This document shows positions 1-39,027 of a stretch of DNA of 39,027 bases, in pieces (positions within the stretch are counted from its first letter, which is position 1; each line of letters opens with the position of its first letter). The stretch is from a virus (taxonomy: Duplodnaviria; Caudoviricetes). Where the stretch lies: IMG/VR virus record IMGVR_UViG_3300012933_000205, positions 1 through 39,027 of that record; one strand, written 5' to 3'. Position numbers and translations under genes: made by a program. Below the pieces are notes generated by a model. It was given only the letters and a program-made list of their open reading frames with translations, was not told the origin of the DNA and did no database searches.

Positions 1-28
1 GCATTGGCGGGCGTTTTAGTTTATCGGA

Positions 29-310
29 GCGCGGCGCGGCGCGGCTTGGCAGGCCAAACAGTCTGCAAAGCCTTTGTTTGTGCGGTTTCTATGTGCGTTG
101 CGTGTATTGGCGCGGCTTGGCAGGCTTCGGGATGCGTGAAGCCTTGCACAGTGCGGCGCGGCGCATGGTATAGGCTGCAAAGCCTTATGCGGCGCGGCTT
201 TGCGTTATGGCGCGGCGCATAGAATCGGCGGCGCGGCGCGTGTAATAGGTACTAATTCGCTAAAAAATAGGGTGTTCGGGCATTGTTTGCAGTGTTTGCG
301 GCATGGTTTG
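29..310 (+). repeat. Cluster of GGCGCGG/GCGGC short repeats in non-coding end region
   Basis: gcgcggcgcggcgcggc at 29-45, further copies near 109, 154, 189, 209 and 227. tgcaaagcctt occurs twice. Confidence 0.75.
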
Positions 311-318
311 GCAGGGTT

Positions 319-747
319 TCACGCCTCACGCATCATCCGCGCATAGTCTTGGGCGGTGTAGTCAACCGCCCCGCCTTCGGTGTAGTGCCTATAAATGCCC
401 GTGGCCTCTAATGAGGTTTTAAGGGAATGGCAGTGAGGGCAGAGACTTTGCAGCCTTGCACGTTTAAAAGCAAATTCACCCACCGCCCGCCACGCAATAA
501 CGTGGTCAACGTGCGCCGCCTGCACAATGCGCCCTTCTAACTTGCAAGACTGGCAAAGGGGCTGCACTGACAATTGCGCCGCCCTCATGGATAACCACGC
601 CGCCGTTTTATATGGCGCGTTATTTTCCCGCCTCTGTGCGGTTTGCTTGGGTTTGCCCCCGTGGGTTTCGCAATACGCCGAACCCGCCACCCGTTCGGAC
701 TTACACCGCAGGGCTTCGCACTTAGTTGGTTTGGGTAATGTAGCCAT
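319..747 (-). CDS. HNH endonuclease, terminase-associated (HK97 gp74-like)
   Basis: PLCQSC...VDHV...LQSLCPHCHSLKT HNH/Zn motifs and an N-terminal Cys/His knuckle. Lies upstream of terS on the circular map. Start placed at MATLPK. Confidence 0.88.
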   Translation of the reverse strand: MATLPKPTKCEALRCKSERVAGSAYCETHGGKPKQTAQRRENNAPYKTAAWLSMRAAQLSVQPLCQSCKLEGRIVQAAHVDHVIAWRAVGEFAFKRARLQSLCPHCHSLKTSLEATGIYRHYTEGGAVDYTAQDYARMMREA

Positions 748-754
748 TCTCACA

Positions 755-791
755 TTATCCACACCCCGCGCACTTATCCACACTATCCACA
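755..791 (+). promoter_or_regulatory. DnaA-box cluster
   Basis: TTATCCACA at 755-763 and 774-782, CTATCCACA (1 mismatch) at 783-791. Confidence 0.7.
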
Positions 792-976
792 CTCCGCACC
801 GTTTAGGTGTGTAAACGGTTTACTTTGGTGCATCATGCACCATTAGTGGTTTTTAATACTTCCCCTCTAGTATACTTTTCTAAACCTTACGGTTTCAATT
901 TAGGGGGTTTAAGCATTGGCACACATCCTGCAAATATAAATTGACCGCGCAATGAAGTGCGGCACAAAAAAAGGGG

Positions 977-985
977 TTATCCACA
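977..985 (+). promoter_or_regulatory. DnaA box between RBS and start codon
   Basis: aagggg-TTATCCACA-ATG(986). Confidence 0.6.
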
Positions 986-1249
986 ATGCAACAATTTGAA
1001 TTTGAACTAATCAACAAACGCACCCGCAGGATTGAACAAAAACGCGCCACCGCAGCCACCGCAGCAATTGCACGCGCCCAAGTGGTTTTAATGTACGGTT
1101 TGCAGTTTGAAGTAGGCGCAATGCCTTGCAACGAATACGCGCCGCACGAATTTTTGGGTGAGATTAACTGCGCGGATTATCCAGAGGGCGAATTGCCCCT
1201 TTTATGGCTAATGCGCGAAGCCGCAGCAATTGAGGGGGTGGCGCAATGA
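986..1249 (+). CDS. Hypothetical protein (first gene of end-module operon)
   Basis: 87 aa ORF with AAGGGG RBS and ATGA overlap with next ORF. Confidence 0.75.
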   Translation: MQQFEFELINKRTRRIEQKRATAATAAIARAQVVLMYGLQFEVGAMPCNEYAPHEFLGEINCADYPEGELPLLWLMREAAAIEGVAQ

Positions 1250-1341
1250 AAAAAACGGCATTAGATTTATTGACCGCAGCCGCCATAACGTGCGCACTTA
1301 CTCTGTGCGCCTTGGCATATTTTGACATTCTGACTAAGTAA
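1246..1341 (+). CDS. Small hydrophobic peptide, 31 aa (MKKTALDLLTAAAITCALTLCALAYFDILTK)
   Basis: Not in ORF track. ATGA overlap with upstream stop, GAGGGGG RBS, fills the gap to the next gene. Confidence 0.65.
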   Translation: MKKTALDLLTAAAITCALTLCALAYFDILTK

Positions 1342-1353
1342 AAAGGGGAAAAA

Positions 1354-1803
1354 ATGTATATCCAACACAAAACCACTGGCGAAGTTTTCGACGTTTCTAC
1401 ACATTGGGGCGAAGACTACACGGAATTAACCAAGGCCAAGGGCGCGGAAATGTACCGCGACCAAACGGCGCGAGACTTGCGAAAACTAATCAAGGCAGGC
1501 CAAACGGTTTACACCTCATGCGACCACGTTTCAGCGTCTGGAATGACGCGCCACGTTAGTTTGTATGTGGTCAACAAAGGCGAGATTATCAACATTAGCC
1601 GCCGCGCCTCTATCGTTACGGGCTGGAAACAATCAAAAAATGGCGGTTTAGTGGTTGGCGGGTGCGGTATGGATATGGGGTTTCATACTGTCTACACCTT
1701 GGGGCGCTATTTGTGGCCCAAGGGTACACGCAAACCACACGGCACACGCAATGGCACACCCGATAAAGACGGCGGCTATGCGTTGAAACATTCTTGGCTA
1801 TAA
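1354..1803 (+). CDS. Phage hypothetical protein
   Basis: 149 aa, AAGGGG RBS, motifs SASGMTRHVSLY and GGCGMDMGFHTVYTL. Confidence 0.8.
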   Translation: MYIQHKTTGEVFDVSTHWGEDYTELTKAKGAEMYRDQTARDLRKLIKAGQTVYTSCDHVSASGMTRHVSLYVVNKGEIINISRRASIVTGWKQSKNGGLVVGGCGMDMGFHTVYTLGRYLWPKGTRKPHGTRNGTPDKDGGYALKHSWL

Positions 1804-1810
1804 GGGGGAA

Positions 1811-2299
1811 ATGATGCAAACCGTACAAATTAACCTTTACACCATCGAAGAACTGCCAACAGAAACCGCTAAAGAACGGGCGCGGGACTGGTGGCGAAGC
1901 CTTGGGTATACACCTTGGCGTGATGAAAGTTTAGAAAGTATTAAGGCATTTTGCGAGCGTTTCGGCGTTACGTTAAAGGCTTGGGAAGTTGGCGCATATT
2001 CCCGCCCGTACTTTTCCACAGATGCGGAAAATTCACATTTTCGCGGGTTGAAGGTTTCGCAATTCAGCCCTGACCATTCGCCAACGGGCTATTGTTTGGA
2101 CTGGCCTTTGTGGTCTGTGTTCTTTCATTCGTTCAAAAGAACGGGGGACGCTAAAGCCGCATTTGTCGAAGGCTTAACAGAGGGTTTTAAATGTTGGGCG
2201 GCTGATTTGGAAGACCAAGATTCGGCGGAGTACATCGACGAAACTTTATCTGCGAACGGGTACACATTCACCGAAGACGGCGAACGCTTTGACGCATAA
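1811..2299 (+). CDS. Phage/MGE hypothetical protein (resembles a family often auto-annotated as antitoxin; function unverified)
   Basis: N-terminal Y-x-x-x-EL...AKERARDWW and C-terminal ANGYTFTEDG motifs, strong RBS. Confidence 0.7.
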   Translation: MMQTVQINLYTIEELPTETAKERARDWWRSLGYTPWRDESLESIKAFCERFGVTLKAWEVGAYSRPYFSTDAENSHFRGLKVSQFSPDHSPTGYCLDWPLWSVFFHSFKRTGDAKAAFVEGLTEGFKCWAADLEDQDSAEYIDETLSANGYTFTEDGERFDA

Positions 2300-2309
2300 G
2301 GGGCAAAAA

Positions 2310-2543
2310 ATGAAAAACGGCACGATTGACAAACTATGCGCGGCAATAAATGAGGCGCGGCGCGTGGTTTACCCTCAAAAGGGTTATTTGTATTTTGCAA
2401 ACATAAAAGGGGACGGCACACGCCGCCGCCGTGTTTACATGATAACGAATGAGGCAGGCGGCGTAACTGCCATTCACAATGGTAGCTACCGACAAACCGC
2501 GAAGAATCTGCGCGAAGTGTTGGCGGTTCAATCTGTTTATTAA
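2310..2543 (+). CDS. Hypothetical protein
   Basis: taaggggcaaaaaATG RBS, 77 aa. Confidence 0.7.
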   Translation: MKNGTIDKLCAAINEARRVVYPQKGYLYFANIKGDGTRRRRVYMITNEAGGVTAIHNGSYRQTAKNLREVLAVQSVY

Positions 2544-2553
2544 GGGGCAGAAA

Positions 2554-2727
2554 ATGACACAAATTAAAATTGGCAATGTTGGCGCACTTACAAACGGGGT
2601 ACGGGGTTTGTGGCGGGTGTTGGCGGTTGACGGTGACACCCTCACAATTGAACACATTAGCGAAGGGCGCACACTGTCAACCTTTGCTGAATGTTTTTGG
2701 CCTTTGCTTGATTCGTTTGCACCCTAA
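2554..2727 (+). CDS. Hypothetical protein (small, beta-rich)
   Basis: taaggggcagaaaATG RBS, 57 aa, followed by terminator. Confidence 0.7.
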   Translation: MTQIKIGNVGALTNGVRGLWRVLAVDGDTLTIEHISEGRTLSTFAECFWPLLDSFAP

Positions 2728-2744
2728 TTAGCAGCCCCAAGCAT

Positions 2745-2771
2745 TCCCCGCCATTAGTGCGGGGATTTTTT
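2745..2771 (+). terminator. Intrinsic terminator of end-module operon
   Basis: TCCCCGC-cattagt-GCGGGGA followed by T-run, embedded in a longer imperfect hairpin 2728-2782. Confidence 0.8.
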
Positions 2772-3045
2772 GGGTTTGCTAAGTTAGTTGGCACTTACAC
2801 ACAAAGGGCGCACAGTTTGCGCGGGTAGGTTTGCAGCCTTTGCAGGGCTTGGCAGGGTTTGAGGGTGGCGCGGTGTGTCACTGTCAATCTGTGCCACGAA
2901 TTGAGGGCAAACGCAAAGGCCACGGGGTTTTGTGAATTGGTGGCCTTTTGAACGGCGGCGCAATTGCTACCCCTTGCACGTTTGGCAAACGGTAAGACGT
3001 TTGGCAGGCGGTTAGGGTGTGGCAGGCGGTGCGGTTTTGGGGTTT

Positions 3046-3167
3046 GGCGGCGCGTATGAGGCCACCAAAACATCCAAGGCGGCGCGGTTTTGCAGGGCTT
3101 GGGCAATGCGAACGAATGGCGGCGCGGCATGGATTCACGGCGGCGCGGCGCGGTTCGGCATGGTTTG
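3046..3167 (+). repeat. Second GGCGGCGCGG repeat cluster
   Basis: Copies near 3046, 3078, 3118 and 3139. cggcatggtttg at 3156-3167 is identical to 299-310. Confidence 0.7.
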
Positions 3168-3320
3168 CGGTTTGCTTTTCTGCCTTATGAATCAACGACT
3201 TAGCGCGGATTCAGAGAATTTTTCTAGGCATTTCCGCATTATGAAAGTCAATAGGAAAAAAGCGGTTATTTTCAGACCCCCCACCCTAGGTTTTTGGAAA
3301 AAAAAATTAGCTCCCAATTT

Positions 3321-3494
3321 CTAGCTGGAACTTTTTTTTGAAAACTCCAACACCAAAGGAGGCTCATTATTTTTTTGCTCGCCCTTGTATCCATTGGCGT
3401 AAGCGGCCCTAGCCACTGACAGTGCTTTGGCCTTTGTGGGGAATGGCCCTTTGCTTCCCCACATCCATCCAGACTTTGTGTGACGTAATGGCAT
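3321..3494 (-). CDS. Small basic phage protein, 57 aa (MPLRHTKSGWMWGSKGPFPTKAKALSVARAAYANGYKG...)
   Basis: Not in ORF track. Starts 3 nt after the upstream stop and resembles a recurrent small phage protein family. Confidence 0.65.
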   Translation of the reverse strand: MPLRHTKSGWMWGSKGPFPTKAKALSVARAAYANGYKGEQKNNEPPLVLEFSKKSSS

Positions 3495-3497
3495 GAC

Positions 3498-3902
3498 TTA
3501 CTTCAAGAAGCGCAGCTTGTAGAGTGTTGAGTTGATGAGATTGGCAATGTTGTCCACCTCGTTCTGCAACTCTGAGTCCTGTGGGAACTTAGGGTCACGG
3601 CGCAGCTTCTCTACCTCGGCCTTGAGGTAGTTCATGTAGGCAATTGGGTCTGACGGTTGCTCGTAGTTCGTTGTGTAGTTTGTCAGCAGGCCATACTTGC
3701 CTTGGAACGCCTCAACAAATCCGTCAACAAGGTCGCCTATTTCTGCGTAGAAATTTCCGAGTGCTTGGTGGGTCGAGTAGCTGGTGGTGGATAAATGCAG
3801 GATGTGAGCATTGGTTACGCTGTGCAATAGGCACATAACGAATGTCATCACAGGGTCGGCCCCTTTGTGTTGCGCTTCAATGCTGGCTGTATATTTCTTC
3901 AT
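3498..3902 (-). CDS. Ferritin/Dps-like four-helix protein (DUF5856-like)
   Basis: HILHL...SYSTHQALGNFY...DGFVEAFQGKYG and C-terminal YKLRFLK. Confidence 0.75.
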   Translation of the reverse strand: MKKYTASIEAQHKGADPVMTFVMCLLHSVTNAHILHLSTTSYSTHQALGNFYAEIGDLVDGFVEAFQGKYGLLTNYTTNYEQPSDPIAYMNYLKAEVEKLRRDPKFPQDSELQNEVDNIANLINSTLYKLRFLK

Positions 3903-4242
3903 TCCAGATGTCCTCGTACTGTTGGTCGAATGGGATTGGCACTTCACTAGGCCACATCCCTGTCTGCGTCAATTTTCTCACAGTCCTGTAATGAGCGACA
4001 ACCCATAGCTTCATTCTTTGCTCACGGCTCAACAAGTGGCCTTGGTCAATGGCGTGATGACAGGTCTGGCATAGGGCGGCAATGTGATTGTCATCAGCCT
4101 TGATTGACCTACCCTTGCCTCCTCCCCAATTGGTGTGAGCAGCCTGAATCCCATAGTCTGAGCCACAGGATTGACAAGATAGCGTCCTCACTGCCTTGAG
4201 CAGCTTAGGGCTACGGACGTATTCGTGCTTGGGGTACATCAT
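3877..4242 (-). CDS. DUF1364-like Zn-binding putative nuclease
   Basis: RSPKLL...CQSCG...AAH...GKG...KADD...LCQTCH. Confidence 0.75.
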   Translation of the reverse strand: MMYPKHEYVRSPKLLKAVRTLSCQSCGSDYGIQAAHTNWGGGKGRSIKADDNHIAALCQTCHHAIDQGHLLSREQRMKLWVVAHYRTVRKLTQTGMWPSEVPIPFDQQYEDIWNEEIYSQH

Positions 4243-4460
4243 TCTTTGTCTACCGCCTCCATGATGTGAACACAACTCCATTCACCCATTTCAGCAAACT
4301 CTTGCGCCCATTCTTTACGCTCTTTAGCTGCTACCAGTTTGGCAAATGCTTTAATCTGATGAGGTGTTCCCCACAGATAGTCACCAACAGTCCCACTAGG
4401 TGCTGTCGCTGCTTTCATGCCAGCCTGTTTAGCCATCTCAATGATTTCATCTTGTGTCAT
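4239..4460 (-). CDS. Hypothetical protein (nin-like region)
   Basis: 73 aa, DEIIEMAKQAG...FAKLVAAKER motif, overlaps next start. Confidence 0.7.
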   Translation of the reverse strand: MTQDEIIEMAKQAGMKAATAPSGTVGDYLWGTPHQIKAFAKLVAAKERKEWAQEFAEMGEWSCVHIMEAVDKE

Positions 4461-4463
4461 GGT

Positions 4464-4925
4464 TTACTCGATGTGCGTCACATATTTCCCGTGACCTTTT
4501 AGGTAATTACGGGTCTTCTCAATCATCTGTTGGTACTTTGCCCTTGAGACACTGGTTCTTTGTAAGTCATGGTATTCCATGATGTCACCCAATGCTCTCA
4601 GACCTTCACCAGACAATCCCATACGCTTTGTGGCTTCGTATCGTTTGGCAGCACGATGCAATGCTTCATTGGCTGCTTCACAATGGTCTAGGACTTCGGG
4701 GCCAATCCCGTTTCTACCCATCATCTCAGCAATGTTCATCATATCCACAAGCACTTGCCACTCTTGGACACCAGCTTCACCAGTCTTCATGGCTTCCAAG
4801 GCTTTAACCTCACCAACGCGAAGTTGGTTCAATGAGTTTGTGTCTGTGATGCAAGCGCCAGCAATAGCATGGGCGATTGGGTTAATGTCTGTTGACCACA
4901 CACGACGGCGGCAGCGTTTACGCAT
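4464..4925 (-). CDS. Phage hypothetical protein
   Basis: Start at MRKRCRRR, helical, tightly packed with neighbours. Confidence 0.75.
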   Translation of the reverse strand: MRKRCRRRVWSTDINPIAHAIAGACITDTNSLNQLRVGEVKALEAMKTGEAGVQEWQVLVDMMNIAEMMGRNGIGPEVLDHCEAANEALHRAAKRYEATKRMGLSGEGLRALGDIMEYHDLQRTSVSRAKYQQMIEKTRNYLKGHGKYVTHIE

Positions 4926-5163
4926 TGTTCTTCTCCTTGAGTTTGACTTCGACTTCACGACCAAATGCAATCATCTCAGCATCACTTCTTGGCTCGTTAT
5001 ACATATCCATGATTTCCTCATCCGTCAGCCCAACCCATGTGCGCTGTGCTTTTAATCCTGTGCCGTTGCATTGATTGCAAATAGTGATAGGTGATTCATC
5101 AATGCCTGTATCAACTTGACCAACGCCTTGACACACATGACAGTATTTTTTGTGATCTGTCAT
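4918..5163 (-). CDS. Hypothetical protein with CxxCxGxG Zn-finger repeats
   Basis: CHVCQGVG and CNQCNGTG, followed by WVGLTDEEI module. Confidence 0.7.
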   Translation of the reverse strand: MTDHKKYCHVCQGVGQVDTGIDESPITICNQCNGTGLKAQRTWVGLTDEEIMDMYNEPRSDAEMIAFGREVEVKLKEKNNA

Positions 5164-5166
5164 GTC

Positions 5167-5526
5167 TTACTCCTTAATTCCGTGGACGGCTTCAATCTGC
5201 CTCGCAAAGCAAATCAATTCAAAGTCAGGCGCGGCAATAGTCGGCCCGTTTTCTTCGCCATCTGGGTAATTGGCTGAAAGAATCTGCTCATCCGTCAGCG
5301 GCTTGCGCTGTGGTGGGGTGGTGTAGATACTGTCCAATGCTTTTGAATACTCGGCATAGTCAGCATCACTGTTCAGGTTGTTTTGCAGGAGTCGGTCAAT
5401 CATGTCGTAGGCATCACTACGCGCCACAGGCTCCTGCTCTGGCTCTTTTGGTCGCGGTGTTCTTTCCATCGCTTCTTTCAACGGCGTACCGATATTTGTC
5501 AGACCTTCACTCATTCTGTATTTCAT
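5167..5526 (-). CDS. Modular hypothetical protein (EPVA / KPLTDE / HGIKE modules)
   Basis: Shares boundary motifs with adjacent genes. Confidence 0.7.
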   Translation of the reverse strand: MKYRMSEGLTNIGTPLKEAMERTPRPKEPEQEPVARSDAYDMIDRLLQNNLNSDADYAEYSKALDSIYTTPPQRKPLTDEQILSANYPDGEENGPTIAAPDFELICFARQIEAVHGIKE

Positions 5527-5529
5527 GTT

Positions 5530-5961
5530 TTACTCCTTAATGCCGTGCATCCGTTCCACGGCGTCAATGATGTGCCGAGGTGTCGGGCAGGTCGCCACAA
5601 TCCAGTTGCGCGTTTCATCCGTCAGCGGCTTGCGTTGTTGTGGTGGTGGTGTAAGTTTTGAAATAAGGCTTTTGTCTGATTGAATTGCTATGCAAATGGC
5701 GCGGACAAATTCTTTTTTGCTTGCAAATTTTTGCCCGTTGTTTGTCACCGCATCGGCGGCGCGATGTGCAACTACCATCATGTGACTATGCAAGTCACGA
5801 TGTTGCGCCACAGGCTCACCCTGCTCTTGCTTCTCTGCCTCTGCGATGGCTTTTTCTAAAGACAAAACGCTTTCTATCAAATGCGGTGGACTGACACCTT
5901 GGTAGATGTGCATTGCCCATTGCAATGATTTGAGCCACTGTTTCATTGCTTCTTTACTCAT
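5530..5961 (-). CDS. Modular hypothetical protein (EPVA / KPLTDE / HGIKE modules)
   Basis: Shares boundary motifs with 5167-5526. Confidence 0.7.
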   Translation of the reverse strand: MSKEAMKQWLKSLQWAMHIYQGVSPPHLIESVLSLEKAIAEAEKQEQGEPVAQHRDLHSHMMVVAHRAADAVTNNGQKFASKKEFVRAICIAIQSDKSLISKLTPPPQQRKPLTDETRNWIVATCPTPRHIIDAVERMHGIKE

Positions 5962-5970
5962 AGCAAGCCC

Positions 5971-6183
5971 TCAACAATTCAATGTAAATATTTTCACGGG
6001 TCTAGCCTCATCAAATGATGCGGAGGACGAAAAATTTTTAATGTATTGAAGCAACATTTCTTTTGTGTCAGCAGTCATTCCAAAAGGTGTTTGGCTATTT
6101 TTGTAGTAATACACAGCAACATATAACTTTGGCGTGTGAATCTCGTATGTGCTTACGGGCATTGTTTGTTCTTCTATTTTCAT
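5971..6183 (-). CDS. Hypothetical protein
   Basis: Start at MKIEEQ, ATGA overlap with upstream micro-ORF. Confidence 0.6.
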   Translation of the reverse strand: MKIEEQTMPVSTYEIHTPKLYVAVYYYKNSQTPFGMTADTKEMLLQYIKNFSSSASFDEARPVKIFTLNC

Positions 6184-6284
6184 AACGGAGCCTCTGGCAG
6201 TTGTGCGCGTTGTTGTTGCGCGTGTTCTTTGATTTGTTTGGCAGTCCACGGTGTTGGTGGATGTGTTGGGAAGGGCCAGTTCAT
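6180..6284 (-). CDS. Micro-protein, 34 aa (MNWPFPTHPPTPWTAKQIKEHAQQQRAQLPEAPL)
   Basis: Not in ORF track. ATGA overlaps at both ends. Confidence 0.65.
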   Translation of the reverse strand: MNWPFPTHPPTPWTAKQIKEHAQQQRAQLPEAPL

Positions 6285-6469
6285 GCTATCCAAACTCCAA
6301 TGCAAGGAAGTGCAATGCTGAATGAAATGCAAGCAATCAAAGTTCGGTCACTATCCCAAACCAAATTTGAGCATTGATTACCCAACCAAAACCAGCAAGT
6401 CATGTCCCCAATAGCCGTAGCTGTTGGAATTAAAAAGGCAACCGCCATGATTGCAAAAAATACTTTCAT
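6281..6469 (-). CDS. Small membrane protein
   Basis: Two hydrophobic segments, ATGA overlaps. Confidence 0.65.
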   Translation of the reverse strand: MKVFFAIMAVAFLIPTATAIGDMTCWFWLGNQCSNLVWDSDRTLIACISFSIALPCIGVWIA

Positions 6470-6693
6470 AGCGTCCTCCCAAGGATTTTGGAAACAATCG
6501 TCAGGGCTTCTGCTCTGGCTGTATCAACCATTCCGCAATCGAGTAGATGCTCCACAGACGCAAACACATTGTCACTAGAGCTGCCGCCTTTGTAGCAGCT
6601 ATAACCACGCGAGTTAAGCGCCTCAATCAAATCATCATCATCGGTTTCTTCAATAACTTCATCATTGTCAATCCACACATTTACATACGGCAT
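6466..6693 (-). CDS. Small acidic hypothetical protein
   Basis: 75 aa, AAAGGA RBS. Confidence 0.7.
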   Translation of the reverse strand: MPYVNVWIDNDEVIEETDDDDLIEALNSRGYSCYKGGSSSDNVFASVEHLLDCGMVDTARAEALTIVSKILGRTL

Positions 6694-6745
6694 ATCTTGT
6701 CCTTTCTTGTTTAACTCATTCCGAGTTGAGATAACTATACCATAG

Positions 6746-7165
6746 TTATTGCCAATCTGGTTCTTTGATGTCGATTCCGTTGGTTGCAGACCACATTAGC
6801 AGCCATTCGATGAATTCAGCACCCTCGGCTTTCGTGAATTTGCGGCTTTGGATTCCCAACTGAATGACATCTCCTCCATCCAGCGAAGCGACCAAATCTC
6901 CTCTATTTCGGCCAGAATCCTTTGCCCACTGGTCAATGAGCAATCGTTTCCAAGCCTCAACATCCCAACGCGAACCAGCGTGTTCTGCCTGCTTCGCAAT
7001 CTGACCAATGATGGCGTGGAATTTCTTGTTTTGCGGGTCGCTGCGATGCTCCTCAGTGACCTCCAATATGACTTTCTTGCCGCCATAGATTGATTCCTTG
7101 ATGATGTTCCACACTGCCAACATGGTGGCGTGGGCTTGCTTTTCTTCGTAAAGCTTGTACTTCAT
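6746..7165 (-). CDS. ninB: NinB/Orf-family recombination protein
   Basis: RSDPQNKKFHAIIGQIAKQ...WKRLL...SRKFTKAE..EFIE motifs. Confidence 0.8.
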   Translation of the reverse strand: MKYKLYEEKQAHATMLAVWNIIKESIYGGKKVILEVTEEHRSDPQNKKFHAIIGQIAKQAEHAGSRWDVEAWKRLLIDQWAKDSGRNRGDLVASLDGGDVIQLGIQSRKFTKAEGAEFIEWLLMWSATNGIDIKEPDWQ

Positions 7166-7362
7166 AACAAGTCCACAAATTCAGACCAAAACTCTTGGCC
7201 TTCCCATGTCTGATTCCAACTTTTAAAACAGTACACAGCGTATCTCATGGATGAGCTTTTTCTATCCCTTGCTCCCCTGACTGATTGAGCAGCCATTGAT
7301 GCCGAAATCAGCTCAGGGAGTCCAAGTTCACACAAATGCTCGTAGTATTCTTGTCTTGTCAT
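7162..7362 (-). CDS. Hypothetical protein
   Basis: 66 aa, fills gap, overlaps ninB start. Confidence 0.6.
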   Translation of the reverse strand: MTRQEYYEHLCELGLPELISASMAAQSVRGARDRKSSSMRYAVYCFKSWNQTWEGQEFWSEFVDLL

Positions 7363-7368
7363 GTCGAT

Positions 7369-7620
7369 TTACTCCAGACGTTCAGCCGCGCACTCAGCGT
7401 AGCCAGAAATGTCATGCCAATGGTCGTGATGGTCTGGATTGCCATTCAGCACACGCGCAATCTTGTGAGCAATCATTTCCAACGCTTCGATTTGGTCTGG
7501 AGCCAACTCAAGCAACCCATGCTCACGCATTACGGATTTGAGTTGTTGGCTGATTACAGCGTGGGTTGAGAAGTTGCCATGAGTCTTTTGGCGCTGTTTG
7601 AGGGTCTTCTGTATTGTCAT
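7369..7620 (-). CDS. DUF6378-like phage protein
   Basis: TL..R...HG.F...KIARVLNG.P...DHWHDISGYA. Confidence 0.7.
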   Translation of the reverse strand: MTIQKTLKQRQKTHGNFSTHAVISQQLKSVMREHGLLELAPDQIEALEMIAHKIARVLNGNPDHHDHWHDISGYAECAAERLE

Positions 7621-7970
7621 GCTATCTCCACGATAAGTTTACGGGTTGATTTATCGCCAAATTGACGATGTATTTCGATGGGCTGAAAGAACTTGTCATT
7701 CACCATTAAGGCATCTGACAGTCCATCCAACGCACCTTTAGCTGCCGCAAGGCAGTTATCAGCATCACGCATCCGTTTGTCGGGCATGATGAATGTCAGC
7801 TTGAGGCGGATGTCTCCACCGTCATGCTTCCAATCTTTGATTTGGTGTTTGGCAAGCCATGTTGAACCTTCGCGGTAGTCGCTGCGGACTTGGTACAGCT
7901 TGGCCCAATGAGTTCCCTTGGCTCGATTTGGGAATAGCTCGGCAGGAGGAAAATCAAGTTCGATTCTCAT
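7617..7970 (-). CDS. rusA: RusA-like Holliday junction resolvase
   Basis: PDKRMRDADN...KGALDGL...ND catalytic motif. Confidence 0.8.
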   Translation of the reverse strand: MRIELDFPPAELFPNRAKGTHWAKLYQVRSDYREGSTWLAKHQIKDWKHDGGDIRLKLTFIMPDKRMRDADNCLAAAKGALDGLSDALMVNDKFFQPIEIHRQFGDKSTRKLIVEIA

Positions 7971-8188
7971 GCTTCACCTCGAACAACTGGAGCTTCTTCA
8001 ATCACTTTTACTTCCACCTTGTATCGCTTATGAGCAGTCATTGTTTTTGTTCCAATCAAACCATTTTGATGATTGAAATATCTTTTTGATTTTGTCTTCG
8101 TGATTCCAAAGGAACTCATAATCAATCTTTCATGCCCAATTTCGGTGATGTATGAATAAGCGTAACCAGAAATTATTTTGTCTTTCAT
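7967..8188 (-). CDS. Hypothetical protein
   Basis: 73 aa, ATGA overlaps on both sides. Confidence 0.6.
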   Translation of the reverse strand: MKDKIISGYAYSYITEIGHERLIMSSFGITKTKSKRYFNHQNGLIGTKTMTAHKRYKVEVKVIEEAPVVRGEA

Positions 8189-8472
8189 TTCTTTGCTTTC
8201 TTTTGTTGTTCAGTCATGCGCCGCCTCAAATCCAAAGTAGCGGACTCGCCTCTGATTTTTTGCATTGCCGTTAAGTGGTCTTGCCACCAGTTTGCAGCTC
8301 CACTCGCACCAATCGTCCGGGCTTTTTCCTTGTAGCGTTTTATCCACTCTCGGGCTTCGCAATCCCTCATGTGTTCCAACTCCGCTTTGGTTATCCCGCC
8401 TTTGTAGGTGCTTGGGCGTTCCAGTGGTGGCCCAAACAGTCTTGGGGCTTCTTTCTGTTTTTTCGTTGCCAT
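8185..8472 (-). CDS. Hypothetical protein downstream of replication initiator
   Basis: 95 aa, EHMRDCEAREW motif. Confidence 0.7.
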   Translation of the reverse strand: MATKKQKEAPRLFGPPLERPSTYKGGITKAELEHMRDCEAREWIKRYKEKARTIGASGAANWWQDHLTAMQKIRGESATLDLRRRMTEQQKKAKK

Positions 8473-8475
8473 CGG

Positions 8476-9291
8476 TCATACCTTCATCCCCTTTGTCAAT
8501 TCAGCCATCTTTGCCTTGATATCGGCAGGCATTGGAACAGCCTTCTTTCGGTCTTCCGCAATCTTCTTGAGAGCAGCATCTTGATTCGGTGGTGGCGGTG
8601 TAGTGGTGTGCGCTACATCAAACTTGCTTGTCATTGCCTTACGCTCGTCAGGCTTTAGCCATTCAGCCATCAAACCCTGCGAACCGCGCAAACACCAAAC
8701 TCGGAAAAAGTCTTCCAAGGACATTCCAGCTTTACCAGCCTCAGACCTTGCGCCATCAACAGCCGTTTGAGTGACCTTGGCGCTCTTTGCTTTGCGAAGC
8801 GATACCCAATCATCCCAAACCTGTTTATCAACATCTGGTGGACAGGCAACGACAGTTGCCGCAGCCTTGGCTGCTTTCTTTTCCCTTTCCTTTTCCTTTC
8901 CATTCCCTTCCATTCCCACTGGTAGGACTACCGTAGTGGTAACGGAATCATCCAACACTTCACACAAAGCCTTGATTTTGCTTGGGTTTTTCTTGTTGAT
9001 GACTTGGTGCTTGGCAAAGTTGCAGATATGACCATATCGCTTTCCGTCATGGCCTTTATACAGCTCTATGTAACCAATACGGTGAAGCTCATCAATCATT
9101 ACGGTAATTGTGTTGGAAAGCTCCCGTAGTGGAAATATGTCCGACTCTATAAGTTTGGGATGAGCGTTGAAATAACCTTCGTCATCAGCATGGTTGAGCA
9201 ATCCAATCGCCAACAATGCTGCTTCTGGAGTCACGGAGGCCAATGATTCATCGCGCCAAAAGTCTGGCTTGATTGTTCTAATTCGAGCCAT
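8476..9291 (-). CDS. Phage replication initiator / replisome organiser (lambda O analogue)
   Basis: MARIRTIKPDFW...LLNHADDEG N-terminus, charged linker, C-terminal W.DW...RKAK...W.G domain. Confidence 0.75.
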   Translation of the reverse strand: MARIRTIKPDFWRDESLASVTPEAALLAIGLLNHADDEGYFNAHPKLIESDIFPLRELSNTITVMIDELHRIGYIELYKGHDGKRYGHICNFAKHQVINKKNPSKIKALCEVLDDSVTTTVVLPVGMEGNGKEKEREKKAAKAAATVVACPPDVDKQVWDDWVSLRKAKSAKVTQTAVDGARSEAGKAGMSLEDFFRVWCLRGSQGLMAEWLKPDERKAMTSKFDVAHTTTPPPPNQDAALKKIAEDRKKAVPMPADIKAKMAELTKGMKV

Positions 9292-9658
9292 TGTGCTTCT
9301 CCACAAAAAGTCTAGTTAGTTCATCTTTGGTAAATGAACCAAGAACATCACAAAGGCTGTCCATTTCGTAAGAACCCCAATATCCCATCTTTACTATGGC
9401 AATCAACAAATTCGCTTTTGATGCGTCAAGCTCCGAATGCTCATCATGGTGACAATCTGAGCAAAGAGTAATGATTGCGTCTATTTCATAGTCCCACGGG
9501 CCTTCCGCCAAAGGGTGATAAACAGGATGATGAGCATTAAGTGTTTTGCTTGAATTTCCACAAGCTCGGCACTTCCATTCGTCACGGTCAAATACGCGAA
9601 GACGAAGTTGTTGCCAACGAGGGTCTAGCAGCTTTTCAGCATAGGTTTTTTTAGTCAT
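9278..9658 (-). CDS. HNH endonuclease (free-standing)
   Basis: YAEKLLDPRWQ..R...RD...CRACG...HH...LCSDCH. Confidence 0.85.
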   Translation of the reverse strand: MTKKTYAEKLLDPRWQQLRLRVFDRDEWKCRACGNSSKTLNAHHPVYHPLAEGPWDYEIDAIITLCSDCHHDEHSELDASKANLLIAIVKMGYWGSYEMDSLCDVLGSFTKDELTRLFVEKHNGSN

Positions 9659-9674
9659 AACCACTTTTTCAACG

Positions 9675-9770
9675 CCCCTTTGAAAGAAACAATCGGCAGG
9701 AGAAGGGGGAAACTCTTTTCGGTACGCTCATGACTTCGTACCTAGCCGCTGTTTCAAAAACTATATCACA
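9675..9770 (-). promoter_or_regulatory. Extended -10 promoter plus structured 5' leader (three-way junction)
   Basis: TGaTATAGT near 9760-9768 followed by four nested helices (see findings). Confidence 0.55.
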
Positions 9771-10071
9771 CTTCTTTGACGAATATGCCTTCCTCGTTCA
9801 TGTAACCCTTGCGGTCTTTGATTTCGCCGTAGGCAACAGACAAGCATTCAACCAAATCAATATCCAGAAGGGCGCAAATGTTGATGAGGCATACCACGGT
9901 GTCACCTACGCCATCAATCGCCAACGCAAGGTCGTTTGCAACGATTGCATCACGCAATTCTTCCATCTCCTCCATGCCCTTTTTCCATTGGGCGATAGGG
10001 GTGCTGTTCGGAATAATCTTACGAGCTTCCGACCACTGGATGACTTTCATTTCAAGTTCTGAATAACTCAT
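9766..10071 (-). CDS. MazG-like NTP pyrophosphohydrolase
   Basis: KGMEEMEEL...DGVGDTVVCL...AYGEIKDRKG. Confidence 0.85.
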   Translation of the reverse strand: MSYSELEMKVIQWSEARKIIPNSTPIAQWKKGMEEMEELRDAIVANDLALAIDGVGDTVVCLINICALLDIDLVECLSVAYGEIKDRKGYMNEEGIFVKEV

Positions 10072-10247
10072 GCTGCTTCTTTCTGTTTTTCAACCGCGAA
10101 CCATTCGGGTTTGATGTATCGTAATTCATACTCTCGTCCCTTTGGGATGTCTTCACCCCAATGAGATACAGCACCCTTTGTAATGCCGAGAATTTTGGCG
10201 AGTTTGATGGCACTGCCAGCCAACTTGATTGCGTCTTGTTTTTTCAT
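10068..10247 (-). CDS. cro: Cro-like HTH regulator, 59 aa (MKKQDAIKLAGSAIKLAKILGITKGAVSHWGEDIP...)
   Basis: Not in ORF track. Classic Cro HTH LA..LGI...AVS.W...IP..R, first gene of the leftward arm. Confidence 0.85.
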   Translation of the reverse strand: MKKQDAIKLAGSAIKLAKILGITKGAVSHWGEDIPKGREYELRYIKPEWFAVEKQKEAA

Positions 10248-10373
10248 GTGTCGGATTATAGTTGATTTCCCTATACTGGTATAGACCCTTCAACTTAGTC
10301 AGGATTACTTTACTCGACTGTTTAGTTGTGTATACTACGACTGTCCGATAGGGACGACAACACAGGAAACAAC
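10248..10373. promoter_or_regulatory. Divergent promoter/operator region
   Basis: TATAAT on minus strand (10255-10260), TGTGTATACT on plus strand (10327-10336), palindrome CTATAC-tg-GTATAG (10271-10284). Confidence 0.65.
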
Positions 10374-10835
10374 ATGAGAATCACCAAATGGGATAAGCAA
10401 GCAATTGTTAAAGCAATCATGGCCGATGTGCCAAAAATAGACAAAGACAAGCGCCGCAAAGAAATGCAAGAAGCAGTCGTAAAGTTGATGACCCCAGAAT
10501 GCCGTAAGGTGTATAAATCTATGCCTGACGCACTCCGTACTTACCATGTGGGCAATCTGACATACAACGGATTAAGCTACAACACCAGAGAAATTGTACG
10601 AGGGGATGTACCTGAAAAGGCGCTGAAAGCTCTGGAGGCCAAATACGAGGCGGAAGACAGAGTTGTTCGCTATGCGGAATATTCACTCAAAGGCGCTATT
10701 GAGGCGTGTACTACGCTCAAACAGTTGAACGACAGGCTTCCTGAGTTTAAAAAGTATTTCCCAACCGAGCAAAAGCCTGTGGCTAACTTGCCAGCTCTGG
10801 CTAACGTGGTGGCCGACTTGACAAAATTGGGATAG
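10374..10835 (+). CDS. Nmad5-like (nucleotide-modification-associated domain 5) protein
   Basis: MRITK...IVKAIMADVP...TTLKQL...LPEFKKYFP...NLPA, AGGA RBS. Confidence 0.6.
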   Translation: MRITKWDKQAIVKAIMADVPKIDKDKRRKEMQEAVVKLMTPECRKVYKSMPDALRTYHVGNLTYNGLSYNTREIVRGDVPEKALKALEAKYEAEDRVVRYAEYSLKGAIEACTTLKQLNDRLPEFKKYFPTEQKPVANLPALANVVADLTKLG

Positions 10836-10843
10836 CCCAAGAA

Positions 10844-11095
10844 ATGAAAAATTTATCCAGCAGCTTTATTCATTACCTTGATGAATGGTCAACAGAAACA
10901 TACCCTGATGTTCTGGTGAACTATGTGTTCACAGAGGGCGACAAGTCAGTTGGTGAATCAGACGAATTTGAAATCAGCGTCATCCGTGATAAAAAAGACA
11001 TCTGGGATTTGCTCACATCTTCCGAGCAAAACGAGATTGAACAATATTGCGAACTTGACATGAAGCAAATCATCAAAGAATGGAATGAGCCATGA
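10844..11095 (+). CDS. Acidic hypothetical protein
   Basis: 83 aa, overlaps next start. Confidence 0.7.
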   Translation: MKNLSSSFIHYLDEWSTETYPDVLVNYVFTEGDKSVGESDEFEISVIRDKKDIWDLLTSSEQNEIEQYCELDMKQIIKEWNEP

Positions 11096-11283
11096 ATCAA
11101 ACAACTCGTATGTTTCCACGCACTATGGACGAAGCGTTCCCCAATACGGTAGAACACAACGCCATGCTTGAGCGTTCTGTATGGTTTGAGCCACATGAGC
11201 CAAAAGAAATTGGCGCATCATTTTGGGGTTACATGGCACTTTCTTTCTTTGCTGGCTACCTTTTCTTCAAGGTTTGGGGATAA
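11092..11283 (+). CDS. Small protein with C-terminal TM helix
   Basis: TTRMFPRTMDEAFP motif and hydrophobic tail. Confidence 0.7.
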   Translation: MNQTTRMFPRTMDEAFPNTVEHNAMLERSVWFEPHEPKEIGASFWGYMALSFFAGYLFFKVWG

Positions 11284-11284
11284 C

Positions 11285-11491
11285 ATGGATGCCCAAATCG
11301 TAATTGACGCAGCAAAAATTGCATCAGAAAACCACAGCAAAGATGCTAGAGCAAGACTTGCTTTCCAAGTTGGGTATCTTGAGTCATCAATCTATGAGCT
11401 TTGCATCTTGATGGAATCAGCAGAAAAAGTAATGCAAGCGCAAAAAAAACTGATTGAACAAATGGAAAAAGGTCATTCCGCAGACCTGTAA
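11285..11491 (+). CDS. Hypothetical coiled-coil protein
   Basis: Start MDAQIV after GGGGA RBS. Confidence 0.65.
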   Translation: MDAQIVIDAAKIASENHSKDARARLAFQVGYLESSIYELCILMESAEKVMQAQKKLIEQMEKGHSADL

Positions 11492-11517
11492 TTGCGGTTT
11501 TTAAACGAAAGAAGAAA

Positions 11518-12120
11518 ATGGGATTTATTGCAAAAGACAAAGGTAATGCCGACTTCAAACGCATTCCAGTTGGCTCTCATGTTGCTCGTTGCTACCTCTT
11601 GGTGGACATGGGCGAACAATTGTCAGATGGCAAGTTTGGTCAATCTATTCAACACAAAATCCGTTTGGGTTGGGAAGTGTTCGGAGAAGACGACACAGGC
11701 GCACCGCTGACGGTCGAAATCGACGGCGTACAGCGTCAAATGACCATTGGCAAGACTTACACCCTATCCCTCAATGAAAAGGCTGGTCTACGCAAAGATT
11801 TAATTTCTTGGCGCGGTCGTGATTTCACTCCCGAGGAGTTGGAAGGCTTTGACATCACAAACATCCTGAATGTTTACTGTATGTTGAACATCACCACCAG
11901 CGAAAAAGACGGCAAGACGTACACCAACATTTCCGCCATCACTCCGCTTCCATCTTCCATGAAGAACTTGAAGCCACAACCAGACCATGAAGTTGTCATG
12001 TTCAACCTTGACGAACCTGATTGGCAAGTGTTTGAGGCTTTGCCTGAATGGTTGGCCGACACCATCAAGAAGTCCCCACAGTACGCAGAACTGGCCGCAA
12101 TGCCACGCGAAGGGTTCTAA
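11518..12120 (+). CDS. Phage DNA-metabolism protein (NGO0469-like; possible ssDNA-binding protein)
   Basis: G.HVARCY..VD.G...YTLSL.EKA.LRKDL.SWRG...LPEW....IKKS motifs, next to Gp157. Confidence 0.6.
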   Translation: MGFIAKDKGNADFKRIPVGSHVARCYLLVDMGEQLSDGKFGQSIQHKIRLGWEVFGEDDTGAPLTVEIDGVQRQMTIGKTYTLSLNEKAGLRKDLISWRGRDFTPEELEGFDITNILNVYCMLNITTSEKDGKTYTNISAITPLPSSMKNLKPQPDHEVVMFNLDEPDWQVFEALPEWLADTIKKSPQYAELAAMPREGF

Positions 12121-12612
12121 ATGACATCCCTCTATCAACTTAGCCATGAGTTTCGTAATCAGCTTGACGACCTGTTCGACGAGGACGGCGTAGCCAAGCC
12201 TGAGTTTGAGGAGTTCCGTGTTCAGCTTGGCAGCAAGATTACACAAGTTGCGGCCTATGTACTGAACACAGAATCCGAGGCAGAACAAGCCAAGAACGCC
12301 ATCAAGCGTATTAAGGCTCTCCAAACATCAAGGGAAAACAAGGCCAAACGGCTTCGTGAGTACCTTGCTGACAACATGAAAGTCTCAGGCATCACAGAGA
12401 TTAAAGCCGATGATGGCTCTTTTGAAGTGAAGCTGTATGTTGGCCGAGATGAATCGGTTGAGATTGACGAAGGGGCAACCTTTCCACCCGAGCTTTGCAA
12501 TGACCCAAAGCCACCAGAGCCAAGCAAGACCAAGATTAAAAACGCAATCTTGGCTGGCGAAGCTATCGGCGGCGCACAGATTATTCGCAAAGACCGTTTA
12601 ACCATCAAATAG
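12121..12612 (+). CDS. Siphovirus Gp157-family protein
   Basis: SLYQL..., long coiled coil, K..IK.AI..GE.I.GA......L.IK C-terminus. Confidence 0.85.
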   Translation: MTSLYQLSHEFRNQLDDLFDEDGVAKPEFEEFRVQLGSKITQVAAYVLNTESEAEQAKNAIKRIKALQTSRENKAKRLREYLADNMKVSGITEIKADDGSFEVKLYVGRDESVEIDEGATFPPELCNDPKPPEPSKTKIKNAILAGEAIGGAQIIRKDRLTIK

Positions 12613-12620
12613 GACATCAC

Positions 12621-12749
12621 ATGAAAAAACTTATTGCTATCGCTCTCTTGGTCGCCTCTGGCGTAGCCGCTGCCTCTTGCCCTGCTTATGCCCCATACCG
12701 TTGCGTTGTTCTTATGAGCGGCAAGCAAATGTGCGGCTGTGGAGTGTAA
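12621..12749 (+). CDS. Secreted Cys-rich micropeptide, 42 aa (MKKLIAIALLVASGVAAA-SCPAYAPYRCVVLMSGKQMCGCGV)
   Basis: Not in ORF track. AGGA RBS, Sec signal peptide with AxA site, exactly fills the gap between two genes. Confidence 0.7.
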   Translation: MKKLIAIALLVASGVAAASCPAYAPYRCVVLMSGKQMCGCGV

Positions 12750-12751
12750 TC

Positions 12752-12970
12752 ATGGCTACACAGCGCATCTATCTCGTAGGCACTCCAAGCGGTGAAATTC
12801 GTTTGGTCAAAGCAAGTGTTCGCTCACAGGCTTTGTCTCACGTTGCAAACTCTATGCTGACTCTCCGTGTGGCGACACAGGATGATTTGGTTGAAGCAAT
12901 TAGCAAAGGCTGTTCGGTTGAGAACGCAAAATCTCCAGACCAGATGGATTTGCTCGAAGAAACTAAGTAA
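12752..12970 (+). CDS. Small phage hypothetical protein
   Basis: RIY.V...RLVKA...QAL.HVA.....RVATQDDLV motif, GGAG RBS. Confidence 0.75.
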   Translation: MATQRIYLVGTPSGEIRLVKASVRSQALSHVANSMLTLRVATQDDLVEAISKGCSVENAKSPDQMDLLEETK

Positions 12971-12977
12971 GTTTCAC

Positions 12978-13046
12978 GGGGGAAAGCGGATGCTAGTGTC
13001 CGTGATGACGGATTAGTGGACACACCACTGGTGAAGCGAGTACCCC
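12978..13046 (+). ncRNA. Putative structured RNA element
   Basis: GGGG/CCCC closing stem, GAA/AGUA internal loop, two internal hairpins. Confidence 0.45.
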
Positions 13047-13067
13047 ACCTATAAAACAGGATAAGAC

Positions 13068-13364
13068 ATGATGAATTTCGGAACACACATTACCAAACTT
13101 TTTCGTAAAAACGACCCACAAACATCATTTGAAGCAGCAGAAAAAGTAGACACCACAAGCCTAGAAAAAATGGTATATGAAGCCATCAAATCATTTGGAG
13201 ACAACGGATGTATAAGCGACCAAGTGTTAGAACTTTTCCCCACGCTCCCCTATTCAAGCGTAACAGCGAGATACAAAGCACTTCTGGAGAAGGGCTATAT
13301 CAAAATAGAAGGAACGAGAGTTGGCCGTTCAGGTCGTCAGCAGAGGATTATGAAATGCCAATAA
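13068..13364 (+). CDS. Winged-HTH DNA-binding protein (putative)
   Basis: R.NDP.TS.EAA...SSVTARYKAL.EKGYI...G.R...SGR.Q. Confidence 0.65.
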   Translation: MMNFGTHITKLFRKNDPQTSFEAAEKVDTTSLEKMVYEAIKSFGDNGCISDQVLELFPTLPYSSVTARYKALLEKGYIKIEGTRVGRSGRQQRIMKCQ

Positions 13365-13429
13365 CAGACATTCACATTCTCTTTCTCATTGTTGTAGCAG
13401 CCGCTTTTTTTGATTGGATTTTCTGGTGA
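13355..13429 (+). CDS. 24 aa transmembrane micropeptide (MPITDIHILFLIVVAAAFFDWIFW)
   Basis: GAGGA RBS, overlaps both neighbours. Confidence 0.5.
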   Translation: MPITDIHILFLIVVAAAFFDWIFW

Positions 13430-13545
13430 AAGCATTTTTAGACCTTGTAACAAGCGTCATCTTGACGATGCTTTTTCTTTGCAGCGTTGGGCTTATTTGT
13501 AAGCTAATGTGGTTGGCCCTTGTCTTTGGTTGGGAATTGCTATGA
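13426..13545 (+). CDS. 39 aa hydrophobic micropeptide (GTG start)
   Basis: GTGA and ATGA overlaps at the two ends. Confidence 0.55.
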   Translation: MKAFLDLVTSVILTMLFLCSVGLICKLMWLALVFGWELL

Positions 13546-13736
13546 ACATTAACGCATTCCATCCCGCATACGTTCAAACGTATATGCCGCAATTTATGTC
13601 ATCCATCCGAAAGGAAGCAGAGCAAAAAGCAAATGGTCAAAAATTTGGAACATTGTCTCGTTCTAAACAGCCATCATTGGAAAACACTGAATTCCATATT
13701 TATTCAAAGGCCGGTATGCCAAAGGGGAAAAAATGA
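13542..13736 (+). CDS. Hypothetical protein
   Basis: Start MNINAFHP, ATGA overlaps. Confidence 0.6.
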   Translation: MNINAFHPAYVQTYMPQFMSSIRKEAEQKANGQKFGTLSRSKQPSLENTEFHIYSKAGMPKGKK

Positions 13737-13930
13737 GTGACGGAGGAAAAAGTAGCGCACCGCGACCATTTAGTGTCGGCCACGACATATTTGCAAAACA
13801 ATTTGAAGCAATCTTTGGGAAGAAAAATGAAAACAATATTAGCGCCGAATGCACCGTGGCCGAAACAAGAGATGAATGTGCAGCCAATCCCAAGGAACAG
13901 ACAGACAAGTTTGAGAAAACCAGCCCCTAA
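13733..13930 (+). CDS. Hypothetical protein (MSDGGK...PRPFSV type)
   Basis: AAGGGG RBS, ATGA overlap. Confidence 0.55.
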   Translation: MSDGGKSSAPRPFSVGHDIFAKQFEAIFGKKNENNISAECTVAETRDECAANPKEQTDKFEKTSP

Positions 13931-14066
13931 GTTAAACTTACAGGGTGACTTAGACTTTTTTGCAGAAGCCCGTGACCAAATTAACCAATCGAAACTTGCC
14001 ACGAAATCTAGAGCGCGTGATGTCTCTACGGGGAGATTCAAGGGTAATAACAGGCTATCAGGGTAG
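13827..14066 (+). CDS. Hypothetical basic protein
   Basis: Start MKTILAPNAPWP, overlaps neighbours. Confidence 0.45.
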   Translation: MKTILAPNAPWPKQEMNVQPIPRNRQTSLRKPAPKLNLQGDLDFFAEARDQINQSKLATKSRARDVSTGRFKGNNRLSG

Positions 14067-14181
14067 AGAACAGAACCTTGCAAAAGTCACAGAGCAAATT
14101 CTGTGGCGCTGCAAGGTCTGTGACGAATATTTTGACACTCTAGGAGAAGCAAAGGAGCATGGAATTGGAAAACATCATTAA
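14020..14181 (+). CDS. Small protein with C2H2 zinc-finger pattern
   Basis: C-x2-C-x3-F-x8-H-x4-H. Start codon uncertain. Confidence 0.5.
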   Translation: MSLRGDSRVITGYQGREQNLAKVTEQILWRCKVCDEYFDTLGEAKEHGIGKHH

Positions 14182-14240
14182 CTTAGCAGCCTTTTTATTG
14201 GTCGGTTCAGTTGTTTCTGTAATCGTATTCGTTTGCATCT

Positions 14241-14762
14241 TTAAGTTTCTTTCTCGATAGATGTATCAAAGAGCTTGCGTTCAGCAGTACGACGAAGCAC
14301 AAGGCCACGCAGCTCTTTTCCACCCGCCTTTGTCCAGCTCATAAATGCTTCGGATGCGCCATCCCATTCTTCACGGTTAATCTTCATCCGAATAGTAGAC
14401 CGCTGAAAATTCCCCAATCCGACATTGAAGGAAAACGCAACGCAAGCGTCGAAAGCACCTTGACGACCAGCAAGATTGGGAGCAAGTCTAAGAACACCAC
14501 GCTCGAAAGAGCCGATGTCACTTTTAAAAATCTTAACCAATTCATCCTTGCTCCATGTCCTGTTGTCTTCTGGCTTTAAAGGATATTCAGGTCTAAGCAT
14601 ACCCGTATAACCTTCCTTGCGAACAATTGGATATTTGATTTGGTCTTGATAAATCACATGACCCCATCCAATCGTCCACATGGAGGCGCTGCACTGATAG
14701 GGCTTGTCGCGATAGCCCTCAAACTTGTGCATCAGCTCAATACCCTTATCGCTGGTAATCAT
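14241..14762 (-). CDS. Endolysin, GH24 (T4-like) lysozyme
   Basis: FEG...Y.C.....TIGWGH (E-x8-C-x5-T triad), FNVG, GLVLRR.AE. Confidence 0.92.
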   Translation of the reverse strand: MITSDKGIELMHKFEGYRDKPYQCSASMWTIGWGHVIYQDQIKYPIVRKEGYTGMLRPEYPLKPEDNRTWSKDELVKIFKSDIGSFERGVLRLAPNLAGRQGAFDACVAFSFNVGLGNFQRSTIRMKINREEWDGASEAFMSWTKAGGKELRGLVLRRTAERKLFDTSIEKET

Positions 14763-15265
14763 TTCTTGGAGTTTCCGCGAGAGCCAAACCAATAGCCAAT
14801 GATGCCGCCAAGCATTGCCATTTCATCATCGCTAAAAATCTCATTGCCAATTCGAATGAGGTCGTCAACGCTCTTAATCATGTCTGGATGACACCATACA
14901 TAGTAACCAAGGCCAGCATTGATGAAAACAAGCTCTAGGACAAACAAATAAGTGACGATGGGGCGAACAGTGCCAACAAAGGTAGATACCCACGGCGCAG
15001 CTTTTTCCAGAATTTTTACTTCATGCTGGTAAGCGGCTTGAGTCATTGCTGCATCAGCCTGAATTGAAACTTGGTCTGTGCGTAGTTCTTCGACCTTTGC
15101 TTGAGCCGTAAAACCAGCAGAAGCTAAAGCAAGTTCACGCTCTGTTTGGATGCGAGCAAGTTCTGCTTCATGCTTTTGGTCGCTCTTGCTTTGAAATAAG
15201 TCAATCAGCTTTGGGAACATGGACAGCAATAAGCCGCCAAGGGTTGAGAATAAAGATAGCATCAT
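14759..15265 (-). CDS. Holin-like membrane protein (3TM/GTA-holin type)
   Basis: N-terminal hydrophobic helix, VRP..TY, IIGYWFGSR, adjacent to endolysin. Confidence 0.65.
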   Translation of the reverse strand: MMLSLFSTLGGLLLSMFPKLIDLFQSKSDQKHEAELARIQTERELALASAGFTAQAKVEELRTDQVSIQADAAMTQAAYQHEVKILEKAAPWVSTFVGTVRPIVTYLFVLELVFINAGLGYYVWCHPDMIKSVDDLIRIGNEIFSDDEMAMLGGIIGYWFGSRGNSKK

Positions 15266-15456
15266 TCGCCTTTCGGTAATTCAGGTTGTTCAAACTGTTC
15301 TATCTTTTTTTGTAATCGTTTTTCCAAGTCAGCCATGCGCTTATCACGCCTGTCCATTTCAATGAACATTTTTGTGACAATTGGAGTGACGATGAGGACA
15401 ATTGCCAGCATCAGGCAAGCCAAACTGACAATCAATCTGTAAATGAGTTTATCCAT
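15262..15456 (-). CDS. Single-TM coiled-coil protein in lysis module
   Basis: Start MDKLIY, TM helix then charged coiled coil. Confidence 0.6.
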   Translation of the reverse strand: MDKLIYRLIVSLACLMLAIVLIVTPIVTKMFIEMDRRDKRMADLEKRLQKKIEQFEQPELPKGE

Positions 15457-16145
15457 ACGGCCCATAGCTCTAGAACGAATATCAGCGTCAGAAACACCGC
15501 CGCTGCCAGTTCTATCCTTTCCAGATGCTCCTCCTCGCGTAGCCATGAATCTTGTTGCTTTCTGATACGTTCGCGCTCACGACGAGCCGCCTGCTTCTCT
15601 TTAGCATTTTCGTATATTGCATTAAAGTTGTCCCACAATGGGCCAAGTTGAGGCGGAACATGAGCGCCGCGCATCATGCCGCTAAGTTTCATGTAAGCAC
15701 CATCCAATTCGTGCCTGATTTGAGACAGTATCAAGATGTCCCGAGGGTCTGGCCTATCCATAGCGTAGACCTCCTCAGACTTTGAATCGTATAGCTCAGA
15801 CAGCTCTCTATGGTGATGATAGAAGTCACCAACATGAGTTACAAACTGCTGGACAATCTCCGCCTCAGTTGGAATGTGTTTGACAAACACTTCCTTTTGC
15901 TTTGGTTTTGGAGTCTCTGGACTCTGCAAAACTTGTTGTGGAGCCTGTTTTGGCTTAAAGACTCCACTAATCAGCGCCCAAATGCTCTTGACCTCTTTTA
16001 CGATGGCCTGAGCATCTTCCGCTGCCTTCTTTATTTTCTGTACTTGAACCTTGCCATCCGACAAGGCTTCGCAACAGTATTGGATGCCGCTAAAAGCACC
16101 CTGCATTGCCTTGATAGCTAACCCAATTGTGATTGGGTCAAGCAC
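15432..16145 (-). CDS. Membrane-anchored hypothetical protein in lysis module
   Basis: MLDPITI N-terminus, coiled coil, C-terminal TM. Confidence 0.7.
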   Translation of the reverse strand: MLDPITIGLAIKAMQGAFSGIQYCCEALSDGKVQVQKIKKAAEDAQAIVKEVKSIWALISGVFKPKQAPQQVLQSPETPKPKQKEVFVKHIPTEAEIVQQFVTHVGDFYHHHRELSELYDSKSEEVYAMDRPDPRDILILSQIRHELDGAYMKLSGMMRGAHVPPQLGPLWDNFNAIYENAKEKQAARRERERIRKQQDSWLREEEHLERIELAAAVFLTLIFVLELWAVWINSFTD

Positions 16146-16146
16146 A

Positions 16147-16395
16147 TTACTTAAACCCGTGGTTCTTTGCGAAGTCCACTATGACATACCCCAAAGCGCA
16201 AAGCAAAAACCAAATTAAACCTGTAATGGTTTTCTCAATAATGGCCTGTCTTAACTCTAGGCTTTGAGCTTCGCGCTTGATTGCCAAACGAACCCACTGC
16301 AATTCCTCATCGGACAACTGAGGGGTGATGTGAGACTCTTTTAGAGCCTTTGTAATGTCAGCAACAAGTTCCGAGCGTTCGTCTGGAGTCATCAT
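16147..16395 (-). CDS. Small membrane protein (holin/antiholin-like position)
   Basis: C-terminal TM helix. Confidence 0.65.
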   Translation of the reverse strand: MMTPDERSELVADITKALKESHITPQLSDEELQWVRLAIKREAQSLELRQAIIEKTITGLIWFLLCALGYVIVDFAKNHGFK

Positions 16396-18917
16396 TCTTC
16401 ACCAACCAATTTGTTTACCAATGCCTCAAGTGTAGCAATTCTTTCATTTTGCTTGACCACTAATTCTGCAAGTTTGATAACAGAAACCAAAGCTGCATTG
16501 CCATAGGCAACAGACAAGATTCCATCTTCGTTTTTCAATACAGAGTTTGGAAGCAGTTTTTGCAATGACTGAGCAGAAACACCATCCTGAGTCAGTTCAA
16601 CATCAATACGGTCATAAGTACCATGCTTGATTTTTGCAAGTTGCTCAACAAAGTCATCAGAGTAACCGCGCCAGTTGATTTTCAAGGACTCGTCTGAGTT
16701 TGCGGTGACTGTGCCGCCGCAAGTTAAGTTGGTTCCGTTGAATGTTAGGTTGGCAGAGCCAGCAAATGCGCCAGAACTGTTGTATTGAACTTGAGTATTT
16801 GAACCAGCCGCAGATGCGGAAACCGTTAAGTCACCAGAACCCAACAAAGTTGTGCCGTTGACTGTCTTGATGTTTGTTCCGCTTACCAAGGTTGCTTGAA
16901 CAGCAACATCACCAGAACCAAGCAAGGATGTGCTATTCACAGTTTTAATGCTTGTTCCGCTCACCAATGCGGCCTGTTTGCCGTTAAAGGTATTCCAATC
17001 CGTAGAGGTTAAATAACCATCAATGCTAGTGGTCGCCGCCGCCATGCTGATTGCTGGAGTTGAACCGCCACTTGAAACAACAGGCGCAGTGCCAGTAACG
17101 CTAGTGACGCCACCGCTTGAGCCGTTTGATGCGGCTGTGATTCGACCTTGTGCGTCAACAGTGATGCTTGCCGCAGTGTATGAGCCAGCGGTGACTGCGG
17201 TGTTTGCCAAAGCAATCGTCACGGCGGATGAGCCGTTGTACGAAGTGCCATTCAATCCAGTTCCAATAGTCAATGCGTTTGCAACGGAGCCAGCAGAGCC
17301 AGTTGTGTTTTGGTTCCATGTAGGGATAGAACCAGACAGATTGGCGTAGGTGTAGCCAGTACAGTTTGTCAAAACGCCACTTGTCGGAGTTCCAAGCAGG
17401 GGCGTAACAAATGTCGGGCTTGTTGACAAAACAACGCTACCAGAACCAGTTGAGGTAGTTACGCCAGTTCCGCCATTAGCGACAGGCAAAATGCCGTTCA
17501 CACCAGTAGTCAGAGAGACTGTGTTGTTTTCCCACAGGCTTGTCGAACTGTTGTAAACAATGGTCTGTCCGTTTGATGGGGTTTGTGCGCTGACATTGTG
17601 CAACTCATCAAGTTCATATCCGTTTTGAACTTTGACTTGAATCTTGCCTTGAGTTGGATGGGCGTGAGTCACAACGCCAACGTACACCAAATGAATTGGC
17701 GCGTATGGCTTTGTGCCCGTCATAGCGCCAGCCGTAACGCCACTCAAATAAAGTTGCTCACCATCTGAATAGGCGGAAGTGTCAAGATTTGTCACTAAGC
17801 CAATGATGGTCACATAGCCATTTGAGTTGTTGGAAATGTCAGCAGTGACCAAACCTTGCGTTTGAGCAGATGTCGCGTCAGACGTTGCCAAGGCTTTTGC
17901 AATGGTAGGAAGTTGACCAATGGCCCCGTTCACATAAACGACAGTGCCTTTGGTCATTGTTGCGCCAGAACTGTTCCTGACTTGCAACAACAAGGTGGAT
18001 GCGGGAGATGCGGCAGATACAGCCAAATCAACAGCAGTGCCAACTTGACTCACCGTGATGCTTCCATCGGTAGAAGTTACGCTTGCCAATGCGCCTACGT
18101 CAGCGGCATTCAGAACGACTGTGCCTGTATAGCCATTGACAGATGTGACGGCATCGGTGTTGTCAATCTGCTCCCAAACGGAACCATTGAAAACAGCCAA
18201 GTCGCCAATACTCCAATCAGTGATGCCGTTCAAGTTGGTTGAACCCGCTACGCTTACAGCGTAGTAGTAACCTTTTGAACCAACGCTTGATGTGAGTGTT
18301 GGAGTGTTGGTAGAGGCATTCCATGTGCCTTGGTAAATCAACCCACCTTGAATCGAGGCAGGGATTTGAGACAGCGGGACAGTTCCACCAGAATCGAGCG
18401 TTGCAACACCATTTGCGGCTCCAGCAGTCAAAACCGCCGCAGTGCCAAGGCCAAGGCTTGTACGAGCATCAGAAGCGGTAGAAGCACCTGTTCCACCGTC
18501 AGCAATAGCCAAGTCAGTAATGCCAGTGATAGAGCCACCAGTAATTGTGACGCTGCTTGAGTTCTGAGTTGCAATCGAGCCAAGGCCAAGGTTTGTTCTT
18601 GCGCCAGATGCAGTTGTAGCACCTGTACCGCCAGAGGTCACTGGAACTGTGTCCAATGAAATCTGATTGGTTGTATTGTTTACAACGATTGGCGTTACGC
18701 CCGTGTAACTTGTCGCGCTGATTGGGCCAACATCAGATGTTGTTCCGTTAGTAAATTCGATTTGAAGATATTGGTCGCCGTCAATCGTTACAACAGTGAT
18801 TGACGTAATACCAACGCCAGCAACGCCACGGTCAATTGTGATGGTCTGAGTTGGAACGGGGATGAGTTCAAGGATGATGTTGTTTGCATCTTCAACTGTG
18901 ACTGAAATGTTAGCCAT
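16392..18917 (-). CDS. Tail fibre with C-terminal intramolecular chaperone (peptidase S74-like)
   Basis: Thr/Ser/Gly-rich. GGTGA.TAS.AR..LGLG and LVSGT.IKTVN...LLGSGD repeats, SDESLK autocleavage motif and terminal coiled coil. Confidence 0.85.
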   Translation of the reverse strand: MANISVTVEDANNIILELIPVPTQTITIDRGVAGVGITSITVVTIDGDQYLQIEFTNGTTSDVGPISATSYTGVTPIVVNNTTNQISLDTVPVTSGGTGATTASGARTNLGLGSIATQNSSSVTITGGSITGITDLAIADGGTGASTASDARTSLGLGTAAVLTAGAANGVATLDSGGTVPLSQIPASIQGGLIYQGTWNASTNTPTLTSSVGSKGYYYAVSVAGSTNLNGITDWSIGDLAVFNGSVWEQIDNTDAVTSVNGYTGTVVLNAADVGALASVTSTDGSITVSQVGTAVDLAVSAASPASTLLLQVRNSSGATMTKGTVVYVNGAIGQLPTIAKALATSDATSAQTQGLVTADISNNSNGYVTIIGLVTNLDTSAYSDGEQLYLSGVTAGAMTGTKPYAPIHLVYVGVVTHAHPTQGKIQVKVQNGYELDELHNVSAQTPSNGQTIVYNSSTSLWENNTVSLTTGVNGILPVANGGTGVTTSTGSGSVVLSTSPTFVTPLLGTPTSGVLTNCTGYTYANLSGSIPTWNQNTTGSAGSVANALTIGTGLNGTSYNGSSAVTIALANTAVTAGSYTAASITVDAQGRITAASNGSSGGVTSVTGTAPVVSSGGSTPAISMAAATTSIDGYLTSTDWNTFNGKQAALVSGTSIKTVNSTSLLGSGDVAVQATLVSGTNIKTVNGTTLLGSGDLTVSASAAGSNTQVQYNSSGAFAGSANLTFNGTNLTCGGTVTANSDESLKINWRGYSDDFVEQLAKIKHGTYDRIDVELTQDGVSAQSLQKLLPNSVLKNEDGILSVAYGNAALVSVIKLAELVVKQNERIATLEALVNKLVGEE

Positions 18918-18927
18918 GTCTTACCCC

Positions 18928-19410
18928 TTAAACAACCACAACACCGTCAGAACGAACCAAGAACATCAAGAAGATGATGTTGTCCTCTGCGGGAGTTGGA
19001 GATGATGCGGGGAAACCCATTTTGATTCGGCCTGTGAAGCACACAGGGTCTTGAGCGTTGATGTCCAACTCAGGGTCGCTTGAAATCAAATCCCAAGATG
19101 AGTCGTCAATCAGCAAAGTAAAAGAACCAGCGGCATCATTTCTGTTTGCGATTGTCAAAGAAACAGGGGTTGGTGTTGGAGAGTAATTGCCAACATCGAA
19201 TGTCAAACCGTTACGGGTGTCTGTGAGGTTTGTGACTGTGCGACGAACAATCTGTGCGTCAATATCAACGCCAGTCAAATTGACTGGAGTAGAACCAGAC
19301 CTTAATGTAAGGTTCCAGTATGTTTTTTGTTCCCACACCAATTCACCAGCAATGATGGGGTTGTCGAAACCGCTTACTTGCGTAAGGGTGTTTTGCGAAA
19401 AGAGTGCCAT
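18928..19410 (-). CDS. Putative fibre-attachment/baseplate-upper (BppU-N-like) protein
   Basis: TPVNLTG...AQI motif, directly upstream of fibre gene. Confidence 0.55.
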   Translation of the reverse strand: MALFSQNTLTQVSGFDNPIIAGELVWEQKTYWNLTLRSGSTPVNLTGVDIDAQIVRRTVTNLTDTRNGLTFDVGNYSPTPTPVSLTIANRNDAAGSFTLLIDDSSWDLISSDPELDINAQDPVCFTGRIKMGFPASSPTPAEDNIIFLMFLVRSDGVVVV

Positions 19411-19496
19411 TTGACATTTCCCTGAACTCAGGTTGTGACGCTCCCCATGTACTCACGGGGCTACGAATTTTATTTTGTATTGTCGCCTAAAGTCAA
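19411..19496 (-). promoter_or_regulatory. Sigma70-like promoter and structured leader
   Basis: TTGACT (19491-19496), 18 bp spacer, TAAAAT (19467-19472), then two hairpins before ATG 19410. Confidence 0.55.
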
Positions 19497-19503
19497 AATG
19501 ACT

Positions 19504-19785
19504 TCAATATTTGCCTTCTGCAAATACGTTTACAAAAACCGTTCCGTCTTCCAAAGCCTCAAGTTCATGCCATTCATTTCCAACAAGATTAACTGGTTGA
19601 GTGTATTTGGTCATCACTAATTCTTTGCCTTCTTTACGAGCCGCAAGAGAGCCAGCGTGAACCATAGTCAAATGAGAATAAGCGTGTTGATGTTTTGCAA
19701 TACCTTGACCTTTGTTAGCATGAAACACTCGCACCGTAACGCCGTCATAAGTAACGTCATGTGCAGTGCGGGCTTCTTTAATCAT
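19504..19785 (-). CDS. Cupin (RmlC-like) domain protein
   Basis: HQHAYSHLTMV..GS...WHELEALEDGTVFVNVF. Confidence 0.8.
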   Translation of the reverse strand: MIKEARTAHDVTYDGVTVRVFHANKGQGIAKHQHAYSHLTMVHAGSLAARKEGKELVMTKYTQPVNLVGNEWHELEALEDGTVFVNVFAEGKY

Positions 19786-20042
19786 AAAGTCTGAGCGCCT
19801 GTACTTACAGGCTGCGTAGGTTCCTCAGGCTTAGGAGGCTCAACAAACTGACCTTCAAGGTAAGACCAGCCAATGCCACACGCACTCCACTCACCTGAAA
19901 CACCTTCTTCTGGGATTACAGCAATAGCAAAACCTTGCGCTGGAAAATCAGGCAAAGAATCAACGATTGCATCATCAATCAAAACAACGTTTTCAACAAG
20001 ACCTGTCTCAACACTGTAATAAGCGTAATTATGTAAAGTCAT
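19782..20042 (-). CDS. Small tail-fibre-associated protein
   Basis: YA....G.VENVV...IGWSY..GQF..P motif typical of genes following fibre genes. Confidence 0.6.
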   Translation of the reverse strand: MTLHNYAYYSVETGLVENVVLIDDAIVDSLPDFPAQGFAIAVIPEEGVSGEWSACGIGWSYLEGQFVEPPKPEEPTQPVSTGAQTL

Positions 20043-20051
20043 TTTTATTCC

Positions 20052-20852
20052 TTAATAGCAAGTAACTACGATGCGACCAGCGGCACCGTTGTAAGCGTTT
20101 GTGTTTGCATTAAAAGAAAAACCACCACCGCCACCGGGGGCTGTGCCAGCAGCGCCTTTACCGCCGTTACCACCGTGGACAGACAAACCATAATTAGAAG
20201 CCGTGGTTGATGTACCTCCAGCCCCGCCGCCCCATACAGAACTACCAGCGCCGTAATATTGATCCATACCTGAACCACCGCCATGCCAAAAACCACCATT
20301 GCCAAAGTTACCATACACGCCACCTTCGGTTGCGGCAGAGCCTGTGCAAACACCGTAATTTCCAGTTAGCATAACTGGATTACCACCCCAAACGTAGCCG
20401 CTTGCATTGCTACTGCCAGCACTTAATTGTCCACCGCCACTAGCGCCTCCACTAGTAATACCAGCGCCACCACCATAAGCGGCAACGGAAGTTAAACCAT
20501 CCCACGCAGTTGCCAAAGCAAAAGATGAGTTACCGCCAGCAGTCCCATTTCCAGCAGTAGAAATTTTCCCTGTACCGCCAGCACCAACAGTGGCGGTAAC
20601 AGTAGAGGCTAAATATGAAATTGGTACTGTAACTTCGTTATATGCTCCACCGCCTCCGCCACAAGCATCTAAGGCACTAGCACTACGAGCGCCGCCACCA
20701 CCTCCACCCCATACTTGAATACGGGCCATTGCGTAGCCAGTTGGCTTAGTCCATGTGCCGGTAGAGTTAAATGTTTGTACGTTGGGCGTGTTGTTGGCTT
20801 TTGTCGAGCCATCACTAAACGCTACGCCTGTTCCATCTAAACTTGAACCCAT
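20052..20852 (-). CDS. Glycine-rich tail fibre/spike protein
   Basis: QTF.STGTWTKP...WGGGGGG...VGAGG...G..GRIVV. Confidence 0.8.
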   Translation of the reverse strand: MGSSLDGTGVAFSDGSTKANNTPNVQTFNSTGTWTKPTGYAMARIQVWGGGGGGARSASALDACGGGGGAYNEVTVPISYLASTVTATVGAGGTGKISTAGNGTAGGNSSFALATAWDGLTSVAAYGGGAGITSGGASGGGQLSAGSSNASGYVWGGNPVMLTGNYGVCTGSAATEGGVYGNFGNGGFWHGGGSGMDQYYGAGSSVWGGGAGGTSTTASNYGLSVHGGNGGKGAAGTAPGGGGGFSFNANTNAYNGAAGRIVVTCY

Positions 20853-20863
20853 TACTTCTCTCC

Positions 20864-21214
20864 TTATGGTTGCGCGGTAATTACACCAGCAGATGTGATA
20901 TTTGCAACAACTGTACCGTTGTATTTGAAAACAAGACTTGAGCCGGATTGCTCAATAGTCCAATTGAGTGTTGTGAAACTTGAAGTGGATGTCGCTGTTG
21001 CGGCATTTCCAGTAATATCAATTCCCCAAGTTCCTGTTGCGCCAGTTCCGTCATCGGCAGGAACGCCAAGATTTCCACGGGCCGCAGATGCGGTACTTGC
21101 GCCAGTTCCGCCGTTGGCGACTGGAACAGCGTTTACCAGTCCATCAGTCGCATCAAGTTGACCTGACGAATTAAGGTTGTTTGCTAATTGTGAAAGGTTG
21201 AAAGCCTGAGTCAT
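20864..21214 (-). CDS. Short tail-fibre-like protein
   Basis: PVANGGTGASTASAAR.NLG, ITGNAATAT. Confidence 0.7.
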   Translation of the reverse strand: MTQAFNLSQLANNLNSSGQLDATDGLVNAVPVANGGTGASTASAARGNLGVPADDGTGATGTWGIDITGNAATATSTSSFTTLNWTIEQSGSSLVFKYNGTVVANITSAGVITAQP

Positions 21215-21223
21215 AGTTTTCCT

Positions 21224-24200
21224 TTAGGCAGCGCCTATTCTCGCAAAAGTTTGCTGATTCAGCAAGGTGTCATTATTGCTAAATGCCGAAGTCAAGACCC
21301 AACTTGCGGCATAGGCGTTGTAATCGTAGGTCTTGGTCAAAAGACAGCCATTTGCATAAACTTCCATTGACAATGGATTGCTATTGAATGGATAAGTCAC
21401 TTGACCAGAAACAGAATAGGCTGGATTGTTTGCAATGTTACTTGCTGGAACATCCAAGTTGTTTGGAGTGAACTGAATAATTGTCAAACGTCCAGTCATA
21501 GGAGAAGGAAACCCATCAATTGCATTGGTTGATGGATTTACGTTGTAATCAATTTCACTTATTTGAACGCCATTTACAAATATGAATTCAAAGCCATTTC
21601 TCACTTCATATTCTGTTGGCAAGAAACTTGTGATTGCAGTCACATCTTGGTCGTAACGAGTGAACGGCGCATAGTCTGAGCCAGCCGCACGATAACGATA
21701 AATTTCATTGCCAGCAGTTGCGCCAACAATAGGCGTTGTAAATGTGATTACCTTTGTTGCCTGATTCACGGATGCAACCACATACGTCAAAGGTGTGCCA
21801 ATGTTGCTAAATCCAAGAGAATCGCCAACTTGCACCTGATTCCAAGGCAATCCATCATAAGTTACAGTATTTGTGCCACTTGATGCAATCGTAATATTTA
21901 ATGGCTCGTAATACACGCTTGTACTGTTGCCACGCATATAAATGATGACAACCTTTTCATTGACCACGCAAGCCGTGTTCATCACGACTGTTGTACCAGT
22001 CTCGGTGTATTCCGAAGGGTCTAGCAATTCCCCATTACGGAACACCAAAACCCAACCAACAGTATGAGTAATGCTGAAACTTGTTTGACCAGCGGTTGCA
22101 TTGAACACATCTTCTGTGTAATAGAAATTGTCAGCCTCGGCAAAACCAATCACTCGACCATAAACGTCAATCGTTAAAGTGGCTGCATTAAATGATTTGG
22201 AATAAACACCAGCACCAAAGTTTAAAAAGTCATGCAAGTTGACTTTCATTGACCCGTCTGTGTTGTTGCTGACAGCCAAGAAGCCGTCATTCACGTTGTT
22301 GCCAGTTGCGCCAGCAATCGTAAGTTGACCTGTGCGAATGTCCAAATCAATGAAACTTTGATTCGCTCCTGTTGGGTCAAGCAATGCAGACCACTGAGTT
22401 GAGTCATACACCGAAGTGTCGCTTGGAACAAATGCACCACCCAAATTCAAATAGCCAGCATTGCCAACATTAAAACTGAACTTGCGGTTTTGACGGTTTG
22501 CATAAAGCAAATAATTGGCAGAACCAAATGATGTCGCTGCTTGATACCAAGTGTAAAGAGTTGGGTCTGTTCCGCCGTTCGCAGTGTCATTGTTGAATAA
22601 GCCATAGTACGACTTTCCGCGAGGGTCATAACTAAAACCGCTTGTTCCAGTTGCATTGTCAGCATAAGCAATTGCCAACCAACGATTTGTGTATTGGAAT
22701 GTTGTTGGTTTCCAATTGAATGAAGATGATGCTGGAGAGTAGATGCTAGTCGCAAGGTTGTTAACCATGCGAACAAAGAAGTACCAAGTTCCGTTTGGAA
22801 TGTTGTAAAGATTCACAATGCCCATTACAGCGCCGGGTTGATATGGGTTTCCAGCAGGATTTACGTCCGTTGTTCCAGCAAAAAATAATTGAGAGCCTGT
22901 TGGATTTGAATAGGCGCTATACCAAACCTCTGCATATTGCGTGATGCCATTTGAGCTACAAGTTACCTGAACCCCAAAATAAGGAATATTTGCGAATGGA
23001 GATGCAATAGTCACAGACGGAGCTGGAACAACACCAAAGAATGTCGGGTCGCCAATGCCAGTGTTATCGGCGGGAACAAACTGAGTTACATCTGCATCGC
23101 TGTAAACAGCAGCGTTGTACTCGGTAAGATTTAATTGAGCCGTAATGTTGCCATCTGCCCCATATTGCTCGGTGACTTTAATTACTCGAAATGGTTTTGC
23201 AGTCCAGCCATAGTTGGAGTTTGTTACCGTAACAATGTCGCCAGCCTCAAGCTGAATTCCCGAATAGTTCGTCTGACATTGAATCTGCAAATCTTCTCTT
23301 GCAGCTTTCAAGAACCTGTTTGCCAAAAGCTGAACACGAACATCATTGTTGACTAAATTTAAATTGATTGCTTGCTTGTTCGTTGGCTCATTGTTAAACA
23401 GCAAGGACGGGTCAATCTGAGCCAAATCATAAGTTACAGAATTAAATGAATCCTTGACCGTTCCATCTGGATATTTGCATTCAACAATGTTGTAACTATT
23501 GCTAACATCCATTGGAGAAACACTAATGCTGGAAACCATGTTGGTATCATTGATGTCCATAACCACATCAGTGGAGTCTTTTTGAACAACAACGCCCCAT
23601 TCGCTTTTTATTTCGTTGTATTTCAACAAACAATCGCAACAAGCCGACATAATTTGCAAGTTTTGCATGATTGTTTGAGTTGTATCAACTACGCCATCAA
23701 ACTTGAATCGCGCTTGAGTCGCTGTTGTCCCATCGTACTCATGGAAAGTCACAACTTCATTACCATAAGTATTTAATGCAGTCAGACTTGTCGTATTGAT
23801 TTGAGACAATGGAATAGCTGCGCCATACCGAGTCGATGTCATGTAATCAAGAAAGCAATCACCAATATCTGTACGAGAATTTGTAACTTGAAAACGAGTC
23901 TGGGCAAGATTTGTTAAACTTGCATTTTGGCTATAAACCATCTTAATAATTGCAAAAGCACAATTACTCATTAACTTATTGCCGTCCCATTGATATGTCA
24001 AACCAGAAGCCTGCATAACTTGAATGGCGCTTAAAGAAGTATTTGTCCCGCTGTTTGAGCCGTTACTGTATGTGTAAAAAAACAGCTTTCCATCAACAGA
24101 TGTATCAACAATTCCAGTTGATTCATCAAGCAAAGAAACAACACGAGTTTCATCTGTAACGTCAAAATTACACAGCTTCCCACCCCAATAAATCTTGCCA

Positions 24201-24547
24201 AATGTCATTTCATCTGGAGTTCCACCAGATTCAGTATTTGTCACTTCTGATAAAGCAAGAACATAATACAAATTTTGATTGTCTTCTGTAATACTCAAGT
24301 CAGTAATAATGCCTCCAACATATGCGGAACCATAGATTACGGGCAATTTGTTGCTGCCAGCAGGCGGAACTTGAGCGCGTGAGCCGGGATTTTTTTGACT
24401 TGGGAGTTCTCCTCCAATAGATTGACTATTTAATTGTTGACTAACAATTGAAGACGCAACAATCACAGTTGAATATGCAATGACTGCGGCTGTTGTTGCA
24501 TCAATAGCAAAAGTCTCGACTAAGTAAGTTGCTAATGCCTCAGCCAT
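21224..24547 (-). CDS. Tail tip / host-specificity protein (lambda J-like)
   Basis: LPVIYG, DYMTSTRYGA, LEAGDIVTVT...K.FRV, beta-rich C-terminal domains. Confidence 0.85.
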   Translation of the reverse strand: MAEALATYLVETFAIDATTAAVIAYSTVIVASSIVSQQLNSQSIGGELPSQKNPGSRAQVPPAGSNKLPVIYGSAYVGGIITDLSITEDNQNLYYVLALSEVTNTESGGTPDEMTFGKIYWGGKLCNFDVTDETRVVSLLDESTGIVDTSVDGKLFFYTYSNGSNSGTNTSLSAIQVMQASGLTYQWDGNKLMSNCAFAIIKMVYSQNASLTNLAQTRFQVTNSRTDIGDCFLDYMTSTRYGAAIPLSQINTTSLTALNTYGNEVVTFHEYDGTTATQARFKFDGVVDTTQTIMQNLQIMSACCDCLLKYNEIKSEWGVVVQKDSTDVVMDINDTNMVSSISVSPMDVSNSYNIVECKYPDGTVKDSFNSVTYDLAQIDPSLLFNNEPTNKQAINLNLVNNDVRVQLLANRFLKAAREDLQIQCQTNYSGIQLEAGDIVTVTNSNYGWTAKPFRVIKVTEQYGADGNITAQLNLTEYNAAVYSDADVTQFVPADNTGIGDPTFFGVVPAPSVTIASPFANIPYFGVQVTCSSNGITQYAEVWYSAYSNPTGSQLFFAGTTDVNPAGNPYQPGAVMGIVNLYNIPNGTWYFFVRMVNNLATSIYSPASSSFNWKPTTFQYTNRWLAIAYADNATGTSGFSYDPRGKSYYGLFNNDTANGGTDPTLYTWYQAATSFGSANYLLYANRQNRKFSFNVGNAGYLNLGGAFVPSDTSVYDSTQWSALLDPTGANQSFIDLDIRTGQLTIAGATGNNVNDGFLAVSNNTDGSMKVNLHDFLNFGAGVYSKSFNAATLTIDVYGRVIGFAEADNFYYTEDVFNATAGQTSFSITHTVGWVLVFRNGELLDPSEYTETGTTVVMNTACVVNEKVVIIYMRGNSTSVYYEPLNITIASSGTNTVTYDGLPWNQVQVGDSLGFSNIGTPLTYVVASVNQATKVITFTTPIVGATAGNEIYRYRAAGSDYAPFTRYDQDVTAITSFLPTEYEVRNGFEFIFVNGVQISEIDYNVNPSTNAIDGFPSPMTGRLTIIQFTPNNLDVPASNIANNPAYSVSGQVTYPFNSNPLSMEVYANGCLLTKTYDYNAYAASWVLTSAFSNNDTLLNQQTFARIGAA

Positions 24548-24971
24548 GATTCACGCCCCATGTTGTGTTGACTCGTTTCATTTGGTGTCTTTCAAAGTCT
24601 GCGTTCCCGTAGGTGCTGAAATAGAAATCAGACACCTTTTCTTCATCCACCCATTGTCTCGCAATTTTGAAATATTCACGCAACAATTCGACTTTCACTC
24701 TATCGTTCTTTCCATGCCACATGGCTTCTTGCAAAGTGAAAACGTTTGGAATCCATAGACATGGGCATTTGACTGCTACAAGCAGACCTGTCACATCCTC
24801 ATCCACAAGCACAAAGCCCCTGCCTGCGTAAATCTGAGCTAGAACTACGTCAATGTGTTCCATTGACCATTTACTCATGTCCGAAGACAAAGGATGCTGG
24901 TAAGACTTGTGAAAGTGAACCAGCAGCTCTTTTATCTTGTCGTTGTCGTGTGGGTTGGCTAATCGAATCAT
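24540..24971 (-). CDS. GNAT-fold-like protein in tail module
   Basis: MIRLA...D...I..L N-terminus, GLLVA...W.P....L.E..W. Confidence 0.5.
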   Translation of the reverse strand: MIRLANPHDNDKIKELLVHFHKSYQHPLSSDMSKWSMEHIDVVLAQIYAGRGFVLVDEDVTGLLVAVKCPCLWIPNVFTLQEAMWHGKNDRVKVELLREYFKIARQWVDEEKVSDFYFSTYGNADFERHQMKRVNTTWGVNHG

Positions 24972-25576
24972 CAGCTATTAGGGCTTGCGCCTTTACCAAA
25001 TGGATAACTGATAGATTCCAAATAAGGAACCCGAGCCATGCTGGTATCTCCATTGTTGAAGAACTGCCATGAATTGTCGTTGGTAAAACGTCCAGCCGTT
25101 CTGTTTTGTAAGATTAGCTGAATTGACGATGCGCTGACCGTAATCACACCAAGGTAAGTCTTGTGGTCTTCATCCCATGTTTCGCCAATATGAAAGCTAG
25201 TCACATTGCCCGTGAAGAACTTGTATAAGCCTCCAGTACCGCCAGATGTCAAAAGCTCATTGTCTGTATTGAAAAACCCATGCCACATCTCGATTTTAGA
25301 GCCTTTGATGTTTTGACCCAAAACCCAACCCAAAAGAGCTGTATCAATGCCAATCAAGGTCACTGTGGTTTCGTTTGCTGTACTTTTGATGTCTCGGGTG
25401 GCATCACCAATGCTCACAAGCTGACTGAGGCCATCAAAAGGCTGAGAGTCAACAGCAGATACCGTAATAGCAAAAGGAGCCGTAGAAAACAGATATACGT
25501 CAGATGCCGTTGTCACACGAACAAACTCAGCATGGCGTATGTTTGTTGTTCCATCAACAGGAGCAATTACGTTCAT
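24971..25576 (-). CDS. Tail hub/minor tail protein
   Basis: Position between distal tail and tip genes, 201 aa, beta-rich. Confidence 0.65.
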   Translation of the reverse strand: MNVIAPVDGTTNIRHAEFVRVTTASDVYLFSTAPFAITVSAVDSQPFDGLSQLVSIGDATRDIKSTANETTVTLIGIDTALLGWVLGQNIKGSKIEMWHGFFNTDNELLTSGGTGGLYKFFTGNVTSFHIGETWDEDHKTYLGVITVSASSIQLILQNRTAGRFTNDNSWQFFNNGDTSMARVPYLESISYPFGKGASPNS

Positions 25577-26253
25577 AGTACGGACTCCATTGCCTTAAAG
25601 ATTCCTGACCATTGAATAAATGAATCATTGGTTATTGGAATCAAAGTATATGTAGGATATTCCCTCAAAATGACAGGGAAAGTCACGCCAGTGTATGAAA
25701 TTCCACCAAGACTTGTTGTGTTACCAAACTCTCCAATCACAGCAGCCGTAGCCACCGTAACAGGTGTAATTAATGAACGATGAACTGGAATGTTGACAGT
25801 CGTTCCAGAGCCGCGCAAAACATCAGTCGTAGCAATGTAAGAGTAGCGCCCAACTTGACAAAAATCACCAGCTTTAACAATGTATTTTGTCGCGGAAATT
25901 GACGGAAGACTGCCAAGCACCAAAACTTTATTGGCGCTAGATGTTTGCCATTGGCATGAGCCAATTTGAGCAGAGGTCATGTCGCCTTGATATTGGATGT
26001 AATTAACCCATCCAGTAGATGAGAAATTTAAAAACTGCTCTAAAGATTTGTCAGGAATACGCAAGCTACTTAGCAATGCCCTATTTTGCGTATAGAGCAA
26101 ATAGTTCATTGGACGAAGTTCAAAGATAAACGGAACAACAGTCAAAACTTCCGAAGTCGTAATTCTTTGATTTCGACTGATTGATTGACCAATGAATCGC
26201 TGGTCATTGATACCAACAGATTCGCTAATTGCAAGGATGTCTGTAAGACCCAT
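25573..26253 (-). CDS. Distal tail protein (putative)
   Basis: Directly after tape measure, KAGDF.Q.G motif, GAGG RBS before MGLTDI. Confidence 0.65.
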   Translation of the reverse strand: MGLTDILAISESVGINDQRFIGQSISRNQRITTSEVLTVVPFIFELRPMNYLLYTQNRALLSSLRIPDKSLEQFLNFSSTGWVNYIQYQGDMTSAQIGSCQWQTSSANKVLVLGSLPSISATKYIVKAGDFCQVGRYSYIATTDVLRGSGTTVNIPVHRSLITPVTVATAAVIGEFGNTTSLGGISYTGVTFPVILREYPTYTLIPITNDSFIQWSGIFKAMESVL

Positions 26254-26255
26254 GA

Positions 26256-28631
26256 TTACCTCGAAGATGGAACAGAACGGCTTGCGCTCTGGTTGGCCGA
26301 CCACACGGCTATCTTGTTCTTAGCTAAGAACTGAGTTGCAGATTGCGTATCAATTGCGCTCATGCTTGCAATGTATGGGCCGTTGTAAACAACCTGAGGT
26401 TGATTATTTGCCATTGCCCCAACCATTTTGTTCGGCATGATTGTTCCAGCGCCCTGTGGAATGAACAGCTCTGGCCCCTTCTCGCCAACATAAAATGGTT
26501 GACCAGCTTGGGCATCAGAACCGTTTGCTGCAAATGTTGGAGCAGAAGCCATCGCTGGCCCACCAAAATCACCAACAGGCGCACCACCTCCAGAGGTAGC
26601 AAAAATATTACCAAGAGCAGAAGTCATTTTCATCGCCATCGCGCGAATTTGAATGTTAATAAGCTCGTTGATAATTCCAGCGGCAAAATCTTTAAATGAC
26701 AACTTTCCTGTGCGAACAAAGTTTTGCAAGGCTGTTGTCATGTTGTTAAAAACAGCGGCGTTCACCTCTTGCAATTGCTTAAGTGTTTCTTGTTGCTTAA
26801 TCAGAGCTTCACGCTCCTCGCCAAGCAAACGGATTCGTTCCGCAGCCTGAACTCTATCTGAGTCCTTCATATTTTCTTGCCTGCCCAAAGCAACTAATTC
26901 TTGTTGCGTCTTCAAACGAGACAAAGCAATATCCAAGTCTTGTTGACTTATCAGAAAGTTTTGCTTATAGATGTCAATTCGTTCACGCTCTTTTTCAATA
27001 GAGTCTTGTTCAGTTTTTGCCAAATCACGGAACTTGTTGCGAGACTCTTTGTAGAGGTCTTCTTTTTCTCGATTTGCCTTGGCTTCAATTTGCTTAATAC
27101 GAGCAGTCAACTCGTCGGCATTTGCGGTTGCCATAGCAAAACGCTCATCAGCATTACGCTTTGCAATTTCATTTTTGGCAATCTCAATATCGCGAGCTTT
27201 TGCCAAATCAATTTGAGCAATCTTTTCAAGACCAGCCGCCTTTGTCTCATACTCCATCTGAGCAATGATTTCAGCCGTTTTCTGAGCAATTGAAAATGCT
27301 TTTGATGCGCCACCAGCACCGCTGTAAGCATCAATTTTTTCTTTGTTCTTTTCTGCCGCCTTTGAGTCAGCTTCGACTTTTGCTATGTCGGCAGAAAGCT
27401 CTGCTTTGATGCGGTCACGCTTTGCTTTCAAGGCATCATACTCGGACGTTTTGCCGCTGCGATAGGCAACGCCTTGCATTGTCCTTTCCATTTGGTCTTC
27501 AAGGTCTTTGATGGCCTTTGTTGGGTCATCGCGGCCAATGCTTTTCAGCCAATCCCAAAAGCCGCTTGCAGCATTCTTTAGGTTCTTCCAAAGGGTTTCT
27601 AGGTAGCCCAACTTTTTGGCCTGAGAGTCGAGCTTTTCCAATAAGGCATCAGATGTGACCTTGATGGCCTCTTGCGCTTGACCTTGACGATTTAACGCTT
27701 CAATCTGTTTGTATTGAGCAAGAGTCAAAAAGTGATATTGGTCATTCAACTTCTTGGCAGATGAAGCAGACCCATCCAAAGACGGAATGAGTCCTTTTGC
27801 CACATCAGCAGCAGCCTCACCAGAAAGTGACGCGACTTTGGTGATGAGAGAGCCAACAGACGACAGGGTTTTCTCGGTGAATTGACCAGAGGCAACCAAC
27901 GTCTGCATGATTTCTCTTGAATCGCCAATTGCAGAGTTGTATTTGCCGCTAATCGCTATTGCCAATGAATTGAACTTGTCAATTGCAATGCCAGCAAAGT
28001 TACCAGTCAAAATCATTGAGTTGCGGAACTTATTGGATTCTTCCTCGCCCTTTACAAATGCAAGGCCAAGAACACCCATAGAAGCAGCAAGACCTGTAAA
28101 CGCAACCATTGCAGGCGTTACGGCAGATGCAACGCCTTGGAACAGGGGCTTAAACCCGCCAAATTGGTCGCGCAATTGACCGCCTTGTTGCAGCAAAACC
28201 ATCATTGGGTTTTGACCGCCAGCCAAGCTGGTAATAATGTCAGTTGTTTGGTAGCCTAAAGCGGCTTGCTGTTGAGCGGTCATTCCACCCTTACCCATCT
28301 TGGCCTGCTCTGCGGCCTTGGCTGCGGCGGCTACCTTATCATAGGCTGCGGCTTGAGCTTTCAAGCCATTAATGATGGTATCTGGTTGGTGTTTGTACTT
28401 GCCAAGACGAATCTGCTCCTCAATCTTTTCGACTTCTGTGAGCGTTTTGCCATAGTTACGGGTCGCCATTTCAAGGCGCACAATTTCTTTAGCCGCATCT
28501 TCACTATCACGCTTGATTTGAGCCTTGAATTTGCCAAACTTTTGTTGGGCCTCGGTAATCTTGGTGACAAGTTCACTAGAGTCCAAGCCAAGGACAATAC
28601 CAAGTCGGGCAATGTTTTGTGATGCGGCCAT
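26256..28631 (-). CDS. Tail tape measure protein
   Basis: Q.TDI.TSLAGGQNP..VLLQQGGQLRD.FGG, Ala/Lys helical body, VGEKGPELF.P. Confidence 0.93.
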   Translation of the reverse strand: MAASQNIARLGIVLGLDSSELVTKITEAQQKFGKFKAQIKRDSEDAAKEIVRLEMATRNYGKTLTEVEKIEEQIRLGKYKHQPDTIINGLKAQAAAYDKVAAAAKAAEQAKMGKGGMTAQQQAALGYQTTDIITSLAGGQNPMMVLLQQGGQLRDQFGGFKPLFQGVASAVTPAMVAFTGLAASMGVLGLAFVKGEEESNKFRNSMILTGNFAGIAIDKFNSLAIAISGKYNSAIGDSREIMQTLVASGQFTEKTLSSVGSLITKVASLSGEAAADVAKGLIPSLDGSASSAKKLNDQYHFLTLAQYKQIEALNRQGQAQEAIKVTSDALLEKLDSQAKKLGYLETLWKNLKNAASGFWDWLKSIGRDDPTKAIKDLEDQMERTMQGVAYRSGKTSEYDALKAKRDRIKAELSADIAKVEADSKAAEKNKEKIDAYSGAGGASKAFSIAQKTAEIIAQMEYETKAAGLEKIAQIDLAKARDIEIAKNEIAKRNADERFAMATANADELTARIKQIEAKANREKEDLYKESRNKFRDLAKTEQDSIEKERERIDIYKQNFLISQQDLDIALSRLKTQQELVALGRQENMKDSDRVQAAERIRLLGEEREALIKQQETLKQLQEVNAAVFNNMTTALQNFVRTGKLSFKDFAAGIINELINIQIRAMAMKMTSALGNIFATSGGGAPVGDFGGPAMASAPTFAANGSDAQAGQPFYVGEKGPELFIPQGAGTIMPNKMVGAMANNQPQVVYNGPYIASMSAIDTQSATQFLAKNKIAVWSANQSASRSVPSSR

Positions 28632-28632
28632 G

Positions 28633-29100
28633 TTAAATCTTCCGTTTGGCTAGTTTCTTTGCGTAAGCAGGGATGCTCACAGCCAGCTCAGATTTTAGTA
28701 TGTTGATGATATTGTCGCGATTACTTTCTAGCGAAACTCGCAAGAAAGGATGCTGCGGCGTTCTTGCGTTGCCAAACTCTTGAGATAGTGATACAGCACT
28801 CTTTTTCACAGAAACAACACCGATTACCGCATCCGTCTGAGAAACAAACTCAGATTTCCTATCTGACGATGTTGGGATTCTTGCGTCCAGTCTGGCCGTA
28901 TCTCTCAAATGAATTGGGCCATCATTCTTGTCGTCATACGGCGCTTTGGCTATGACACTTGCAAGAACAGGCTCCAAGGCGGCTCTGACGGCTTTATTGA
29001 CGGTATTGCGCATCACCAAGTCGCCACGAAAACCTTGCGCCATTTCAAGGAGCTGTTGCTCAAGCTCCTCAAAGCCTTCCTCTTTAAATATTTGCACCAT
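28633..29100 (-). CDS. HK97 gp10-like tail completion protein
   Basis: GFEEL...L...AP...G..HLRD...QEFG.....HPFLR. Confidence 0.8.
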   Translation of the reverse strand: MVQIFKEEGFEELEQQLLEMAQGFRGDLVMRNTVNKAVRAALEPVLASVIAKAPYDDKNDGPIHLRDTARLDARIPTSSDRKSEFVSQTDAVIGVVSVKKSAVSLSQEFGNARTPQHPFLRVSLESNRDNIINILKSELAVSIPAYAKKLAKRKI

Positions 29101-29455
29101 TGACGGCCTTTCTCAAGCTATCAGGCGATTTTGGCGAAGATGCCATAAACGCCATGAGACTTTTATTAGCCTGCTCTCTTTGCTCCTCATCACTCAACGG
29201 AGGGATGATGTAATCATGCACCGATGGAAGCACATGGTTCATTGTGAAAGGAGGCGAATTCGGCTTGAGCTTTGAATTGAGGTTGCCAGTGGTAAGCATA
29301 CTCAAGGCCAAAAGAGTAGCCTTGTTTCCTATGATTCCGTCACTGAACATAATCTCAATGTTCTGCATCTCATTTGCTGGTATGTTGTCGGGACAACCAC
29401 CATGCGCCCAAACATACGCTCGGGCTTGCTGACGGTTATCCCTTAGGAGTTTTTT
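29084..29455 (-). CDS. Tail assembly chaperone, frameshift extension (gpT-like)
   Basis: -1 frame is open from slippery site AAAAAAC (29449-29455) through the 29084-29368 ORF. Confidence 0.75.
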   Translation of the reverse strand, partial: KKLLRDNRQQARAYVWAHGGCPDNIPANEMQNIEIMFSDGIIGNKATLLALSMLTTGNLNSKLKPNSPPFTMNHVLPSVHDYIIPPLSDEEQREQANKSLMAFMASSPKSPDSLRKAVNGANI

Positions 29456-29913
29456 CGAGTGTCCTTGTAACCCGGCTGGATTGCCTCGTTAATTCGCTCA
29501 ACAATCTCCATTTGCACAGCAAGAGGCCATTCTTCCTCAATTTCTGCGTATGTGATGTCGTCCAGCGTACCGTTCACAGGAACCAACAATCGGATGTACT
29601 CAACCACTCGGCTTTCCATCATTAGAACAGCATTCGCTAATTCACGGGTGGATTTTCCGTCGATGACAACATCGTTTTCTGTGATTTCAACACCAACGGG
29701 AGGAGCTTCGCGAAGCTCTTTTGTCATGCCCTCAAATTTGGCTTGCAACTTGTCTTCATCGACTTTTGCAATGCGCTCTTGAAGGGCGCTCATTTCAGCA
29801 GTCAAAGGAATACGAACTTTAAATTCGTGACCGCCAATGCTGAACGTCTTTGTTCGGATTTGCGCGACCGCGCTTTCGTACTTCTTGCCGAAGGCAGAGG
29901 ATAACTTGCTCAT
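29443..29913 (-). CDS. Tail assembly chaperone (gpG-like)
   Basis: Position between tail tube and tape measure, ends CGA AAA AAC TCC TAA. Confidence 0.8.
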   Translation of the reverse strand: MSKLSSAFGKKYESAVAQIRTKTFSIGGHEFKVRIPLTAEMSALQERIAKVDEDKLQAKFEGMTKELREAPPVGVEITENDVVIDGKSTRELANAVLMMESRVVEYIRLLVPVNGTLDDITYAEIEEEWPLAVQMEIVERINEAIQPGYKDTRKNS

Positions 29914-29921
29914 ACAGAGTC

Positions 29922-30149
29922 CTATCGTGTAGTTTTGATAATCTTGTGGTAAATGACTTCGTTCAGTTCAAGTGCGTATGCGGCCACTTGTTCTGGTGTC
30001 ATTTTGTCGGCGTGATGACGAGCGATGTCATGTGCCAAAGCGACCGCTGTGATGCGTTGCTGAACGAACCCAAACCAGTCCTTGCGAGACTCGGCTTGGG
30101 TTACTAGGAAGTTCAGGAGGTCACTATTGTCTTTTACTGTAACTGTCAT
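29922..30149 (-). CDS. Hypothetical protein between tail tube and chaperone
   Basis: 75 aa ORF filling the gap. Confidence 0.7.
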   Translation of the reverse strand: MTVTVKDNSDLLNFLVTQAESRKDWFGFVQQRITAVALAHDIARHHADKMTPEQVAAYALELNEVIYHKIIKTTR

Positions 30150-30160
30150 GTGGTGTCGTA

Positions 30161-30685
30161 TTAAGTGTTGTTAGACCAACCGTAGCTATTGCCGCCAACA
30201 GGGTGGATTGTGAAGTTGAACTTGCCTTCGGCAGATGGAGACATATCCCAAGACATACCGCCAATCATGCCGTTGAAGGCGTAAGCAACAGTGTCAGTGC
30301 CGTCATATACAGCAACAACGTAAGTGCGAACGATTGTGCCGTTGTAGCCGTCATCACGAATCAACAACTGAGCAGTGTCAGCAGGGTTCCATGCAGAGGT
30401 AACAGCCAAAGATGTCACTTGGTTTTGAGTGGTGATTTTTGCACCAGTACGAGCGCCAGCCACAGAGTAAGCTGCAACAGCATCGTCAGCACCGAATGCA
30501 GGCACAGCTTCCACTGGAATTTGAATGCCAGCAGTACCAGTACCACCAGCGGTAGTGCCAACGATGGTAGCGACTTGAGCAGTCCAAGTGTTCAACTGAC
30601 TATCAGTCAGAGGAGTTGGAGTTGCGTCATCTTGACACCAGAGGGTTGCAACGTAGCCGGGTAAGACTTTATTGATGAGAGCCAT
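30161..30685 (-). CDS. Major tail tube protein
   Basis: AAGGA RBS before MALINK, position, AFNG.I....W......E...NFTI. Confidence 0.75.
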   Translation of the reverse strand: MALINKVLPGYVATLWCQDDATPTPLTDSQLNTWTAQVATIVGTTAGGTGTAGIQIPVEAVPAFGADDAVAAYSVAGARTGAKITTQNQVTSLAVTSAWNPADTAQLLIRDDGYNGTIVRTYVVAVYDGTDTVAYAFNGMIGGMSWDMSPSAEGKFNFTIHPVGGNSYGWSNNT

Positions 30686-30720
30686 TTTGATTTCCTTTGA
30701 AAAGAGTTGATGTAACTGTC

Positions 30721-31140
30721 TTATGCTGGAACATCTATTGTGCAATCCAAGAAGACTTGCGCCAAATTCTGCTCGTTGTCATAGCTGTTGTATAGCCAAA
30801 CCACATCGGCCTTCGCAATGAAGAACCCATCGGTAGGACTACCAAATTGACCACTATAACCGTGTAGGGATTGTAGTACCTGATTGGAAATAGTGAAACC
30901 GTCTTCAATCTTCTGAGTGAAGATGGAGATTTGGAACACGGGGCGGTCGATGCCTTTGTTGCCCTGTGTTTGACCTGTGTAAACAGGTTGGTGGACGTTA
31001 CGCAATTGCCATGTGAGGAACTTCGGCTCTCTCGCAAAATTGCGGTTGAACGAAGCGTACACAGGGACGGGCGTGACAATGTTTGCCAATTGATATTGGA
31101 TTGCCTTGCCGTACAGAACTGGATTGAGCTGAGTCGTCAT
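30721..31140 (-). CDS. Tail terminator / completion protein (DUF3168-like)
   Basis: Position and FQISIF...LHGYSG motif. Confidence 0.7.
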   Translation of the reverse strand: MTTQLNPVLYGKAIQYQLANIVTPVPVYASFNRNFAREPKFLTWQLRNVHQPVYTGQTQGNKGIDRPVFQISIFTQKIEDGFTISNQVLQSLHGYSGQFGSPTDGFFIAKADVVWLYNSYDNEQNLAQVFLDCTIDVPA

Positions 31141-31481
31141 ACTGAGGTCACAGGGTCATTGCGGTAACACAGGAACATGACGGTCATGCGGTCGTTCGCC
31201 TCGCGCACATCCGTAATACGCCAATCTTGACCACGCCAAGTGATTGAATATTGGTCTTGACCATCCACGATTTGCTTCATATTCGGCGTGTAGTTCAGAG
31301 TGAACTGAGTCAGCTCTTGGTACAGACGATATTTGTCAGCAATCTTTAAGCTGTTGGCAACGTCAGACACACGGGCGCGAGTATCAAACCACTTGGTCTG
31401 AGTCGTCGCGCCTTCACCAAACGAACTCTCAGAGAAAGTCAGATTGTTGATTGCAATGTTCTCAAAACGTGCAATTGCCAT
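31137..31481 (-). CDS. Head closure / head-tail joining protein
   Basis: FGE......WF...A.V, I.WRG..W.I.DV. Confidence 0.8.
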   Translation of the reverse strand: MAIARFENIAINNLTFSESSFGEGATTQTKWFDTRARVSDVANSLKIADKYRLYQELTQFTLNYTPNMKQIVDGQDQYSITWRGQDWRITDVREANDRMTVMFLCYRNDPVTSV

Positions 31482-32153
31482 TTACATCACCAATGGTTTG
31501 TAAGGACGCAGCAAGCATTGAACTCCCCAAGGGATGTTGTGCTGAATTGGGCCTGTGGTGTCGCTACGATTGTTGTAGAGGTGAGTCAACAACAGCAAAC
31601 CAGCCTGCTTAATTACGGGGTAAGCCGCCAAGGGGTTTGCCGCTGTTGTGTACTCGCAAATCACAGGCGATGTCATCGAACTGTTTAGGTTCGTCGGCAG
31701 ACTCGCCACAACAACTTTGTTGCCAGATGGGTCGTAGTAATACTCGCCGACATCAACCGTGATTAACTCAGGCGGGTTGTTGTCGTTCCAATATTTGACC
31801 GCATTGATGGTCACACCAGAAAGCGATGGTGTCGCATTCTGGCTAACCTCTGGCAAGTCCAATGTCAATGGGGTTCCATTGAGACTGGCTGCGTTATACC
31901 AAACGCGATATGACGTTGGGAAGATGGACATACCAAGGAAATCCTCGATGGTCATGCGAACAGCCACTTCTAGGCCAGTCAAATAACCATCTTGGCTTTC
32001 ATCATCAAACAGGTTTAACTGATTGGTGACTTCATCCATTGTCAACCAAGGGGTAGCAATGTCACGACTGATTTGCTCTGTCTTTGCGTAGTTAAACGGA
32101 TTGCGGGTTCCCCCGCCGTAGTTCAAGTAACCGAGTTGTGAATCAGCCGCCAT
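31482..32153 (-). CDS. Head-tail connector (HK97 gp6-like)
   Basis: LT.DEV..QL...D.YL..L, IKQA.LLLL.HLY.NR, LLRPYK. Confidence 0.85.
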   Translation of the reverse strand: MAADSQLGYLNYGGGTRNPFNYAKTEQISRDIATPWLTMDEVTNQLNLFDDESQDGYLTGLEVAVRMTIEDFLGMSIFPTSYRVWYNAASLNGTPLTLDLPEVSQNATPSLSGVTINAVKYWNDNNPPELITVDVGEYYYDPSGNKVVVASLPTNLNSSMTSPVICEYTTAANPLAAYPVIKQAGLLLLTHLYNNRSDTTGPIQHNIPWGVQCLLRPYKPLVM

Positions 32154-32163
32154 TTTTCACCTC

Positions 32164-33180
32164 TTATGCTGCGCTAACACGAACACCCGCGAACGGGTCA
32201 CGCACAGAGCTTACCAGACGTTTTTCGGCGTACAGCGTGATGAAGCCGGGCTGTGTCTGCTCATACATCTGAACATTCATTTGCTCGGTATCGCCGATTG
32301 TCAAAAAGCGATTCCAGTTTGCCAAATAGACAGGGAAATCGGTAGACAAGTATGGGTTTGGAATGACAGGCCAACCGAACACGCGACCAACAGCCGCGCC
32401 ATCAGCATCGCCAATTTCCAAGAACAGAGGCATACCAGAAGTGTCTTTCAACTCACGCAGAGCCAAAATCATTGCTGGACTCATTTGCCAAGCTGTACCT
32501 TCCAGTGACCAATACTGAGCAGGCAGAGCGTTTGCAGTGTCCACAATCTTGTTGTAGGTCACAGCAGTGCCACCCAAAGACACAGTAGCAATGTCGTGCA
32601 AGCCATCGGTCATTGCAGTGCCGCTTGAGCCGTAGGCGCTCACGGAGCCAGAAGGGTAGCTATCCAAACCGCGCAGACCGTATTCAGCGCCAGTAGCATC
32701 GGTTGTGGAGCCAGATTGGTCGTCGTTCAAGACCATTGATTGACCTTCCAATTGAGCGAACTCAAGTGCCAAGTCTTCAACCAATGTAGCGTCCAGAGCG
32801 TTCACATCGGACAACACGGCAGTACGGATTGGAAGCTGTGCAACCAACACTCGCACTGGCAATTGCCAAATGGATGTATCAACATCAGGCGAGCCTGAGT
32901 TGGGAGTAAATTCGTAACCCCAAGGATTTGTAGAGTTTGCGGCGTTACCAGTCTTGGCAACGAATTGAGCATCAGAGCCGTTCACGGCAATTTGGCGCGA
33001 GCCTTGACGCAGTGGGTTTGCTTGACGCAGGGCGGCAAACGCATCGTCGAATACAACATTACCACCAACGCCCGAACCAGAACCAGTGATTGCAGAGGCT
33101 TCTTTCAGGTCAATGGTGACTTTGCCACCTTCGGTAATGGCTTGCTTAATGCCGTTCAGGATTTTTTCGGTGATAGTCAT
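32164..33180 (-). CDS. Second HK97-fold capsid protein (paralog, 338 aa, short N-terminus)
   Basis: Colinear motifs with 33238-34581. Start MTITEK preceded by GGA. Confidence 0.88.
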   Translation of the reverse strand: MTITEKILNGIKQAITEGGKVTIDLKEASAITGSGSGVGGNVVFDDAFAALRQANPLRQGSRQIAVNGSDAQFVAKTGNAANSTNPWGYEFTPNSGSPDVDTSIWQLPVRVLVAQLPIRTAVLSDVNALDATLVEDLALEFAQLEGQSMVLNDDQSGSTTDATGAEYGLRGLDSYPSGSVSAYGSSGTAMTDGLHDIATVSLGGTAVTYNKIVDTANALPAQYWSLEGTAWQMSPAMILALRELKDTSGMPLFLEIGDADGAAVGRVFGWPVIPNPYLSTDFPVYLANWNRFLTIGDTEQMNVQMYEQTQPGFITLYAEKRLVSSVRDPFAGVRVSAA

Positions 33181-33199
33181 AGTTATTCCAATGAGAGTT

Positions 33200-33226
33200 A
33201 AAAAGATGGGAGCCGAAGCCCCCATC
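33200..33226 (-). terminator. Intrinsic terminator between the two capsid genes
   Basis: GATGGGGGC-TTCG-GCTCCCATC-TTTTT (cUUCGg tetraloop). Confidence 0.85.
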
Positions 33227-33237
33227 CAAGGCAACTA

Positions 33238-34581
33238 TCAGGTTGCAGTGCCAGTCGAGCGGTAACGCACGATTGCGAACGGGTCGCGCACCGATGTAGC
33301 CAAACGCTTCTCACCGAAGAAGGTGATGTAGCCGGGGGCTGTCTGGTCATAACGGCGCATGACCATGTTCAGGCGGTCAATGATGGTGTGGCCGCGAGAC
33401 CAGTCACCGAAGTACATTGGGTACAAGCTAGTTGTGCCAGCAGAGCCAGTTGTGGTTTGAGATGGAGTGTCCAAGTACTTGTTCACAACAACGTCAAAGC
33501 CCAACAAGCGACCAACGATGCCGTTGGTTTCCAGAGGAGACATACGCTCAAACACAGGAGTGCCGTTGTCGTCAACCAAGCCACGGATTTGAGCCAACAA
33601 GACAGGGCTAATGATGAACTTAGCAGAATCAGTCCAGTATTGTTGTGGCAAGGCGTAGATGAAGTTCACAACGTCTTTGTAGGTGATGTTTGCAGCACCA
33701 ACAGTGTTCACGTTAGAAGTCAACTGGTCATAAGTAGCCAAGCTGTGCAAACCGCTTGTAGAGCCAGTACCGCTTGTGCCGAAGGCAGCAGTAGAAGTTG
33801 TACCACCAGCGTAGGTGCTGTTAGCGCCTGCGTATTGGTTCAAGCCGCGCAAGCCGTTAGAGCCGCCGTATGGCAAGCTGGTAGCGCCTTGGTCGTTGTT
33901 TTGAATCATTGACAGAGCTTCGGCTTGTGCGAATTCAGCCAACATATCGTCAACCACGTTTGCTTCCAAACCGTCGATGTCGTCAAGAGCAGCAGTACGG
34001 ATAGGGAACTGCACGTTCAAGTCTTGCAAAACCAATTGCCAGATTGAAGTGTTTTCAGTTGTCGCCGAACCGTTGTTCTGGATTGTGTAGCCCCATGCAG
34101 CACCAGCATTGCCAGTCTTCACACGGAATTGATAGCTAGAGCCATCGGTAGCCACAGTGCGAGACACGCCGCGCATTGGGTTAGCCAAACGCAGAGCAGC
34201 AAACACAGGGTCATAAGCAGTACGACCGCCTTTACCGTCACCGCCAGCAGTCAGAGCCGAGGCTTCTTTCATGTAGGCTTCCATTTGAGATTCGTCTGCG
34301 AAAACTTGCAGTTGTTTCTCAAGAGTGTTTTTGCCTTCGGCGATTGCCTTGAGCTGTTCTTTCACAGAACGGTTCACATCAGCGCGAACTGACTTGGCTT
34401 TTTCTTTGTGGACTGCGGCAGCAGGAATAGCAGCAACTTTGGCTTCCAAAGCAGCAACCATTTCGCTCATCTCGGCTTTAACAGCTTCGATAGCAGCAGG
34501 GATTTTGGCTTCAACAGCCACGATGCTCTCAGCTTGTTTAGCTTCGATGGCATCCAATTTTTCGATGATTTCTTTTGACAT
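33238..34581 (-). CDS. Major capsid protein, HK97 family, with N-terminal delta (scaffold) domain
   Basis: About 105 aa coiled-coil N-terminus, GRLLGFDVV, YFGDW, EKR....VRDP.A. Confidence 0.93.
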   Translation of the reverse strand: MSKEIIEKLDAIEAKQAESIVAVEAKIPAAIEAVKAEMSEMVAALEAKVAAIPAAAVHKEKAKSVRADVNRSVKEQLKAIAEGKNTLEKQLQVFADESQMEAYMKEASALTAGGDGKGGRTAYDPVFAALRLANPMRGVSRTVATDGSSYQFRVKTGNAGAAWGYTIQNNGSATTENTSIWQLVLQDLNVQFPIRTAALDDIDGLEANVVDDMLAEFAQAEALSMIQNNDQGATSLPYGGSNGLRGLNQYAGANSTYAGGTTSTAAFGTSGTGSTSGLHSLATYDQLTSNVNTVGAANITYKDVVNFIYALPQQYWTDSAKFIISPVLLAQIRGLVDDNGTPVFERMSPLETNGIVGRLLGFDVVVNKYLDTPSQTTTGSAGTTSLYPMYFGDWSRGHTIIDRLNMVMRRYDQTAPGYITFFGEKRLATSVRDPFAIVRYRSTGTAT

Positions 34582-34583
34582 GA

Positions 34584-35384
34584 TTAACCTTTTAGGCGTT
34601 TGTCGAGGAGTTTTAACAATTCGCGTTGCTCAAGAGCCGCGAGAATTGTCGCGTTGGTCGCTTCCGCATCAGAATCGCTCTGAGTCGTCGCAGCTTCAAT
34701 AGGCTCTTGAGTAGCATCACGCTGCTCAATTACTTTCTTGAATGTAGATGCGGCAGCGACCGCATCTTTCTTGGATAGACCAGCATCACGCAGGGCTTGT
34801 TCCAAAACTTTCAGGTCGGCAGTGCCATCAGCGCGGAAATATTCCAGCTTTTGCACTTCGGCCATTGGATTGTTTGGGTACATCACGACTGAAACTTCGC
34901 GCAGACCACCTTTGGTGATTTGGAAGTAGCCGTCTTCGTATGGGTCATCAGAACCAACGGTCATTGGAGTACCGTCTTCTTTTGTCCACTGATATTCTTC
35001 GGCGTATGCGCCAACAGACACGCCACCAAACATATTTGGCGATTCGCTCATAACTTGATACAAGTCAGAACCTTGAGTGGTGTTGACATACAAGCGACCG
35101 CAGGCTTTCATGCCAGTTTCGTCAAACTCAAATGATGTCCACTCGCCCACAGGGATGGAATCAGCATCATGGTTCACAAACATTGGCAGAGGACGACCAG
35201 CTTTGCTGAACGACTCGGCCCATTGCATAAATGCTTCTGGTTGATAGTTGAACTTGCGACCGTCAGCGCCTTCGCGTGGCCCCCAAGTTGTGACAACTGC
35301 CTCAATATTGCCTGTTGGCTCTGCGTTGCCTGCTTTTTCGAGAACCAGTTTGGCCTCGCACACCATCATCAAGTTTTGCGTCAT
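34584..35384 (-). CDS. Prohead maturation protease (HK97 family)
   Basis: PMFVNHD...PVG.W, GVSVG, LREVSVV.YP.NP.A, LEQALRDAGLS. Confidence 0.9.
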   Translation of the reverse strand: MTQNLMMVCEAKLVLEKAGNAEPTGNIEAVVTTWGPREGADGRKFNYQPEAFMQWAESFSKAGRPLPMFVNHDADSIPVGEWTSFEFDETGMKACGRLYVNTTQGSDLYQVMSESPNMFGGVSVGAYAEEYQWTKEDGTPMTVGSDDPYEDGYFQITKGGLREVSVVMYPNNPMAEVQKLEYFRADGTADLKVLEQALRDAGLSKKDAVAAASTFKKVIEQRDATQEPIEAATTQSDSDAEATNATILAALEQRELLKLLDKRLKG

Positions 35385-35517
35385 GGATTACCTCATCGAC
35401 TTTAGTTTGGTCAATGTCGTATATTGTTTTTGGTGGCCTACCGCGCTTTGGGGGCGGTGGAACCGTTGGCCTATTTGCTACCAACGATGCTACCATAATC
35501 TTAAAAATCAACGACAT
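35302..35517 (-). CDS. Small basic protein with AT-hook-like motif
   Basis: ATG abuts portal stop (TAAATG), contains PPPKRGRPPK. Confidence 0.5.
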   Translation of the reverse strand: MSLIFKIMVASLVANRPTVPPPPKRGRPPKTIYDIDQTKVDEVIHDAKLDDGVRGQTGSRKSRQRRANRQY

Positions 35518-36915
35518 TTATTTGCCGATGTTCGCTTTGTTCTTTTGGTTGCCACCACCGCCGCCAGTATCTTGAGGGCTTGAACCTGCAATTGGGTCGC
35601 TTGGTTTTGTGTCTTGCTTTAATTCGTTGCCGCCTTCCATTTGAGCTTTACCCAAATATTCACGCGCTTCGTTTGGAGTCAGAACACCAGCATCGACACC
35701 AGCCTTCACATAGTTCATTTGGTCGATTGGAGCACCCTTCAAGAAGTTTGCTGTATCGAAATGAACACACAACGAAGGATAGCCGTTGAACAACTGCTGC
35801 TTCAATTTCTCTTGGACGTTAACGATGGTTGGGTACATCGTTGACTTGTAGAACTCGTCCAACATGGTCTGAGTGTTGTTGTATTTCTGGTCTGCAATTC
35901 CAACCATTGCTGGAGGCACACCAAACAAACCACAAATGCGCTTCATGGTTTGAATCTTCAACTCGGCAGCTTGTGTGTCTTGCAAAGTGAGAATGTCGAT
36001 TGGGGTGTACTTCATGCCTTGGTCGAGCAACATACCTTGGCCCGGCTTCGACTCATCAGTGCGTTGGCTACCAGTCATGTTTGACCAAGCCTCTTTCAAG
36101 CGCGAGGCCAATTCCTTGTACTTGCCATCAGGAATGACTTGCTCGGTCGTGAACATACCCGTTGGCTTTGCGCCATTGAGCATGATGAAGTTGGCGTAAA
36201 CGTCAATGTCTTGGTCGAGCGTAACCAATTCAGCAGCCAAGATGCCTTTGTTGAAACCAGCCGAACCTTGCCATGCTGCCTCTTTAATGTGCATCACTTG
36301 ATGCGCGGCCAACGGCTCGTCTTTGCTGAAACCGTATGAAGGGGTAGACAGACGGTATGAAGGATAACGAGCAGGGTTGATGGTCACGGCAATCAACGTG
36401 GAATCCAACACATACATCTCCATTGGAGTCTGTGAAGGGTTCTTTTGGTCTTCGCGCCACCACAAGGTAAACGCTTCGCCAGACAATTCCAACCACATGA
36501 GCCACTGATACCAGAACTCATACTTCGATTGGAAATTGTTGGGGTTGTTCAACAGCTTGGAAACTTGCTTAGCCTTGTTCTTGTCACGAACGCCAACAGA
36601 CTTGTCTTTCACAGCGTCAAGGTACGAACCGTCCTCTTGCTCTGACATGATTTTGATTGGCAACTGAGCCAAAGCTCTTGCCTTTGCGCCGACGCAAGCC
36701 ATGACGGTGCTGTTGCGAGTCAATAGGCTCATGTCGATTGTGCGACCAGCAGAGTTTGTGCTGGCAGTCGTCACATACAGTACTTGGGTGTTGACTGTTG
36801 GGCGTGTATTGCTGCCCGAATAGACAATGTTGTTACCTAGAGCCGTTTGGCCGAAAAGGTTGTTGCTTTCGTCCGATTGCGTGGACTTGCGCTTGAAAAT
36901 GTCGAGAATAGCCAT
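35518..36915 (-). CDS. Portal protein, HK97 family
   Basis: V.ACV...A..LAQLP, PN.FQ, NGAKP.G, I...FGVPP, LTPNEAR, AGGAG RBS before MAILD. Confidence 0.95.
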   Translation of the reverse strand: MAILDIFKRKSTQSDESNNLFGQTALGNNIVYSGSNTRPTVNTQVLYVTTASTNSAGRTIDMSLLTRNSTVMACVGAKARALAQLPIKIMSEQEDGSYLDAVKDKSVGVRDKNKAKQVSKLLNNPNNFQSKYEFWYQWLMWLELSGEAFTLWWREDQKNPSQTPMEMYVLDSTLIAVTINPARYPSYRLSTPSYGFSKDEPLAAHQVMHIKEAAWQGSAGFNKGILAAELVTLDQDIDVYANFIMLNGAKPTGMFTTEQVIPDGKYKELASRLKEAWSNMTGSQRTDESKPGQGMLLDQGMKYTPIDILTLQDTQAAELKIQTMKRICGLFGVPPAMVGIADQKYNNTQTMLDEFYKSTMYPTIVNVQEKLKQQLFNGYPSLCVHFDTANFLKGAPIDQMNYVKAGVDAGVLTPNEAREYLGKAQMEGGNELKQDTKPSDPIAGSSPQDTGGGGGNQKNKANIGK

Positions 36916-36945
36916 GTCAGCTCCTAGTTTCCGTGATGTTATCAC

Positions 36946-38619
36946 TCAAAATAATCGTAGTCCATAGGAGTCTGATACGAATACGTTATCTAAATGGCAG
37001 TGCAACGCCATAATCATGGCGATGATTCCGTCCACCTTGGCAGATGGGTCGGCCTCGTTTTTTCTCACTTTTACGTTGCCGTTCACATCGGTGTATACCT
37101 CACAGTTACCGAGTTGCCACCCCACAAACGGATTTCCATCGTGCTTGATGGCTTTTTTAAGGATGAGCTGTTCTGCCGTTTTCGACGGGTTGGATAGTAC
37201 TGCCATGCCTTGTCCAACCTTTTTGACTGGAAGGCCATAGGAGAAAAGATTGGCGACAAGAGCAGCAGCGTTGTAAGGGTCATAGCCAATTTCTTTGACT
37301 TCATAGGTTTCGGCCTCTTGTCGAATGTAGGACTCAATCTCGTTTAGGTCGGTCACGTTGCCGGGCGTGAGGTGCAGGATGCCAGATGCCACGGCCTGAC
37401 TAAAGATTGATTTGTAGTGGTTCGGAATCAGCTCAATCGACTCCTCTGGCAAGAAGAATTTGAACTTGGCGTACAGGTCTTCCTCGGCATATCGGTGCAA
37501 CGTCACCACAGCATTCAAGTCTCGGCTATGGGCCAAGTCAAATCCAATGAACGTGGCTTCTGGCTTGTCAGCAGGCAAAGGAGCCACGGACTCATCCCAA
37601 TATCGACGGTCAACCCATGCCGCATTGGAGCTGACGTAAATGTTGAGCTGCTTGCACAAGAACTCGTTGAGGGACGCAGGCTTGCTCTTGGCTTCGTCGG
37701 CCATGTGCTGAATTGCCTCAGTCGTCACAGACACGCCAAGCATGGGATTGGCCTTGCCCCATACGGCGGGGTCAGACCACTCATCGCCGGGGTCTACCGA
37801 GTACAACAAGCCAAACCAACGATGCGAGTCCTCCGCCGCCCCACGCAGAACAGCACGAAAGTGATTCAAGTCCTCAAAGAACTTTGTCTCCTTGGTGAAG
37901 CTGGCTGTCGTCAAATACATCCTTAAAGGATTCTTACGAGCAGCCATGCCTGAGTGCAACACTTCGATTGAGCCGCGCTCGGTAATCTGAGCCGCCTCGT
38001 CAATCATCGCGCATGATGGGTTTTTGCCGTCACCAGTCTTACGGTTCTCACGGGACAGGGCGCGGTAGGTGGATGTCGAGTCACCCGCCTTTTTCAGCTC
38101 ACTTCGGAATGGAATGAATCGGCTTTGCAGTTCGGGAGCCATGCTTTCCATAATGGCCTTGGATGAGTCAAAGCAGATTGATGCCTGCTCTCGGTTGGTC
38201 GCCAGTGTGAACACTTCGGGGCCAGCCTCGCCAAACAGTAGCTCGTAGAGAGCAATGATGGACGCAAGGGTTGTCTTACCAGACTTGCGAGGCACAAACA
38301 GGATAACGTCCGTCACCCATCGAATGCTGTGGTCTGACTTGTTGCGGAATCCATACACCGCAGCGAGAAACAGGACTTGGAATCCCTCAAGCTCAATCGA
38401 CTTTCCTGCGTCTGGCCCTTTGACATGGCGGCAAAACTTGGCGAACTTGAGGATGTGTTCAGCCTTGGCGGGGACGAACTCATAGGGCGCATCCTTGCGC
38501 TCAACCATATCCAAGAATCGCTGACAAGCAATCTTGACATCCTCGCAAGCGAGTAGGTCGCCGCGAACTACGGCAGTAGCGTACTTAAACGCAGGCTCAA
38601 GCAGTATTGAATAGCTCAT
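36946..38619 (-). CDS. terL: Terminase large subunit
   Basis: Walker A VPRKSGKT, Walker B MIDE, W.KANP.LG, GFDLA, KVDG. Confidence 0.96.
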   Translation of the reverse strand: MSYSILLEPAFKYATAVVRGDLLACEDVKIACQRFLDMVERKDAPYEFVPAKAEHILKFAKFCRHVKGPDAGKSIELEGFQVLFLAAVYGFRNKSDHSIRWVTDVILFVPRKSGKTTLASIIALYELLFGEAGPEVFTLATNREQASICFDSSKAIMESMAPELQSRFIPFRSELKKAGDSTSTYRALSRENRKTGDGKNPSCAMIDEAAQITERGSIEVLHSGMAARKNPLRMYLTTASFTKETKFFEDLNHFRAVLRGAAEDSHRWFGLLYSVDPGDEWSDPAVWGKANPMLGVSVTTEAIQHMADEAKSKPASLNEFLCKQLNIYVSSNAAWVDRRYWDESVAPLPADKPEATFIGFDLAHSRDLNAVVTLHRYAEEDLYAKFKFFLPEESIELIPNHYKSIFSQAVASGILHLTPGNVTDLNEIESYIRQEAETYEVKEIGYDPYNAAALVANLFSYGLPVKKVGQGMAVLSNPSKTAEQLILKKAIKHDGNPFVGWQLGNCEVYTDVNGNVKVRKNEADPSAKVDGIIAMIMALHCHLDNVFVSDSYGLRLF

Positions 38620-38968
38620 CTATGGCAGTGGGTGTGGATGTCTTCTTTGGGCGACCACGGGCCACAAGCGCAAGCTCGGCCAGAATCTTGATTGCTTTGT
38701 CGAGACATTCGGTTCTTATCTTGTAATACGGAGAAGTGGCGGGGCCAGAGTTGTAATGCTCAATCATGCCTTGGGTCTGAATCACGCGCTCGGCATCAAT
38801 CAGACTTTGCATGGTCATCACCAACATTCCCACCAAGGTTTCATCACTCGCGGTCAAAGCGCCTGTGGAGCTTTCCACTTCGCTACGAATCTGAGTCTCA
38901 AAAGCAGTCGCGTCCCATGTGTCTGGTTCGCGGATGTAATTGATGATGTGTTTGGGTGCTTTTTTCAT
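38597..38968 (-). CDS. terS: Terminase small subunit (P27-like)
   Basis: Overlaps terL start, I...G......G....PY..I......I.....EL.L...R pattern. Confidence 0.8.
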   Translation of the reverse strand: MKKAPKHIINYIREPDTWDATAFETQIRSEVESSTGALTASDETLVGMLVMTMQSLIDAERVIQTQGMIEHYNSGPATSPYYKIRTECLDKAIKILAELALVARGRPKKTSTPTAIDELFNTA

Positions 38969-39027
38969 GGGAAATTCCCTAAATTCTGTCAAGGAGTATA
39001 GCTTACTCCCCCTCCTGACTTTCAATC

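What the first reader, a model, noticed from the sequence alone, without database searches (positions are those of the whole stretch)
32164..34581. Two tandem, diverged HK97-fold capsid genes: candidate two-component capsid in a small siphovirus
Seen: the 447-aa and 338-aa proteins are colinear over the whole mature fold (FAALR.ANP.R..SR, QF..KTGNA, TSIWQL, PIRTA.L.D, EFAQ.E..SM..N.DQ, GLRGL..Y, ALP.QYW, Y.QT.PG.IT...EKRL..SVRDPFA.VR). Both are intact yet clearly diverged, so this is not an assembly duplicate. Copy 1 has a ~105-aa coiled-coil delta domain and copy 2 only ~27 aa. Both retain KEASA(L/I)T at the start of the mature domain. Established: HK97-like phages build hexamers and pentamers from one protein, whereas dedicated vertex paralogs are known from large phages such as T4 (gp23/gp24). 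Inference: both are protease-matured at the shared site and co-assemble, with copy 2 as a minor penton or portal-proximal subunit, or as a capsid size/stability variant.
Basis: partly seen in the sequence, partly recalled or inferred. Interest (0 to 1): 0.82.

Follow-up and report, generated by a model that had tools for sequence, protein, structure and literature searches.

The report
Second capsid gene, likely vertex protein
A large family of small freshwater phages carries two related head-shell genes side by side, and the second, trimmed copy likely builds the corners of the head, a division of labour already shown in a few other phages.

Summary
Observation confirmed. Two intact HK97-fold capsid genes (447 and 338 aa, 41% identical) lie between the prohead protease and the adaptor. 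Copy 2 is no accident: it follows copy 1 in 128 of 128 evaluable loci fetched with copy-1 queries, is under the same purifying selection (dN/dS about 0.15), forms its own clade, and is present, unannotated, in the cultured siphophage P19250A. It lacks the scaffold domain, has an axial domain about 18 residues shorter, sits behind a conserved terminator-like hairpin and has weaker codon bias, which fits a low-copy subunit. The shared site is [L/M]-x-E-A-S; the K of 'KEASA' is not conserved. In one pair of otherwise near-identical phages the copy-2 gene alone was exchanged for a 64%-identical allele. Best reading (0.7, inferred; no virion data): copy 1 makes hexamers, copy 2 the 11 pentamers. 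This is a likely independent, less diverged instance with a culturable test system. The scan noted this family three times before on other DNA.

The parts
36946..38619 (-). Terminase large subunit, 557 aa
   Evidence: phrog_9 E 8e-132; 62% to P19250A TerL
35518..36945 (-). Portal protein, 475 aa (HK97 type)
   Evidence: PF04860, phrog_12
34584..35384 (-). Prohead protease, 266 aa
   Evidence: PF04586 Peptidase_S78 E 2e-10; phrog_80
33238..34581 (-). Capsid copy 1, 447 aa: major capsid protein, likely the hexamer subunit
   Evidence: PF05065 E 3e-29; 63% to the annotated capsid protein of P19250A; strongest codon bias of the module
34264..34581 (-). N-terminal delta (scaffold) domain of copy 1, residues 1-106, predicted to be removed
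   Evidence: No counterpart in copy 2; helical in a low-confidence model; removal inferred from HK97 biology (recalled)
34258..34272 (-). Predicted maturation site of copy 1, [L/M]-x-E-A-S (E106)
   Evidence: E in 187/187 relatives; cleavage not shown
33200..33227 (-). Intrinsic-terminator-like hairpin with UUCG loop and U tract between the two capsid genes
   Evidence: Top site; z -3.8; 180 of 205 distinct junctions, 0 of 191 after copy 2, 2 of 205 shuffled
32164..33180 (-). Capsid copy 2, 338 aa: HK97-fold paralog, likely vertex (pentamer) protein
   Evidence: PF05065 E 2e-22; model and fold searches; conservation; 55% to P19250A gp6
33100..33180 (-). Short conserved leader of copy 2 (residues 1-27; predicted helix plus strand), predicted to be removed
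   Evidence: 26 residues before E in 147 of 183 proteins; I7, L8, I11, K12, G18, L25 each in at least 160 of 172
33094..33108 (-). Predicted maturation site of copy 2, L-x-E-A-S (E27)
   Evidence: E in 182/183 relatives; cleavage not shown
32305..32595 (-). Axial (A) domain region of copy 2 (residues about 196-292), shorter and least shared with copy 1
   Evidence: Median 100 versus 118 residues; cross-paralog identity 0.31; boundaries assigned by me from the model's secondary structure and recalled HK97 topology
31482..32153 (-). Head-tail adaptor, 223 aa
   Evidence: phrog_40 and phrog_442

Best explanation
This phage family keeps two intact, separately conserved HK97-fold capsid genes, and copy 2 is likely a dedicated vertex protein that forms the 11 pentamers while copy 1 likely forms the hexamers. 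Shown: both genes are intact, always together, under purifying selection, in separate clades; copy 2 lacks the scaffold domain, has shorter axial-domain loops and C-terminus, and lies behind a conserved terminator-like hairpin. [quoted passage not shown] A T=7 head (inferred from the 39-kb genome) would hold 360 copy-1 and 55 copy-2 subunits.
For: Co-occurrence: copy 2 follows copy 1 in 128 of 128 evaluable distinct loci fetched with copy-1 queries (134 distinct, 6 cut by contig ends). Selection: median dN/dS 0.14 (copy 1) and 0.15 (copy 2), maxima 0.31 and 0.34. Clades: 36 versus 36 rows, SH-aLRT 100; deeper relatives also sort into the two clades. Anatomy: A-domain region 100 versus 118 residues, three loops and the C-terminus shorter, cross-paralog identity lowest in the A-domain (0.31) and highest in the N-arm (0.57) and post-spine loop (0.60). 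This resembles Jabs MCPp (smaller axial domain, no C-terminal extension, no maturation domain) and Nocturne116 VP (next gene, no scaffold, shortened A-tip loop). T4 gp24 loses a 10-residue leader to the same protease as gp23, and some bypass mutations lie in the gp23 A-domain. Low copy: hairpin; codon bias higher in copy 1 in 153 of 174 loci. Exchange: L112 and L114 are about 100% identical in copy 1 and the adaptor but 64% in mature copy 2, with the A-domain helices most different, which is easier to explain if copy-2 A-domains touch only each other. All four phage or satellite cases with structures that I read put the second HK97 protein in pentamers.
Against: No virion proteomics or structure exists in what I saw; presence of copy 2 in particles is inferred. 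Identity (41%) is about twice that of the known hexon/penton pairs (17-24%), and copy 2 keeps a full N-arm and E-loop, unlike Nocturne116 VP, so mixing with copy 1 is more plausible here than there. The A-domain is also among the most variable regions within each paralog (0.68 and 0.54), so part of its low cross-identity is ordinary. Codon bias is coarse: the tail-tube gene, a high-copy protein, also scores low (0.44). Terminators after major capsid genes are ordinary (recalled), and the P19250A junction did not pass the strict terminator test. Only one clean exchange event was found.
Confidence: 0.7

Rival explanations
1. Copy 2 mixes with copy 1 in both hexamers and pentamers at a ratio set by expression, like the two-component Family 2B encapsulin.
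For: [quoted passage not shown]
Against: Those encapsulin HK97 domains are about 70% identical; here the A-domains share 31% and differ by about 18 residues; an identical copy 1 tolerates a copy 2 with different A-domain helices; copy 2 has no delta domain.
Confidence: 0.12
2. Copy 2 occupies another restricted site: a few subunits around the portal, or one class of hexamer position.
For: Low-expression position next to the adaptor gene; some relatives fuse to copy 2 a 100-aa domain that other phages carry in the gene between portal and capsid.
Against: No such precedent in the papers read; the full HK97 fold with a trimmed A-domain fits a ring centre better than a portal contact.
Confidence: 0.08
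3. Copy 2 is a size or shape switch: an optional penton that competes with copy-1 pentons and sets head geometry, as SaPIbov5 Ccm does.
For: Ccm pentamers redirect phi12 heads from prolate to isometric; the Nocturne116 authors speculate that VP relates to prolate shape; copy-2 alleles are exchanged.
Against: No evaluable locus lacks copy 2, which argues for an obligatory part; complete relatives listed are of similar length, about 36-41 kb. Head shape of this family was not seen in any paper read beyond 'siphovirus'.
Confidence: 0.07
4. Copy 2 is not a virion protein (assembly chaperone, decoy or decaying duplicate).
For: No direct evidence of incorporation.
Against: dN/dS equal to copy 1; conserved maturation motif and N-arm; complete fold.
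Confidence: 0.03

Closest known systems
Lactococcus phage Nocturne116 and c2-like phages: MCP (ORF18) plus vertex protein VP (ORF19), J Virol 2026, PMC13595954
   Same: Small siphophage; the second HK97-fold gene directly follows the MCP, has no scaffold domain and a shortened A-domain loop; VP forms 11 pentamers.
   Different: About 24% identity; VP almost lacks the N-arm and has a small E-loop; prolate head with isopeptide crosslinks; protease fused to MCP. Here 41% identity, full N-arm and E-loop, a leader with a shared maturation motif, separate protease. No tblastn match outside P19250A for copy 2 among 50,697 phage records.
Mycobacterium abscessus siphophage Jabs: MCPh (ORF72) and MCPp (ORF73), T=9, bioRxiv 10.64898/2026.07.24.740622
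   Same: Adjacent genes; hexon protein has a removed N-terminal domain and a C-terminal extension; penton protein has a smaller axial domain with shorter loops.
   Different: 18% identity; MCPp is modelled from residue 3, so no leader is removed; disulfide-linked shell, whereas neither copy here has a cysteine.
Phage T4 gp23 / gp24 (review PMC9958956)
   Same: Paralog forms the 11 pentamers; both proteins are cut by the one prohead protease, gp24 losing a short leader; A-domain decides hexamer versus pentamer.
   Different: Large prolate myovirus with a separate scaffold core; about 20% identity.
SaPIbov5 Ccm with phi12 capsid protein (PMC8569155)
   Same: HK97-type capsid homolog that forms pure pentamers among CP hexamers.
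   Different: Encoded by a satellite, optional, has its own delta domain, changes head shape; 24% identity.
Methylophilaceae phage P19250A (KX815270), gp5 and gp6
   Same: Same gene order and both genes: 63% to copy 1, 55% to copy 2. A cultured siphovirus of freshwater LD28 bacteria.
   Different: gp6 is annotated 'hypothetical protein'; no structure or proteome seen.
Two-component Family 2B encapsulin of Streptomyces lydicus (PMC11071501)
   Same: Two tandem HK97-fold shell proteins.
   Different: About 70% identical, randomly mixed T=1 shells, not a virus.

Membership tests
HK97-fold phage capsid proteins (PF05065, phrog_10) | Sequence match above the curated cut-off, both copies | tested here: met
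   102.6 and 80.3 bits against cut-off 24.2
HK97-fold phage capsid proteins (PF05065, phrog_10) | HK97 fold in a structural model, copy 2 | tested here: met
   Z 21.0, rmsd 3.4 A, 247 aligned to 6tb9; Z 15.9, rmsd 4.2 A, 237 aligned to HK97 1ohg
HK97-fold phage capsid proteins (PF05065, phrog_10) | HK97 fold in a structural model, copy 1 | tested here: inconclusive
   Model unusable, pLDDT 43, pTM 0.34; sequence match to the GTA capsid 6tb9 E 2e-6
Dedicated vertex (penton) proteins: T4 gp24, Nocturne116 VP, Jabs MCPp, Ccm | HK97-fold paralog of the major capsid protein, stably kept beside it | tested here: met
Dedicated vertex (penton) proteins: T4 gp24, Nocturne116 VP, Jabs MCPp, Ccm | No scaffold domain and trimmed axial domain (seen in VP and MCPp; not in Ccm) | tested here: met
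   Leader about 26 aa; A-domain region 100 versus 118 residues
Dedicated vertex (penton) proteins: T4 gp24, Nocturne116 VP, Jabs MCPp, Ccm | Bent spine helix or steeper subunit angle | not testable with these tools
Dedicated vertex (penton) proteins: T4 gp24, Nocturne116 VP, Jabs MCPp, Ccm | Present in virions at 55 copies as homo-pentamers | not testable with these tools
   Needs mass spectrometry and cryo-EM
Dedicated vertex (penton) proteins: T4 gp24, Nocturne116 VP, Jabs MCPp, Ccm | Descent from any of the known vertex proteins | tested here: inconclusive
   Copy 1 and copy 2 are far closer to each other than to any other cultured capsid found and group together (support 85-92, FastTree), which suggests an independent duplication; the known vertex sequences were not aligned directly
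Randomly mixed two-component HK97 shells (Family 2B encapsulin type) | High identity (about 70%) and near-identical HK97 domains | tested here: not met
   33-46% between copies, median 42%; A-domain 31%
P19250A-like freshwater siphophages | Same head-tail gene order and closest cultured match | tested here: met

The most novel reading that the evidence does not exclude
The vertex gene is a plug-in module: one hexamer protein accepts interchangeable penton alleles that phages swap as whole cassettes and that take on extra domains (an E-loop insert matching a tail-fibre family, a post-spine insert, a 100-aa N-terminal domain), so the 11 corners serve as a variable display and stability platform across one of the commonest freshwater phage families. 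At 41% identity the pair would also be the least diverged hexon/penton split among those read here, allowing the residues that decide five-fold versus six-fold assembly to be mapped by chimeras.
Probability: 0.25. Interest if true: 0.7.

Novelty: new variant of a known kind. Interest (0 to 1): 0.48.

Why it matters
Quasi-equivalence lets one HK97-fold protein build both hexamers and pentamers; why some phages split the job is open (the Nocturne116 authors call the benefit unclear). This family would add a likely independent origin, represented by roughly 800-1,500 stored stretches in IMG/VR by the tool's estimates, with hundreds of natural sequence pairs and a cultured member on a harmless lake bacterium. 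The high identity between the copies and the natural allele exchange make the pentamer/hexamer determinants directly testable. It also corrects an annotation: P19250A gp6 is an HK97-fold capsid paralog.

Tried and rejected
Assembly duplicate or pseudogene: rejected (41% identity, intact in relatives, dN/dS about 0.15). 356-aa TTG start: rejected. K-specific cleavage at 'KEASA': rejected. Homology of the copy-2 leader to part of the copy-1 delta domain: no support by hhalign (probability 0.3). Copy-1 structure prediction failed, so the two models could not be compared. A copy-2 homotrimer prediction was never run because the queue was full; no result. A single-capsid sister lineage was sought and not found: P0133, P0153, P0155 and P0168 branch outside both clades, but scans with P0133 returned only unrelated HK97 phages and the deep alignments A3 and A4 returned only main-family loci; P0153, P0155 and P0168 were not used as queries, so the gene context of all deep rows is unknown. 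Host not determined: the nine genome-contig hits are MAG contigs of mixed taxa. Venkman, described as syntenic with P19250A, gave no listed match; absence from the collection is not excluded. RNA libraries X10 and X16 hold contigs spanning protease to copy 2, but contigs show neither transcription nor levels; no raw-read run was offered. Literature: no paper describing this pair was found in searches (listings only, except the papers named in the full report); the P19250A paper (Moon et al. 2017, seen only as a reference) was not read and might contain virion data or head dimensions.

Full report
Observation. The window is a 39,027-base phage contig, its own whole assembly. On the minus strand the order is terminase small and large subunits, portal, S78 prohead protease, capsid copy 1 (33238-34581, 447 aa), capsid copy 2 (32164-33180, 338 aa), adaptor and tail genes. 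The copies are 41% identical over 341 residues and both pass the Pfam Phage_capsid cut-off. An AlphaFold model of copy 2 (pLDDT 69) matches HK97-fold shells in three searches. The copy-1 model failed (pLDDT 43) and was not used.

Distribution. The only cultured match for copy 2 among 50,697 phage records is Methylophilaceae phage P19250A (55%), where it is gp6, 'hypothetical protein', behind the annotated capsid gp5. IMG/VR holds on the order of 800-1,500 matching stretches by the tool's estimates; each scan returned the best 80. To avoid circularity I counted the 159 loci fetched with copy-1-type queries: 134 were distinct, 6 were cut by contig ends, and copy 2 followed in 128 of 128 others, down to 64% copy-1 identity. 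Over all 372 loci, 211 of 214 evaluable copy-1 ends had copy 2 as the next gene; of the three exceptions, two have a homing endonuclease gene in between and one is an internal stop in a copy-1 gene whose true end is followed by copy 2. In the reverse count 206 of 211 evaluable copy-2 hits had copy 1 before them; the five others were those two insertions and three unrelated capsids pulled in by a distant query.

Selection and history. Pairwise Nei-Gojobori estimates on 97 gene pairs, keeping comparisons with dS 0.05-1.5 (3,075 and 1,459 of 4,656; not independent), gave median dN/dS 0.14 for copy 1 and 0.15 for copy 2. A quick IQ-TREE run on 36 of the 97 pairs split the copies with SH-aLRT 100 (midpoint root). 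A FastTree with 14 pairs and the 65 full-length hits among the 150 listed placed further distant proteins in each clade, put four rows outside both, and held the group apart from ordinary HK97-family capsids with moderate support. An old duplication within this lineage, independent of T4, c2-like phages and Jabs, is the inference; I did not align those proteins.

Anatomy. In 81 copy-1 and 98 copy-2 representatives (90% clustering), the N-arm, spine helix and P-domain have equal lengths and the E-loop is three residues longer in copy 2. Copy 2 is shorter in the insertion after GLRGL (20-22 versus 29 residues), in two axial-domain loops (by about 8 and 10-15) and at the C-terminus (about 4). Cross-paralog identity is 0.31 in the A-domain and 0.42-0.60 in the other mature regions. 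Region limits are mine, from the model's secondary structure and recalled HK97 topology. Against over-reading: the A-domain also varies most within each copy.

Maturation site. The conserved signal is [L/M]-x-E-A-S, not KEASA. Cleavage after a glutamate in a three-residue motif is shown for the SPN3US protease (A-X-E; PMC10052503, passages); the (I/L)-X-E rule of T4 gp21 is recalled, not seen. Cleavage here is inferred. The copy-2 leader is conserved but shows no detectable homology to the delta domain. My start-picking trimmed four proteins that really carry a 100-aa N-terminal extension.

Expression. A GC-rich hairpin with a U tract lies between the genes (33200-33227). By my criterion (hairpin of -8 kcal/mol or better plus U tract) it occurs in 180 of 205 distinct junctions, 0 of 191 regions after copy 2 and 2 of 205 shuffles; most of the 25 failures, P19250A included, show a hairpin with a weaker tract. 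C-ending codon use in F, Y, N, I is 0.62 for copy 1 and 0.48 for copy 2, near the neck genes (0.39-0.45), and higher in copy 1 in 153 of 174 loci; the tail-tube gene scores 0.44, so this proxy is coarse. RNA-library contigs span both genes but give no levels.

Allele exchange. Among 380 pairs of phages (172 distinct gene pairs) with mature copy 1 at least 93% identical, 54 have copy 2 below 70%, with the A-domain at 45% on average. L112 and L114 are 95-100% identical in DNA on both sides and 56-76% across mature copy 2 only. With both flanking genes at least 90% identical, the middle gene fell below 80% in 5 of 73 pairs for copy 2 (two groups, one clean, one marginal), against 0 of 64, 1 of 212, 0 of 107 and 0 of 117 for its neighbours. 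One clean event is thin, and a chimeric assembly of L112 is not excluded, although both alleles occur in other contigs.

Mechanism. Most likely copy 1 builds hexamers and scaffolds the prohead, copy 2 is made in smaller amount by read-through and forms homo-pentamers at the 11 non-portal vertices, and the one protease trims both (confidence 0.7). Shown: gene pair, conservation, anatomy, hairpin. Inferred: expression ratio, incorporation, cleavage, pentamer position, T=7. Rivals are random mixing (0.12), another restricted site (0.08), a shape switch (0.07) and a non-virion role (0.03).

Comparison with the literature. [quoted passage not shown] Jabs (bioRxiv 10.64898/2026.07.24.740622; abstract and two sections) is T=9 with MCPh and MCPp. 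T4 (PMC9958956, passages), SaPIbov5 Ccm (PMC8569155, passages) and the mixed encapsulin (PMC11071501, abstract and passages) complete the set. P19250A is called a siphovirus of LD28 in 10.1101/2020.04.27.064238 (passages); passages of PMC8024684, PMC5964084, PMC13700489 and 10.1101/2022.09.09.507160 added nothing on the pair. No supplements were opened; those of Jabs (bioRxiv) could bear on the structural comparison. Searches showed no paper on this pair, and the original P19250A paper was not available. The system works like these vertex proteins; membership in the structural sense (55 copies in pentamers) is untested.

Verdict. Real, conserved and probably a dedicated vertex protein; a new variant of a known kind, distinguished by higher identity between the copies, a T4-like shared maturation site with a retained N-arm, and evidence of exchange and domain gain in copy 2. 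Three earlier notes of this scan reached the same reading on other genomes; they are not independent evidence. Interest 0.48.

Noticed in passing
L260:5946-7274, L263:1326-2657, L289:6362-7690, L324:1907-3232; P0136: Copy 2 carries an extra 100-aa N-terminal domain (phrog_2859, unknown function) ahead of the leader; a related domain lies in the long ORF between portal and capsid in unrelated phages L232-L237.
   Followed up: partly
P0143, P0147, P0159, P0165, P0173: Distant copy-2-type proteins bear an insert of about 75 residues, in the E-loop (P0143, matching tail-fibre phrog_38233 and phrog_21413) or after the spine helix (the other four); gene context unknown.
   Followed up: partly
window 30161-30745 (-) and relatives such as L031, L101, L145: Likely tail-tube gene (no PHROG or Pfam hit; Atlas look-alikes are tail-tube clusters). 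46 of 126 loci with a complete homolog have two tandem copies; the window and P19250A have one.
   Followed up: partly
L238:5929-6528, L357:1544-2086: Homing endonuclease gene (phrog_314) inserted directly behind the terminator hairpin, between the two capsid genes.
   Followed up: yes
L215:3030-3032 and L282:4941-4943: In-frame stop at codon about 150 of copy 1; probably an assembly or sequencing error.
   Followed up: no
window 3498-3947 (-): Dps/ferritin-like 'starvation-inducible transcriptional regulator', phrog_858, E 6e-28.
   Followed up: no
window 12121-12612 (+), 9766-10071 (-), 319-792 (-), 3877-4281 (-), 9278-9664 (-): Mu Gam-like end-protection protein, MazG-like pyrophosphatase and three HNH endonuclease genes.
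   Followed up: no
L228 (229-kb MAG contig labelled Burkholderiaceae): The only long cellular-labelled contig carrying the head module with both capsid genes; a possible prophage and host lead.
   Followed up: no
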